NCBI GenBank assembly: GCA_965198065.1
Contig: CBDAON010000004.1
Coordinates: 800,001-864,000, forward strand
Source of the DNA: Longimicrobiales bacterium
Lineage (GTDB): Bacteria > Gemmatimonadota > Gemmatimonadetes > Longimicrobiales > Gaopeijiaceae
DNA length: 64,000 nt
Direction: 5' to 3'
Positions 1 to 64,000 of the stretch are shown here, piece after piece (position 1 is the stretch's first letter; each line of letters begins with the position of its first letter). The notes under the pieces are model-generated. The model did not search any database. It saw only the letters and a list, made by a program, of their open reading frames with translations, and was not told the origin of the DNA. The translations under genes were made by a program, and so were the position numbers.

Positions 1-281
1 GTCTCGTCGAATTTGTGCGCCGCCAGGATCAGGCCGACGTTGCCTTCGTTGATGAGATCGGGAAGGAGCACGCCCTGGTTCTGATACTTCTTCGCCACGG
101 AGACCACGAACCGAAGGTTCGAGCGAACCAGTTTGTCGAGCGACTCCGCGTCCCCAGCCCGGATCCCCTGCGCAAGCCGAGCCTCCTCGTCCCGATCGAT
201 CAGCGGGTACTGGCTGATTTCCTTGAGGTACTGATCGAGGGACCCGTCCTTCACAACCCTTCGACGGGACGAAGAGCTCAT
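1..281 (-). CDS. RpoD/SigA-family sigma-70 factor lacking region 1.1 (N-terminal part; runs off the window)
   Basis: Manual translation [33 protein letters not shown]...[42 protein letters not shown] shows sigma regions 1.2 and 2. An alternative in-frame ATG lies at 287. Confidence 0.9.
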
Positions 282-426
282 GGGCATCCACGCGCTCAGG
301 AACGAATCACCGGCGAGGGAGCTTCCCCCCCCGGACGTCATGATCGGGGACCCGGAGGCGTTCCGCAACACCCCGCCGGCTCGGGTGCCGCACCCGCCGA
401 ACGCTACTCGGCGAGCTTCGCGAGCG

Positions 427-1224
427 TCAGCGTACTACGCCGCCGATCCGATCCCAGCGCACGTTCCGCAGCCACGAAAAGGAACCCGCTGGGCGCGGCT
501 CGGAGGAGAAGTAGACCACCCACGGCCGCCCGCGGACGCTCGCCTGTTCCACGAAACCCCAGTACCTGGAGTCCTCCGAGTTGTCGCGATTGTCTCCCAA
601 CACGAACAAGCGATCGGGCGGAACGAGTAGGGGCCCCCAGTTATCCCTGGAGGGCCGGTAATCGGTGATGGACGCGGAGGACAGGAGGAAGTCCTTCTGC
701 CACGTCATGCCCGGATGGTAAGCGTCTCCGTATACGTCCAGGTAGCGAGCGTACGGCTCGTCCACCCTGACATTGTTCACGAATAGACGCTTCTCGCGCA
801 TCTCCAGGATGTCGCCCCCCAAACCGAGAAGCCGCTTGACGTAGTACCTGTCCGGTTCGTGCGGAGGGTTGAAGACGATGACCTCGCCGCGGTGAGGGGG
901 AGCGAGTGCGGGGAGGGAGAGGGGCGTCCCGGGAACGGTCGCCCCGTATACCGCCTTGTTCACGAGGAGGAAGTCGCCGGCCAAGAGCGTGCCCTCCATC
1001 GACGAGGTCGGGATCTTGAACGCGTCGACGAGGAAGGATCGAACGAGAAAGAAGACGACGAGAACGAGCGCGGCCGAACGGAGAAAGTCGAACGCGGCAC
1101 GCAGCCAGACGCCCGCACCGCCACGGCTCGGCGAGCCCGAGGTCACGCTCGGCTCCGTCCAGACCACCGGCTCGCCGGCCTCCGGTTCCCTCCCGACACC
1201 TTTCTGGGCGTGGAAGTCGTCCAT
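427..1224 (-). CDS. lepB: Signal peptidase I
   Basis: TM segment, then [13 protein letters not shown] (catalytic Ser), YVKRL (catalytic Lys) and [14 protein letters not shown]. Confidence 0.95.
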
Positions 1225-1317
1225 GCTCAGCTCCCTGATTCGGCGGGCACGTGAAGGCCCGATTCCAGCTACCCGTCTCGTGAGGGGGTCGTTCCCCTGG
1301 ACGGGGGCCCGACGCCC

Positions 1318-2678
1318 CTACCCTTCCCGCTTCAGCGAAAACTTCTCGATCTTCTTATAAAGGTTCGAGCGCGGCATGTCGAGTGCCCTCGCGGTCTCCG
1401 AAACGTTCCAATCGAATTCGCGGAGCTTCCGGAGGAGGAACAGCCTCTCCGACCGGTCCTTGAAGTCCTGGAATCTGCCGGAGCGCATGAGCTCCGATCC
1501 GAGGCCGGCGTCCTCGTTCCCTCCCGCCACCAGGGCGTCCACGTCGGACGAGGTGATCCGATCGGACGGCGAGAGGATGAGGAGGCGCTCGACCGTGTTC
1601 CGAAGCTCCCTGGCATTTCCCGGCCACTCGAGGTCCTGGAGGCGAGACACGGCCTCGCGGGTCAGCTCTCGGGCCGGGAGCCCGTCGCGCTCCGTCATCA
1701 TGGCGACGAAGTGAGATACCAGGACGGGAATGTCCTCGCGGCGGTCGCGAAGGGGGGGGATGTGGGTCGGGACCACGTTCAGTCGATAGAAGAGGTCCTC
1801 GCGAAAGCGGCCCTCCTCGATCTCCGTGGCTGGGTCCTTGTTCGTGGCCGAGACCACGCGAACGTCCACGTCGCGAGCCCTCTGCCCGCCGACGCGAGTG
1901 ACCTGCCCCTCCTCAAGCGCGCGGAGAACCTTGGCCTGTGCCGCCAGCGACATGTCGCCGACCTCATCGAGGAAGAGCGTGCCCTCGTGTCCCTGCTCGA
2001 ACTTCCCCGCACGATCCTGGACCGCCCCGTGAACGACCCCTTCATGTGCCCGAAGAGCTCGGACTCGATCAGCTCCGATGGGATCGCCGCGCAGTTCACC
2101 TCCACGAACGGTCGAGAAGCCCGGCGCGACAGTCGGTGGATGGCCCTCGCCACGAGCTCCTTCCCGGTCCCGTTCTCCCCCGTGATCAGCACACGGGCGT
2201 CCGTGGGGGCCACCTTTTCGATGCGGTCCAGAACCCGCCGGATCGCTGCAGACTCACCCACGATCCGATGGCGAAGCTCCACCTCCGACTGGAGCTCGGC
2301 GACCGATTCGGTGAGACCGCGCACCTTCAGCGCGTTTCTGAGCGTGACGATCAGACGGTCGGTGTCGAGGGGCTTCTCGAGGAAGTCGTACGCCCCCCGT
2401 CGGGTCGCCTCGAGCGCCGTGTCGATCGTCCCGTGACCCGAGATCATGACGACCTGCGCCCGGGGTGCCAGCTCGCGCAGGCGGCCCAGAGCCTCGACCC
2501 CGTCCATCTCGGACATCTTGACGTCCAGGAACACTACATCGGGCGCTTCCGCGCGGACCGCCTCCAGTCCCTCGGCTCCGGATGCCGCGGTCACGACCTC
2601 GTGCCCCTCGTACTCGAAGAGCTGTCTCAGGACGTCGCGAATCGATTCCTCGTCGTCGACGATGAGGAGGCGAGCCAT
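1318..2678 (-). CDS. Sigma-54-dependent response regulator (NtrC/NtrX family), frameshifted near 2025
   Basis: Receiver domain and GENGTGKE Walker A in ORF 1779-2678, with [14 protein letters not shown]. It continues in another frame as LFLDEVGDM...[11 protein letters not shown]...[10 protein letters not shown] plus a Fis HTH (ORF 1318-1953). Confidence 0.9.
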
Positions 2679-2679
2679 C

Positions 2680-3257
2680 CTACCGCCGTTTGGAAGGGCT
2701 CTTCAGCGGGCTCTGGCGCAGCGCGCTGTACCTCGGGCCCTGCCGCGAGAGCTGACTACGCATCAGGTCCACCGTCTTCGTGACCACCCTTCCGCTAAAG
2801 GTTCGCGTCGCGCAGAGGTCGTCCAGCCCGCGGAACGCCCCGGCTCCCTCGTCCTCGTCGGCGCGAGCCAGCGTGACATGGGGGTGAAACGCTCGGGTCC
2901 CCCGCTCGAACCCGTGACCGGCGAGCCCCCCACTCGAGATCCTGCTTCAGGCAACGAAGCGCCGGCGAGGGCCTCAACGCCGACCCAGATCACCCGCGGA
3001 CGTCGGATGGTCGGAAACGCGCCGAACCCGGAGATCACAAGCGGGAACTCGCGTGTCTCCTTCGCCACACGATCGATCACTCTCTCGGCGACCGGTACGA
3101 GCTCGGTGCGCACCTCCCCCAGGAACTTGAGCGTGAGGTGATAGCGGTCGTACTCCAACCATCGCACGGGGAAGCCCGCATCCCGAAGGTGCTTTGAGGC
3201 GTTGTAGATCCTCTTCTTCTCCTTCCTCGGCAGGTTCAGGGCGATGAAGAGGCGCAT
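2680..3257 (-). CDS. thpR: RNA 2',3'-cyclic phosphodiesterase (2H family), frameshifted
   Basis: [10 protein letters not shown] start, first HxT motif [20 protein letters not shown], and second motif FHPHVTLAR after frame changes near 2920-2975. Confidence 0.85.
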
Positions 3258-3414
3258 CGGGTGTGGCGGAGGGGGCGCGTTTTCCAGTCGACTACCGAGC
3301 TCGGTCAGCGTGGGCTGCCCGATTCTATCCGTTCGGTGAAGGGGCGACAACCGGACGAGCCGGCTTGACGCCCGAGGACCCGATTTCCTACCTTGGACCG
3401 CGAAGGAAAAGACG

Positions 3415-3616
3415 CGAACGGGGCATGGTGCGCGCGGCCGGCGATAATCGGTCGAGCGCAGCCAGGAAGCCGGCGTAATTCCGGCGCGGCCCCGCCACTG
3501 TGAGAGGCCCGGCCCCATCTGTGGGGATCCGGAATGGGCCCGCTCGACGAACCACTGGGACCTCGGTCCCGGGAAGGTGAGCGGCGCCGCCTCGAGCCAG
3601 GAGACCGCCCCGTTCG
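3415..3616 (+). promoter_or_regulatory. Cobalamin (B12) riboswitch
   Basis: Core elements AGGAAGCCGG-CGTAATT-CCGGCGCGGCCCCGCCACTGTGA, CCACTGGG...GGGAAGGT and B12 box GAGCCAGGAGACC. The closing helix is CGAACGGGGC (3415-3424) / GCCCCGTTCG (3607-3616). It lies upstream of a TonB-dependent receptor. Confidence 0.93.
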
Positions 3617-3848
3617 TGCCCGACAGCAGCCCTTCGAGGGAGGGCGCGCGGGCGTCCGGACCTCGGCGTCCCGGAGCGGCCCGTTCCCCGCAAGGGAGAC
3701 GGGCCGATTTGTTTCACGCACCTCTCTTGGCCGCATTTCAGGCTCCCCGCCGGGAGCGCCGGTTCGACCTCGGTGCTCTCCGTCCTCGGCGTGCGCTGTC
3801 CCCGGCAGTATCGACAGCCTACTACCCCCCAAACCGAGGCCTTGCCCC

Positions 3849-5907
3849 ATGAGTCAGACGATCCTGCCCGCGCGCCCCCCGCGAATCCCGCGGGCCCCTA
3901 GCGCCCCGATCCTTTCCGAGATCCTCGCCGGAGCCCTCCTCTCCCTTGCTGCTCTCGTCTCGAACCCGCCGGGACTCCGCGGACAGGAGCCCACGGGTGG
4001 GCCCGACGACCCGTTCCTCCTTCCACGCGTCGTCGTGAGCGCGACGCGGGTGCCGATCGAGTGGGACCGGCTCCCCACGCCGGTCTCGGTGTTGACCGGA
4101 GCCAGAATTCGCAGGCTCGGGATTCGGACTGTCGGCGATGCGCTCCGAAGCGTTCCAGGGCTCCACGTCTTCCGCTCCGCCTCCGCTGGATCCCAGACGT
4201 CGGTGTTCGTGCGCGGGGGCGAGAGCGACTACGTGAAGGTCCTCGTGGACGGCGTTCCGGTGAACGAAGCGGGAGGCGCGATCGACTTCGCCGACCTCTC
4301 GACGGACCAGGTCGAGCGCATCGAGGTAGTGCGGGGGCCGGCAAGCGTCCTCTACGGGTCCGATGCCGTGTCAGGCGTCATCCAGATCTTTACCCGAAGG
4401 GGCCGCGGCGAGCCTCGGCTCGAGGCCACCGTTTCCGGTGGAATCGGCGAGCGCCGGCTGGACGATGGAACTCACGCGGTGATGGAGGCCGAGGCTTCCC
4501 TGACGGGCTCGACAGACGCGCTCTCCTATTCGATCGGCGGAGGCCGCTCGTGGAGCGGTGGCACCTATCCACTAAACAACGAGAACGAGCTGAACACTGT
4601 GAGCGGCCGCCTCGGCTGGAGCGACGGGGGGACTGCCGCGGTCGCGCTCGCGACCCGGTTCGGGGACGGCGAGTTCCGGTTCCCGACCGATTTGGCGGGA
4701 AACCTCGCCGACGATAACCAGCGTGCCGATCGCCGGAGCTGGACGACGTCCCTTCTCGCCCGTCGCCGGCTGAGTCCTCGTGTCGAAGCCGAGCTCCAGC
4801 TGGGCTTGGCCGACCGCGAACAAATCTCCCGTGACGAACCGGACGGACCAGACGACACGAGGGGCTTTTTCGCCTCGGTCTATGATTCCGAGGTCCAACG
4901 GAGCTCGGCCGACCTGCGTGTGACGACCTTGCTCGACGGAGCCTCGGTCACGATCGGCGGAGCCTTCGAGCGGGCGACGGGTGACATCGCGTACAGCTCC
5001 GACAGCGAGTTTGGGGAGTCCGAAGCATCCGCGGACTTCGAGCGGTCGAACGCGGCCGGCTACCTCGAGGTGCTCGCCGCACCGCTCGCGGGCGTCCAGG
5101 CGACCCTGGGTGCTCGGATGGACGACAACGAGACGTTCGGGAGCTTCGACACGTACAGAGTCGGCGTGTCTTGGAGCGCCTCGCCGGGCATTCGCGTCCG
5201 GGGTGCCCTCGGGCGCGCGTTCCGTGAGCCCACGTTCGCAGAGAATTTCGGGAGCGGCTTCGCCGACAACGGGAACCCCGATCTGGTTCCCGAGCGGACG
5301 CGGAGCTGGGAGGTCGGGCTAGAGGGAGCCCTCGGTCCGGTCGTCCTCTCCGGCACGTGGTTCGATCAGCACTTCCGCGACCTCATCCAGTATACGTTCG
5401 TCACGAGCGACCCAGCCGACCCCAATTACATGAACGTGGGGCGCGCGAAGGCGTCCGGTCTCGAGGTCGCGGCCGAGGGTGGATGGGGCCCGATCGCGCT
5501 GAACGCATCCTATATGTATCTGGACACGGAGGTCGTGGATCCGGGGCTCGCGACCGACGCTACGTTCGTCCAGGGAGAGCCGCTCCTCAGGCGCCCCGCG
5601 AGTTCGGGCTCTTTGTCGCTCGGTCTGGGCCACGACCGGGGGAACGTCGGAGCGGTCGTGAGCCTGGTCGGAGGGCGCGAGGACGTAGATTTTGGCGCGG
5701 GCTTCCCCGCCCCTCGGGTTACGCTCGGGAGCTACGCTACTGTCGACGTCTCGGCGGACTACCGGCTCCCCGATCTCGGCCGCGCCGGCGCACGCTTCGT
5801 CCTCAAGCTCGAGAACCTCCTAGATGCCGACTACGAGGGGAATCGTGGGTTTTCCCGCGCCGGGGCGGGTCGTACGCCTCGGCCTGGCGGTTGAGATGGG
5901 AGGATGA
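3849..5907 (+). CDS. btuB: TonB-dependent cobalamin receptor (C-terminal frameshift near 5840)
   Basis: Plug motifs VVVSATR, VFVRGGESDYVKVLVDG and ERIEVVRGPASVLYGSDAVSGVIQIFT, plus barrel motifs GNPDLVPE and ENLLD. It follows the B12 riboswitch. The shifted frame gives GFPAPGRVVRLG, ending at a TGA that overlaps the next ATG. Confidence 0.88.
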
Positions 5908-6461
5908 GGAGCCTCCTCGTGGTGACCGGAACGATCCCGGCCGTCGCGGCGACGCGTGTGCTCCCTCATCCCATGAACTTCACATCGGTGGGGGCGATGG
6001 CTCTGTTCGGGGGCGCGTGCGTCCGTCCGCGCGCACTCGGGTTCCTCGTGCCACTGGCCGCTATTATCGCGGGAGACGTCGCCATGGTTGGGCGTCGGGG
6101 GACTGGTCGCTGACCTTCCACCCGCTCGTTCCCGCGGTGTACGGGAGCTTTGCGCCCGTGACGTGGATCGGGACGGGCCTCGCGGATCGGCGGACGTTCG
6201 CCCCGATCGCCGTCGGGACGCTCGCGGGCTCCGCTCTCTACTTCGTCGTTGGCGACCTGGGCCCTTCTCACGACGTATGCGAAGACCTGGGAAGGGCTGG
6301 TAGCCTGTTACGCAGCCGGCCTTCCCTACTTGCTGAACACCGTCGCGGGCGACGCGCTTTACGCTGCGATCCTCTTCGGGTCGCTCTCGTGGCTCGAGGG
6401 ACGCTTCCCCTCGCTCCGCACGACGCTCGCGCCGGGGCGTCACAGACCGAGGACGTCGTGA
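5904..6461 (+). CDS. DUF6580-like small membrane protein (putative cobalamin transporter), frameshifted
   Basis: RVLPHPMNFTSVGAMALFGGA N-terminal motif, GSALYFVV, and the C-terminal Y..TWEGLVACYAAGLPYLLNTVAGDALYAAILFG, spread over several frames. Confidence 0.7.
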
Positions 6462-6504
6462 GCTTGAGCGCTCCCACGTACGGAACGCCGGGAACGGAGG
6501 GCGT

Positions 6505-7579
6505 GTGAGGATCGTGTCCCTGCTCCCAAGCGCTACTGAGATGATCTGCGGCGTGGGGCGGGGACAAGACCTCGTGGGGGTCACGCACGAGTGCGACTTC
6601 CCGCCCCGCGTGCGCGGGCTCCCCGCCGTAACGAACACGCTCATCCCTTCGGACACGTCGAGCCGCGAGATCGACACCCTCGTGCGAGAGCGCCTCACGA
6701 AGAGCCGCTTCTCTCTACACGCTGGACCTCCCCGTGCTCGAGGCGCTCCGGCCGAACCTGATCGTCACCCAAACGCTCTGCCAGGTCTGCGCGGTCGCGG
6801 AGGACGAGGTTCGGGCCGCCGCATGTGGGCTCCCTGGTAAGCCGGAGGTCCTGAACCTCGAGCCGGAAAGGCTCGAGGACGTGCTCAGGGCGATCCGCGA
6901 GGTGGGGTGGGCGACTGGCGCCACGCGGGTGGCCGACGCGTTCGTCGCGAGCCTCGAGGCTCGGGTGGAGCGCGTGGCCGAGGGCGGGGCACGGATCCGA
7001 GAGCGCCCGCGCGTTCTCCTCTTGGAATGGCTGGATCCTCCCTTCTCGTCCGGGCACTGGAACCCCCAGCTCGTCCGGGTCGCCGGGGGGATCGAAGTGC
7101 TCGGGCGCGAGGGCGAACGGTCGCGAACGGTCTCGTGGGAGGAGGTGATCGCCTCCGGCCCCGAGGCGGTGATCGTGTCATGCTGCGGGTACGATCTCGA
7201 GCGCACCGTCCGCGATCTTCCCATCCTCGAGTCCGTTCCCGGGTGGGCCCGGACGCCGGCGGCGAGATCGGGACGCGTCTACTTGGTGGACGGATCCCAG
7301 TACTTCAGCCGGCCCGGACCGCGGCTCGTGGACAGCCTGGAGATTTTCGCCCACGCCCTGCACCCGACGGTGCACCCGGCACCCACGGCCTGGTCCCGGG
7401 CGGTCAGACGGGAGCCTGCCGCCGCCGGGCTGTGCAGGTCGTGCCGCCACCGGCGAGACGTCTCGTCCAGGCGGGGGAGCCGCTTCGTCTTGTGTCTGCG
7501 CTCTCGCGACGATCCTGCCTTTCCGAAGTATCCCGAGCTCCCGGTCACGCGCTGTTCGGGATTCGAGCTCAGGGCCTGA
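6505..7579 (+). CDS. BtuF-like cobalamin-binding protein without a signal peptide, with a C-terminal Cys-rich domain (frameshift near 6710)
   Basis: MRIVSLLPSATEMIC, VGVTHECDFP, TQTLCQVCAV, LEWLDPPFSSGHWNP and YFSRPGPRLVDSLE, followed by the tail CRSCRH...C...PKYPELPVTRC. Confidence 0.8.
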
Positions 7580-7658
7580 GTGCGCCGGGACCACTCCTCT
7601 GCGGAACGGCTCTGGCAGATTCCCGCCGGTCAGGGCACGCGTGGGCCCAAAACGGCGC

Positions 7659-8528
7659 TCAGCGCATCATTGCGTAGATGAGGTAGTTCACGCCGAGCTG
7701 ATACGCGGCGTTCGTGGGATCGAGCCCGAAACGTCCTTCGGGAAACTCCCAGTACTCCGCCAGGTCGGAGTTGTGGTTAGCGAGGACCATCACCCTCTTC
7801 GTCGGATCGTTGTCCTCGTACATCGCCTGGTAGTTGGGAATCACTCGAACCAGCGGGTGCGGGACGTAGATGTCCTCAACCACCCAATACGACCGGAAGA
7901 TCGGGTGAGACGGGTCGAGCTCGAACCACACGTATTCGGGGACCGCCCTCCGCATTTGGGCGGCCATGTTGTCCCACTGCTGTAGCTCGAAGTCATCAAA
8001 GATCAGGAAGCCGCCCTTGAGCAGGAACTCGCGCAGGTTCAGAGCCCCCTCGTCCGACACGCTCCAGTATCCCGGCTCCGACATGTAGAGGATCGGATAC
8101 TGAAAGATCCTCGGATCCTCCAGGTCCAGGACGTTGGTCCCCTCGGTGTTCGTGCGAAGGTGCGTGAACTCGTCCACGATGAACTGGAGGTTCCGATCCG
8201 CATACGGGTAGTCGTGGTTCCACGCCGAGCTTCCCCCGAAGCCGCGGAACCCGCCGCCACCTCCATACCGGACGCGAGTAAAGGTGAAATACCCGTTGTA
8301 GGGAACCTGATAGAGAGACTGCGCCCCGGACTGGGCGTCGAGCGGGCTCGGGCCGAGCGGACCGTTCCTGAGCGGACCCGGGCTGCCCGGGACCTTGGAC
8401 TCTCGAGGTCCCGTGCCCAACGATCCCTCGGGCACCGGCGTGTCCGTCGGGCCGGCCGCGAGGGCCCAGGTGGCCGCGACGACGAGTCCCGGGACCATCA
8501 AGTGCGGAAGCCGCGGGCGGAACATCAT
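7659..8528 (-). CDS. DUF4159 domain-containing secreted protein
   Basis: Signal-like N-terminus; FTFTRVRY...WNHDYPYADRN, YPILYMSEPG, LREFLLKGGFLIFDDF and AYQLGVNYLIYAM. Confidence 0.8.
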   Translation of the reverse strand: MMFRPRLPHLMVPGLVVAATWALAAGPTDTPVPEGSLGTGPRESKVPGSPGPLRNGPLGPSPLDAQSGAQSLYQVPYNGYFTFTRVRYGGGGGFRGFGGSSAWNHDYPYADRNLQFIVDEFTHLRTNTEGTNVLDLEDPRIFQYPILYMSEPGYWSVSDEGALNLREFLLKGGFLIFDDFELQQWDNMAAQMRRAVPEYVWFELDPSHPIFRSYWVVEDIYVPHPLVRVIPNYQAMYEDNDPTKRVMVLANHNSDLAEYWEFPEGRFGLDPTNAAYQLGVNYLIYAMMR

Positions 8529-8720
8529 GCTCTCACTCTACATCCCCGGCGGCCCGGGCGAAATCGCGGTCGGAGTCCAGCGAGTGACAGTGTCAGCCGT
8601 GACGTCGGACAGTAGCGAGCTCCGACTGATGCCCGGAGAGAGGCGCGACGACATAAAGCAGCGCCAGAAAGGGGGAAGACGTATGCCAGTGATGGAAGGG
8701 TAGCGGACACGGGTGAGCGC

Positions 8721-9401
8721 TCACTCCTCACCCATCGGCCCTTGAACGACGAGAGACCCGGCGACGAGATCGAACGCACGCTGCCTACGGCGCGTGAAGA
8801 GCGCGACCAGCGCGTCCAGCCAGAAGAACTCGAAGACGAAGGGAACCCTTCGGACGAGGACTCTCCCCAAGGAGAGCCGCGTGCCGTCCTGGGCCACTAC
8901 GTACAGGCCCATGAGGTGCTTTCCGACCGTCGTCTCCCAGCGTGCCTCTGCGATCGGAAAGTAGAGAAGGGATGACACTGCCGTCGAGACGGCCAACAAC
9001 GCGAGGGTGAACCCTATGGCGGTCAGAGGACTCACGACCAAGGCAGACCGGAAGGCTTCCAGCCACATGCCTCCAGGTGGGAAGCTCGGGACAAGGAAGC
9101 GGAGGACAGAGCCGAGAACGTAGACGAAGACAAAGACGAGAGGCAATCCTGCCACAATGTCTATGAGGAACGCGAATACGCGCCGACCGATCGGAGCTGG
9201 GCGAAGCGGTATTGCTCTCATCACCGCTGCCGCAAACTCGCGTGGCCTCCCCATGCCTCTCACCACGGCGTCTTCCACCTCCCCACTCTCGATCCGGTCC
9301 GCAAGATGCCTCCGCAGGTCGGCAAGCACTTCCTGCCGCGAACCGTGCCAGCGTGGCAGCCGGCGGTCTACAGCGGCGACAAAGTCATTGACTGTCCTCA
9401 C
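8721..9401 (-). CDS. RDD-family membrane protein with an N-terminal HAAS-like cytoplasmic domain
   Basis: EVLADLRRHL...GMGRPREFA (HAAS-like), then APIGRRVFAFLID, TVGKHLMGLYVV and RQRAFDLVAGSLVV (RDD). Its GTG overlaps the PadR stop. Confidence 0.8.
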   Translation of the reverse strand: MRTVNDFVAAVDRRLPRWHGSRQEVLADLRRHLADRIESGEVEDAVVRGMGRPREFAAAVMRAIPLRPAPIGRRVFAFLIDIVAGLPLVFVFVYVLGSVLRFLVPSFPPGGMWLEAFRSALVVSPLTAIGFTLALLAVSTAVSSLLYFPIAEARWETTVGKHLMGLYVVAQDGTRLSLGRVLVRRVPFVFEFFWLDALVALFTRRRQRAFDLVAGSLVVQGPMGEE

Positions 9402-9730
9402 GTCACTCCTTCTGGCGCAAGTAGCGCCTCCATCACGGTTACGAAGCGCTCCCATTCGGCAGTCAGCCTGTCCAGCTCCTCCTCCCCGGCCGCAGTGATC
9501 CGATAGTACTTGCGTGGCACGCCCCTCTCCTGCGTGTGCCACCGAGGCTCGATCCGCCCGGCCTCCTCGAGTCGGTAAAGAACGGGGTAGAGACTGCCCT
9601 CCTTCATTTCGTAAGCGCCGTCGCTTCTCTCTGCGAGCTCAGACGTCATCTCGTATCCGTACCGCTCCTTCTCAACAAGAACCCTGAGGAGAACGAGTTC
9701 TAGCGTGCCCCTCTTCAGTTCGGGATTCAC
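9398..9730 (-). CDS. PadR-family transcriptional regulator
   Basis: ELKRGTLELVLL...YGYEM...EGSLYPVLYRLE...PRKYYRITAAG. The start could be GTG 9730 or TTG 9745. Confidence 0.92.
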   Translation of the reverse strand: MNPELKRGTLELVLLRVLVEKERYGYEMTSELAERSDGAYEMKEGSLYPVLYRLEEAGRIEPRWHTQERGVPRKYYRITAAGEEELDRLTAEWERFVTVMEALLAPEGVT

Positions 9731-9762
9731 CTGTGTCGTCCCCAATAGTATGTATCATAAAC

Positions 9763-9781
9763 TACCTTGTAACACAAGGTA
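9763..9781. promoter_or_regulatory. Perfect palindrome TACCTTGT-AAC-ACAAGGTA, probable PadR operator
   Basis: 8-bp perfect inverted repeat in an AT-rich patch directly upstream of padR. Confidence 0.65.
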
Positions 9782-9837
9782 ATGGTGCAAGAAAGATAGG
9801 GCAAGTGGAGCGACACCTGAGCGGAACCCTCACCCTC

Positions 9838-11391
9838 TCACACCGCCCGGTACTGGATCGCCTCCGCGAGATGCTCTTCGCGGATGCCGGCCGCCCCGTC
9901 CAGGTCCGCGACCGTCCGCGCGACCTTGAGCACTCGGTGGATCCCTCTAGGCGACAGGCAGAGCCGATCGCACGCGTCCTCGAGCAACCGCCCGCCGGCC
10001 ACGTCCACCGCGCACCACTTCCTCAGCTGGCTGGGGGTGAGCGTCGCGTTACAGAGCCCCTTCCCGCCCGTGCCGACGTCTCGCGGCGTCCTACCTGCGG
10101 TCGCTCGCTGCCGATCCAGCTGGAGATCCCGCGCCGCACGCACGCGCTCGCGCACCGTTGTGGAGGACTCGCCGGCCGGAGCTCGGTGGAGCTCGGAAAA
10201 CGAGAGCGCTGGGACCTCGATCTGAATGTCGATCCGATCGCGAAGTGGGCCGGAGATCCGTGAGCGGGTAACGCGCGACCTGAGTGGGATCGCACGTGCA
10301 GCTCCGCCTAGCGTCCCCGAGATGGCCGCACTCGCACGGGTTCATCGCCGCGACGAGCATGAAACGAGAAGGGAAGCCCAGACGCTCCCTCGCACGCACG
10401 ACCGAGATCCATCCGTCCTCCATCGGCTGTCGGAGGGCCTCGAGGACACCCCTCGAGAACTCGGGCAGCTCGTCGAGAAGAGCACGCCGTGATGCGCGAG
10501 GCTCACCTCCCCGGGGCGAAGCGGAGACCCTCCCCCCGCAAGCCCCGCCCGCGAGACCGTGTGATGGGGGGCCCGAAATGGGCGGCAGCGGATCAGAGCC
10601 TCTCCCGGCGGGAGGAGCCCAGCAACCGAATGAATGGTCGTCACATCGAGGGACTCGTCCGGGGTGAGCGGGGGGAGGATCCCCCCGAGGCGACGGGCCA
10701 GCATCGTCTTCCCCGAGCCGGGCGGGCCGAGGAGGAGGACGTTGTGTCCCCCGGCGGCCGCCACCTCGAGCGCCCGCTTGACGCCGGCGTGCCCCCGGAC
10801 GTCGGTCAGATCCTGCCCATCCTCGGGTGACTCGGCCAGGAGATCCGCAATACGGACTGTGACGGCCGGCGCCCCCCGCTCCCCGACGAGCTCGGCCACG
10901 ACCTCCGCGAGCGAATGCGCTCCGATCACACGCACGGTCCCGGCCCCGGCCGCGGCTTCCCTGGCATTGGCCCGCGGCACGACGAGCGAGCGCACGCCCT
11001 CGGCGCGGCAGGCCGCCGCTACGGCCAGCGTGCCCCGCACGGGGCGAAGCTCGCCGTTCAGGCCGAGCTCCCCGATGAACGCGCGTCCGCGTACGGCATC
11101 GAGCGGGAGGTGTCCGGCGCCGGCCAAAAGCCCTAGGGCTAGCGGCAGGTCGAACCCGCTTCCCTCCTTCCGGAGGTCCGCTGGGGCCAGGTTGATCGTG
11201 ATTCGGCGCGGCGGTATCCGGTAACCCGCCGCCTGAAGGGCCGCCCGAACACGGTCACGCCCCTCCCGCACGGCCCCTTGCGGGAGGCCCACGATAGAGA
11301 TGGACGGGAGCCCGTCCGCCACGCTCACCTCGACGCGGACCAGCACGCACTCCACCCCGACGAGGACCCCGGAGAGGACCTCCGCGAGCAC
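9838..11391 (-). CDS. comM: YifB/ComM Mg-chelatase-like AAA+ ATPase (frameshifts near 10480 and 10265)
   Basis: RITINLAPADLRKEGSGFDLP, GPPGSGKT, PFRAPHHT, PGEVSLAHHGVLF, AAMNPCECG and KVARTVADL...HLAEAIQYR. Confidence 0.9.
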
Positions 11392-11521
11392 GTCTCCGCT
11401 CCCGTCGCCGCCGGGTCGCTCGGCTCCCGTCCCTCGGCCGGCGTCTGCGGGAGGCGGATGCCCTTACCTTTCCAGGTTCAGGCCGCGGGAGGGGCGCCGC
11501 GATGGCCGTCCGAGCCAGCGA

Positions 11522-12976
11522 TCACCGCCCCCCGCCGACGGAGAGGGCAGTCCACCTCCCGAGCAGCTCGAGCGTCCCCTCCAACGAGCGGTCGCCGGGC
11601 GAGCCGTCTCCCGGCTTCGCGGCCCCCGCTTGGACCTCGAAGCCGAGCGCATCATCCGGACGAAACGCCGCGCCGAGGAGCACTCCGGTACGGGTGCCGG
11701 GCCAGCGCTCGAGGAGGAGGTTCAGCTCCTCCCGACGCTCCCGGTAGATCTCCGCTTCGGCCGACCAGCGCCCTCCGTCGGACCAGGCCCTCCACCTGAG
11801 CGCGTGCCTCGTCCCGTATCCACCGAGCGTGGCGCCCATCGGGAGCCCGGCGGTCTCGTGCATCCCGAAGAGGTAGTGGTTGTACCACGTCCGTGTGCGT
11901 CCCTCCCCACACCAGAGGCAAAGGCTCGCGCCCGCGCCAACGGCCAGGTACTCGTACCGGAGGGCCCCGAGCCAGCCAGGGACCGAGAGCGGAACGAGAA
12001 CCGCCCGCGAGAAGCCCCGGGTCGTCCCGATAGGCGGCCTCCGAGTCGTTCACGGCCAGCGCGCCGTACACGACGAGCGGGAACCCGCCGAGACCGAGAC
12101 GGAGACGGGTAAAGAACTCCGCATACTGGTCCTCGAACTCGCCCTGGTTGGTCGAGTGCCTGCCTGCGATCATGCGAGCGACCCTTCCGGCGGTCACGGG
12201 GGGGACCCCCTCCCCGCCGAAGACGGCCGACCGGAGGACGCCGATCCGCCACGCGGGGATCGGATCCGTCGAGATCGCGAGGATCCCGTACCACGGATCC
12301 TCCACCGGGCCCACGCGGTCCATGGGGTGGACCGACGTCGCCACGCTGATCGCGCCGAGGAAGCCGAGAGGCCCGGGGAGTCGAAACGGGCTCACGCTCG
12401 AGAGGCCCACGCCGTCGAGGGGATGGGTTCCCGGCGCAAGCAGGTCGTCCCTTCCCGGGCCAAGCCGGGGGGTTGCCCGGCCGCCGGAGAGCTCGATCCC
12501 GGCGACGCGTACGGAGACCAGAAGCTCCCGAAGCCCCTGATAGGTTCCCCTTCCACCGGCCTCGATCTCCCCGAAGAACCGGAAGCGCCCGTGGGCTCGC
12601 GCCCTCACGCCAAGGCCAAGGAGAAGTCCCGTCCCAGGGTCGAGGAGCGCGTCCCCACCCCACCGCCCCCCTGAGCGGAGTTCCACGATGAGCGCGCCGG
12701 GCTCCCCGGCCCCTTCCGACCGCGGCAACGCGCCGGGAACACCCGGCCCCATGACCTCGAGCGGCGGCAGGGCCACCTCACCCCGGAGATGGAGGATCTC
12801 GAGAAGCTCCCGGAACTCCTCGTCCTCAAGCCCCCGCGCCACCGCTTCCTGCCCGGGGAGGGGCTCCTGCTGTAACCGGTCGGGCGCCGCCGCTCCGGAC
12901 GCCTTTCCCTGCGCCGGTGAAGCGAGGGCCACGCACGAAAACGCGAGGGCAGCGGTCGCGGCGCGCGACAGTCCAT
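11522..12976 (-). CDS. Wzi-like (capsule assembly) outer-membrane beta-barrel protein, frameshifted; start approximate
   Basis: Signal peptide-like AATAALAFSCVALASPAQG; SGGR..RLGPG, PFRLPG.LGFLG and RSAVFGGEG; C-terminal GLPMGATLGGYG. Confidence 0.55.
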
Positions 12977-13259
12977 GTGAAGCTCCCCGCCGCGGGTTCG
13001 GGCGCTTCGGGATTGGACGCGGGCTCGATCGGAGAGACAATCCGGCTCCCGGAAAGCGGGTACACACCCGGCCTCGGGCAACTGGGCCGCATACCACGAT
13101 GATCGGGGCCGCAGGGCTAGGCAACTCCTCGAATGGGGGCGCGGCGGCGGCTCACGAGCGCGGCCATTGCCCGAAGAACCACTCCCGCATACCGTTTGTC
13201 GGCTCGGGCGCGGCGTCCCGCCGCATCCCGGTGCTCATCTCGCCTCGGAAGCGCACGCG

Positions 13260-14426
13260 ATGGAGATCGCCGTCCTACGGGAACGACGCGCTCGGGAGCG
13301 GCGCGTAGCGCTCGCTCCGGATCACGTGCCCCAACTCGAGAAGCTGGGGCTTGGCGTGCGGGTGGAGGCCGGCGCGGGTGCCGCGGCCGGATGGAGCGAC
13401 GATGCGTACGAGGCCGCGGGAGCGCACGTCGAGTTGGATCGGAGGACCCTCCTCTCCGGGGCGGCCGGCGTGGTCAAGGTCCGGCCTCCCCTCTCTGGAG
13501 GCCCCGACGGCCACGCGTCCGGACAGCTCGCCGAGGACGAGGTCGCCATCCTGCCCGAGGGCGCGGTCATCGTCTCGTTCCTCTCGCCGGGAGCGTCGCC
13601 CGACCTGGTCGATCGCCTGGCGGCCAAGCGGATCTCCGCGATGGCCATGGAGCGGATCCCTCGCACGACGCGCGCCCAACGGATGGACGCTCTCTCGTCC
13701 CAGGCGACGGCAGCCGGATACCGGGCCGCGCTGCTCGCCGCGCTCCACCTCCCCCGCTTCTTCCCAATGCTCACCACCGCGGCCGGCACGATCCGCCCCG
13801 CGAAGGTCACCGTGCTCGGTGCCGGCGTGGCGGGGCTGCAGGCCATCTCGACCGCACGCCGGCTCGGCGCCGTCGTCCAGGGATACGACATCCGCGCGGC
13901 CGCCGCAGAGCAGGTGCGGAGCCTCGGCGCGACGTTCCTCTCGGAGGAGGAGGAGGAGGAGGAGGAGACCGGGCTCGAGGGTGCCGAGACGGCCGGAGGC
14001 TACGCCCGGGCGCTGGACCAGAGCGAGTCCGAGCGCCAGCTCGCGTTCCTCGGCCGACAACTGCCGAGCTCCGACGCGGTGATCACGACCGCGCAGATCC
14101 CTGGCCGCGCCGCCCCACAGCTCGTCACGCGGGAGGTCGTGGAAGCGATGCGGCCCGGATCCGTCGTCGTCGATGTGGCGGCTGAGACCGGCGGGAACTG
14201 CGAGCTGTCCGTGCCCGGCGAGACAACGGTACACGATGGAGTGACGATCCTCGCCCCCACTGACCTGCCCTCCGGCGTGGCGCAGCACGCGAGCCAGATG
14301 TACGGCACGAACATCGTCGCACTCCTGAAGCACGTGGCGAAGGACGGGGCACTTGTGCTCGACCCGAACGACGAGATCGTGGGTCCGGTCCTCGTGGCGC
14401 ACGACGGCCTGAAGCGGGATGTGTGA
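13260..14426 (+). CDS. pntAA: NAD(P) transhydrogenase alpha subunit, part 1
   Basis: ERRVALAP, RTTRAQRMDALSSQA, FFPMLTTAAGTI, GAGVAGLQAI and VITTAQIPGR. Confidence 0.95.
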   Translation: MEIAVLRERRARERRVALAPDHVPQLEKLGLGVRVEAGAGAAAGWSDDAYEAAGAHVELDRRTLLSGAAGVVKVRPPLSGGPDGHASGQLAEDEVAILPEGAVIVSFLSPGASPDLVDRLAAKRISAMAMERIPRTTRAQRMDALSSQATAAGYRAALLAALHLPRFFPMLTTAAGTIRPAKVTVLGAGVAGLQAISTARRLGAVVQGYDIRAAAAEQVRSLGATFLSEEEEEEEETGLEGAETAGGYARALDQSESERQLAFLGRQLPSSDAVITTAQIPGRAAPQLVTREVVEAMRPGSVVVDVAAETGGNCELSVPGETTVHDGVTILAPTDLPSGVAQHASQMYGTNIVALLKHVAKDGALVLDPNDEIVGPVLVAHDGLKRDV

Positions 14427-14482
14427 GCCGCGAAGACGTCGGCGGGAGGCCAGGAATAAACGACCGCCAAGCGAGGTGAACG

Positions 14483-14761
14483 ATGGGTGAGTGGCTGATC
14501 GGAGTCTATGTCTTCGTGCTGGCGAGCCTCGTCGGGTTCGAGCTGATCACCCGCGTGCCTCCGACGCTCCACACGCCGCTCATGTCCGGGGCGAACGCGG
14601 TCTCAGGAATCACGCTCATCGGTGCCCTCCTCGTGGCGGGAAGTGAGGGCGGCGCCCTCGCAACGACGCTTTCGGGGATTGCGGTCGCCCTCGCGACGAT
14701 CAACGTGGTGGGAGGCTTCCTCGTGACCGATCGGATGCTCCGCATGTTCAGGAAGGACTGA
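14483..14761 (+). CDS. pntAB: NAD(P) transhydrogenase alpha subunit, part 2
   Basis: VPPTLHTPLMSGANAVSG and NVVGGFLVTDRMLRMF. Confidence 0.95.
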   Translation: MGEWLIGVYVFVLASLVGFELITRVPPTLHTPLMSGANAVSGITLIGALLVAGSEGGALATTLSGIAVALATINVVGGFLVTDRMLRMFRKD

Positions 14762-14768
14762 CAACGAG

Positions 14769-16151
14769 ATGCCCCCGGTAGCGATCGACCTCGTCTATCT
14801 AGCCTCGGCCGTTCTTTTCGTCTTCGGCCTGAAGAAGCTGGGCTCCCCGGCCACCGCCCGGCAGGGGAACATCCTGTCCTCGACAGCCATGTTGATTGCG
14901 GTGGTGGGCACGCTGCTCGACCGCTCGATCGTGACCTGGGGCGTGATCGCGGTCGGGCTCGTGATCGGGTCGCTGGTGGGGGCGGTCCTGGCCCGCACCG
15001 TGAAGATGACTGCGATGCCGGAGTTGGTCGGTGCCTTCAACGGCTCCGGTGGCGCTGCCTCCGGACTCGTGGCCGCGGGCGAGCTCTTCCGTCAAGGGGC
15101 GAACTTCGACCCGGAGCTCGGTCAGGGGATCTCCGCGGCGCTCGGGATCCTCATCGGAGCGGTCACGTTCTCGGGAAGCTTCATCGCGTTCGGGAAGCTC
15201 CGGGGGATGGTCCCGAGCCGGCCGATCACGTACCCGCTCCAGAGGACCGTGAACCTACTCCTGTTCGTCGGGCTCCTGGTCGTGAGCGGGAACATGGTCT
15301 TGAGCGGCCCCACGCTGGCGAACATCGGTATGCTGAGCGGCGCGGCGCTCGTTCTCGGCGTCCTCCTCGTGCTCCCGATCGGCGGGGCCGACATGCCGGT
15401 CGTGATCTCGCTCCTCAACTCCTACTCCGGCCTCGCGGCTTCGGCCGCGGGGTTCGTCCTCGGGAATCCGCTCCTCGTCCTCGCGGGCGCCCTGGTCGGC
15501 GCGGCGGGGCTGATCCTCACCCGGCTCATGTGTCGGGCGATGAACCGCTCGCTCGCGAACGTGGCCTTCGGCGCATTCGGTGGAGAGGTCGCGGCGCCGG
15601 CGGGGGGCGGTAACGGGGACCGCTCGGTGCGGAGGACGACTCCCGAGGAGGCGGCGATGCTGCTCGCATATGCCCCCTCGGTCGTGATCGTTCCGGGATA
15701 CGGCCTCGCGGTCGCACAGGCCCAGCACGAGGCGAAGAAGCTGACCGACCTCCTCAAGCAGCGGGGTGTCTCGGTCAAGTACGCGATCCATCCGGTGGCC
15801 GGTCGAATGCCGGGCCATATGAATGTTCTCCTCGCGGAGGCGGACGTGCCGTACGACCTCCTCGTCGACATGGACGACGTGAACCCCGAGCTCCCCCGCA
15901 CGGGGGTGGCCGTCGTCGTGGGAGCGAACGATGTTGTGAATCCGCTGGCGCGCGATCCATCGAGCGCGATCGCTGGCATGCCGATCCTGGACGTGGACCG
16001 CGCGCAGAACGTGATCATCATCAAGCGCAGCCTGAGCTCGGGCTTCGCCGGAATTGACAACCCGCTCTTTTATCTGGACAACTCGATGATGCTCTTCTCG
16101 GACGCACGCGAGGCGCTGGCGGAGATCTGTCGCGAGATGAAGGAGGTCTGA
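14769..16151 (+). CDS. pntB: NAD(P) transhydrogenase beta subunit
   Basis: IGGADMPVVISLLNSYSG, HPVAGRMPGHMNVLLAEA and GANDVVNP. Confidence 0.97.
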   Translation: MPPVAIDLVYLASAVLFVFGLKKLGSPATARQGNILSSTAMLIAVVGTLLDRSIVTWGVIAVGLVIGSLVGAVLARTVKMTAMPELVGAFNGSGGAASGLVAAGELFRQGANFDPELGQGISAALGILIGAVTFSGSFIAFGKLRGMVPSRPITYPLQRTVNLLLFVGLLVVSGNMVLSGPTLANIGMLSGAALVLGVLLVLPIGGADMPVVISLLNSYSGLAASAAGFVLGNPLLVLAGALVGAAGLILTRLMCRAMNRSLANVAFGAFGGEVAAPAGGGNGDRSVRRTTPEEAAMLLAYAPSVVIVPGYGLAVAQAQHEAKKLTDLLKQRGVSVKYAIHPVAGRMPGHMNVLLAEADVPYDLLVDMDDVNPELPRTGVAVVVGANDVVNPLARDPSSAIAGMPILDVDRAQNVIIIKRSLSSGFAGIDNPLFYLDNSMMLFSDAREALAEICREMKEV

Positions 16152-16203
16152 CCGGTCGGGTTCGTGCGCCGGAGCGTGATCCTGGAGCTCCTGACCGCCA
16201 TCG

Positions 16204-17688
16204 TCACGCCCCGGAGCGCGATCCCGGAGCTCCGGCCGCTACCCTCGCCGCCGCCTCGGCCCTGAGCGCCCGCCACGTGCGCTCCAGGTGCTCCCTCCCG
16301 GTCCTCAGATTACCGATCGAGAGCCGGAGCGCGACGCGGCCCTGGAGGCGGGTGTGCGAGAGGAACGCCGTGCCCGAGGCGTTAACGCGCTCGAGCAGGT
16401 CGAGATTCATCGCGTCCCGCTCCTCGGCGCTCCCCCCCGCCGGAGCGAACCGAAACACGACAGTCGAGAACACCACCGGCGCGACCCGCTCCCATCCAGG
16501 CTCTTCGTCGATCCAGCCCGCCAGCGCTTGGGCGAGGGCAATGTGGTGGCGGATCCGTTCCCGGATTCCGTCGGCGCCGAAATACCGGAGAACGAACCAG
16601 AGCTTGAGCGCGCGGAAACGGCGTCCCAACGCCACCCCGTAGTCCATCAGGTTCGTGGCCACCCCCGTTTCCCGGGTCCGGAGGTATTCCGGCGTGAGCG
16701 CGAGGGATCCCGTCAGCTCGTCGGAGCGGCGCGTAAGGAGCACTGAGCAGTCCACGGGCGTGAAGAGCCACTTGTGCGGGTTGAAGACGATCGAGTCGGC
16801 CCGCTCCCATCCCCGGAAGACCTTCCCGAGCTCGGGGAGCATCGCGGACGCTCCCGCGTAGGCGGCGTCCACGTGCAGCCAGAGGCCCAGCTCCTCGGTC
16901 ACGCCCGCGATCTCCGCGACCGGATCGGGCGAGGCGGTAGAAGTCGTGCCGATCGTCGCGACGACGGCGGTGGGTCGGATCCCCGCCTCGCGATCGGAGA
17001 GGATCGCCTCACGTAGGCAATCGGGACGCATTCGAAACTCCGAGTCCACCGCGACCTTCCGGACGCCGTCCCGCCCAAACCCAAGGACGATGCTCGCCTT
17101 GTCGATGGACGAGTGGGTTTCCTCGGACGCGTAGATCCGTCCCCTGGGGAGCGAGAAGAGCCCGGCCTCCCGCGCTTCAGGGTAAGCACGGTGCCGGGCC
17201 GCGGCGAGGGCGACGAGGGAGCTGGTAGAAGCCGTGTCCTGGATCGCCCCGATGAACGCGGGGGGAAGTCCGAGGAGCTCGCGAACCCAGTCCAGGACGT
17301 GCGCCTCCAGCTCCGTGGCCGCGGGCGAGCTCCGCCAGACCATCGCGTTCACGTTCAGGGCGGCGGCGAGCATCTCCCCCAGGATCCCCGGACCGGATCC
17401 GGTCACGGCGAAGTAGCCGTGGAAAGAGGGGTGGTTCCAGTGCGTGACGGCGGGAAGGACGATCCGCTCGAAGTCCCGGAGTATCTCGGAGAAGTCCTCC
17501 CCGTCCTCGGGGGCCCTCGCGGGAAGCGCCGCCCGAAGCTCGCCCGGGGCCGTACGGGACATGACGGGGCGCTCCCCGACCTCCTCGAGGTAGCGCGCGA
17601 TCCACTCGACCGCCGCCGCCCCCCACCGCCGGAACTCGTCCTCGGGCATGTCCCCGAGGGCGGGCGCGGCTCCCCGGGCACTGTCCAT
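16204..17688 (-). CDS. PLP-dependent group II (aromatic L-amino acid) decarboxylase
   Basis: THWNHPSFHGYF, WRSSPAATELE, WLHVDAAYAG, NPHKWL (PLP Lys) and GRRFRALKLW. Confidence 0.92.
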   Translation of the reverse strand: MDSARGAAPALGDMPEDEFRRWGAAAVEWIARYLEEVGERPVMSRTAPGELRAALPARAPEDGEDFSEILRDFERIVLPAVTHWNHPSFHGYFAVTGSGPGILGEMLAAALNVNAMVWRSSPAATELEAHVLDWVRELLGLPPAFIGAIQDTASTSSLVALAAARHRAYPEAREAGLFSLPRGRIYASEETHSSIDKASIVLGFGRDGVRKVAVDSEFRMRPDCLREAILSDREAGIRPTAVVATIGTTSTASPDPVAEIAGVTEELGLWLHVDAAYAGASAMLPELGKVFRGWERADSIVFNPHKWLFTPVDCSVLLTRRSDELTGSLALTPEYLRTRETGVATNLMDYGVALGRRFRALKLWFVLRYFGADGIRERIRHHIALAQALAGWIDEEPGWERVAPVVFSTVVFRFAPAGGSAEERDAMNLDLLERVNASGTAFLSHTRLQGRVALRLSIGNLRTGREHLERTWRALRAEAAARVAAGAPGSRSGA

Positions 17689-17728
17689 GGTCTTCGGGCC
17701 GGTCGGATCCACTAGCTGGCCCGATCCA

Positions 17729-18382
17729 CTAGTTGGCCCGGTCGGCCCCTGCTTCGAGATCAAGCGCGGAGAGGCGCTCCAGGTCCTCCCAGAGACCGGC
17801 CACCTGTTCCTGGACTTCATCCAGGAGAGCGGGGGCCGGTCCGTCCGTCACGCCCGTGCCGTGGAAGTGCTGGAAGAACAGGGCGTCCGTGTGCCCGACG
17901 CTCGCGTACGTCACGCCGAGGTCGATCAGTCGGTTGAGGAGGAGGCCGTCCCTGAGCCCTAGCACGGCCGAGCCAGACGAGGGCGGATCGTCATAGAGGA
18001 AGCGCAGAACGACCTCTCTCAGCAACTGGAACTCCTCCACCGACTCCCCCGCCGCCTGCCCCCGGTGGGCGCCGAGACTCCCGAACAGCTCCGCCGCTTG
18101 CTGGACGAGGGCCTCCACCTGTGCCCGGAGCGCCCCCATCCCGGGAGCAAGAAACGCGACGAAGAGCTGCACAAACTCGTGAAGCAGAGCAAGCACCTCC
18201 TCGTCCACACCCTCGCCACGCGAGCGCAACTCGGCGATCCAGCGGTCGGCGATGGCGTCCCGATGCCGGTCGAGCCACTCGATCACCTCGTCCGGGGTGA
18301 GGAGCCGCCGATTGCGGTCGGAAGCGGTGGAGGGCTTCGCCGTCACCCCACCCTCGGCGAGAGGAGGGTCCAGTGGAATCAT
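17729..18382 (-). CDS. RsbRD N-terminal-like all-helical protein
   Basis: IADRWIAEL...AAELFGSLGAHRGQAAGESVEEFQLLREVVLRFL resembles the RsbRD_N globin-like pattern. Confidence 0.55.
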   Translation of the reverse strand: MIPLDPPLAEGGVTAKPSTASDRNRRLLTPDEVIEWLDRHRDAIADRWIAELRSRGEGVDEEVLALLHEFVQLFVAFLAPGMGALRAQVEALVQQAAELFGSLGAHRGQAAGESVEEFQLLREVVLRFLYDDPPSSGSAVLGLRDGLLLNRLIDLGVTYASVGHTDALFFQHFHGTGVTDGPAPALLDEVQEQVAGLWEDLERLSALDLEAGADRAN

Positions 18383-18447
18383 GAATCCTGGGTGGGACCC
18401 GCGGGATCGAACTCCGAATCTGAAGTTACGAATCTGCCCGAGGCACG

Positions 18448-21400
18448 CTACCCCCGTCGGCCCCCACCCCGGAGTCGTTCGCGCGGGGTCCGACAGGGAG
18501 CCAGGTGCATCCAGATCACGGTCCCCCGCCCCGGTCGGCTCTCGGCCCGGACCGTCCCTCCCCACGACTCGACCAGCCGCCTCACGATCGCGAGCCCTAG
18601 CCCGGTCCCACCCGACCGAGTAGAGAAGTGCGGCTCGAAGACACGGGGAAGCAGGTCCGGCGTGATCCCGGTTCCTTCGTCCCTGACCTGGAGATCCACG
18701 CCCGTCTCCGACTCGAGGGCCTCCAGGCAAACGGTGCCGCCGGACGGAAGCGCGGTCCGCGCATTCTCGAGGAGGTTGACCAGCACCTCCTTCATCTCGC
18801 CGCTCCGCGCTCGGACCGGCGGAAGCCCCGATCCGCCCGAGTACTCGAACCGCACGGGCCCGTCTCCCGCCCTGTACAGATCGAGCACCTCGCCCACGAC
18901 CTCGTCCAGGTGCACGGGCTCGAGCGAGGTTCCTCCGTGAGGGGCTGGCGCGGCGAAGCGTGAAAAGGAGCTGGCCACGGACGCGAGCCGGTCGATCTCC
19001 TCCAGGATCGCCTCCACGTTCTTCTCCAGGATCTCGGCAAAGTCGGAGCGCCGATCCTCCCACGCCCGGCGGATGTGTTGCACCCCGAGCTTCATTGGCG
19101 TGAGAGGGTTTTTGACCTCGTGCGCCACCTGTTGAGCCATGTCTCCCCAGGCCAGGATCCGCTCCGTGCGGAGCTCGTCCGTCACGTCCTCAAGCGTCAG
19201 CACGACACCACCCGGCGGGCCCCGCCTGGAGATGCGGCGAGCGCGAACCCGGACGCGGCGTTCCCCGAAGGAGATTTCCTCGGAGGCCTCCGGGAGGCCG
19301 TCCGACAGGTACGCGCGCACCCATGCGGCGAGGGCCTCCCGCCCGTCTCCCGTCATCTCGCCCCCCGGCAGCGGGGCGCCCAGCTTGACGGCGGTGCCCA
19401 TCAGCCACTCCGCCCGCGGGTTCACGAGCCGCACGTCCCCCCGCACATCCAACGCGACGACCCCCGTCGCCACTTCCTCCACGATCGCGCGGGTCCGGCG
19501 GCTCGATCGAAGAAGGGCCCGTCTGGCCTTCGACAATCTGTCCACCATCCGGTTGAACGCGTCGAACACTGCCCCGAACTCGTCGCTCCGACCGTCCGGA
19601 AGCCGGACGGCCATGTTGCCCCCCCACCCGCTCCGACCCCACCCGGAGGGTCTGGATCGGCCGCGCCAGGGCGCGGCCGACAAGCAGGGCCAGAAGCGTC
19701 GAGAGGACCGCCCCCATCACCACTGAGAACCCCAGCAGGTCAGCGACGTCGCGCTGTCCGAGAGCCATGGGCCCCCGCCTGGAGGGGAGCGGGCGCCGCG
19801 AGCGTGCGCCCTCCCCCGATCCGGCGATACGCCACCACGTAGTCCCAGCCCCCGAGGCTCGCCGTGGCGGTGGTCATGAGGTCCTCGCCCGAGCGCACCC
19901 CGGCGTCTACCGCTGGCGGGAGCCACCCTTCGTAAAGCCCCAGCTCGAGCAGCTCGGGGTTCGAGCCGCCGACGAGGTCACCGTTCTCGTAGAGGAGGAG
20001 GTCCGAGCCCACGCGGCCCGCCAGCACGTCCATCGCCCCTTCCACCTCGGCGTACCACGAGGCAGCATCTTCGGCCGCACGGGTCGCGAGCGAGTCGGCC
20101 GTGCGGAGAGCCGCAGCCGACAGGGTTCGATAGGCCAGCGTCCCGAAGAGGATCGACGGAGTGAGGAAGAAGGCGAAGAGCGCCGCGGTCACCCTCCCCC
20201 GAAACGTCGTGAGCGTGGCGATCCACTGGACGGCTCTGGCCGGCCCTCCTTCCTGAAGCCATCGCCCCGCCGTCCAGAACAGCCCCAGGATTCCCACGTT
20301 CAGGAGGAGGAGCAGAGTTGCGCGCGCCAGTAGGAGGATCCACCCGGGAAGCTCGACCAGGTAGTGGGCGTGGTACCCGTCGTCCGGGTAGGCCACATAG
20401 GTTTCTCCCTGCCACCCCTGGTTCGTGCGCACCCACTCGATCCCCTCCGTCGTGCCGGGCACCTCACCGGGAAGGGCGGGGATCAGCACCAGCGGGTCGG
20501 GCGTGCCCCGCGCGGGGGAGAAGAGCGGGCCCAGGGGGGAGGCCCCGGTCAGCATCCTTCGCGGAGGAAGGATCGCGCTCACGAACGCCCCGCGCGTCAG
20601 AGGAGCCATACCCACGTAGTGGGTGTCCGCCAGGTCGAAGCGACGGACCACCGGCTCACCCGACGCCTCCGCCGCGGCGGTTACGTCTTCGCGGAGGGGC
20701 GGGCGGGTGCCCGACACTCCGATCTGGAGCTCGTCCCGCGGCGTGCCGTCCGCCGACCAGAACGTGATCCAGAGGGGAACGCCCTCCTGCGCGAGCCCGC
20801 TCTCCGTCCACGCGCCGTACAGCACCTCGACCGGCTCCCGTTCCTCGGCAGCGAGCTCGCGAACGCGCTCTCCCCATCGGAGGAGCAGGAACTCGAGGAA
20901 GGGATCGGGCCTCGTTCCGAGGCGTTCCACCCGCTCTTCGGCCACCTGAATGCGAGCCTGCACGCGCAGGTTCCACGCCCAGGGCAGGACCAGGGTCACG
21001 GAGAGCACGCTCAGGAAAACGTACCGGAGCAGGTGCCTGGACCAGGTCGGCCCAGCCGGAGCCCCGGCCAGCACGCCCCAGGCGGGGACGGTCCAGAGCA
21101 TCGCCAACCAGGCGGAGCGGCCCGCGGGGATCTGTCCCGCTAAGGCTGCCCACCCGAGGGAAAGCGCGAGTGCCCCGAGAACGGCCGCCCCGAGAACGAC
21201 AGGGCGACCCCGATCCTCCGTCCCGCTCCCCGGAGCGCCGAGAGACGCGACCATCCCCATAACGAGAAGACTGAGCCCCACCGCGGCGCCCTGGAACGCG
21301 ATCCAGCCGGCCTCGCCCTGCGCCAGAAAGTCGCGAGAGGCTCCCACCTCGCAGAGGAGGAGGGCCCCCGTGGCCAGCGCGGTCGCCGCAAGCGAGGCGC

Positions 21401-22489
21401 CGAGATACGCGAAACGCGTCCGGTTCGAAGCATCCCCAGGGCCAGCGCGCCCCCGAGGCCGAGGGCAAGGAGATCCTCGATCGTCAGAGGGAGGGGGCCC
21501 GCGAGCAGGAAGTCCGCCGGAGAGAAGGCGTCGGCCAGCCCCGTGAGCCGACCTACCGGAAGGGCAAGGACGAAGGTCACGAGGGATCCACCAGCAACCG
21601 CAGGCCCGAGCGGGTCCGCTTTCGCCGCGAGCAGGGACAGGAACCACCCCGCGAGAAGGAGGAGAGTGACCCCTCGCATCCAGAGCATCTCGTGGCGCGC
21701 CCTCTCCTCCCCCTCCGACGCCGGAAGGAGGGTGACGCTCAAGAGGACTCGATCCTCCCAACCGACGTCGAACACGCTCGCGCCGAGCGCGTGCTCGGCT
21801 CGGGAGACCTCGATCCGGGCGCCCGACGCGTCCTCGAACCTAGATCGGAAGTCGACCCCCGGCGGGACGAGCGGGGGGGGAAGCTCGGACCGGAGCAGGG
21901 ACGCAGCTACGGCCGTGCCTCCGCCCGCCACGGGTTCGGTCACGTACAGGTACCCAAAGAGCGCTCCCTCGCGGTACATGTATCGGGACGCGCCCCCGCG
22001 GACATCCGCCGGAATCGGCCCCTGGTGGCTCCCGTCCCAGGCGAGGAGCTCCCCCGAAGGGCCGAACAGTGCGAGCGCATCTACCCCTTCCGCCAGCAGC
22101 CCCGGGCGGAAGGCCGACATTCCGAGGGGTGTCTCGGAGGCGACTGCGGACAGGCGACTCGCGGCCCCCTCCCCGGCCGCGAGGAGGGTGTCGAACGCTC
22201 CGGCCAGGCGGGCCTGGGCCTCCACCTCCCTCGCCGCCGAGCGCTCCGGCCACTCCCTGGCAAACCGGTCCAGGCTCGCATGGGCGGCCAGGACTGCCGC
22301 TGTCCCAGCGAGAAGGAGCCCTCCGGCCCATGCCGTGCGTCGGTCCTTCCGATCGCCGAGGAGAAGGCCCGAAATGACCGCCGGGCCGGAAACGAGGGTC
22401 CAGAGGACCTCGCCCGAGCCCACCCAAAGGGCGAGGGCGGTCGCGCCCCCGTGAAAGCCCAGAAGTGACCACAGGGGCCCCCGGCTCAC
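18448..22489 (-). CDS. Large multi-TM sensor histidine kinase (NtrY-like), frameshifted into three ORFs
   Basis: HAMP (DEFGAVFDAFNRMV), PAS, H-box AQQVAHEVKNPLTP, N-box NLLENA, G1 DEGTG and G2 GTGLGLAIV. Upstream TM-rich ORFs 19740-21761 and 21140-22489 lie on the same strand. Confidence 0.85.
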
Positions 22490-22695
22490 CTGGGTTGCCC
22501 TCTCTCGTGAGGAAGCAGAGATTTCACCATGTTTCTGAGCCCCGGACCGGGTTCGCGGGCCTCGCCGTGAACCCGGGACGCCCGGCGATCCGTAGGTGCA
22601 AGATGGATCCGTGACCGGAGGCCGGACAGGGGAGCCCGGCCCCTACCCTCGAACGGCTCTGTGGCCGTTCTGGCACCCCCCTCTTTGGACCATCC

Positions 22696-23385
22696 ATGCG
22701 ATATCCTACCCTATTCTTGTCCTCCGCCGCATGGCTGTTCCTCTCGACCGGCCTGGAGGCCCAGGCCGTGACGCTAGACGAGGGGGTCTTTCGCATCTCC
22801 GTCGACGGGCGTGCCGTGGGGACCGAGGCGTTCTCGATCCACCGAACCGCGCCCGGCGGGGACGGGCAGGTACTCGCGTCGGCACAGCTGGACGTCGAGG
22901 AGGCTGGAGGCGCGCTCCACCTCCGGGTGGGCCTCGACGCGGCCCCCGAGGACCTCACGATCCGCCGCTACGAGGTGAAGGCGTCCGGGACCATCGAGGA
23001 AGAGAGCGTCTTGCTGCTCAGTGGTCAGCGGCTCGTGGCCACGACTCGCTCCACGCGCGGCGAGCGCGAGCGGGAGTTCCGGGCGACCGCCCGAACCGTC
23101 GTGCTCGACACGGGGCTGGCGCATCACTACTACTTCCTCGTCAGCCGGGCCCCGACCGGCGGGATCGTCCCCGTGGTCGCTCCGCGCGCCGGGCGACAGT
23201 ACGACGCCACGGTTGCGGAGGTCGGCAGTGAGACGCTGCTGATCGGGGGAACGCAGGTTCAGGCGCGACGACTCAGGGTCGAGGGCGGCGGAGAGAGCCG
23301 AGACGTCTGGGTGGACCGCGAGGGACGGGTCCTGAGGGTCCAGGATGCCTCGGGGTACGTGGCGGTCCGGGAGCAGGCGCCCTGA
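22696..23385 (+). CDS. Secreted beta-rich hypothetical protein (DUF3108/DUF6134-like)
   Basis: Signal peptide ending LEAQ; VGTEAFSI; C-terminal RDVWVDREGRVLRV. Confidence 0.6.
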   Translation: MRYPTLFLSSAAWLFLSTGLEAQAVTLDEGVFRISVDGRAVGTEAFSIHRTAPGGDGQVLASAQLDVEEAGGALHLRVGLDAAPEDLTIRRYEVKASGTIEEESVLLLSGQRLVATTRSTRGEREREFRATARTVVLDTGLAHHYYFLVSRAPTGGIVPVVAPRAGRQYDATVAEVGSETLLIGGTQVQARRLRVEGGGESRDVWVDREGRVLRVQDASGYVAVREQAP

Positions 23386-23427
23386 CGTGTGTCCCCGAGT
23401 CACTCGCTTAAAGAGGGGGTCCGAGAG

Positions 23428-24690
23428 GTGAGCCCAAGCCGAAAGATTCTCGTGGGGGTCCTCGTCCTCGTCGTGCTCGGCGGAGCGGCGGCCGCGCAGC
23501 TTCTCCGCGCCGACCGTGGAGTCGAGGTTCGCGTCGAAACGGTGGATGAGCGCGAGGTGATCTCGACGATCACCGCCATCGGACAGGTGCGCGCCCGGAA
23601 CCAGGTGAACATCTCGTCCGACGTCATGGGCCGTGTCGTGGAGCTGAACGTGGAGGAGGGGGACCAGGTGGAGGAGGGAGAGGTCCTGCTCACGATCGAT
23701 CCCCGGCAGGTGGAGGCCCAGGTCTCGAGCTCGGAGGCGAGCTTGAGCCAAGCGGAGGCCCAGGTCACCCAGCAGCGCGCGAACCTCGCTCAGTCCGAGC
23801 GCGAGTTGGCCCGTCTACGGGAGCTCCAGGCCGGTGGGATCGTGACCCTCCAGGAAGTGGAATCGGCCGAGACGCGCGTCGAGGTCCAACGAGCAAACCT
23901 CTCGGCATCCGAGCACGGGGTCGAGCAGGCCCAGGCGGCCCTCGACGAAGCGCGCGAGCTCCTTTCCCGCACGACGATTCGCGCGCCCATCTGGGGCCGG
24001 GTCATCCGCCTGAACATCAAGGCCGGAGAGACGGCCGTGATCGGCACGATGAACAATCCGGGGAGCCTTCTCCTCACGATCGGAGACCTGTCGGCAATCG
24101 AGGTCGTCATGGTCATGGACGAGACGGACATCCCGACGATTTCCGTCGGCGACTCGGCGGTCGTGGGGATCGACGCGTTCCCGGAGCGGACGTTTGCCGC
24201 GCGGGTCTCCTCGATCGGGAACTCCGCGATCCAGACCGGAAACACCTCGCCCACGAATCGAGGGAGCGTGAGCTTCGAGGTCATCCTGGCCCTCCTCGAT
24301 CCCCCGGCGGATCTCCGTCCCGACCTCTCCGCGACCGCCGACATCATCGTGGACTCCAGGCACCGGGCGGTCTCCGTTCCGATCATCTCCGTCACAGCTC
24401 AGGAGGACGAGGTGGCGGACACCGCGACCGGAAGCCCGGAGGGTCTGTCGTCCGGGGGGCCGCTCGCGGCCGCGGCCGCGCCGCCCGTCATCGAGGGCGT
24501 GTTCGTCGTGCGGGACCGCCGCGCCGTCTGGACGCCCGTCACCCTGGGGATCACCGGCCAGGAGCACTTCGAGATCCTCTCCGGGGTCTCCGTCGGGGAC
24601 ACCGTCGTGAGCGGTCCCTATCAGACGGTTCGGCAGCTCGAGGACGGCAACCGGATCCGGGTCGTGAGCGATCCGTCCCCGATGCCCTGA
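23428..24690 (+). CDS. Efflux membrane-fusion protein (MacA-like)
   Basis: N-terminal TM, VNISSDVMGRVVELNVEEGDQV, coiled coil, TIRAPIWG, DETDI and LRPDLSATADI. Confidence 0.9.
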   Translation: MSPSRKILVGVLVLVVLGGAAAAQLLRADRGVEVRVETVDEREVISTITAIGQVRARNQVNISSDVMGRVVELNVEEGDQVEEGEVLLTIDPRQVEAQVSSSEASLSQAEAQVTQQRANLAQSERELARLRELQAGGIVTLQEVESAETRVEVQRANLSASEHGVEQAQAALDEARELLSRTTIRAPIWGRVIRLNIKAGETAVIGTMNNPGSLLLTIGDLSAIEVVMVMDETDIPTISVGDSAVVGIDAFPERTFAARVSSIGNSAIQTGNTSPTNRGSVSFEVILALLDPPADLRPDLSATADIIVDSRHRAVSVPIISVTAQEDEVADTATGSPEGLSSGGPLAAAAAPPVIEGVFVVRDRRAVWTPVTLGITGQEHFEILSGVSVGDTVVSGPYQTVRQLEDGNRIRVVSDPSPMP

Positions 24691-24724
24691 TCCGGCCCGG
24701 CCGGGACCTACCCGCGACCCCCGT

Positions 24725-25966
24725 ATGCACTTTCGAGAAGGGATCGGCCTGGCCCTCCTCCAGATCCGCCAGGAGAAGCTGAAGAGCGCGTTCAGCCTCC
24801 TGGGGGTCATCATCGGCATCATGTTCCTCCTCGTCGTGGTGAGCGTCGTCGAGGGCGTGGATCGATACATCAGGGAGGACTTCTCCGACCAGTTGTTCGG
24901 GATCAACACGATCCTGGTCCGGCGCACGCCCGCCATTGTGATCGAGACGAGCCCGGCGCAGCGACGGGAATGGAGCCGCCGCCCCAGGCTCAACCTTGCC
25001 GATGCGGATGCGATCCGAGCCGCCCTGACGGTGCCCGCCCGGGTCGGCGTCGAGTCGGGAACGGGGGGGGAGGTCCGGACCTGGGACGGACGGGGCGTCG
25101 GGAGCACCCAGATCACGGCGATCTCGCCGGAGATCCTCGAGATCCGGACGCTCCTGGTGGAGTCGGGACGTCCCTTCTCCCCCCAGGAGGCGGAGCTCGG
25201 CCAGCCCGTGGCCATCCTCGGGAGCAGCCTGGCGGACGCCCTGTTTCCCGACTCCGATCCCGTGGGTGAGCGGATACGCGTTCGGGGCTTCCCCTTCCGG
25301 GTCGTGGGCGTCCTCGAGGCCCAGGGAGCGGTGTTCGGGATCAGCCTGGACAACCGCATCCTCGCTCCGGCCACGTCGCCGGCGCGCCGCTTCCTGGCGG
25401 ATCCTCGAACGGTCTCGACGGTCATCGTCCAGACGCTGGATCCCTTCGACATACCGACGGCGCTGGCCGACGTCGAGGCGGCGCTTCGCGTCGAGCGGCG
25501 CCTCCGGCCCGGCGAGCCCAGCAACTTCAGCGTCGAGACCGCGGAGAGCTCACTCGCGTTCTGGGATCGGATCTCCACCGTTCTGTTCCTCGCCCTGCCC
25601 GGGCTTGTCGGGATCTCGCTCGTCGTGGGCGGAATCGTGATCATGAACATCATGCTGGTCTCGGTCATGCAGCGGACCCGGGAGATCGGGGTCCGGATGG
25701 CCATTGGCGCGCGCCGTCGGGACATCGTCACGCAGTTCCTCGTCGAGGCCGCGACCCTGTCAGGCACCGGCGCCGTCATCGGGGTGTCGATCGGGCTCAT
25801 CCTGACCTGGATCGTCCGCTCCGCTACGTCGCTCCCCGCGGCCGTCGCGGCGCACTGGGTCGTCTTTGGCGTTCTCCTCGGGCTGGCCGTGGGAGTCGCG
25901 GCCGGGGTTTATCCGGCCGTGCGCGCGTCCCGCCTCGATCCTGTGGTTGCGCTCCGACATGAGTGA
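24725..25966 (+). CDS. MacB/FtsX-family ABC permease
   Basis: SLLGVIIG, VGGIVIMNIMLVSVMQRTREIGVRMAIGA and YPAVRASRLDPVVALRHE. Confidence 0.93.
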   Translation: MHFREGIGLALLQIRQEKLKSAFSLLGVIIGIMFLLVVVSVVEGVDRYIREDFSDQLFGINTILVRRTPAIVIETSPAQRREWSRRPRLNLADADAIRAALTVPARVGVESGTGGEVRTWDGRGVGSTQITAISPEILEIRTLLVESGRPFSPQEAELGQPVAILGSSLADALFPDSDPVGERIRVRGFPFRVVGVLEAQGAVFGISLDNRILAPATSPARRFLADPRTVSTVIVQTLDPFDIPTALADVEAALRVERRLRPGEPSNFSVETAESSLAFWDRISTVLFLALPGLVGISLVVGGIVIMNIMLVSVMQRTREIGVRMAIGARRRDIVTQFLVEAATLSGTGAVIGVSIGLILTWIVRSATSLPAAVAAHWVVFGVLLGLAVGVAAGVYPAVRASRLDPVVALRHE

Positions 25967-27314
25967 CCGCGGTGTCCGGGGCCTGGACCCCGCGAAGGAC
26001 AAGCTGTCCGAGACGCTGCGACAGCTACGCCGATTGGGCGGCGGAGTCGGGGAAGGCGTCCGGATCGGGGTCGACTCGATTGCCGCGAACCGGTTTCGCT
26101 CGGGCCTCACGATCCTCGGGGTCGGAGTCGGCGTATCGGTTGTCGTCCTGATGGCGGCCCTCATCACCGGGGTCCGAACGTCCATCCAGGAGGGCATCGA
26201 GTCCGCCGGTCCCCGAAACCTGTTCGTGACGCGCTTCGATCCGTCCGAGGTGCAACTGACGCTGGGTCCCGGCAGACCCTCCTCTTTCTTCAATCGCCCC
26301 CGCATGACGGCCGAGGAGGCGCGCCGGGTCAAGGCGCTTCCGGCCGTCGCGAACGCGGTGCTGAGCGTGGGCCTCTCGGACCCCGGCTCGGGCGGGATGA
26401 CCCTAGAGTTCGAGGGAACCCGGGTGACGGGGGTGTCGGGCGCCGCGGAGTCGGCGGAGTCGGACGACTGGCCCGAGTATCGGGCGGCCACGTTCGTCCA
26501 GGGCCGCAACTTCGTCCCCTCGGAGGTCCGGAGCGCACGCTCCGTCCTGGTCCTCTCGGAGCAGCTCGCGCGGGACCTCTTCGGTACCCGGAACCCACTA
26601 GGACAGCGCGTGCGGGCCACCGGGGGCCCGCGAGGGGCGCTCCCCATGACCGTGATCGGCATCGTCCAGCCCCAGGAGAACCCCTTCGAGGACGGAGGAG
26701 CGTATCTCGCCGTCGTCCCCTATACGACCGCCGTCCGACGGATGGGGGCATCGGAGTCCTCCGGCCAGATGATCGTCGTCCCGCAGCCCGACGTCTCGAT
26801 CGACGAGACGGAGGACCAGATCATCGGGCTCATGAGAGGGCTGCGAGGTCTCGCGCCGGTCGAGGAGAACAACTTCTCGGTCGTGCGCTCGACTCAGATT
26901 CTGGCGCTCTTCGATCGTCTCACGGCCGTGTTCTTCATCGTCATGCTGGCCCTCTCCTCCGTGGCTCTCCTCGTCGGAGGCGTCGGCGTGATCGGCATCA
27001 TGATGATCTCCGTGACCGAGCGTACCCAGGAGATCGGGGTCCGAAAGGCGGTCGGCGCGACCGGGGCCGAGATCCTTTGGCAGTTCTTGGTGGAGGCAGG
27101 ATTCCTGACCCTGGTCGGCGGCGCCGCGGGCCTCATCTTTGGAGGAGGCGTCGCCTGGACGGTAGCCACCGCCACCCCCGTTCCGGCGAGCGTCCCGGCC
27201 TGGGCGGTGGGCGCGGCCCTCGCGATGGCCGCCGTGACTGGGATGCTGTTCGGGCTCCTCCCCGCTGCGAAAGCAGCCCGGATGGAGCCCGTGGCCGCGC
27301 TCCGTCACGAGTGA
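25959..27314 (+). CDS. MacB/FtsX-family ABC permease
   Basis: NRFRSGLTILGV, VGGVGVIGIMMISVTERTQEIGVRKAVGA and PAAKAARMEPVAALRHE. Confidence 0.93.
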   Translation: MSDRGVRGLDPAKDKLSETLRQLRRLGGGVGEGVRIGVDSIAANRFRSGLTILGVGVGVSVVVLMAALITGVRTSIQEGIESAGPRNLFVTRFDPSEVQLTLGPGRPSSFFNRPRMTAEEARRVKALPAVANAVLSVGLSDPGSGGMTLEFEGTRVTGVSGAAESAESDDWPEYRAATFVQGRNFVPSEVRSARSVLVLSEQLARDLFGTRNPLGQRVRATGGPRGALPMTVIGIVQPQENPFEDGGAYLAVVPYTTAVRRMGASESSGQMIVVPQPDVSIDETEDQIIGLMRGLRGLAPVEENNFSVVRSTQILALFDRLTAVFFIVMLALSSVALLVGGVGVIGIMMISVTERTQEIGVRKAVGATGAEILWQFLVEAGFLTLVGGAAGLIFGGGVAWTVATATPVPASVPAWAVGAALAMAAVTGMLFGLLPAAKAARMEPVAALRHE

Positions 27315-27339
27315 GCGAGACTACGCGAGGATCTCTCAC

Positions 27340-28080
27340 ATGACCGAGCCCGAAGCGAACGGTCCCCTGGACGTGGTCGCGGCCTTCGCCCATCCCGACG
27401 ACGCAGAGCTTCTGGCCGGAGGAAGCCTGGCCCGCGCCGTCGAGCGCGGGGCCCGCGTGGGCATTCTCGACCTCACGCGAGGGGAGAGGGGCACGTTCGG
27501 GACCCCCGAGATCCGAGCGCGGGAAGCGGAGGAGGCCGCGGGAGCCCTGGGCGTCGTGGGCCGGTGGAACGCGGGCTTCCCGGACGCGGCCGTGGACGTC
27601 AGGGAAGAGAGCAGGCTCCGGGTCGCGGGGATCATCCGGGAGCTTCGTCCGGCCGTCGTGGTGACCCACTGGCTGGAGGGTCGGCACCCGGACCACGTGG
27701 CCACGGCCCGACTCGTCGTCGAGGCCTCCTTCCTCGCGGGCCTCAAGAACCTGGACTGTCCTGGTGAGGCCTTCCGCCCTCGGAAGGTCGTCCACGCCAC
27801 GCTCTTTCACGAGGACGCGCCGCCTCCGTCGTTCGTGATCGACGTGACGGACCAGGTGGATCGGAAGCTCCGGGCGCTCGACTGCTACGCGTCCCAGCTC
27901 CGGGGGGCGAAGGGGCGGGGCGAGGTGTTCCCGGGCGGCGACCGCCCGATCGCGGAGCAGGTGCGGGCCCACATGGCGGTGTGGGGCTCCCGGATCCGCC
28001 GGGCTTACGGGGAGCCCTTCTGGACTCGGGAGTCGCTTCTCGTGGACTCTCTCGACGCGCTGGGCGTACCGACGTTCTGA
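27340..28080 (+). CDS. bshB1: PIG-L family deacetylase, bacillithiol biosynthesis BshB1-like
   Basis: AHPDDAEL, DLTRGERGTFGTPEIRAREA, RHPDH and CYASQ. Confidence 0.8.
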   Translation: MTEPEANGPLDVVAAFAHPDDAELLAGGSLARAVERGARVGILDLTRGERGTFGTPEIRAREAEEAAGALGVVGRWNAGFPDAAVDVREESRLRVAGIIRELRPAVVVTHWLEGRHPDHVATARLVVEASFLAGLKNLDCPGEAFRPRKVVHATLFHEDAPPPSFVIDVTDQVDRKLRALDCYASQLRGAKGRGEVFPGGDRPIAEQVRAHMAVWGSRIRRAYGEPFWTRESLLVDSLDALGVPTF

Positions 28081-28136
28081 CGGGCGCGGCCAACCGACCG
28101 GCTACGGGCCCGAAAGCCGTTACAGGTCGGGACCCT

Positions 28137-28475
28137 CTACGGACACGAGACTTCGAGGAGAAGGCGCCGCCAGCTCGGCGTCTCCCGACCGGAGACCCGG
28201 ATGGCGCGGGCGTTCGCGCGCCCGCCCTCGAGCAGCCACGGCGCGAGCCACTCCCCGATCTCGGGGGGGAGGTGTCCCACCGGCTCCCCAGACCGGAGGA
28301 GGACCCACACCTCCGGCTCTTCCTGCACGGGAGGGTCGGGCATGAGGGTAAGATCGTCTCCCTCCCGGATCCGCTCGAGCATGACCTCGCGCCCCCCGAA
28401 GACCGTGCCATGGACGGTGGCTCGAAAGCACCGGGGCTGGCCCAACGGAAAGGGTGGGAGCGCTTCGAGCGGCAT
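28137..28475 (-). CDS. Stand-alone HIRAN-like domain protein
   Basis: TVHGTVF...GDDLTLMPDP...VWV...GEPVGHLPPEIGEWLAPWL. Confidence 0.65.
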   Translation of the reverse strand: MPLEALPPFPLGQPRCFRATVHGTVFGGREVMLERIREGDDLTLMPDPPVQEEPEVWVLLRSGEPVGHLPPEIGEWLAPWLLEGGRANARAIRVSGRETPSWRRLLLEVSCP

Positions 28476-28567
28476 GACGCTGAGGGAACGATCCGGTGCG
28501 CGGTTACGGGGCCAGGCGAAGTCTCGCTAACTTACTGTTACGCACCCTGGAGCGGAAACCCCCGCGT

Positions 28568-29824
28568 ATGCACGTGAACACCATCTATCTCGATCACGCG
28601 GCGACGACCCCCCTCCGGCCTGAGGTGGTGGAGGCGATGGCTCCGTTTGCCCGGGGTCTCGTCGGGAATCCGTCCGCCGTGCATCGCTGGGGCCGGGCGG
28701 CGCGGAGCGCCATCGAGAATGCGCGTGAGCGATCGGCCACGGCCCTCGGCGTGCGCCCCGACGAGGTCCGGTTCGTGCACGGCGGCACGGAGTCCGTGAA
28801 CCTGGCGGTTCAGGGGCGCTACGGATGGCTGAGGGAGCGAGGCGAGACGGGCACCGTCTTCCTCCGCTCCGCGCTCGAGCACTCCGCCGTGCGCGAGTCG
28901 ATGGACTCGCTCGAGGCGTGGGGAGCCAGGGTCGAGCATTTCTCAGTGGACGTCACGGGAAGGGCGGACCTTCCCTCCCGGCACGAGCTCACCCACCGGG
29001 AGGTCGCCCTCGTGTCCTGCCAGTGGGTGAACCCGGAAACCGGGATCGTCCTCCCCGTGCCGGAGCTCGCAGACGAGTGCGAGGCCGCGGGTGTGCCGCT
29101 CCACGTGGACGCTGTCCAGGCGGTGGGACGCCTCCCCCTCCAGCTCGAGGCCCTTCCGACTCCACTCCTGAGCCTTTCGGGCCACAAGCTTGGGGGGCCG
29201 AAGGGGACGGGCGTACTCGTCGTGCGCGGCGTCGAGCTTCGCCCGGTGCTCTTTGGGGGCGGCCAGGAGGGAGGGCTCCGACCGGGGACGGAGGACGTGG
29301 CCGGCGCCGTCGGGGTCGCGTGCGCGATCGAGCTCTCGGTGGAGCGCAGGCAGGAAGAGGCCCGGAGGGTCGCCGCCCTCCGCGATCGACTCGAGGCCGG
29401 GCTCCTCGCCTCCGTCCCCGGAGCTCGGGTGCACGGCGGTGCCGCCCCAAGGGCCCCCCACGTGCTCGGCCTGGGGATCCCGGGCCTCCCTCGCGACGTG
29501 CTCCCCGGCGCGCTCGACCTGGAGGGGATCGGGGCCTCCGCGGGCTCCGCCTGCGTGAGCGGGAGCACCGCGGTGAGCCCAACCCTCAGGGCGCTCTATG
29601 GCGACGACGCTGTGGGTTACGCGCCGCTCAGGCTCTCGCTCGGCTGGACGACGACGGAGGACGAGATCTTGGACGCGGTGCGGAGGATTCCGCCCGTCGT
29701 GGCGAGGATCCGGGACCACGGGGCTGGCTCGCCGTCCGCCGTTCACGAGGGTGTGAGCCGGGCCGCGGAGTCCGCGCCCCTCGGAGCGGGAGCGAGATCG
29801 TGGGCGCCCGGGAAGAGATGGTGA
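28568..29824 (+). CDS. Cysteine desulfurase (group I IscS/NifS-like)
   Basis: YLDHAATTP, GNPS, GGTES, HVDAVQA, SGHKLGGPKG and SAGSAC. Confidence 0.93.
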   Translation: MHVNTIYLDHAATTPLRPEVVEAMAPFARGLVGNPSAVHRWGRAARSAIENARERSATALGVRPDEVRFVHGGTESVNLAVQGRYGWLRERGETGTVFLRSALEHSAVRESMDSLEAWGARVEHFSVDVTGRADLPSRHELTHREVALVSCQWVNPETGIVLPVPELADECEAAGVPLHVDAVQAVGRLPLQLEALPTPLLSLSGHKLGGPKGTGVLVVRGVELRPVLFGGGQEGGLRPGTEDVAGAVGVACAIELSVERRQEEARRVAALRDRLEAGLLASVPGARVHGGAAPRAPHVLGLGIPGLPRDVLPGALDLEGIGASAGSACVSGSTAVSPTLRALYGDDAVGYAPLRLSLGWTTTEDEILDAVRRIPPVVARIRDHGAGSPSAVHEGVSRAAESAPLGAGARSWAPGKRW

Positions 29825-30999
29825 GCGTCCAGAAGAAGAGGGTCCTCGTCGCGATGTCCGGCGGCGTGGACTCGTCCGTGGCGGCCGCCCTCCTCGTCGA
29901 GGAGGGGCACGAGGTCGTGGGCGCCACCATGAAGACCTTTTGTTACAGGGAGCAGCCAGGCCCGTCCCGGGCGTGCTGCGGGCTCGACGGCATCCTGGAT
30001 GCTCGCCGTGTGGCCGACCAGCTCGGGATTCCGCACTACGTCTTCGATGTCGAGGAGGAGTTCACCCGGGACGTCGTGGACGATTTCGTCACTGAGTACG
30101 CCCGGGGAAGGACACCTAACCCGTGTGTGCGCTGCAACTCGCACACCAAGTTCCGGGACCTTCTTCGAAGAGGGGGGGCGCTCGGCTGCGCGGGAATCGC
30201 GACCGGGCACTACGTGCGGGTGCGGCCCGAGGACGGGGAGGCCAGGATCCTTCGCGGGCGAGACGCCGAGAAGGACCAGTCGTACTTCCTCTGGGGCCTC
30301 CCTCCCTCCCTCCTCCCCCATCTGCACTTCCCGGTGGGCGAGTTGACCAAGGGGGAGGTCCGGGCGCGAGCCCGGAGTCTGGGGCTCGCAACGGCCGACA
30401 AACCGGAGTCGCAGGAAATCTGCTTCGTGGCCGACGGGGACTACCGGAGCTTCCTCGAGCGACGTCTGCCCGAGCTCCACCCCTCCCTTCGCACAGGGAA
30501 CATCGTCCGCACGGACGGGAGCGTCGTCGGCGAGCACGCGGGGTACGCGGCTTTCACGGTCGGCCAGCGGAAGGGGCTCGGCGGTGGGTTCCGGCGGCCC
30601 CACTTCGTTCTCGAGATCCACCCCGAGACGCGCGAGGTCGTCGTGGGACCCAGGGAAGAGCTGGACCGGACGGAGATTTGGGTGGGCGACGTGAGCTGGC
30701 TCACCGGGGACCCGCCCCGAGAGGGGGACGAGATCGACGTCCAGGTTCGGCACCGGGCAAGGGGTGTCGCCGCTCGGGTCGCCGAGGTGGGTGAACACGT
30801 TCTTCTTCGGCTTCGGGAACCGCAGCGCGCGGTGACGCCCGGCCAGTCCGCAGCCATCTTCCGGGGCGAGCGACTGCTCGGAGGCGGCCGCATCGCGCGG
30901 GCCCCGGTCCCCGCTGGAGTCGCCGGCACCGACGGAGGGAGTCGAGCGGACGGGAGCATGGCCGTCGACTCGACCGGATCCCCCGCCCGACCTCAGTAA
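29818..30999 (+). CDS. mnmA: tRNA 2-thiouridylase
   Basis: AMSGGVDSSV, CCG, TPNPCVRCN, KDQSYFL, ESQEICF and TVGQRKGLG. Confidence 0.97.
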   Translation: MVSVQKKRVLVAMSGGVDSSVAAALLVEEGHEVVGATMKTFCYREQPGPSRACCGLDGILDARRVADQLGIPHYVFDVEEEFTRDVVDDFVTEYARGRTPNPCVRCNSHTKFRDLLRRGGALGCAGIATGHYVRVRPEDGEARILRGRDAEKDQSYFLWGLPPSLLPHLHFPVGELTKGEVRARARSLGLATADKPESQEICFVADGDYRSFLERRLPELHPSLRTGNIVRTDGSVVGEHAGYAAFTVGQRKGLGGGFRRPHFVLEIHPETREVVVGPREELDRTEIWVGDVSWLTGDPPREGDEIDVQVRHRARGVAARVAEVGEHVLLRLREPQRAVTPGQSAAIFRGERLLGGGRIARAPVPAGVAGTDGGSRADGSMAVDSTGSPARPQ

Positions 31000-32120
31000 C
31001 GAAGGCCGGCCAGGTCCGCGAACTCCCGGACCCGCTCCTTCACCCCCTCCGGGATCGACTCGGGAGTCTCGACCTTCACTTCCACGAACTGGTCTCCTCG
31101 GCGCCCCTTCGACTCGACCCCCTGCCCGCGGATCCGAAACCGTGTGCCACTCTGCGTGCCTGGCGGGATCCTGAGCACGACGCGGAGGCCGTCCACAGTG
31201 CGCACCCTGACCTTCGATCCCAGGATCGCCTGCGCCACGTTGATGGGAACGGTTACGTGGATGTCGGCTCCCTCGCGCCGGAAGAAGCGGTGAGGGCTCA
31301 CCTGGAAGGTGAGGATCAGGTCCCCCGGCGGGCCCCCGGCCACTCCCCGCTCCCCCTGCCCGGAGAGACGGAGCTTGGACCCGGTCTCGACCCCGCCTGG
31401 GACCGCCACCTGGACCTTCCGTGACTGACGCACGGATCCGGAGCCCCCGCAGGAGGGGCACGGCGACTCGGGGATCTTTCCGCGCCCCAGGCAGGCCGGG
31501 CACGGGCGGTTGACGGCGAATCCACCCTGCCCGAAAGAGACCGTGCCGGTCCCCCTGCACTCCGAGCATGCCTCGACCTTCATCCCAGGACGTGCCCCGG
31601 ATCCCGAGCACGTGGAGCACTCCTCTGTGACGGGCACGTTGATCGATATCTTTCCACCGTTCACGGCCGTCTCGAAGGAGAGCTCGACCGCGTACTCGAC
31701 GTCCGTGCCCCGCCTCGGCCCCTGCGGGCGGTCGCTCGCGAAACCCCGTCGCCCTCGGTCGAAGATGGAGCTGAAGATATCTCCCAGGCCGCCCAGGTTG
31801 TCAAACGAAAAGCTCGCGTTCCCGTCTCCGAAGCCGAACTCGTCGCGGCCGCCCTGCCCTCCGGCGCCCGCCCCGGGAGCCCGAAAACCGAACGCTCCCA
31901 GCTTCCTCATCTGGTCGTACCGCTTCTTCTTCTCCTCGTCCGAGAGCACCGCGTACGCTTCCCCGATCTCATTGAATCGCTCAGCGGCCCGAGGGTCCCC
32001 GGGGTTCGCGTCGGGATGGTGCTCCTTCGCGAGCTTCCGGTAGGCCTTCTTGATCTCGTCGGGCCCCGCGCTCTCGGGGATCCCTAGGACCTGATAGAAG
32101 TCCTTAGTGGTCGTCGTCAT
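30993..32120 (-). CDS. dnaJ: Chaperone DnaJ
   Basis: J domain with HPD, a G/F region and four CxxCxGxG repeats. Confidence 0.97.
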   Translation of the reverse strand: MTTTTKDFYQVLGIPESAGPDEIKKAYRKLAKEHHPDANPGDPRAAERFNEIGEAYAVLSDEEKKKRYDQMRKLGAFGFRAPGAGAGGQGGRDEFGFGDGNASFSFDNLGGLGDIFSSIFDRGRRGFASDRPQGPRRGTDVEYAVELSFETAVNGGKISINVPVTEECSTCSGSGARPGMKVEACSECRGTGTVSFGQGGFAVNRPCPACLGRGKIPESPCPSCGGSGSVRQSRKVQVAVPGGVETGSKLRLSGQGERGVAGGPPGDLILTFQVSPHRFFRREGADIHVTVPINVAQAILGSKVRVRTVDGLRVVLRIPPGTQSGTRFRIRGQGVESKGRRGDQFVEVKVETPESIPEGVKERVREFADLAGLRY

Positions 32121-32302
32121 GGACGGATTCTAGCGGCCTGTGACGGATGAACGTTGATCACCGGGACGAGCGATGGGCCGCGGCCGGCAAGGCACGACGA
32201 CGAGGTGTAGCAGCGCTACGGCGAGGAGGAGAACCGCCGCTGGGGCGAGCCCTGTGCTCGTCGAATGCCAAGTGTTCATTCGTTACAGGCCGCTTGGCGC
32301 GC

Positions 32303-32911
32303 TCACTCGAGCTTCCGGACGCTCACCCGGGCTGGCCGGATGAGGTGCCCCCGGAAGCGGAAGCCCCGCTGGAAGACCTCGGCCACGGTGTCGTCTTCCG
32401 CTTCCGAGGCGGCCGGCGCTCGAGTCATCGCCTCCATGGTGTTGGGGTCAAAGGGCTCGCCGCTCGGGTCCAGCTCGTCGAGACCGGCGTCGGACAGGGA
32501 CTGGAGGAGCTTGCGCTCGAGGAGGCGGACCCCCTCCAGAACCGACTCCACTGACGCCATCTCGGGATCCACGTTGGTCACGCGCCGGAGGTCGTCCACC
32601 ACCTCGAGGATCTTCCCGACCAGCTCGGCCTGTGCCCTGGCTTGGGACTCACCGAGCTGAGCCTGGACCCGGCGTCGGTAGTTGTCGAACTCGGCGGCGA
32701 GCCGCAGGTGGCGGTCGTTCACGTACTCGAGCTCACGCCGGAGATCCTCGAGCTCCGTGGACTCTTCCGTCGGCTCCGCACCCGGCTCCGAGAGATCCTG
32801 GAGGTCCCTTCGGGCCTCCCCGCTCCGATCCCGGTCGGCCTCCCCGGTCGCCCCCCGGTCCGTAGGGCCCGGCCCTCCTTCGCCGAGATCTCGCTCTTCC
32901 GCTTCCGTCAT
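32303..32911 (-). CDS. grpE: Nucleotide exchange factor GrpE
   Basis: LRLAAEFDNYRRR, GEPFDPN and FQRGFRFRGHLIRPARVSV. Confidence 0.95.
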   Translation of the reverse strand: MTEAEERDLGEGGPGPTDRGATGEADRDRSGEARRDLQDLSEPGAEPTEESTELEDLRRELEYVNDRHLRLAAEFDNYRRRVQAQLGESQARAQAELVGKILEVVDDLRRVTNVDPEMASVESVLEGVRLLERKLLQSLSDAGLDELDPSGEPFDPNTMEAMTRAPAASEAEDDTVAEVFQRGFRFRGHLIRPARVSVRKLE

Positions 32912-33010
32912 CCTCTCTTCGCCTCGAATCTCCCGTACGCATCGAACCGCTCGGCTGGTACCGTGCGCGGCCCTCCTTCGGCGGCGCGGCCGCGCCGTCG
33001 AGTCGATCCT

Positions 33011-33607
33011 CTACCCGTTCGGAAGGCGCCGGTTCACGTTGGAGGGACGCCGGCCCCCGCCCGCCACCCTCTCGACGAGCCAGGCAAGGGCGTGCGCGGT
33101 CGCACCCCGACGCACCGCCTCCCGGTCTCCCGGAAAGAGAGCCGTGCGGGCGTGGGCCCCACTCGGGAGGGCGAGCCCGAACCAGACGGTCCCGACGGGC
33201 TTCCCCGGCCGTCGCCCCTCGGGGCCCGCGACTCCGGTGACGGCAAGCCCCACGTCCGCGCCGAGGCTCCGTTTCACCCCGTTGGCCATGGCCCGTACGA
33301 TTTCCTCCGAAACCGCTCCGTGGGCCTCCAGGAGAGCCGGCGAGATGTCGAGCATCCGCTCCTTCGCGGCGTCGGCGTACACGACGGCGCCGCCCACGAG
33401 GTAGCGAGAGGCGCCCGGAACGTCCGTGATCACCTTGGCTATCCATCCGCCGGTGCAGCTCTCCGCCACCGCGAGCGTCCATCCTCGGCGGACGAGAGCC
33501 TCTCCCACCGCCATCCCCAGCTCCCCGAGGGAGCCTTCCTCCGCACGGAAGGTCTCGCCGGATCCGGCACCGAGCCCAGAGCCGGCGCCGGCCAGGTCGC
33601 CGCTCAC
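33011..33607 (-). CDS. CinA C-terminal / PncC NMN deamidase
   Basis: AVAESCTGG, GAVVYADAAK, HGAVS and VTGVAGPEG..KPVGTVW. Its GTG overlaps the pgsA stop. Confidence 0.9.
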   Translation of the reverse strand: MSGDLAGAGSGLGAGSGETFRAEEGSLGELGMAVGEALVRRGWTLAVAESCTGGWIAKVITDVPGASRYLVGGAVVYADAAKERMLDISPALLEAHGAVSEEIVRAMANGVKRSLGADVGLAVTGVAGPEGRRPGKPVGTVWFGLALPSGAHARTALFPGDREAVRRGATAHALAWLVERVAGGGRRPSNVNRRLPNG

Positions 33608-34263
33608 GTGGCGGCCCGGTGGCCACCGTGGAGGAGGTCGCGGTTCTCCCAATAGTACACGGCCATCGAGAAGACCGTGAGGATCAGCGCCGCGCCCAGC
33701 GTGAGCGCGGTCACTCCACCGTGGACGGCGCTCCAGAGCCTCCACGCGCCCCCACCCGTCCACCCGCGCTCTCCTGCGACGCGTATGAGCGCGTACCAGA
33801 GGATCAGGCTCCCGGAGAAGAAGTTCTGCGTGAACGCCTTGATCTTGCCCGACGGACCCGCGGACAGGACGGACCCGCGACGGGCCGCCCAGCTCCGGAA
33901 GACGGTTACGAGCAGCTCCCGCCCCAAGATGACGAGGACGACCCAGAGAGGGAGCGCGCCCCACCACGGAACGGCCCACTCCGGGTCCGAGCCCTGCGAC
34001 ACGACGTAAAAGGGGACGAACGTCGTGACCAGGAGGAGCTTGTCCGCGATGGGGTCGAGGAGCTTCCCCGTATCCGTGATCCAGCCGTGCTTCCGCGCCA
34101 GGTACCCGTCCCAGAGATCGGTGAGGGCCGCCGCGAGGAACAGGCCGAACGCCACGAAAAGGTGGAGGATTCGCGGAGAGAGGATGAGCATAAACAGCGC
34201 CGGGCAAGCGAAGATGCGGGCAACCGTGATGCTGTTGGGGAGGTTCAGCCGACTCAGCGCCAT
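33604..34263 (-). CDS. pgsA: CDP-diacylglycerol--glycerol-3-phosphate phosphatidyltransferase
   Basis: NLPNSITVAR and TDLWDGYLARK...GKLLDPIADK. Confidence 0.9.
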   Translation of the reverse strand: MALSRLNLPNSITVARIFACPALFMLILSPRILHLFVAFGLFLAAALTDLWDGYLARKHGWITDTGKLLDPIADKLLLVTTFVPFYVVSQGSDPEWAVPWWGALPLWVVLVILGRELLVTVFRSWAARRGSVLSAGPSGKIKAFTQNFFSGSLILWYALIRVAGERGWTGGGAWRLWSAVHGGVTALTLGAALILTVFSMAVYYWENRDLLHGGHRAAT

Positions 34264-34270
34264 GGAAGAC

Positions 34271-34850
34271 TCAGCTCAGCGTCTTCACCACCTGCTTGCT
34301 GACCGCCTTCAGCGTCTCGAAGACACCCTTGCCCTCGGTGGCGACGGCCTCGAAGTCCGACACCTCGGTCGGATTCAGCTGCGCTCTCAATTCCGGCACC
34401 GCGATGAGGTCGCTCAGGTCCTGCTTGTTGTACTGGATCACGAACGGAATCGACGACAGGTCGTAACCGTAGGATTCGAGGTTCTCGTACAGGTTGTGCA
34501 TGGCCTCGATGTTGGCCTCCGACCGATGCCGCTGCGAGTCCGCAACGAATATGATTCCGTCGACCCCCTTCAGGATCAGCTTTCGGCTCGCATTGTAATA
34601 GACCTGCCCCGGGACCGTGTAGAGGTGGAACCGCGTCTTGAATCCGCGGATGGTTCCAAGATCGATGGGAAGGAAGTCGAAGAACAGGGTCCGATCGCTC
34701 TCCGTGGCCAGGGAGATCATCTTCCCGCGGGTCTCCGGATTGACCGTCGAATACACGTACTCGAGGTTCGTCGTCTTCCCTCCGAGCCCCGTCCCATAAT
34801 AGACGATCTTACAATTGATCTCCCGGGGAAGCGTAGTTGATCATCGACAT
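34271..34850 (-). CDS. mglA: MglA-like small Ras-superfamily GTPase (+1 frameshift near 34825)
   Basis: [56 protein letters not shown] and QYNKQDL. Confidence 0.92.
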
Positions 34851-35041
34851 CGTTCGCCACTTCCCCTCGTATCGGGAGATCGAGCCGACGGCGGAGGTGA
34901 GATCGATCCCGCCCGCTAGGGCCCTCGCCCGCGCCACGCGGCGTCCGCATCCCGGGGCGCGAGGCACGTAAACTCGACTTCCCTCAACACGGAAGCAAGT
35001 CGGCGGACGGTTTTTTGTCGGGCTTGGGTCGGGGTCTCCCG

Positions 35042-35368
35042 TCACGCCGCGGGCTCTTCGACCGGACCGCCCCGATCCGCGGCCGCGCCTTCCATGCGCT
35101 CGACTATGGCGCGGGCCCGGTTCCGGAGAAGCCTCCGAGGCTCCCACGCGATGTAATCGCGCAGCAGGAGGATGTGGTCCACAGACGGGACCTGGCGAGC
35201 GAGGTGCTCGAGGGCCACGATTCGCTTGAGGGAAAGGGGACTGAACAGGTTCCGTCGTCGCCGGCTGATCTGGTCGCGCACCAACAGCGTGGCCACGGTC
35301 CCCATCGCAGCCGCGACGGCTGCGGTGATCGCAATCACCCACAAGACCTTCCTCGTGCGCTCCTGCAT
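35042..35368 (-). CDS. Small membrane-anchored hypothetical protein
   Basis: MQERTRKVLWVIAITAAVAAAMGTVATLLVRDQISRRRRNLFSP... with an upstream SD-like GGAGG and one TM segment. Confidence 0.6.
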   Translation of the reverse strand: MQERTRKVLWVIAITAAVAAAMGTVATLLVRDQISRRRRNLFSPLSLKRIVALEHLARQVPSVDHILLLRDYIAWEPRRLLRNRARAIVERMEGAAADRGGPVEEPAA

Positions 35369-35575
35369 CCCCGAAACCCTCCCTAGTGAACGGTGTCCGA
35401 TGAAACGCTGGCATCCGACGGGCGCAGGACTCGCGCCGGCGGCGTTGCTCCTCCTTGAAATAGCGCTGCCATTGCTCGTCGTCGCGCCTGGCCGGTCGCG
35501 GCCCATCCCCCGTCTCCGTGCACACCGTTCATCAGATACCGTCCACTAAGCTGTCCGGACCGCGCGCCCGGATCC

Positions 35576-36169
35576 CTACATCTCTCGGCGACCCGAGAGC
35601 GCCTCCGCCAGGGTCGATCCGTCCACGTACTCGAGGTCGCTCCCGACCGGCACCCCCCGCGCCAGCCGCGTGACCCTCGGACCCAGTGGCCGGATCAGCC
35701 CCTCCAGGTAGACCGCCGTCGCCTCTCCCTCGACCGACGGGGTGGTGGCGAGAATCACCTCGCCGATCGGGGCCCCGGGCGTCCGGATACGATTCAGGAG
35801 GGGCGTCACCCTCAGCTCCTCCGGACCGACTCCGTCCAGGGGCGACAGGCGCCCCCCGAGCACGTGGAACAAACCCTGAAATCGCCCCGTTCGTTCGATC
35901 GAGCGCGCATCGACCGCGCTCTCCACGACGCAGATGATCGTGCGGTCCCTGTCGGGGTCGCTACAGACGGAGCACCGGTCCCCCTCGGAGAAGTCCCCGC
36001 ACTCCCGGCAGGGCCTCACCCGCTCGGACAGCGAGACGATGGCGTCGGCCAGCCGCCGAGCGTCGCCGGCGCTTCCCCTGAGGAGGTGGTAAACGAGCCG
36101 GGTGGCCGTCCGCGGCCCAATCCCGGGCAGGCGGCTCAGCTCTCGAGTGAGCTGGTCGATGACCGACAT
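35576..36169 (-). CDS. recR: Recombination mediator RecR
   Basis: LPGIGPRTA, a C4 zinc finger and Toprim EVILAT...EGEATA. Confidence 0.97.
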   Translation of the reverse strand: MSVIDQLTRELSRLPGIGPRTATRLVYHLLRGSAGDARRLADAIVSLSERVRPCRECGDFSEGDRCSVCSDPDRDRTIICVVESAVDARSIERTGRFQGLFHVLGGRLSPLDGVGPEELRVTPLLNRIRTPGAPIGEVILATTPSVEGEATAVYLEGLIRPLGPRVTRLARGVPVGSDLEYVDGSTLAEALSGRREM

Positions 36170-36191
36170 CTCCCCGTATCGTCTCGTCCCC

Positions 36192-36518
36192 TCAGAACAT
36201 GCCCGGCAGCTTCATCGGAAAGGGGAGCCCTCCCGAAAGCTTCTTCATCTCCTCCTCGTAGAGACCCTTCGCGTTCTTCTGGGCCTCGGAAAACGCCGCG
36301 AGCACCAGATCCTCGAGCATCTCCACGTCGTTCGGATCCACGACGGCCGGATCGATCACCAACTTCCGGACGCCACCGTTTCCGTCCATGGTCACGGATA
36401 CCATCCCCCCGCCAGCCGAGCCCGATATCTCGCGCCGACCGAGGGTTTCCTGAATCTCCGAGATGCGGCTCTGCATCTGCTGGCCCATCTGGAGAAGCTT
36501 TTGCAGGTTCATTTCCAC
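36192..36518 (-). CDS. ybaB: YbaB/EbfC nucleoid-associated protein
   Basis: GSAGGGMVSV...DVEMLEDLVLAA; located between dnaX and recR. Confidence 0.95.
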   Translation of the reverse strand: MEMNLQKLLQMGQQMQSRISEIQETLGRREISGSAGGGMVSVTMDGNGGVRKLVIDPAVVDPNDVEMLEDLVLAAFSEAQKNAKGLYEEEMKKLSGGLPFPMKLPGMF

Positions 36519-36644
36519 GGGGTCACCTGTGCGCGGGGCGGGCCGGTCCCGGGACGAAAGGGCCCGGAGCGCTGTAGACCCGGGCTCCTGGGCGGAACCC
36601 GGGCAAGGACATGAAACCGTTGCGGGATCTGGGTGACGCGCGCT

Positions 36645-38054
36645 TCAGTCAAGGAGCTCCAGGTCGAGTTCTTCTACCGCCTGCACGAGGCCGGGTTCCC
36701 GCTCCAGCAGGTCGTGGAGACGCCCTTGCCGCGCCTCTTCTTCGGTCACACGACCCCCGGCCTCGTCCGGCTTCGCCTGCCATGCGGCCCGAAGGCCCTC
36801 CCGGGCCCTTGTTTCCGAGGGCTTCGGTGGAGGAGCCGACCCACGTCGAACCGCCGGCCCGGACGGCGATCCAGCCCGCGGGACCTGGGCTTCCGCCTCT
36901 GGACGGGGCACGCCCCCCAGGGCTCCGAGGAGCTCGCGCACCTCGACCGTCCGATCGAGATACGAGAACCGGAGTAGGAGGAGCTCCAGAAGGACCCTGG
37001 GCTGCGCGCTCCGCCGGAGGCTCCCCCCGGATTCGAGCTCGACCGCCATCCCCAGCATTCGAACGAGGTCGGCGGGCTCGAAGCGACTCGCGCGCTCCCG
37101 CCAATCCTCCAGGCGTTCCGGCAGCAGATCCCCGGCGTCCTCCCCGACCCTGAGCCGGATGAGGGTTCGGAGCGCGTCTATCATCCCCCCATAGAACTCC
37201 ACGAGGTCGTACCCCTCGTCGAGAAGCTCTTCGATCACCCGAAACAGTCCGGCCCGATCCCAGTCGGCAATCAGATCGATGACGCGGAGGTAGCGATCCT
37301 CGTCGACGACGCCGAGCACCTTCCTGACCACCTCGGCGGTCACATCGCCCTCCGAGAGCGCGAGAACCTGATCCAGGATGGAAAGGGCGTCCCGCATGCC
37401 GCCGTCCGCCTTCCTGGCGATGACTCTGAGCGCCTCCGGACCGGCCACGGAGCCCTCCCGGCCCAGGATCTCCTCGAGGCGGCGCACGATCTCGGCGACC
37501 CCCAGGCGGCGGAAATCGAAACGCTGGCACCGCGAGAGAATCGGAGCCGCCGATTGCTCGATCTTCTGCGGCTCGGTCGTGGCGAAGATGAAGGTCACAC
37601 GGGGCGGCGGCTCCTCCAGGATCTTGAGCAGGGCGTTCCAAGCCTCCCGCGTGAGCATGTGGGCTTCGTCCACGATGTAGACCTTGTAGCGCCCGTCCTC
37701 CGACGGGGCGTACATGGCCCGCTCCCGCAGGTCCCGCGCATCGTCCACGCCACGATTGGACGCCGCGTCGATTTCCACGACATCGAGCGCGGTCGTCCCG
37801 CCCCAGATCCGCTGGCAACTCTCACAGCTTCCGCACGGCTCGCCGTCGTCCGACCGCCGGGCGCAGTTCAAGGACATGGCGAGGACCCGGGCCAGCGTGG
37901 TCTTCCCTACGCCCCGGGGACCGCAGAAGAGGTAGGCGTGCCCGACGCGTCCCGCCCGAACGGCACGGCGGAGAGTCTCCGAAACGTGCTCCTGGGTGGA
38001 GACCTCGTCGAAGCGACGCGGGCGGTACTTCCGAGCTAACGCGGTATGAGACAC
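36645..38054 (-). CDS. dnaX: DNA polymerase III gamma/tau
   Basis: ALARKYRP, GPRGVGKTT, EIDAASNRGVD, DEAHML and SRCQRF. Confidence 0.97.
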   Translation of the reverse strand: MSHTALARKYRPRRFDEVSTQEHVSETLRRAVRAGRVGHAYLFCGPRGVGKTTLARVLAMSLNCARRSDDGEPCGSCESCQRIWGGTTALDVVEIDAASNRGVDDARDLRERAMYAPSEDGRYKVYIVDEAHMLTREAWNALLKILEEPPPRVTFIFATTEPQKIEQSAAPILSRCQRFDFRRLGVAEIVRRLEEILGREGSVAGPEALRVIARKADGGMRDALSILDQVLALSEGDVTAEVVRKVLGVVDEDRYLRVIDLIADWDRAGLFRVIEELLDEGYDLVEFYGGMIDALRTLIRLRVGEDAGDLLPERLEDWRERASRFEPADLVRMLGMAVELESGGSLRRSAQPRVLLELLLLRFSYLDRTVEVRELLGALGGVPRPEAEAQVPRAGSPSGPAVRRGSAPPPKPSETRAREGLRAAWQAKPDEAGGRVTEEEARQGRLHDLLEREPGLVQAVEELDLELLD

Positions 38055-38079
38055 GGGGAAGGTGCCGACGGGACACAAA

Positions 38080-38179
38080 ATGCCCCAGGTCGACCGCAGC
38101 ATCGACCGCCACACTTACCGTTGCTACCGGCGAGGTCCTGACGGAGTTCGTGGGCTTTCGTTCTGCGAACCTGGGGCAC
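38080..38179 (-). ncRNA. ffs: Small SRP RNA (4.5S)
   Basis: ~100-nt hairpin closed by GUGCCCCAGG/CCUGGGGCAU, containing GAACUCCG-UCAGG-ACC-UCGCC-GGU-AGCAA-CGGUAAG. It sits in the usual position upstream of dnaX. Confidence 0.88.
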
Positions 38180-38210
38180 GTTTGGAACGTACCCAGGCCC
38201 CCCAACCCAG

Positions 38211-38594
38211 TCAACCGGAGTCGCCAATGCGCCAGGCGTCGGGCACGTGGCAGACTTTCGCAGGGCGCCCCCGGGGGGTCGTCACGGCCACCGCGTCGAA
38301 CCGGAAGGCGCAGCGAGCCGCCAGATCTCCCCCTCTGGTTGTGAGCCACGCGCGGGCCACCCGCTCGATCTCCCTCCTTTTCGCCAGGGTGATCGACTCG
38401 AGCGGATGCCCGCTCCTCTCCGCCACTCGGGTCTTGACCTCGACGAACGCCACGACCGCCCCCCGTCGGACGACGAGGTCCACTTCCGCGTGTCCCGACC
38501 GCCAGTTCCGGTCGAGGATGGCCCAGCCACGCTCCTCGAAGTAGCGGACCGCGAGGGCCTCGCCCCACCGCCCTAACTCGTGGATGCTCCCCAC
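38211..38594 (-). CDS. yraN: YraN-family putative endonuclease
   Basis: LGRWGEALA, ILDRNWR..EVDLV, FVEVKTR and RFDAVAV. Confidence 0.92.
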   Translation of the reverse strand: MGSIHELGRWGEALAVRYFEERGWAILDRNWRSGHAEVDLVVRRGAVVAFVEVKTRVAERSGHPLESITLAKRREIERVARAWLTTRGGDLAARCAFRFDAVAVTTPRGRPAKVCHVPDAWRIGDSG

Positions 38595-38865
38595 GTTCGC
38601 TCCGGCCTCTCCCCCGCCCTCGGGGACTTCGTGACCCCGGAGCTCCAACGCTCCGCCGAGGGAGAGGGCGGCGACATGGCGGACCGGGCCGAGGAGGCTA
38701 CGCGCGGGCCACGCACCGGTATCCCGAGTTCGAGGAGGCGCCGGCATGCGGCACCGCTCGTCGGACACGGTCCACTAGCAGGGCCCCGGGCGACGTGCTA
38801 GCGTCCGGCAGCGCCGCGCCTTCGCCGGTCTCGAGGCCGCGGACACACTTCGCGCCGTGAGGAGA

Positions 38866-40815
38866 ATGGGCCAAGCCAGAAGAACTCGGGGGTCGCGTCT
38901 CCTCGCCTCGTTGATGGGTGCCGCTTCCCTCTCCGCGTGCGCCGGCATATACCCCGGTGGGCCTCCGGGGAGGGCGCCGCCGACCGTGCCCGTCCCCGGC
39001 ACGGCCGAGGCCGATCGGATCCCTTCCCTTCCGCCGATTCCGTTCGTGGACGGAGATCTTCGGCTCGAGCTGGGCTATCCCCCGGAAGGCACGACGCTGG
39101 CGGTCCGGGACCGGAACTTCCTCTTCGGGTCCACGGGATCGGGCCGGGCTCGCCTCGCAATCAACGGCACGCCGGTGGAAGTCGAGCCGAACGGCGGATT
39201 CCTCGCCTTCCTCCCTGTGCCCGGCGACGGAGTGTACCGGCTCGTGGCGGAGCGAGACGGAGCCTCGGCGACGCTGGAGCGCACCGTTCTCCTGCCGCCC
39301 GCCGCAGCGCTCTCATCGGACCGGCTATGGATCGAGCCCGGGTCGAAATATCCGACGGGCGCGGTCGCGGCCCTCCCCGGGGAGCCGATCGAGATCGGGT
39401 TTCGGGGCACGAGCGGCGGGGAAGCCTGGCTCTACCTGTCGGAGGGGGATCGCGTACCCCTCGTGGAAACGGGCGCGCTCGACCGGGCAGGCGACGCGAC
39501 GGGGCCGACGACCCGATATGAGGGCGTGCTGCCCGCGCGCCCCGTGTCGGCCGACGACGCCGGGGTTCCGCGCCCGCTCGTGGGAGGACTCTCCGCGGGA
39601 TCGGAGACGGCCGACATCGTCCTGATCCTCGGATCCGATACCATCCGCGCTCCGCTCCGGATGAACCTGTCCACGCTGCCGAGCGCGCCGCCGCGGATCG
39701 CCCTTACGTCGCCGCCGGCGGACGCCCTGCCCAGCTGGCGGGCTCGGGGCCGAAACGATGTCTCCGGACCCTACCACTTCTTCTGGCCGCCGGGGACGGC
39801 GCTACGCATCACCGGTGAGCGGGACGGGATGCTCCGCGCGGCGCTAGCGAGGGACCGCGCGGCGTGGATCCCTGTGGGCGAGGTCCGACTCCTGCCAGAG
39901 GGGACGCCTCCGCCGCGCGCCTTCGTGGGGAACGTCCGTCTATATCCCGAGCCCCGCCACATCGATGTCCGCGTGCCCCTTCCGGAACGGCTTCCGTTTC
40001 AGGTCGTTCCGGAGGAGCGCGCTCTCCACCTGGACGTGTTCGGGGCCGTGAGCCGCACGAACTTCTTCCAGTACGGAGCTCTGGACCCCCTCATCGAGCG
40101 CGCGGAGTGGAGCCAGTCGTCGGACGACGTCTACCGGGTGAGCGTCCGGTTGAGCGCCGGGGTGTGGGGGTACGACACGTTCTTCGACCCGTCGGGTGTC
40201 CTGGTCCTCCGGATCCGCCGCCCGCCCGCGATCAATCGGTCCTCCCCGCTCCGGGGCCTTCGGATCGTGGTGGACGCCGGGCACGGCGGCGACGATCGGC
40301 TCACCCGCGGACCGACCGGGCTCACGGAAGCCGACGCGAACCTCCAGGTATCCCTCGCGCTTCGCGACTTCCTCGAGGCCGAGGGCGCCGAAGTCGTGAT
40401 GACGAGGAGCGCGGACGAAACCGTGCGGCTCGCAGACCGCCCGCAGCTCGCCGTGGAGGCGGAGGGCGACCTTTTGGTCTCAGTCCACAACAACGCCTTC
40501 CCTGACGGCGTCGATCCACAGGCCAATCACGGGACGAGCGTCTACTACTTCCACGCCCACTCGGCCGATCTAGCGCGCCGGCTCCAGCTCGAGCTCGTGG
40601 AGGAGCTCGGAACCCGGGATCTGGGGATCGGGCGCGCGGATCTCGCTCTCGTCAGGCCCAGCTGGATGCCGGCCGTGCTCTCCGAGACCCTCTTCATGAT
40701 GATCCCCGAGCAGGAGGCGGCGTTACGGGACTCGACCGTACAGCGTCGGATCGCGCGCGCCCATGTTCGGGCGCTCGCGGCGTTCGTCGCCAGCCGGGCC
40801 GGGTCCGCGCGCTGA
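38866..40815 (+). CDS. Lipoprotein N-acetylmuramoyl-L-alanine amidase (Amidase_3)
   Basis: Lipobox LSAC; VVDAGHGG, TEADAN, SVHNNA and LSE zinc/catalytic motifs. Confidence 0.9.
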   Translation: MGQARRTRGSRLLASLMGAASLSACAGIYPGGPPGRAPPTVPVPGTAEADRIPSLPPIPFVDGDLRLELGYPPEGTTLAVRDRNFLFGSTGSGRARLAINGTPVEVEPNGGFLAFLPVPGDGVYRLVAERDGASATLERTVLLPPAAALSSDRLWIEPGSKYPTGAVAALPGEPIEIGFRGTSGGEAWLYLSEGDRVPLVETGALDRAGDATGPTTRYEGVLPARPVSADDAGVPRPLVGGLSAGSETADIVLILGSDTIRAPLRMNLSTLPSAPPRIALTSPPADALPSWRARGRNDVSGPYHFFWPPGTALRITGERDGMLRAALARDRAAWIPVGEVRLLPEGTPPPRAFVGNVRLYPEPRHIDVRVPLPERLPFQVVPEERALHLDVFGAVSRTNFFQYGALDPLIERAEWSQSSDDVYRVSVRLSAGVWGYDTFFDPSGVLVLRIRRPPAINRSSPLRGLRIVVDAGHGGDDRLTRGPTGLTEADANLQVSLALRDFLEAEGAEVVMTRSADETVRLADRPQLAVEAEGDLLVSVHNNAFPDGVDPQANHGTSVYYFHAHSADLARRLQLELVEELGTRDLGIGRADLALVRPSWMPAVLSETLFMMIPEQEAALRDSTVQRRIARAHVRALAAFVASRAGSAR

Positions 40816-40924
40816 GGTCGGGTCCCCCGGAGAGAGGAGCGTCACGCCGGGATCGGCAGTCGAGGAAGCCAGCCCCGCCTATCCCGTCCGCCGTGGGCCC
40901 GGGCCGGCCCGTCCGCCCGACAGC

Positions 40925-43900
40925 TCAGACGCCGGCGACCTGCGGGGCCTCGTCCAGCCGGACACCCACGACCGAACTCACCCCCGCCTCCTCCATCGTC
41001 ACGCCGTAAATCCAGTCGGCCGCCTCGATCGTGCGTGGGTTGTGCGTGATGACCACGAACTGCGTCTTTTCCTTGAATCCCGAGAGCAGCCGGATGAACC
41101 GTCCGATGTTGGCCTCGTCGAGCGGGGCATCCACCTCGTCCATCACGCAAAAGGGCGACGGCTTCACCAGGTAGATCCCGAAGAGGAGGGAGAGCGCCGT
41201 GAGCGCCCGCTCCCCACCGGAGAGCAGGTCGATTCTCTGGGTTCTCTTGCCTCTGGGCGCCGCGTGGATCTCTACGTCCGACTCCAGGGGGTCCTCGGGA
41301 TCCGCGAGCCGGACGTCGCACTCCCCGCCCTCGAAGAGGTGGTGGAACGTTTCCTGGAACCGCGCGCAGATCGCCTCGAACGTCTCCGTGAAGATCCGCG
41401 TCGCGGTCTGGTTGATTTCCCGGATGGCTTCCCGGAGATCGTTGCGAGCGCGGACTAGATCGTCCCTCTGTTCCTTTAGGAAGGCGAGACGCGCGCCTTC
41501 TTCCTGGTGCTCCTCGACGGCGAGGAGGTTTACGGGGCCCAGGCGACCGAGCGCTTCGACGACTTCGCGTAGCTCTTCCTGGAGCTCCTCCGGACTCCCG
41601 TCAACCTGGCCGGCCTCGTCTAGGAGCTCCTGGAGCGGACGCCCCCACTCGGCCTCCAGCCGGTCGCGGAGCCTCTCGTCCCTGCCCGCGATATCCTGAG
41701 CCTCGAGCTCGAGTAGGTGGCGCTTCTCGGAGGCCTCGCGCTCCAGGGACCGGACCTCCTTCGCCTCGCGCTCGGCCTCCCGTACACGCTCCCGGAGGCT
41801 TCCGAGCGTCCCCTCGGCGGAGCCGAGGGCGTGCTCGGACTCGGACAGACGAGCGAAGAGCGCCTCGGTCTCCGCCCCTCCTTCCTGCCGGAGGTTTTGG
41901 ATCCGCTCGGCTTCATCCTCGAGCTCCGCGCGCTCGCGGTCGAGCGCCTCGACTTTCGTCCCCGCCTCGGCCAGTGCGCGATCGAGCTCTTCCGCGCGCT
42001 CGACGAGTCGGGCGTCCTCTCCCTCGAGCCGGGTCCGCTCTACCGTGAGCGTGGCCTCGCGAGCCCGGGACGCCTCCCAACGCTCTTGGACTTCGTCGAG
42101 GCGGTCTCTCGTTTCGCCCCGCCGCTCCCGAAGCGATTCCTCCTCCAGGAGCAAAGACTCCCGCTCCCGCTCACCCTCGGCCGCGCGCTCCTCGCCGCGC
42201 GCCCTGGCGGAGCGCGCGTGCGCCAGCTGGCTCTCGAGCTCGACGATCGACTGCTCGAGCCGGGTTCGCTGCTCCGAGTGAGTGGTCGCTTCCGCGCGAG
42301 CCGCTCGATGGGCGTCTTCGGTGTCTCGTAGCGCCGAGCGCGAGCGCTCGGCTTCCTCCTCGAGGGTGTCGGCGGCGCTCGCCAGCCCCTCCCGGTCTGC
42401 CCTGGCGCGGCTCAGCTCGTCCTCGGCCCTCCCCAACTCCACCGCGAGCGCCCGGAGCCGCTCCCTCCGATCGAGCAGACCGGACGAGCCCTGGGGATTC
42501 CCCAGCCAGAACGCACCACGGCGGTCGATCCACGCGCCGTCACGGGCCAGAGGGTCTCCGGACGTCGTCGAGTCCGTCGCGAGGGCAACCGGGCTCACGA
42601 GCTCGACCCCGTCCAGGAGGGCCTGAACCCACGGTGCCCCCGCCCCCTCGGGAGAGATGCGGTCGAGGACTCCGCCGCGGCCACCTCCCGGGGGCACCCG
42701 GTCGAGGGGCAGAAGAATCAGACCGCCCCCGCCCCCCCATTCCTCCCGAAACCACCCCGCAAGCCTTGAGGCCGTGGACGCATCCCGCACCACGACCGCC
42801 TTGAGCAGGACTCCCAACGACGTCTCCACCGTAGCCGTCATCTCCGGATCCGCCATGACGAAGTCGGCCAGGATCCCGAGGACTCCATCCTCGTCACGCT
42901 CAAGGATCGCGCGAACCGCCGGATCAACTCCCTCGCGGTCCCGCTCCATGCGGTCGAGGGCCGCCCGCTCCGCGGCGAGCCGTCCGCACAGATCCTGCGC
43001 GTTCATCTCAACGTCCCTCGCTCGCTGGAGTCTCGGGCGGGCCTCTCCCACGGCCGCGAGCTTCTCCTCGACACCACGACGCGCGGTCTCGACGTCGGCG
43101 AAAAGCGTCGCCACGCGATCCGCAAAGAGGTCGCCCTGCGACTCGGCCTCCGACAGGGCCTCCCTGGCCTCCGAGAGCTCGCGGTCGAGTTGCCCGATTC
43201 GCCCGGTGAGCTCTCCCTTCCGCGCCTCCGAGGCCTCCGCATCTCCATGGAGCTGGGCGAGTCGGCGAGCCGCCTCGCGCTCCCGCCCCTCAACGTCGGC
43301 CACCGCGTCACGAGCGAGAGAGAGAGCGTCCCGGATCCCCAGAGCTTCGGCCTCGTGGCGCTCGAACTCATCTTGGACTTGAGCCAGCTCTGCCCTCCGA
43401 AGACGGATATCCTCAGTCACGCTCGACTGGCGCGTCTCGGTCTGGGCCGCGCGCCCCCGAGCCTCGCTCCGTTCGACGTCGATGCGTGCCATCCGCTTCT
43501 CCGCGTGCTCGACCTTCTCCTCGGCGACCGCGAGCTCCCGCTCCCAGCGAGCTAGATCGGCTCGAATCGCCTCCACCCGAGACGCCGAATCGGAGCGCTC
43601 CGATTCGGCGGAAGCCTCCTCGATCCGCAAGGTCTCGAGCCCGCTTTCCTGGGCCGCCACGCGCCCATGGAGCCCCGCCTCGTCGGCCACGTCTCCGGCC
43701 AGTGCGGTCTGAACGTCCCGAAGGCTCCGCTCGAGCTCCGCGAGCTGCGCGCGGGTGAGCGTCATCTCGACGTCCAACCTACGGCGGCGAAGCTCCCCGA
43801 ATCGCTCCGCCTTCCCCTTCTGGCGCGCGAGCGAGCGCACCTTGCTCTGGACCTCGCCGATCAGGTCCTCCAGCCGCTGGAGGTCGACCTCCGCTCGCTC

Positions 43901-44446
43901 GAGCCGCCTGGAGGCCGCCCGTCGGCGATCCTTGTACTTCCCGATCCCCGCCGCTTCCTCGAACAGGCCCCGGCGCTCTTCCGCACGGTCCGAGAGGATC
44001 ACGTCGATCATCCGATTCTCGATGACCGCGTACGCGTTGGTCCCGAGCCCCGTATCCCGACACAGGTCGTGAATGTCCTTGAGTCGGCACGAGGACCGGT
44101 TCAGGAAGTATTCACTCCTGCTGCCGTCTCGATAAACCGTCCTCGCGAACTCCACTTCCTGGAAGGGGACGGCCAGGACGCGATCCTCGTTCCCCACCTC
44201 CATCGAGACGGAGGCGCGGTTCACGGGACGGCGGTTCACGGTGCCCTGGAAGATCACCTCCTCCATCTTCGCGCCTCGAATCGCGGTCGGGCGCTGCTCA
44301 CCCAGGACCCACCGGATGGCGTCCGCGAGGTTCGACTTGCCGCAGCCGTTCGGACCCACGATGGCCGTAATGCCGTCGTGGAAGACGATCTCGGTCCGAT
44401 CCGAGAAAGACTTGAAGCCGTGAAGTCGGAGGGCTCGGAGCTTCAT
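40925..44446 (-). CDS. smc: Chromosome segregation ATPase SMC
   Basis: GFKSF, GPNGCGKSN, coiled coils and hinge, LSGGE and MDEVDAPLD. Confidence 0.97.
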   Translation of the reverse strand: MKLRALRLHGFKSFSDRTEIVFHDGITAIVGPNGCGKSNLADAIRWVLGEQRPTAIRGAKMEEVIFQGTVNRRPVNRASVSMEVGNEDRVLAVPFQEVEFARTVYRDGSRSEYFLNRSSCRLKDIHDLCRDTGLGTNAYAVIENRMIDVILSDRAEERRGLFEEAAGIGKYKDRRRAASRRLERAEVDLQRLEDLIGEVQSKVRSLARQKGKAERFGELRRRRLDVEMTLTRAQLAELERSLRDVQTALAGDVADEAGLHGRVAAQESGLETLRIEEASAESERSDSASRVEAIRADLARWERELAVAEEKVEHAEKRMARIDVERSEARGRAAQTETRQSSVTEDIRLRRAELAQVQDEFERHEAEALGIRDALSLARDAVADVEGREREAARRLAQLHGDAEASEARKGELTGRIGQLDRELSEAREALSEAESQGDLFADRVATLFADVETARRGVEEKLAAVGEARPRLQRARDVEMNAQDLCGRLAAERAALDRMERDREGVDPAVRAILERDEDGVLGILADFVMADPEMTATVETSLGVLLKAVVVRDASTASRLAGWFREEWGGGGGLILLPLDRVPPGGGRGGVLDRISPEGAGAPWVQALLDGVELVSPVALATDSTTSGDPLARDGAWIDRRGAFWLGNPQGSSGLLDRRERLRALAVELGRAEDELSRARADREGLASAADTLEEEAERSRSALRDTEDAHRAARAEATTHSEQRTRLEQSIVELESQLAHARSARARGEERAAEGERERESLLLEEESLRERRGETRDRLDEVQERWEASRAREATLTVERTRLEGEDARLVERAEELDRALAEAGTKVEALDRERAELEDEAERIQNLRQEGGAETEALFARLSESEHALGSAEGTLGSLRERVREAEREAKEVRSLEREASEKRHLLELEAQDIAGRDERLRDRLEAEWGRPLQELLDEAGQVDGSPEELQEELREVVEALGRLGPVNLLAVEEHQEEGARLAFLKEQRDDLVRARNDLREAIREINQTATRIFTETFEAICARFQETFHHLFEGGECDVRLADPEDPLESDVEIHAAPRGKRTQRIDLLSGGERALTALSLLFGIYLVKPSPFCVMDEVDAPLDEANIGRFIRLLSGFKEKTQFVVITHNPRTIEAADWIYGVTMEEAGVSSVVGVRLDEAPQVAGV

Positions 44447-45771
44447 CCCCGTGCTTCGGATCTGGCGTCGGGATGGAACAGCGCGAAGGGGGGACTCGAG
44501 ACCGCGATCCCGGTCGTGGACATGAGCCCCGGGATCGTGAAGTATCCGAGCCAGGCGCCGACGAGCACGAGAGCCACGACCAGGAGGAGGAGCACAAGCA
44601 GGAGGGGGCTGACCGCTCGATCCTTCTTCCCCTGCCCCTCCGGGGCGACGCCGGTCGGCTCGGCTTGACCGCGCGCCTCGCCTTCCTCGAACCACTCCTC
44701 AGTGAACGGGGCCGGCGCGGGCGCACGAACGGGTTCGGGTAGCGCGGCGGGAAGGCCAGACGGGGGCGCCGCCGCCTCGGCATCTGGCGCTTCCTCGACG
44801 GCCTCCTCGACTTCGAGCCCTCCCTCCGCGTCAACAGCCCCCTCCACGCCAAGGGGCTCCTCTTCGACGTCCTCCCCGAGGTCAACCGCGCCCTCGAGGT
44901 GAATGGCTTCCTCGACGTCGACAACCTCCTCGACTAGGCCCGGCCCGTTCGGAAGCTCCGTGCCGACGTCCTCTAAGGCGGTATCCCGGGCCTCTTCCTC
45001 GAGAGTCGACCGGCCCTCTTCCTCCTCAGCTTCCCCTACCTCGAGGGGAACGGACCTCTCCAGCTCGAGCGCCCCGCCGGAACCTTCGGCCTCCGGCGCC
45101 GCGGCTTCGAGCGCGTCCGCCGACGGGGCGAGGGCTTCCTCGCTCACCACCTCCTCGACCCCGCTCGCGGTCCGATCTACCGCTTCCAAAGCCTCGTCCG
45201 TCCGAGACGGGGGCGTTGTCTCGGGCGCCACCTTCGTCTCCCCCCCCACGGATGGCGCCGTGAGTCGGTAGACGCGGTCCCCCTCCGCCGCGAGCGCGCC
45301 CACGTCCTCATCTTCCGAGGGAACGTAGAGCACAAGGACGCTCCCCGACTCGCGAAACGCGGCGAGGAGAGAGGACCAGCGGGGGTGGGCGTACACCCGA
45401 CCCACGTCCGCCACGACCGTCCCGGCCGACACGAAGAGGAAACCCGACCCAGGTGGCCTCCGCGCCACCCTGAACGGGGACGCGCCGTACAGCACCATGT
45501 CCGAGAGGCCTTCACCGTCCGTCACACCCACGACACCGTCGAGGCCTGCGCCCGCGAGGTCAGCATCAGCTAGGATCACTCGCCGGCCGGCCGCGCTCCA
45601 TCCGCGAGCGATCGCGATCGCGGTCCGCCCCGGCCAGCCCTGGTCATGTGCGTCCTCGTCGGCCAGGAGCACCACGACTTCTCCCTGCTCGGACGCTGGA
45701 GCGGCGAGGTCCTCCGGGACCGCTGGATACGTCGGATCGACGAGGATGACGTCGGCGGGGTGGCGGGTCAT
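44443..45771 (-). CDS. Hypothetical protein: degenerate MinD/ParA-like domain, acidic linker, C-terminal TM
   Basis: AIARGW..GRRVILADADL...GEGLSDMVLYG with no Walker A, then a very E/A-rich linker and LLLVLLLLVVALVLVGAWLG. Its stop overlaps the smc ATG. Confidence 0.7.
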   Translation of the reverse strand: MTRHPADVILVDPTYPAVPEDLAAPASEQGEVVVLLADEDAHDQGWPGRTAIAIARGWSAAGRRVILADADLAGAGLDGVVGVTDGEGLSDMVLYGASPFRVARRPPGSGFLFVSAGTVVADVGRVYAHPRWSSLLAAFRESGSVLVLYVPSEDEDVGALAAEGDRVYRLTAPSVGGETKVAPETTPPSRTDEALEAVDRTASGVEEVVSEEALAPSADALEAAAPEAEGSGGALELERSVPLEVGEAEEEEGRSTLEEEARDTALEDVGTELPNGPGLVEEVVDVEEAIHLEGAVDLGEDVEEEPLGVEGAVDAEGGLEVEEAVEEAPDAEAAAPPSGLPAALPEPVRAPAPAPFTEEWFEEGEARGQAEPTGVAPEGQGKKDRAVSPLLLVLLLLVVALVLVGAWLGYFTIPGLMSTTGIAVSSPPFALFHPDARSEARG

Positions 45772-45880
45772 TTCTCAACGAGTGTGAGGAAAGGGGCATT
45801 CTAGGGATCGTTCCATCGCTCCGCAATTTGATCCTCCCAATTTGACTTCGAGCGCACCGGTACCCCCCCCAGCACGTCGC

Positions 45881-46237
45881 TCATCCGAAATCTCGTCGAG
45901 GAGCGTCGCCCCAGAGAGCCTCTAGTTGGTAAAACGCGCGGGCCTCGGGGTGGAAGACGTGGACGACAACGTCGATGTAATCCGCGAGCACCCAGCGTCC
46001 CCCCGAGAGCCCCTCAATGTGACTCGGCGGAACACCTTCCGACTTGAGCTCTCGAACCATGTGCTCGGCAATCGAGCGAACGTGCACGTCCGAGGTGCCG
46101 CTGGCGAGGAGGAAGAAGTCGGTGGCGGAGGAGATCCCGCGGAGGTCGAGCGAGACGACGTCCTGCGCCTTCCGTTCCAGCGCGAGCTCCACCGCGCGTT
46201 CAAGGAGGGGGGGAGGGTCCGAGACGGGGCCGCTCAC
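45881..46237 (-). CDS. rsfS: Ribosome silencing factor
   Basis: KAQDVVSLDL, DFFLLASGTS and WVLADYIDVVVHVF..R.FYQLEALW. Confidence 0.95.
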   Translation of the reverse strand: MSGPVSDPPPLLERAVELALERKAQDVVSLDLRGISSATDFFLLASGTSDVHVRSIAEHMVRELKSEGVPPSHIEGLSGGRWVLADYIDVVVHVFHPEARAFYQLEALWGDAPRRDFG

Positions 46238-46271
46238 CGTGGAGGTAGGCGCCGTTCGGTCGGTGGCACCA

Positions 46272-46727
46272 TCAAGCGTCCTCCCGCTCCACCCTGACCT
46301 CGATGCTCACCTCAACCTCTGGCGCGAGTCGAATCGGGACCTGATAGACGCCAATCTCCTTAATCGGCTCTTCCATGAGCACGTGTCGCCTCTCCACCTC
46401 GAAGTCGAGGCCGCGAGCGCCAAGCTCGCCCACGATGTCGGCCACCGAGACGGACCCGAAGAGACGACCTTCCTCGGACGCCCTGGCCGTAAACGAGAGC
46501 GAGATCCCCTCGAGCTGCGAGGAGCGTCTCCGCGCCTCCAGGTATTCGCGCCGGCCGCTTTCCTTCTCGGCCCTCTGCTCCGCTTCCAGCCTCCGCACGT
46601 TGGCTTCCGACGCCTCGTACGCGAGGCCCTGAGGAAGAAGGTAGTTCCTGGCGTACCCGGATTTGACCGACACAACCTCTCCGGCCTGGCCCAGGTTCTC
46701 GATTGTCCTCTTCAGGATCAGCTTCAT
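46272..46727 (-). CDS. rplI: 50S ribosomal protein L9
   Basis: MKLIL..LGQAGEVVSVKSGYARNYLLPQG and GRLFGSV. Confidence 0.97.
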   Translation of the reverse strand: MKLILKRTIENLGQAGEVVSVKSGYARNYLLPQGLAYEASEANVRRLEAEQRAEKESGRREYLEARRRSSQLEGISLSFTARASEEGRLFGSVSVADIVGELGARGLDFEVERRHVLMEEPIKEIGVYQVPIRLAPEVEVSIEVRVEREDA

Positions 46728-46767
46728 GCACCGCTCCCGCGTTGTGAAAAGTCCGTCCCTCGTTTCA

Positions 46768-47700
46768 CTATCTCGGACCACCGCTCCCGGTCGACGGCAA
46801 GCGGGATCGCAGGTCGAGCCACGAGTCACCCATCCCGATCAGGAGCGCGCTAACGAGAAGCAGAGGTGCCGCGAGAAGAAGCGCCAACCCCAGCAGGATT
46901 CCGCCCACGAGCGACAGCCCCCCGAGGAAGAACACGACCACGCCGAAGCCCCTGAGGATGTAGAGGGCTCCCATGAAGGCCACGAGGTTCGTGCCCGCGC
47001 GTCCCCAGCCCGCAGTCCACCCGGTCGTCAGCACAAGCACGACTCCTGCGATGAAGACCCAGATGAGCGCGTCCGGGAACCTGAACTCGCGAAATGGGCG
47101 AAGCCCCTGATCCGAACGGGTCGTTAGGCGGAAGTGCAGCCACCAACCCACGCCCATGGAGGCCAGCGTGCTCAGCGCGACGAGCGAAGGGAACAGAATG
47201 CCCTGCAGCTCGGCCGTGCGAGCCACGGTTTCCTCCAGCTGCGGCCGAACGCTTCCATCAGATAGCGGCGCCACGAGGGCAAGGGTCTCGGAGACACTAG
47301 CCTCGATCCGGTTCACCATGAGAAGCTCCACCGCGTCCCAGCCGTCGGAGGTCAGCAGGATGCCGGCGCCCGCGGCCGTGCCGGCCGCCAACGACCAGAG
47401 CGCCCGCGGCAGGAACGGACGGTTCGGCCAGGCCATCGTGTAAGCTGCGAACGCGCCGCCCACGAGTAGCGCCCACCCCCGTTCCACGTACCAGAGTCCT
47501 CCGGCCGGCGCCGCAGCGAATACGACGGAAAAGGCGACCGCCGCGACGAGGACCGTGAACCACCTCCGCTCCGGAACAACCAGGGTCAACAGGGAGAACG
47601 TGACGCCCACGACGACCAGAGGCTGCCCTACCGCGAGACTGACGGCCAACGCGAAGAGGCCGATGGGCCGGAGCCAGCGCCGCTCCCGGGGTTCGTGCAT
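46768..47700 (-). CDS. YybS/DUF2232-like membrane protein
   Basis: Multi-TM protein with FREFRFPDALIW and GMGDSWLDLR; occupies the usual position between rpsR and rplI. Confidence 0.75.
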   Translation of the reverse strand: MHEPRERRWLRPIGLFALAVSLAVGQPLVVVGVTFSLLTLVVPERRWFTVLVAAVAFSVVFAAAPAGGLWYVERGWALLVGGAFAAYTMAWPNRPFLPRALWSLAAGTAAGAGILLTSDGWDAVELLMVNRIEASVSETLALVAPLSDGSVRPQLEETVARTAELQGILFPSLVALSTLASMGVGWWLHFRLTTRSDQGLRPFREFRFPDALIWVFIAGVVLVLTTGWTAGWGRAGTNLVAFMGALYILRGFGVVVFFLGGLSLVGGILLGLALLLAAPLLLVSALLIGMGDSWLDLRSRLPSTGSGGPR

Positions 47701-47716
47701 CCTCTCTCAGCGACTG

Positions 47717-48355
47717 TTAACGCCCGTGCTTCTGCACGTACGGGAGGAGCGCCAGGTATCGGGCTCGCTTGACCGCCCGACCGAGCTGCCGCTGGAAGCG
47801 TGCGGTGACCTTGGTGGTCCGTCGTGGCAGGATCTTTCCCTGCTCCGTCACGAAACGCGAGAGGGTGCCCACGTCCTTGTAGTTCAGGAGCTCGATCCGG
47901 GGACCCTCTATCCGGCGACGTCGGCCCCGTCCGCCGGAGAACTCGGGTGGCGAGGCCTCCCCGCGGCCGAAGTCCTCCTCCTCCTCCTCGTCCTCCTCGT
48001 CGTCATCCTCCTTCCGGGAGGGACTCGGCGGCGCCTCCGCGAGAACCGACATCCCCGAGGTGGGCTCACCTTCGCCGAAAACCACAAGATACCGGAGCAG
48101 CTCCTCGTCCAGCTTGAGGACGCGCTCAAGCTCGCCGATCGCGGAAGGCTCGGCCGTGAATTGGGCGACGACGTAATAGCCCTGGTGCTGACCCTTGACC
48201 TCATACGCGAGCTGGCGCATCCCCCACTGGTCCACCGCCGTGACCGCGGCACCGTCGCCGCCGGTCACAAGGCCGTGGAACCTGGCCAGCTTTTCGTTCA
48301 CCGCCTCCTCGCCCAGAGAGGGGTGGAACATGTAGACGACCTCGTACTCTCGCAT
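47717..48355 (-). CDS. rpsF-rpsR: Fused 30S ribosomal proteins S6 and S18
   Basis: MREYEVVY...[10 protein letters not shown]...GYY...LLRYLV (S6), an acidic linker, then [22 protein letters not shown]...[19 protein letters not shown] (S18), all in one frame. Confidence 0.9.
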
Positions 48356-48361
48356 GGACAT

Positions 48362-48416
48362 GTTCCCCTTGGTCCGTGTGGTCACGGGCCCCGCCGGCGC
48401 GACGGAGCGGGTGAAG
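48362..48416 (-). promoter_or_regulatory. Candidate S6:S18 autoregulatory leader RNA
   Basis: RNA CUUCACCCGC-UCCGU...ACGGA-CCAA-GGGG: a stem, an unpaired CC, then an SD able to pair with the upstream CCC. Confidence 0.4.
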
Positions 48417-48669
48417 CCTGTGAAGATATGGGCTCTAGCGACCCGATTCAATCCGCTCCGGATCGAAGCGAACCTCCTCGCTGGTGAGCATCTTGATCCT
48501 CGTCACGGATCCCCGGACCACCGGGCCATGCTGGCCCATGAACTCCGGCTGCGCCATGCGCCCGAGGACGGCCAGGGCGCCAGCAGGCATGTTGATCACG
48601 CGACTCCGGCGGGCTAGGTTCGCCGCCCACCGTTCGAGCCCCGGCGCGAACTGCACAAGGAGCGGACCC

Positions 48670-48969
48670 ATGGAGTACAAGGACCCGATCGAGGTTTCCC
48701 CCGGGAACTACCGCCTCTTGCTCGAGGACGGGGACTACCGGATGGTCGAGATGTGGCTGCCCGCCGGCACGAGCGACATCGAGCACTCTCACCCGAACGA
48801 GATGGTGTACTTCATCACCGGAGGCAAGGTGCGGATTAACTTGCCCAGCGCCGATCCGGTGGAGCTGGAAATCCCGGATGGGCACGCCATGAAGCACGAG
48901 CCGTGGACACACACGGTGGAGAACATCGGGGACACGGACATCAAGGCCATCCTGTTCGAGCGTAAGTAA
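48670..48969 (+). CDS. Small cupin-domain protein
   Basis: HSHPNEMVYFITGG...HEPWTHTVENIG, with SD AGGAG upstream. Confidence 0.85.
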   Translation: MEYKDPIEVSPGNYRLLLEDGDYRMVEMWLPAGTSDIEHSHPNEMVYFITGGKVRINLPSADPVELEIPDGHAMKHEPWTHTVENIGDTDIKAILFERK

Positions 48970-48995
48970 GAGGGGTTTTGGGGCCGCGTGCGCCA

Positions 48996-49017
48996 GGGGA
49001 GCCCTCCTCGCTCCCCG
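48996..49017. terminator. GC hairpin between the cupin gene and the displaced ychF end (possible terminator)
   Basis: GGGGAGC...GCTCCCC inverted repeat; no clear U tract. Confidence 0.35.
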
Positions 49018-49200
49018 CCCGTTCCCCCCAACGCCTCCCGTCCGTCCTCAGACGTTGAAGCGGGACGCACGAGACCCCCGATCCGGCGAAGTCCGCCAGA
49101 TTCGGGGGCTTTCGGCTTTCGGGCCGCCGACTTCGGGGGGGTTTCCGCCGGTCGGTCTGTTTCGGATGCTGCGTCAGTAGGAATCGCTTCTTAGGCAGCG

Positions 49201-49699
49201 TCAGTCCACACCCTCAGCGTCATCGGTCACAGTTCGGGCTCCCGCGCGCAGGCGCCACAGGAGCAGGGTCAGATACCCTCCGCTCATTAGGATCAACACA
49301 ATCTGGTTCGCGGCGGGATGCACAATGACCAAAAACGCGAGTAGTAGAGTCGTCGCCGTTGCCGCCATCCCCAGAGCCCAGCGCTCTCTGCGTCTCACGC
49401 GGCGGTAGAGCATCGTGTTCACAACGCCACTGTACACGACGATCAAGCCGATAGTCAGCAGCCAAGCCCGGCGTGTGTCGTAGGGATCGTCGTTCAACAG
49501 AGGGATAGGGGCCACCGAGATCGAATGGAGGGCGCCGGCAACGGTCAGGAGGAGTCCGAACGTGAGAGCAACCGCGGCCGCCAAAGCATCCCCGGCTTCT
49601 GTGCCCGATCTCATAAAGTGACGCCCACAGGAGTGCGACGACAAGTCCCCAGAAGAGCGAGAGAGCTGCCGTCAGCGTGAGGACGTCTGAATTGTCCAC
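49201..49699 (-). CDS. Hypothetical multi-TM membrane protein, probably frameshifted near 49600
   Basis: Hydrophobic segments in two frames (DVLTLTAALSLFWGLVVALLW, then ALAAAVALTFGLLL...), with SD GGAGG before the GTG. Confidence 0.5.
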
Positions 49700-49934
49700 C
49701 GACGCCCCACCTCCCGCACGTCGAGGGTGACGCTGTCTATCGGATTGCGATTCTGATGCGCGACCAAGATGTGGACCGCAAGAGAAGGGTGCGATCCTCA
49801 TGCCTAGAATTGCTGGCCGAGGCGCCACCGCATGGAGCGCCCGTTCGCGCGAACGGGGAACGGAATCAAAGCCAGGCGCGTTCGGGTGGACACATGACGA
49901 TTCCCGTCCGGAGTTCGATCACCCTGAAGAGGAT

Positions 49935-50474
49935 ATGAATCCGATGTCCTTTCGCGTGAGTTACACTCGGATGCGCGCCGTACTCCCCGGAATCATGCTT
50001 GCGCTGTCCCTCGCCCTAGCCCAGTCGGCGGAGGCGCAGACCCTCAGCGCGAGGGCCTCGACCATGATCGGTCAGCAGCTGACGGGCGCGTTCACTGCCG
50101 ACAGCCCGTTCACGCCCGACGCGCCCGATCACCTGTGGTTCGACGTGGGCAACGGAACGTACCTCTTCCTCCACACGAATGAGCCCCTCGCTCAAGCCAC
50201 TGGGCTCATGTTCACCGGATGGGCGGTGGAGGGCCGGTGGTGCGCGGAAGACCAGCCAAGCCCGGAGTTCACACACTTCCATCGGATTGCGAGAGTGGGA
50301 GCCTGGGGTGCCGGCCACGGGGGCTCGACGCCCGGCGAGCCCGGCTACTGGCTGAAGCACGTCGCGCTGCGGCGCATGGAAATGCCGGCGATGATGGGGA
50401 TGCCGGCACGCACGATCCAGCCCGGTGCCGATGCCATGTTCATGCCGACGCGGGCGCCCACGTGTGGCGCCTGA
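49935..50474 (+). CDS. Secreted His/Met-rich hypothetical protein
   Basis: Signal peptide ending SAEA; DHLW, FLH, WCAEDQP, FTHFH, GHGG, YWLKH and MEMPAMMGM. Confidence 0.7.
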   Translation: MNPMSFRVSYTRMRAVLPGIMLALSLALAQSAEAQTLSARASTMIGQQLTGAFTADSPFTPDAPDHLWFDVGNGTYLFLHTNEPLAQATGLMFTGWAVEGRWCAEDQPSPEFTHFHRIARVGAWGAGHGGSTPGEPGYWLKHVALRRMEMPAMMGMPARTIQPGADAMFMPTRAPTCGA

Positions 50475-51013
50475 GCGCGCCTGGAGCGTCGCCCGCGGCA
50501 GCCTGCCTCCTCCTGCTTCTCGCGGGCGGGGCAGGCTGCTCGGGCGACGCTTCCGTCGCGGAGGGGGCGGAGAACAAGTTATCCGCGGCGACGGCCCCCC
50601 CCCTGGAGACGGACCCCCCGTTCATGACGGTCCGGGCAACCGCGGATGCCGACCCTGCCGTGGGTCAGGAGCTATTCGGGACAATCGGGTGCAATGGCTG
50701 CCACATGATCGACGGCGTGGGCGGCAGCGTCGGGCCGGACCTGAGCGCCGTCGGCGCGCGGCCATCGCGGGCCCCTACCCGTTGGTCGAGCACGGAGGCA
50801 TACGTGCGGGCCTCGCTTGAGGGGCCCTGAGATTACGTGGTCGACGGGTATACGCCGGACATGCCTCCGCCGGATCGGCTCGGGATCACGCGGCCGGACA
50901 TCGAGCATCTCGTGGCGTACCTGTTGATCCTTCGGGGCGGGGCAGTTCGAGGCCTCGATCCCGACTGGACTGAGACGCTGAGCGACCCGAGATTCCGAGG
51001 GGGCTTTCCATGA
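50462..51013 (+). pseudogene. Lipoprotein monoheme cytochrome c interrupted by an in-frame TGA (50828-50830)
   Basis: Lipobox-like GAGC, CNGCH, GPDL and YVRASLEGP*DYVVDGYTPDMP. The read-through frame ends at a TGA overlapping the next ATG. Confidence 0.75.
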
Positions 51014-51862
51014 CCAGCATACCAGTCGTAGACGCCGGCCGCGTCGCAATCATGTTCGTGGGGGTAGCGGTCGGAGTCGTGGGTTGTTCAGGCGATCCGA
51101 TTCAGGCGGGTTCGGGTGGTTCTGACGACCCGGGCGCGTGCAGCGAAGGCACGTCACGGCGTCGGCGGTGCTGAGCTCGGCGTGTCCGGGCTGCTCTTCA
51201 AGAACAATCTCATCATGTACGACCGGCGCAGTCCGGAGTCGCTCTGGCCGCAGATGCTCCGAAGCGCGCGTTGCGGCGCGAGTCAAGGCACAATGCTCGC
51301 CTCGTATCCGGTCTACGAGATGACGTGGGCGGCATGGCGGGAGCTTCACCCGGAGACGCGGGTCGTCTCCTCGGCGACGGTGTACGCGCGCAACTACCGA
51401 TCGTACCCATACGGTAGCTACGCCAATCTGAGCAATTCTCAGCTCCTCTTCCCCCTTTCGGACCCCATCGATGGGCGCCGCCAACCGAAGGAGCGGGTGC
51501 TCGGGATCCCGGCGGACGACAACGGGGGAGGCATCGCCCTGCCTTACGGCGCGCTGGACGCCCTGGGCGCTGTTGCGGCCGTACCGATCTCGGTCTCGGG
51601 CGTTGACTTGGTCGTTCTCTGGGACCGCCAGGCACAGGGAGCTATGGCGTTCCGGCCTGCGGTTCAGGGGCAGCCTCTCACCTTCGAAGTCATGGAAGAG
51701 CGGCTGATCGACGCTGAGACGGGCAGCACGTGGACCGTAACGGGGTTCGCGACGGACGGACCTCTTGCCGGGCACCGGCTCGACGCGGTTCCGGAGGCGT
51801 ACGTCGCGTACTGGTTCGCTTGGGCGGCGTTTCACCCAGACACGGAGTTGTGGGAATCAATC
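51010..51862 (+). pseudogene. DUF3179-family lipoprotein with an apparent internal deletion and frame change
   Basis: Lipoprotein-type leader (VGVVGC) in one frame; ELGVSGLLFKNNLIMYDR..ESLWPQ, TGSTW..G.A.DGPLAG and YWFAWAAFHPDT in another. The N-terminal half of the domain is missing. Confidence 0.65.
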
Positions 51863-52817
51863 ATGATGCCGGGAATTGTTCGCCTGGGGATGCCGAGGCT
51901 GGCGGGTTCGGTGGCGGTTGCCGCGGCCATGGTGGGCGCTCTAGCGGGTTCAGCCGACGCGCAGGCGATCTGTACGGCGCCGCACTCGGCGCCAACGCTG
52001 GGCGGAGGTGGTGCCATCAGCACCGCTGAACCACTCACGGGGTGGATGCAGGTCGCCGTATTACATCAACGATCTGATGACTTCTTCAACTTCCAGGGGC
52101 AAACCCAGGAGTTGATCGCGAGCGGCGGTTTCCGCACCACTTCTGCCTTCTTGAGTGGGGCAAACGGGCATCGTGGATGGCATGGACGTCTGGCTCCAGT
52201 TGTCGTTTCACGATCTTCGGTACTCCGACGAAGGAGGGGCACGCGACCGCGCGGGGCTCGGCGACATCCACGCCGCGGTCCGCGTGACTCCGGCTTTGTT
52301 CGGTTTGCCCCGCGTCCCGATGGCCGTCCGTGCCGGGGTCAAGGTCCCTGGCAGCGACTTCCCCATCGACGCCACCGTTATTCCGCTGACGGAGGGTCAG
52401 CGGGACTGGGAACTGAGTGTCGAGTCGGCGCGGGCCCTGAGAGCGTTGCCCGTCCACCTCAGCGCTCAGGTCGGATACCGGTGGCGGGAGGAACACCACG
52501 AGATCGCGCGGAAGCCCGGCGACGAATGGTTCGGCCAGGTCACGATCGGGAGTCAAATCGCGGGTGTGGCCGTCGCGTTGGGAATTGCGGGTCTCGAGGG
52601 TCGACCCCCGTGGGCACAGGGTCTCCTGCTCGATTCGGGACGTCGCCGGATGGTTCAGTTGCAGCCCGCTGTGAGTTGGGAGATGGCGGGAGGTACGATC
52701 GAGCTCAGTGGCCAGCTGGCGGTTGCCGGGCGCAACCTGCCCGCAGGCAACGGGTTGAGCCTGGGGTACGCGCTCTCCTGGGATGCGCGTCCTGATCCCT
52801 CGATCCGAGTGAGATGA
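51863..52817 (+). CDS. Putative outer-membrane beta-barrel (transporter-like), frameshifted near 52160
   Basis: Signal peptide ending ADAQ; GLGDI, GVKVPG, GQRDWE and GYRWR; alternating C-terminal LSLGYALSW. Confidence 0.55.
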
Positions 52818-53548
52818 ATGACATCTCGTTGGGTTTCGCCTTCCTGGCGGGGCTCTTGTCCTTCCTCTCCCCGTGCGTGCTTCCGGTGGTACCGGGGTAC
52901 CTTTCCTATGTCACGGGTCTCACGATGGAGGAGTTGCGCGACGCGGATGCCGGCGCGGCTCGGCGGCAGGCAGCGTTTCACGGCGCCCTCTTCGTGCTGG
53001 GTTTCTCGGCCGTCTTCGTGGGGTTCGGCGCGACCGCGACGATCGTCGGCCGCGCCCTGTTCCAAGCCCTACCAATACTCCAGCAGGTCGGCGGCGTTCT
53101 AATCGTGGGCTTCGGGCTCGTCATGTTGGATCTGGTGCCCATCCCATCGTTCCTCCAGCGCGACTGGAGATTTCGAGTCGCTTCCCCACGCACCAGGGGG
53201 CTGGGTTCGGTGGCGGCGGGTGTGGCGTTCGGCGCCGGTTGGACACCCTGCATCGGGCCGATTCTCGCGTCGATCCTGCTGTATGCGGGGATGGAGACCA
53301 CGCCCGGACGAGGGATGACCCTCCTGTCGTTCTATGCCTTCGGACTCGGATTGCCTTTCTTCGCTGCGGCGGTGGGGCTCAACTGGTACCTCGCCGGGGT
53401 TTCGCGCCTGCGGCGCTGGGCAGGACCGCTCCAACGGACCGCCGGTGCGGTCCTGGTCCTGATCGGGATCCTCCTTGTAACCGGGAGGTTCTCTTCCCTC
53501 GCGGCCGAGCTGGCGCGCTACGGACAGCTCTTCTACCTGGAGATGTGA
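52814..53548 (+). CDS. ccdA: Cytochrome c biogenesis / thiol-disulfide transporter CcdA
   Basis: AGLLSFLSPCVLPVVPGY and GWTPCIGPILASIL. Confidence 0.93.
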   Translation: MNDISLGFAFLAGLLSFLSPCVLPVVPGYLSYVTGLTMEELRDADAGAARRQAAFHGALFVLGFSAVFVGFGATATIVGRALFQALPILQQVGGVLIVGFGLVMLDLVPIPSFLQRDWRFRVASPRTRGLGSVAAGVAFGAGWTPCIGPILASILLYAGMETTPGRGMTLLSFYAFGLGLPFFAAAVGLNWYLAGVSRLRRWAGPLQRTAGAVLVLIGILLVTGRFSSLAAELARYGQLFYLEM

Positions 53549-53549
53549 G

Positions 53550-54148
53550 ATGCGCGCTCGGATCGCTTCGGTAGCGACCTTCATCGCCTTCGGCTCCCTC
53601 AGTGCACAGGAGGTCGATCTGCGCGGGATGGGGCGCGACCGCGGTGACCCGAACGCGCCGGTGGTGGTCGTCGAGTTCGCCGACTTCGGGTGTCCCTCAT
53701 GCGCCGAATTTGCCACCGGATCGTGGACGACCATTGAGCGGGAATACGTGGATACAGGGAAGGTACTCTGGAAGCTCATGCCCTTCGCGGCCGGAGCATC
53801 CCGAACGGGCGGGAGGCCGCGCGCGCCGCGGAGTGCGCGGCCGAGCAGGGTGCGTTCTGGCCGATGCACGACGTTCTCTTCGCGGGACAACGAGCGTGGG
53901 GACGCTTGCGGGACCCAGGGCCCGAGTTCGCGTCGTACGCCGAAGCCCTGGGGTTGCAGAAAGCGGCGTTCGAGACCTGCTATCGGGAGGACGGCGGCGG
54001 GGATCGGACGGAACGAAACAACGACGCGGCCCGCGCGTTGCGTGTCCGGGGCACGCCGACGTTCTTCGTCGACGGAAGGCGGGTGGAGGGTGCCCCGCCC
54101 GTGGACGCGTTTCGCTCGGTGCTCGACGGGGCGTTGGGCGCGGGCTGA
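53550..54148 (+). CDS. DsbA/Thioredoxin_4-family protein, frameshifted near 53805
   Basis: GDPNAPVVVVEFADFGCPSC, then FWPMHDVLF and VRGTPTFFVDG. Confidence 0.85.
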
Positions 54149-54443
54149 GACTCTCGGGGATCGATCCGCCGGCTTCAACCCCCCATTCTGCCGGGTTTCA
54201 CCGGTCCTCGGGACACACTTGGGACGCACCCGACGGAGAGGGCGGAGCCCCAACCGTTACCGCTCCGGGGGGTTGTGAATCGAGTTTGCCAGCGTCAGGG
54301 GGGTTTGCCACCCCTTTTGTCACCGCGACGCTTTCGCCAGGGGACCGCCGACCGCCGCATCCGCGTAGCTCAGTTGAGTCCTGCGCATGAGCTCGGCTGC
54401 GAGGAGAGGGGGAAACGCCGGTGGATCGGCGTGGACACAGCGT

Positions 54444-54665
54444 TTACTGCTTGCAAGCTTGAACGTCAACATTGGCGAGTTCCAGAAACCTGCCAAATGC
54501 TTCTAGGCCCTCCTCGTATTCGCCGACCTCCAACAGCACCTGCGACAGATCAAGCCAGCCACCCCACCACTCTGGGGCCAAGGCTATGGTTTCGCGGCGT
54601 TGTTCGATCGCCTCGTCAATATGCCCAGCTACCCACAAGGCCCAACCCAGATTCGCAGAATTCAC
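54444..54665 (-). pseudogene. TPR-repeat gene fragment
   Basis: NLGWALWVAGHIDEAIEQRRETIALAPEW...LSQVLLEVGEYEEGLEAF, with no credible start or flanking domains. Confidence 0.55.
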
Positions 54666-54755
54666 CGGGGATCGGGCATACGGATTGCGGTAGAATATGC
54701 TTCGGTGCTAGTCTTCTGATCGGACCGACGCCCTGAACCCGATCCCGGAGGTCCT

Positions 54756-55850
54756 GTGGCAGGAGCCCATTCCCGACTCCTTCCTGCGCGCGCGCTCGTC
54801 CTTTCGCTTACGGCGCTAGCGGCCGCGGTGCTCGGAAACGTGTTGCTTCGCGGGCAAGACGGGGGGGGTCGAGCACCTGCCATGGCTCCTCGCCATGGTT
54901 CCGGCGTTTCTCCTGGCCTACCGTCGCGGCTGGTGGGGGGTGACGGTCGCGATCGCCATGGGGATGGGGGCCCTCGCCCTCTCACAGTCCGTGCTTCTGC
55001 TCGCGGGCGCGGACATCGTGCTCGATCTCATGCTCGGAGGGATCGTCGCGGCGTTCATCGGGGCGGCCCTCGGCGCAGGATGGTTGCGCGAGGCGCTGAA
55101 ACGTCGGTGGCTTCTGAGCGAGCGTCATTCCCGTGAGCTCTACATCCTCCTGGACGCCGGGGGGACCGTGCGTTGGGCCGCCCCATCGGTCGAGCGCATC
55201 CTCGGCAGGTTTCCTCCCGAAATCGAGGGGCGCCCGATCGCCGACCTGGCGTTCCCCGAAGACGCCCAACGGCTGGGTGACGTGCTCGCGGACGTGCTGA
55301 GCGACCCCTCGCAGACGGAGGTCTCGAATGCGCCTTCTGGCGCTCGGGCGGGGAGGCGCGCGTCATGGAGGTCGTCCTCCGAAACCACCTGGGGGATCCC
55401 ATGATCGAGGGAGTCATCCTGAACGGCTTGGACGTGACCGATCAGCGCACCGTGCAGGCCGAGCTCAGGCGTACGCTCGAGTGGCTGCGGGCGCTCGTGA
55501 ATGCTTCCTCTGACGCGATCTTCCTCACCGACGAGGAGTCCCGGATCTTGGTCGCCAACTCGGCGGCTTCGGACCTCACCGGCTACACACAGACGGAGCT
55601 TGCCGGGCTCGTCGGCATGGAGGTTCTCGAGCTCGACGGGGATCTACCGTGGCCGATTCACGCCGAACGGAAAGACTCGTCCGAGGGTGCGCGGCACACG
55701 GCCGCCCGGGGCGCGCTTCTTCGGAAGGACGGAACGAGGCAGGAGGCGGGAGTCGAGATCCGCTCGATCGACATGGGAGGAAACAGCTACTTTCACGCCA
55801 CGGCACGGCCATCCGCAGCCCCGAGGAGCATGGCAAGCACCTCGTCATGA
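54756..55850 (+). pseudogene. Membrane sensor with two PAS domains and no output domain (frameshifted remnant)
   Basis: WLLAMVPAFLLAYRRGW TM region; PAS-like WAAPSVERILG...PED and ALVNASSDAIF...ANSAASDLTGYT. No kinase, GGDEF or EAL domain follows. Confidence 0.6.
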
Positions 55851-56126
55851 AGAAAACGAGACGTTTAGCGGTCCTTAGGTAGGGATCGTCGACCCTGGCG
55901 CGGACACGGGGGAGTCGGGGAGCGACCCTCCCGTCGGCCGAAGGCGCTTGCCGCCCCCTGTCGGATGGCCCGCGACCTCCTTGAATTGGTCCGCGCCCTC
56001 GACGAGCGCGCTAAGAATCGGAATCAGGTGTGCGACGAGCGAGGGGTCGCTGAAACGGGCTCATGAGATACATTCTGGATGCAGTCGGAAGGAAAACCCT
56101 TCTCGCTAAACGACTGTAGGCCGCCT

Positions 56127-57227
56127 CTACACGTTGAAGCGGAAGAGGATGATGTCCCCGTCCTTCACGACGTAGTCCTTCCCCTCGGAGCGGATCATCC
56201 CCCTCTCTCGCGCCGCCTTCACCGAGCCCGTACGGACGAGAGCCTCATAGGCGAGCGTCTCGGCGCGGATGAACCCCCGCTCGAAGTCGGAGTGGATCTC
56301 GCCCGCGGCCTCCGGCGCCCGGGTGCCCCGTGGAACGGTGCAGGCCCGGGCCTCCTTCTCGTTCGCCGCAAAGAACGTGAGGAGCCCGAGAAGCTCGTAG
56401 GTAGCCCGGATCAGTCGGTGGAGCCCGGGCTCCTCAAGCCCTACGTGACCCAGGAACTCGGTCCGCTCGGAGGGATCCAGGTGCACGAGATCCGCCTCCA
56501 TCGCGGCCGCGAGACCCAGGACGGGAAACTCGGGCTCCTCGTTCCGAACGGCCGCCTCGACCCGCTCCACCCAGGGGTTCCGGGCCGCTGGCAGATCTCG
56601 CTCAGCGACGTTCGCCACGTGAAGGACCGGTTTCGCGGAAAGGAGCTGAAACGACCGGACGCGACGCGCTTCCCCCTCCATGAGCCGAATCCCCCGTACG
56701 GATCGCCCCTGCCCGAGGCGCTCCCGGAGTCGCTCCAGGAGCTCCCTCTCCCCCTGCGCTTCCTCCTCACCCGAACGGGCCCGCCTCGAGGCCTTCTCGA
56801 GGCGGCGCTCCACGGCCTCCAGGTCCGCGAGCCGGAGCTCCGTGTTCACGATGCTCCGGTCCCTAACCGGATCCACACCGCCCAGCACGTGAGCCACGTC
56901 CGGATCCTCGAAGCAGCGAAGGACGTGGACGATCGCGTCCGCCTCCCGGATGTTGGCCAGAAACTTGTTCCCGAGCCCCTCGCCCAGGGACGCCCCCTTC
57001 ACCAGCCCTGCGATGTCCACGAACTGGACGATGGCGGGAACCTGGGCCGGCGACTCGTAGGCCAGAGCGACCCGGGGGAGGCGGGGGTCGGGAACCTCGA
57101 CCACCCCGATGTTGGGCTCGACCGTGCAGAACGGGTAATTCTCGGACGGGGCGGCCTGCGAGGTGAGCGCGCTGAAGAGGCTCGACTTCCCCACGTTGGG
57201 GAGCCCGACGATCCCGGCCTTCAGCAC
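56127..57227 (-). CDS. ychF: Redox-regulated ATPase YchF
   Basis: [53 protein letters not shown] and FRFNV. Confidence 0.97.
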
Positions 57228-57379
57228 TCTCTCGGACCCTCCCGGGACCTTGCGGCGGACGGTCGATGGGTCGACCTTTTTGCCATTCGAGAAGACCGGG
57301 CCGCCCTCGGCCCCGTCCCCACCCACCGGGGCCGGCCGTTCGTTACAGGTCCGCGACAGGCGGTCCCGATAGAGATCAC

Positions 57380-58468
57380 ATGGACTTTTCCTTTGCTGGG
57401 CAGCCCGGGGCCGTGGAGCTCGGCTGGTTCACGAAGGGGCTTCGCGAGGTCATGAGCCGGCGGGGTCACACCTACGTCGAGGACCCGGACGCGGCCTCGC
57501 TCGTCGTGAATTGCTTCCATCGGGACGATCCCCGTACCTTCCGGCGCCGCGGGCAAGCCGTGTTCGTGGTCTCTCTCACCGAGCTGGCACCCGGAGAGCG
57601 GACGATCCGGGAGGCGGTTCCCGAAGGGTACCCCCTGCTCGTCCGCTCGCTCGCGAACCTGCTGATCGGGGTGACGGGGCCCGAGGCGTCGCACCCGGAC
57701 GCGCACTTCATCACGCCCGAACAGGGGCACTATCGGGTGCAGGGAAACTCGGATCGCGGCGACTTCTTCGAAGACGTCTACCAGAGGATCGAGCCCCTCG
57801 CAAGCTCCCGCCTCGTCATCGACAACGTCTTCGAGCCCGACCTGCCTCGGGAGCTCTGGGAGGGAGACGAGATCACGCGGTCGATCGGGCGGGCCGGCAA
57901 GCGCCTGGACGCGCTGGACGTTCTCCCGGCTCCCTTCCGCATGGAGATTCTCTCCGAGCGGGACCGCCGCCACCTGAAGCGCCTCTACGGGCTCGGGGGG
58001 CTCTCTTATGGGAACATCTCCGCCCGGTACGACGAGACACGCTTCTGGATGAGCGCGTCGGGCGTGGACAAGGCCAACCTCACCGAGGTCGGTCGAGACA
58101 TCCTCATGGTGAAGGACTACGATCCGGTAAGGGGGGCCATGATCCTGTCGGTCCCCGAGGGGATCGATCCACGCCGGGTCAGCGTGGACGCGATCGAGCA
58201 CTGGATGATCTACCGGGAGCACCCGAGCGTGGGCGCGATCCTCCACGTCCACGCGTGGATGGAAGGGGTGCCCTCGACGGTGGTCAACTATCCATGTGGG
58301 ACGTACGAACTCGGAGGCGCCGTGGCCGAGATCGTGCGCGATCACCCCGACCCCGCGAGCGCCGTCGTGGGACTGAGGAACCACGGGCTCACGATCACGG
58401 GTGTCTCTCTGGACGAGATCTTCGACCGCATCGAGGGCCGGCTCCTGAAGGTCGTCCCCATGTCCTGA
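57380..58468 (+). CDS. Class II aldolase/adducin-family protein with an N-terminal extension
   Basis: YGNISAR, SASG, SVDAIEHWMIY, ILHVH and LRNHG. Confidence 0.85.
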   Translation: MDFSFAGQPGAVELGWFTKGLREVMSRRGHTYVEDPDAASLVVNCFHRDDPRTFRRRGQAVFVVSLTELAPGERTIREAVPEGYPLLVRSLANLLIGVTGPEASHPDAHFITPEQGHYRVQGNSDRGDFFEDVYQRIEPLASSRLVIDNVFEPDLPRELWEGDEITRSIGRAGKRLDALDVLPAPFRMEILSERDRRHLKRLYGLGGLSYGNISARYDETRFWMSASGVDKANLTEVGRDILMVKDYDPVRGAMILSVPEGIDPRRVSVDAIEHWMIYREHPSVGAILHVHAWMEGVPSTVVNYPCGTYELGGAVAEIVRDHPDPASAVVGLRNHGLTITGVSLDEIFDRIEGRLLKVVPMS

Positions 58469-58561
58469 CGGAGCGGCGGGGCGCTCGCCGGCTCGAGATC
58501 CTCCGTGATCCGCGGTCGCTTCCCCCGCGATCTCCCCAGCTCCCGGCCGTCCCTCCCCCGG

Positions 58562-60685
58562 TCAACCGAACAGTCGAGACAGGAAACCGAGCACGGTCTC
58601 GAGCGCCGTGCCCGGCCCCGTCTGGAGGCCGTGGATCCGGACGAACCACGGCGCCAGCACGAGCGACACCACGCTCATCAGCTTGACAAGGATGTTCAGA
58701 GACGGTCCCGACGTGTCCTTGAACGGGTCCCCCACCGTATCCCCGACCACGGCGGCCTTGTGAGGCGCTGAGCCTTTCCCGCCGTACTCGCCGCCCTCGA
58801 TCAGCTTCTTCGCATTGTCCCAGGCCCCCCCCGCGTTGGCCATGAAGAGGGCCATGAGCACGCCCGTGACGAGAGCACCCGCAAGGAGGCCGCCGAGGGC
58901 CTGGACCCCCAGGATCCAGCCCACGAGGAAGGGAGCGAGCACGGCCAGGACCCCCGGGACGATCATCTCCCGAAGCGCGGCTCGGGTCGAGATGTCCACG
59001 CAGCGCGCGGAGTCCGGCTTCCCGGTGCCGTCCATGATGCCCGGGATCTCCCTGAACTGTCGGCGCACCTCCTCGACCATGCCTCCGGCGGCCCTCCCCA
59101 CAGCGGTCATCGTGAGAGCGGCAACCACGAACGGGAGCGTTCCCCCGAGGAAGAGCCCGATCACGACTATGGGGTCGATGATGTCGATCCCGGACTCGCT
59201 GAGGCCCACGCTGCTCGCGTACGCGGAGAAGAGGGCGAGCGCCGTGAGCGCGGCGGAGCCGATGGCGAACCCCTTCCCGATCGCCGCGGTGGTATTCCCG
59301 ATCGAGTCCAGGGAGTCCGTGATCTTCCGCGTCTCCGGGCCGAGGCCGCTCATCTCGGAGATCCCGCCCGCGTTGTCCGCGATCGGGCCGTACGCGTCCA
59401 CGGACATCGTGACCCCCACCGTCGCGAGCATGCCGACTGCGGCGATCCCGATTCCGTAGAGCCCGGCGACCTGGAACGACACGTAAATGGCCACGCAGAT
59501 GAGAACGACGGGCACCGCGGTCGAGTGCATCCCGAGGGCGAGTCCCGAGATGATGTTCGTCGCAGACCCGGTCTCGCTCGCGTCCGCAATCGTACGGATC
59601 GGGTTTCCGGCGGTATACCACTCGGTGACGAGCCCGATCGCGATCCCCACGAGGGTCCCCGACAGGATAGCCCAAAACGGGCCACTCGCCGGATAGGGGG
59701 CTCCCGTCTCGACGCTCGTTATGCGGATCCCCATGGACTGGACCACGAAGTACATGACGACAAGGAAGAGCCCGGCCGCGATGAACGTCACGTTTCGGAG
59801 CGCGGCTGCGGGATCCGTGTTTTCGAGCACCCTCATCATGCCGATTCCCACCAGCGAGGCGAGAAGCCCAACCATCACGGTCACGATCGGAAGCGCGACC
59901 GCCTCGACGGAGCTCGCTGCGACGGCGGCCGATGTCGCCCCGATCGCGATCGTCGCCACGACAGACCCCACGTAGGACTCGAAGATGTCCGCGCCCATCC
60001 CCGCCACGTCGCCGACGTTGTCCCCCACGTTGTCGGCGATCGTAGCGGGGTTCCGGGGATCGTCCTCCGGGATCCCGGCCTCCACCTTGCCGACCAGGTC
60101 CGCACCCACGTCTGCCGCCTTCGTGAAGATGCCCCCGCCCACGCGGGCGAAGAGGGCGATGGACGAGGCTCCCATCGCGTATCCCGAAATGACCCCCGCG
60201 AAGCCGGGCAGCTCGGACCCAGGTTCCCCGGCCGCCATCAGGAGGTAGAGGAGCCCGATGCCGAGGAGACCCAGGGACGCCACCGAGAGCCCCATGACCG
60301 AGGCGCCGTAGAACGAGACGCGGAGCGCCTTGCGCTGCCCCTCCTGCGCCGCGGCGTTGGAGGTGCGGACGTTCGCGCGCGTGGCCGCTTCCATGCCCAG
60401 GAACCCCGCGAGGGCCGAGGTGATGGCTCCGGCCACGTACGCGCCAGCCGTGCCGACCCCTACGCCCCACGAGAGGAGCGCCGCCACGACGATCACGAAG
60501 CCGACGATCATCGTGTATTCGCGCCGGAGGAAGGCCATCGCGCCCGAGTGGATCTGGTCGGCGAGCTCGATCATCTGCTCCGTTCCGGCCGGCTGGCGCT
60601 TCACGTACAGGAATATGCCTAACGCCGCGCCCAGCCCCAGCGCTCCCAGAATCCAGGCCCCTGCGGTAAGGCTCACAAAGTCCAT
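58562..60685 (-). CDS. hppA: K+-dependent, probably Na+-translocating membrane pyrophosphatase
   Basis: [26 protein letters not shown] (Ala = K+-dependent) and DIFESY. Confidence 0.95.
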
Positions 60686-60731
60686 GCGTGCGATCTCTCC
60701 CTAGAAGTAGACTGGTCCGAAACGGACGGCC

Positions 60732-61295
60732 TCATCGGTTGTAGCGGTTCATGGCGGGCTCGACCCCCTCCGAAACCCACACGCCCACGGCCTCGGCGAG
60801 CTCCAGCAGGAGCCCCACCACGCGGTCCTCGTCCTCCCTCGGCATGGGGGAAAGCACCCACCTCACCAGATCCTCGCCGGGCGGGGCCCGCCCCACGCCC
60901 ACCCTCAGCCTCGCGAACTCGCCCGAGCCCACCACGGAGGCCACTGACCGAAGCCCGTTGTGGCCCCCATCGCTCCCCCGGGGACGAAGCCTCACGCGTC
61001 CCACGTCGAGCGCCGCGTCGTCCACCACGACGAGGAGGTCGCTCGATGGGTCGATCCCCTCCCCGGAGAGGACCGGCAAGAGGGCCGGGCCACTCCGGTT
61101 CACGTAGCTGACAGGCTTCGTCAGGACGACCCTCTCTCCCCCGCGCAGGCCCTCCACCACGAGAAGGGATCCCTCCCGCGCGAACGGCCCGAACCCCCAG
61201 TCGTGGCACACGCGATCGAGCACCCACCACCCCACGTTGTGCCGCGTCGCGTCGTATTCCGCGCCCGGGTTTCCCAGCCCCGCAACGATCTTCAC
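60732..61295 (-). CDS. pth: Peptidyl-tRNA hydrolase
   Basis: GLGNPG..Y..TRHNVG, GGHNGL and RLRVGVG. Confidence 0.96.
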   Translation of the reverse strand: MKIVAGLGNPGAEYDATRHNVGWWVLDRVCHDWGFGPFAREGSLLVVEGLRGGERVVLTKPVSYVNRSGPALLPVLSGEGIDPSSDLLVVVDDAALDVGRVRLRPRGSDGGHNGLRSVASVVGSGEFARLRVGVGRAPPGEDLVRWVLSPMPREDEDRVVGLLLELAEAVGVWVSEGVEPAMNRYNR

Positions 61296-61328
61296 CGGAG
61301 ATACGGGTCCGAGGGCGCCCCGGCCTCC

Positions 61329-62030
61329 TCAGTCGCCCCCGCCCTCTTCCTTCACCTTCTCCGTCTCCGTCTCCTTGTTCACCTCGCCCGGAGCCTCGCC
61401 CTCGGCCTCGCCCACGAGCGCCGGATCCGTGGGCTCCTCCGGCTCCTCCTCCACTACGGCCAGCACGGTCGGCTGCTGCACCGAGCAAACGATGTGTCGT
61501 CCATCCAGCATCGCCGTGACCCCTTCGGGAAGGGTGAGTTCGGACACGTGAACGGTGTCCCCGATCTCGAGCTCGCTCACATCCACCAGGATCTCCTCCG
61601 GAATCCGGTCAGGAACGCAGCGGATCGGGAGGCCGTGCATCGGCTGATCGATGACCCCACCGTCGTCCCGCACTCCCTTGGCCGACCCCGTGAGGTGGAC
61701 GGGAACGTCCAGCTCGACCTCCACTCCACTCCGGATCCGGAGGAAATCGACGTGCAGGATCTCGGGCCGGTAGGGGTGCGTCTGGATCTCCCGGACCAGG
61801 GTCGGGAGGGCCGTCTTCTTTCCCTCGACCTCGAGGTTAACGATCGTGTTCTCGACCGAGATCGAGTGGAAGAGGAGCTTCGCCTCGTGGGTGTTTAGGA
61901 CTAGCGAGATCGGGGCCATCTCGGCGCCGTACACCACGGCTGGTAGCTTCCCCTCGGCTCTGAGCTTGCGGGCCCGTCCTTTTCCATGACCCTCACGGAG
62001 CCCCGCCTTGAGCGTCACCTGCGTAGCCAT
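61329..62030 (-). CDS. rplY: 50S ribosomal protein L25/Ctc
   Basis: RKLRAEGKLPAVVYG, HVDF and a long Ctc-type C-terminus. Confidence 0.96.
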   Translation of the reverse strand: MATQVTLKAGLREGHGKGRARKLRAEGKLPAVVYGAEMAPISLVLNTHEAKLLFHSISVENTIVNLEVEGKKTALPTLVREIQTHPYRPEILHVDFLRIRSGVEVELDVPVHLTGSAKGVRDDGGVIDQPMHGLPIRCVPDRIPEEILVDVSELEIGDTVHVSELTLPEGVTAMLDGRHIVCSVQQPTVLAVVEEEPEEPTDPALVGEAEGEAPGEVNKETETEKVKEEGGGD

Positions 62031-62052
62031 CGTCCCACCTTCAGTTGAAGGG

Positions 62053-63021
62053 TCATGCTTGCGACCTGTCCAGCTCGAAGAGCTGGCTCACGGACTCGTT
62101 CGAGTGGATGTACTGGATCGCGCTCGCGAGTAACCCCGCGACGGAGAGGACCACCAGCCGGTCGAACTTCCTCTCGTCGGGAATCTGAATCGTGTTGGTG
62201 ACGACCAGCTCCTTGAGCGGCGTCTTCTCCAGCTTCTCCCGCGCGTTCCCCGACAGGAGAGCGTGGGTGGCGCACGCGAATACGGCAGCCGCCCCCCGGT
62301 CGTGGAGCGCCTGTACGGCCGAGGCCATCGTCCCCGCGGTGTCGACCATGTCGTCCGTGATAAGGCAGCTCCGGTCCTCGACCTCGCCGACCACCGCGAG
62401 TATCTCGGCCTGGTTCGGAGCGGGGCGGCGCTTGTCGATGATCGCGAAGGTGGCTCCGAGGCGGCGCGCGAAGCCCCGGGCCATCTTGGCCGACCCCACG
62501 TCTGGTGCCACGACCACGAGGTCCGCTAGCTGTCGTTTCTTGAAGTACTTGGTCAGAACGGGAGCCGCGTAAAGATGATCCACGGGGATGTCGAAGAATC
62601 CCTGGATCTGGTGCTGGTGGAAGTCTATCCCGAGCACCCGGTCGGCACCGGCCGTTACCAGCACGTTCGCCGCAAGCTTGGCCCCGATCGCCACGCGAGG
62701 CTGGTCCTTTCGATCCTGCCGTCCGTATCCGAAGTACGGGATCACGGCCGTCACACGGGCCGCGGAGGCCCGCTTGGCCGCATCGATCAGGAGCAGAAGC
62801 TCCATGATGTTGTCGGACGGGGAGATCGTCGGCTGGAGAATGAAGACGTCCCGTCCACGCGCGTTCCGGTCGATCCGGACGAAGATTTCGCCGTCCGCGA
62901 AATCGCGGATCTCTGCCCCATCCATCGACTGGTCGAGGATCTCCCCGACCTCCTGCGCGAGCAGCCGATTCGCCCGCCCGGACAGGAGGAGCAGGGGCCC
63001 GCGTCCGACCGTCTCTTCCAT
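62053..63021 (-). CDS. prs: Ribose-phosphate pyrophosphokinase
   Basis: FADGE, PYFGYGRQDRK, HQIQGFFD and DDMVDTAGT. Confidence 0.97.
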   Translation of the reverse strand: MEETVGRGPLLLLSGRANRLLAQEVGEILDQSMDGAEIRDFADGEIFVRIDRNARGRDVFILQPTISPSDNIMELLLLIDAAKRASAARVTAVIPYFGYGRQDRKDQPRVAIGAKLAANVLVTAGADRVLGIDFHQHQIQGFFDIPVDHLYAAPVLTKYFKKRQLADLVVVAPDVGSAKMARGFARRLGATFAIIDKRRPAPNQAEILAVVGEVEDRSCLITDDMVDTAGTMASAVQALHDRGAAAVFACATHALLSGNAREKLEKTPLKELVVTNTIQIPDERKFDRLVVLSVAGLLASAIQYIHSNESVSQLFELDRSQA

Positions 63022-63211
63022 GGGCGCCTTGGCGAGTCGCGGACGATGTGGAGGGAGCCGTGGTGGGGGCCTCACGGCCCGGCTGGCGGGACGGTGGTCC
63101 CGTGGCCTAGCCGGGCGCTTGGCCCAGGGCGACTACAGCCAGAAAAACTAGACCGGGCGCCAAAGCGCGTCAACGGACGGCAGACGCCGTGAGAGGTGGG
63201 AAAACGGGAGT

Positions 63212-63251
63212 TGGCCCGGGTGGATTCGAACCACCACCGCCGGTTCCAAAG
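63212..63251 (-). repeat. 3' half of tRNA-Gln(TTG): att-site remnant of an integrative element
   Basis: Minus strand reads CTTTGGA-ACCGGC-GGT-GGTGGTTCGAATCCACC-CGGGCCA (anticodon loop, T arm, 3' acceptor strand). No D arm or 5' acceptor strand lies upstream. Confidence 0.75.
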
Positions 63252-63379
63252 GTCGTTCCGGGCTTTCCGGCACTGTCCGGGGAGGAGGCGTAAGTGGGTC
63301 CCATAGAGAGACTCGCCCCCTCGCAAGCAGGGTACAGTCGTAGAACGTCGGCGGCCTATCGATCCTTCTTCGGTCGTTC

Positions 63380-64000
63380 TGACCTGACCCGCTGAAACGA
63401 GACCAGGTGCAATGTTAGGATCGACCTGGTCCGAAGCTTTTCAGCGAGGAGGTCAGGATGGGAAGGAAGCGACACACTCCGGAGCAGATCATCACTGCAG
63501 TGCGGGAGGCAGAGGTCGGTCTGGCCGGCGGCAAATCCGTGAAGCTGATCAGGGGGGAGCTCGGCATCACCGAGCAGACGTACTACCGGTGGAGGCGGGA
63601 GTACGGCGGGATGAAGGTGAGCCAGGCACGGCGCCTGAAGGAGCTCGAGCGCGAGAACGGGCGCCTGAAGCGAGCAGTGGCGGACTTGACACTGGACAAG
63701 CTGATCGTGGAGGAAGCGGCCAAGGGAAACTTCTGAGCCCCGAGGGCCGACGACGTTGTGTGGTGCGTGTACGTCAGCAGCTCGGGGCGTCGGAGAGGAG
63801 AGCGTGCCGGGTGCTCGGGCAGCCACGCACGACCCAGCGCGGGGCGAGGAAAGTGGCGAGTGACGAGGGGGCGCTCCGAGGTGATATCGTGCGACTCGCG
63901 AGTCGATTCGGCCGCTACGGCTAGCGACGCGTCACGGACACGCTCCGCATCGAGGGCTGGGGGGTGAAGCACAAGCGGGTGGAGCGGATCTGGAGGCAGG
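63380..64000 (+). mobile_element. IS3-family insertion sequence (partial; runs off the window)
   Basis: Starts TG... (left end approximate); orfA 63458-63736; slippery G GGA AAC at 63724-63730; orfB ASERRACRVLGQPR...RYG*RR. Confidence 0.88.
63458..63736 (+). CDS. IS3 transposase OrfA
   Basis: HTPEQII...GITEQTYYRWRREYGG...RLKELERENGRLKRAVADLTLDK. Confidence 0.92.
   Translation: MGRKRHTPEQIITAVREAEVGLAGGKSVKLIRGELGITEQTYYRWRREYGGMKVSQARRLKELERENGRLKRAVADLTLDKLIVEEAAKGNF

Follow-up and report, generated by a model that had tools for sequence, protein, structure and literature searches.

One gene encodes ribosomal proteins S6 and S18

Ribosomal proteins S6 and S18 normally pair as separate chains. 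In the window, the whole stretch of 64,000 nucleotides that was analyzed, both are encoded by one gene, a fusion of rpsF and rpsR that reads through 212 codons to a TAA without an internal stop (Table 1). Each part of the product exceeds the curated cut-off for its family, TIGR00166 (S6) scoring 83.7 bits against 42.9 over residues 1-92 and TIGR00165 (S18) 78.7 bits against 38.75 over residues 153-209. Pfam agrees, with PF01250 (S6) at 91.9 versus 27 bits and PF01084 (S18) at 75.6 versus 21 bits. The original prediction, which saw encoded here a single polypeptide made of a complete S6, an acidic linker, and an S18 devoid of zinc-ribbon cysteines, was accurate on all of these points; the protein contains no cysteine anywhere. 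In the assembly of the source genome (G000; 3.05 Mb, 88% complete), this gene is the sole match to either S6 or S18.

Table 1. Features of the fused locus and its neighbors, in window coordinates
Feature	Position	Strand	Details
rsfS, ribosome silencing factor, downstream	45881..46237	-	TIGR00090, 114.5 bits
rplI (bL9), likely same operon	46272..46727	-	TIGR00158, 121.9 bits; start taken as first Met of matched region
DUF2232 membrane protein, next gene of likely operon	46768..47700	-	PF09991, 53.2 bits
Fused rpsF-rpsR gene	47717..48355	-	212 aa; ATG 48355-48353, stop TAA 47719-47717
bS18 core	47720..47899	-	Residues 153-212; YKD and K196/R197/R199 retained, zinc ligands absent
Junction motif [18 protein letters not shown]	47900..47953	-	Residues 135-152; replaces S18 N terminus and CxxC knuckle
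Acidic run [13 protein letters not shown]	47972..48010	-	Residues 116-128; variable linker, predicted disordered
S6 C-terminal extension (EGEPTSGMS...)	48026..48073	-	Residues 95-110; conserved, also in split relatives
bS6 domain	48074..48355	-	Residues 1-94; includes RQLAY interface loop and R88
S6:S18-binding leader RNA (S6S18CBM-type)	48365..48412	-	CCC pairs with SD GGG; hairpins H2 and extra H3; unpaired CCA just before SD

The gene has neither an S6 stop nor an S18 start, and two separately translated chains are thus not what it encodes. As had been claimed, no ATG or GTG separates the acidic run from the S18 core, and no TTG does so either; an in-frame ATG (M102) lies upstream of the acidic run, with no stop before it. 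The absence of ssb or priB between the two domains, also pointed out originally, is true and nothing special, since split Gemmatimonadota loci likewise have rpsF directly followed by rpsR.

Tests in E. coli, described in passages of PMC4647458, show which S6 and S18 residues matter for pairing and RNA reading, and these residues are kept in the fused proteins. W44, R47, A50, Y51, and R88 of the S6 part are invariant. For the S18 part, the comparison covers 147 distinct proteins, which is what 166 fused loci come to once duplicates and partial genes are removed. At the S18 interface sites (Y23 and K24 in E. coli), K160 is found in 147/147 and position 159 is Tyr or Phe. In alignments to E. coli-type chains, K196, R197, and R199 correspond to K60, R61, and R63, and the two RNA-reading residues among them, K196 and R199, are present in all 147.

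No sigma-70-like promoter was found within 45700-48700. Between rsfS and smc lies a 442-aa ORF (44443-45771, reverse strand) with a long acidic low-complexity middle, a membrane-like C-terminal segment, and no Pfam match. Divergent from the fused gene is a 99-aa ORF (48670-48969, forward strand) that looks cupin-like by eye, with two His-containing motifs, and that has no Pfam match at E 0.001. Elsewhere in G000, bS21 apparently starts at a TTG with a strong SD-like stretch ahead of it (locus L300).

Distribution of the fusion

An indel artefact had been considered unlikely, and rightly so. A contig from one sequencing run, which may be the assembly's own source, covers the whole fused stretch with 0 differences, and a contig from a second study covers it with 4 substitutions and 3 extra letters whose place is not listed. 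An RNA run gave a 151-nt contig over the S6 part only, which demonstrates neither expression nor the junction. Isolated read-through artefacts do occur in databases, many single SSB-S18 joins among them, but the chance that a stop codon went missing here through faulty assembly or sequencing is negligible: 285 genomes across dozens of genera are fused, contigs of two studies span the gene, and the S18 start codon itself has been lost. This explanation is already refuted by the family-wide pattern.

Of 314 genomes of the family searched, 301 gave a match and 13 did not. The fusion is in one frame in 285/301 (150 plus 60 unbroken two-domain matches, 5 loci read, and 70 of 86 further genomes), so that the close relatives are certainly not all split. 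Among the 16 others, only two are truly split (G181 and G182). Four have a broken frame, yet with the fused-type motif and no S18 start, and are likely assembly errors; one has an N gap, seven are cut by contig ends, one shows the S6 part only, and one is foreign-looking (G318). At the G318 locus (L198, in a 60%-complete genome), rpsF is split and accompanied by an ssb-like ORF and an rpsR of the zinc type; it thereby differs from the rest of the family and is likely a contaminating contig.

Outside the family, all 16 genomes from two sister families give two separate matches, and the 6 loci read are all split. A phylum sample of 68 outside-family genomes contained no unbroken full-length match, and 20/20 loci read were split. 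A second fusion elsewhere in the phylum was considered because five genomes had equal open-frame lengths for both matches, and was rejected on these 20 loci. In another Gemmatimonadota family (f5; L248, L249, and three more genomes), rpsF and rpsR are in the same frame with one stop between them, and are unfused. The suggestion that the fusion could serve as a clade marker thus holds for the family and the outside loci read, but the marker is not absolute, because two family genomes are split and because our search for proteins matching both the S6 and S18 profiles also found fusions in about 40 other clusters.

The fused family, which belongs to the Longimicrobiales, likely corresponds to GTDB UBA6960 and overlaps Gaopeijiales: genus UBA2982 is placed under f__UBA6960 in Table S5 of PMC11651109, and UBA6960 genomes appear in its Tables S9 and S10. 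Cultured strains of Gaopeijia maritima, likely of the same lineage, are described in parts of that paper.

Linker, junction motif, and loss of the zinc site

The linker varies widely across the 147 fused proteins, in length (33-172 aa) and in acid fraction (0.13-0.63). While an acidic linker is indeed present, as predicted, it is not new, for in the loci read the S6 of split relatives ends in the same kind of run; on the sequences compared, the acidic run is an ancestral S6 tail turned linker. In genera g37, g39, g50, and g52 (L111-L169), the linkers are much expanded and rich in Ala, Gly, Glu, and Asp, giving proteins of up to 345 aa. Genus g54 (L191, L193, and L194, in genomes of about 2 Mb) has fused proteins without the PPEF part and much of the acidic run. 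At L122, DUF2232 is missing, and the fused gene is immediately followed by a bL9-like start.

Downstream of the acidic run, the two residues of a PP pair are kept in 144 and 140 of the 147 proteins, and a new, family-specific segment, EFxGxRGRRRRxEGP, stands between this pair and the S18 core. The codons of the junction vary synonymously while the protein sequence is conserved, which indicates a constraint at the protein level and led us to reject an RNA-level signal in the junction. It follows that the stretch before the S18 core is translated.

The zinc ligands (CxxC..C..H) are present in all 38 split S18 sequences read, about 28 of which come from loci of the Gemmatimonadota phylum and the remainder from other phyla. 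By contrast, none of the 147 fused proteins has a cysteine in its S18 part. General zinc sparing was rejected, because L28, L31, L32, L36, and S14 of G000 retain their cysteines, and the loss of the zinc site is therefore specific to S18. L33 and rpoB gave no match in the incomplete (88%) G000 assembly. Separately, the sole L31 found in G006 (L298) is of the long, cysteine-free type, the zinc type being found in G000, G182, G038, and G039.

Origin of the fusion

The two split members of the family are informative. In G181 and G182, the acidic tail of S6, a TAG, one codon, and the ATG of S18 follow each other in the same frame, and their S18 starts with M(A/P)PP and has zinc ligands. In an RpoB tree of 25 genomes, G182 falls outside all 15 fused genomes sampled, with a support of 0.63 as sister of the fused clade and 0.97 for the family; G181 had too little RpoB to be placed. 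A tree of the S18 core groups the fused S18 with those of G181 and G182 (support 0.99), and split loci account for each of the 15 S18 cores that are closest in identity. When other zinc-free fusions are added, the fused S18 moves towards these with a support of 0.70, and a native-origin S18 clade has a p-AU of 0.63 on 58 columns, a value that neither rejects nor proves it. In the S6 trees, two sister-family sequences branch between those of the family or within them.

Our best reading of these data is one in-frame stop loss near the base of the family, with the native S18 becoming zinc-free. The ancestor would have had an S6 with an acidic tail, a TAG, one codon, and an in-frame S18 ATG, and G181 and G182, with their one in-frame stop and zinc-type S18, are likely a surviving intermediate state. 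Loss of the TAG would have turned the S6 tail into a linker; S18 would have been deprived of its start and of its four zinc ligands, and the fixed PPEFxGxRGRRRRxEGP would have taken the place of the knuckle.

A retained leader RNA precedes the fused gene

Beyond what had been predicted, the locus shows two further features: the conserved Arg-rich junction motif in place of the zinc knuckle and a retained leader RNA of the S6:S18-binding type. In the sections of PMC3854524 and PMC3895269 that define it, this type of leader combines a helix that contains the SD with a hairpin and with a CCR left unpaired ahead of the SD. By exhaustive parsing, the motif is found in 139/143 distinct fused leaders versus 0/429 shuffles. 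In 23 aligned leaders, 98.8% of the cells are paired, compared with 31-53% in slid controls, and two-sided changes occur in three H2 pairs. CCG or CCA is present in 139/139 leaders and unpaired in 101/139 MFE folds; it lies 1 nt before the paired G run, as against 2-3 nt before the SD in the relevant part of PMC3854524. In folding stability the source leader does not exceed shuffled sequences (z -0.18), and P1 and most of H3 never vary, with P1 forming in only 80/139 MFE folds. Rfam gave no S6S18CBM-type match at E<=5, though release 15 may hold no model of the motif, and its scan returned only a chance-level ALIL match inside rplI.

In E. coli, according to passages of PMC4647458, the leader RNA cuts translation fourfold upon overproduction of both S6 and S18. 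By analogy, the fused chain likely represses its own mRNA through the retained leader.

Predicted structure and fate of the fused chain

We modeled the protein with AlphaFold2. In a first model, built on 116 close sequences, only S6 folded and S18 had a pLDDT below 50. A second, built on 119 diverse rows, reached a mean pLDDT of 85 and a pTM of 0.77, values that may lean on the known pair, as its alignment includes standalone S6 and S18. In this model, pLDDT is 96-98 for S6, about 84 for the S6 extension (residues 95-110, with a short predicted strand at 104-105), 84-96 for the S18 core, and about 51-63 for residues 111-150. The conserved junction motif is disordered in the RNA-free model. In a Foldseek search, the best 50 rows all match the S6 part, which superposes closely on bS6 chains (E 2e-11; TM 0.94 by target length; rmsd 1.0 Å to 8cwo_F), and among PDB sequences, not one of the 60 best matches extends over both domains.

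We favor, at roughly three chances in four, an inherited in-frame rpsF-rpsR fusion whose product is likely one chain that folds as an S6:S18 pair and binds both the 16S platform and its own leader. The chain would fold as a normal S6:S18 pair whose halves a flexible acidic loop connects, and its incorporation into the 30S platform is likely, given that it is the sole copy and that key residues are conserved. By the same conserved residues and the published E. coli work, K196 and R199 of S18 would read a CC of 16S rRNA, and surplus protein would bind the CCR bulge of the leader, hold the SD in its helix, and lower its own translation. The fusion would enforce a 1:1 S6:S18 stoichiometry and remove the pairing step. 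The natural covalent heterodimer originally proposed is thus natural and a single-gene fusion, its single-chain state being likely on sequence grounds.

Might the chain be a precursor from which a protease, cutting perhaps at the conserved PPEF/SG, frees S6 and S18 in their ordinary form? In favor of this, a disordered, exposed linker is directly followed by a short motif under strong conservation, in which Phe precedes a small residue and then basic ones, presumably resembling the Prp site of L27 precursors. However, a Prp gene (PF04327) was found in 0/5 genomes searched (G000, two other fused, and two split), of which one is listed as 100% complete and G000 as 88%, in a search whose controls matched in 3/14. 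Genus g54 is fused yet has no PPEF, and the PP pair is explained as the old N terminus of S18; cleavage is therefore unlikely. We give still less credence to an internal start that would also yield free S18 and hence mixed ribosomes. An ATG, GTG, or TTG does occur within 30 codons of the S18 core in 95/147 fused proteins, one position being ATG in 44 and GTG in 15, and the GAG-rich acidic codons are SD-like. Against this, the other 52 proteins have none, the source gene included, and 68/147 carry His or Ile at the most frequent candidate position, so that no internal start is conserved; an SD-like 4-mer is found at 9/59 with a start-capable codon versus 14/88 without; and S6 would still exist only as a fusion. 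This makes such a start very improbable.

A further possibility is a platform remodeled by the linker or by the Arg-rich motif, with an altered mRNA selection as the result; one example would be a retention of the anti-SD of the kind seen in Bacteroidia, where bS6, bS18, and bS21 form a pocket that sequesters the 16S tail (passages of PMC9976891). The new motif has six Arg, and bS21 is present in G000. Nonetheless, the 16S tail of G000 is canonical, and SD-like 4-mers precede 393/936 of its starts (42%) versus 14-15% in two controls, while SD use is 45/112 in fused and 55/147 in split genomes (p=0.70), in counts on 120-140-kb samples from three fused and three split genomes, obtained with a crude gene caller and ATG starts chosen regardless of SD. 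Bacteroidia-type SD blindness is rejected by these counts, and no change in mRNA selection appears. The idea that the acidic loop acts on the mRNA/anti-SD platform fared poorly, because the run is an S6 tail older than the fusion, varies five-fold in length, and is modeled with low confidence; we regard the platform reading as distinctly improbable, and return to the single chain acting as an S6:S18 pair.

Other S6+S18 proteins

Among the best 150 of 12,991 matches in a 50%-identity library, 46 match both S6 and S18, and 40 of these are not of the fused family's type; an intact zinc site is lacking in every one of the 40. The list is biased by a query that is zinc-free too, and many S18s that stand alone have no zinc site either; any association of zinc loss with fusion is thus no more than suggestive. 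Twenty of the 40 were looked up at 90% identity: 16 proved to be singletons and the other 4 have 2-5 members, and several of the 40 look like chimeras or read-through errors. A search with a zinc-type S18 gave one S6+S18 protein (P0134) among the matches listed (120 of 133), and a search with a foreign S6 (9 matches) gave another (P0244). The two are singletons of the zinc type, each with a linker Met, and could represent read-through errors. About 19 proteins in which SSB (PF00436) is joined to S18 (P0144-P0229) are also among the matches listed; nearly all are singletons, and they are probably read-through errors.

We can only tentatively propose, as an idea that may well be wrong, that an S6 tether recurrently substitutes for the zinc knuckle of S18, that the family adds an Arg-rich platform segment, and that the chain is both a ribosome part and its own repressor. 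Substitution of the knuckle by the tether would explain why 147 plus 40 fusions have no intact zinc site while 38/38 split S18 have one. Were it true, the role of S6:S18 pairing in 30S assembly would be directly testable with a natural single chain.

Comparison with known systems

We found no report of a natural S6-S18 fusion in the literature searched, which was covered mostly at abstract level and largely outside subscription journals. The words "fusion" and "fused" are absent from PMC3353972, and the term "ribosomal protein" from the portions of PMC11651109 and PMC9426454 available to us; PMC2837039 mentions fused proteins in 9/213 clusters, unnamed in main-text passages. Databases contain the fusion unremarked: two JGI names give both proteins, and three Atlas clusters (55-162 members) carry both Pfam families. 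Since annotations mostly say S6 only, S18 can seem to be missing from genomes of the fused family. The fusion offers a clear-cut natural example in which two core ribosomal proteins are joined across a large, widespread family, and a ready-made single-chain S6:S18 for probing the pairing step, in 30S assembly and autoregulation, and the purpose of the S18 zinc site.

Among the closest known systems is the bS6:bS18 heterodimer (PDB 1g1x; E. coli 7k00). The fused protein passes the curated cut-offs, conserves the interface and RNA-reading residues, occupies the operon position before rplI, and has a predicted S6 fold within an rmsd of 1.0-2.3 Å of solved chains for most top rows. It differs in being one chain instead of two and in the new junction motif that replaces the S18 N terminus. 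With C-minus (zinc-free) bS18, as presented in parts of PMC9976891, it shares the absence of all zinc ligands; unlike a zinc-starvation paralog, however, the fused S18 is the sole copy, and it likely derives from the native zinc form. The likeness to anti-SD sequestration in Bacteroidia lies in the same proteins at the same platform site, whereas SD use in G000 equals that of split relatives. As for the S6S18CBM/rpsF leader (sections of PMC3854524, PMC3895269, and PMC4647458), the SD-holding helix, the hairpin, the unpaired CCR, and the K60/R63 equivalents are all kept; here, though, the putative effector would be a single chain, and the fused family has an extra H3, seen by eye also in its two split members and absent in sister families. 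Overall, this is a real, family-wide fusion, likely of single origin, that would do the work of the canonical S6:S18 pair without being two-chain.
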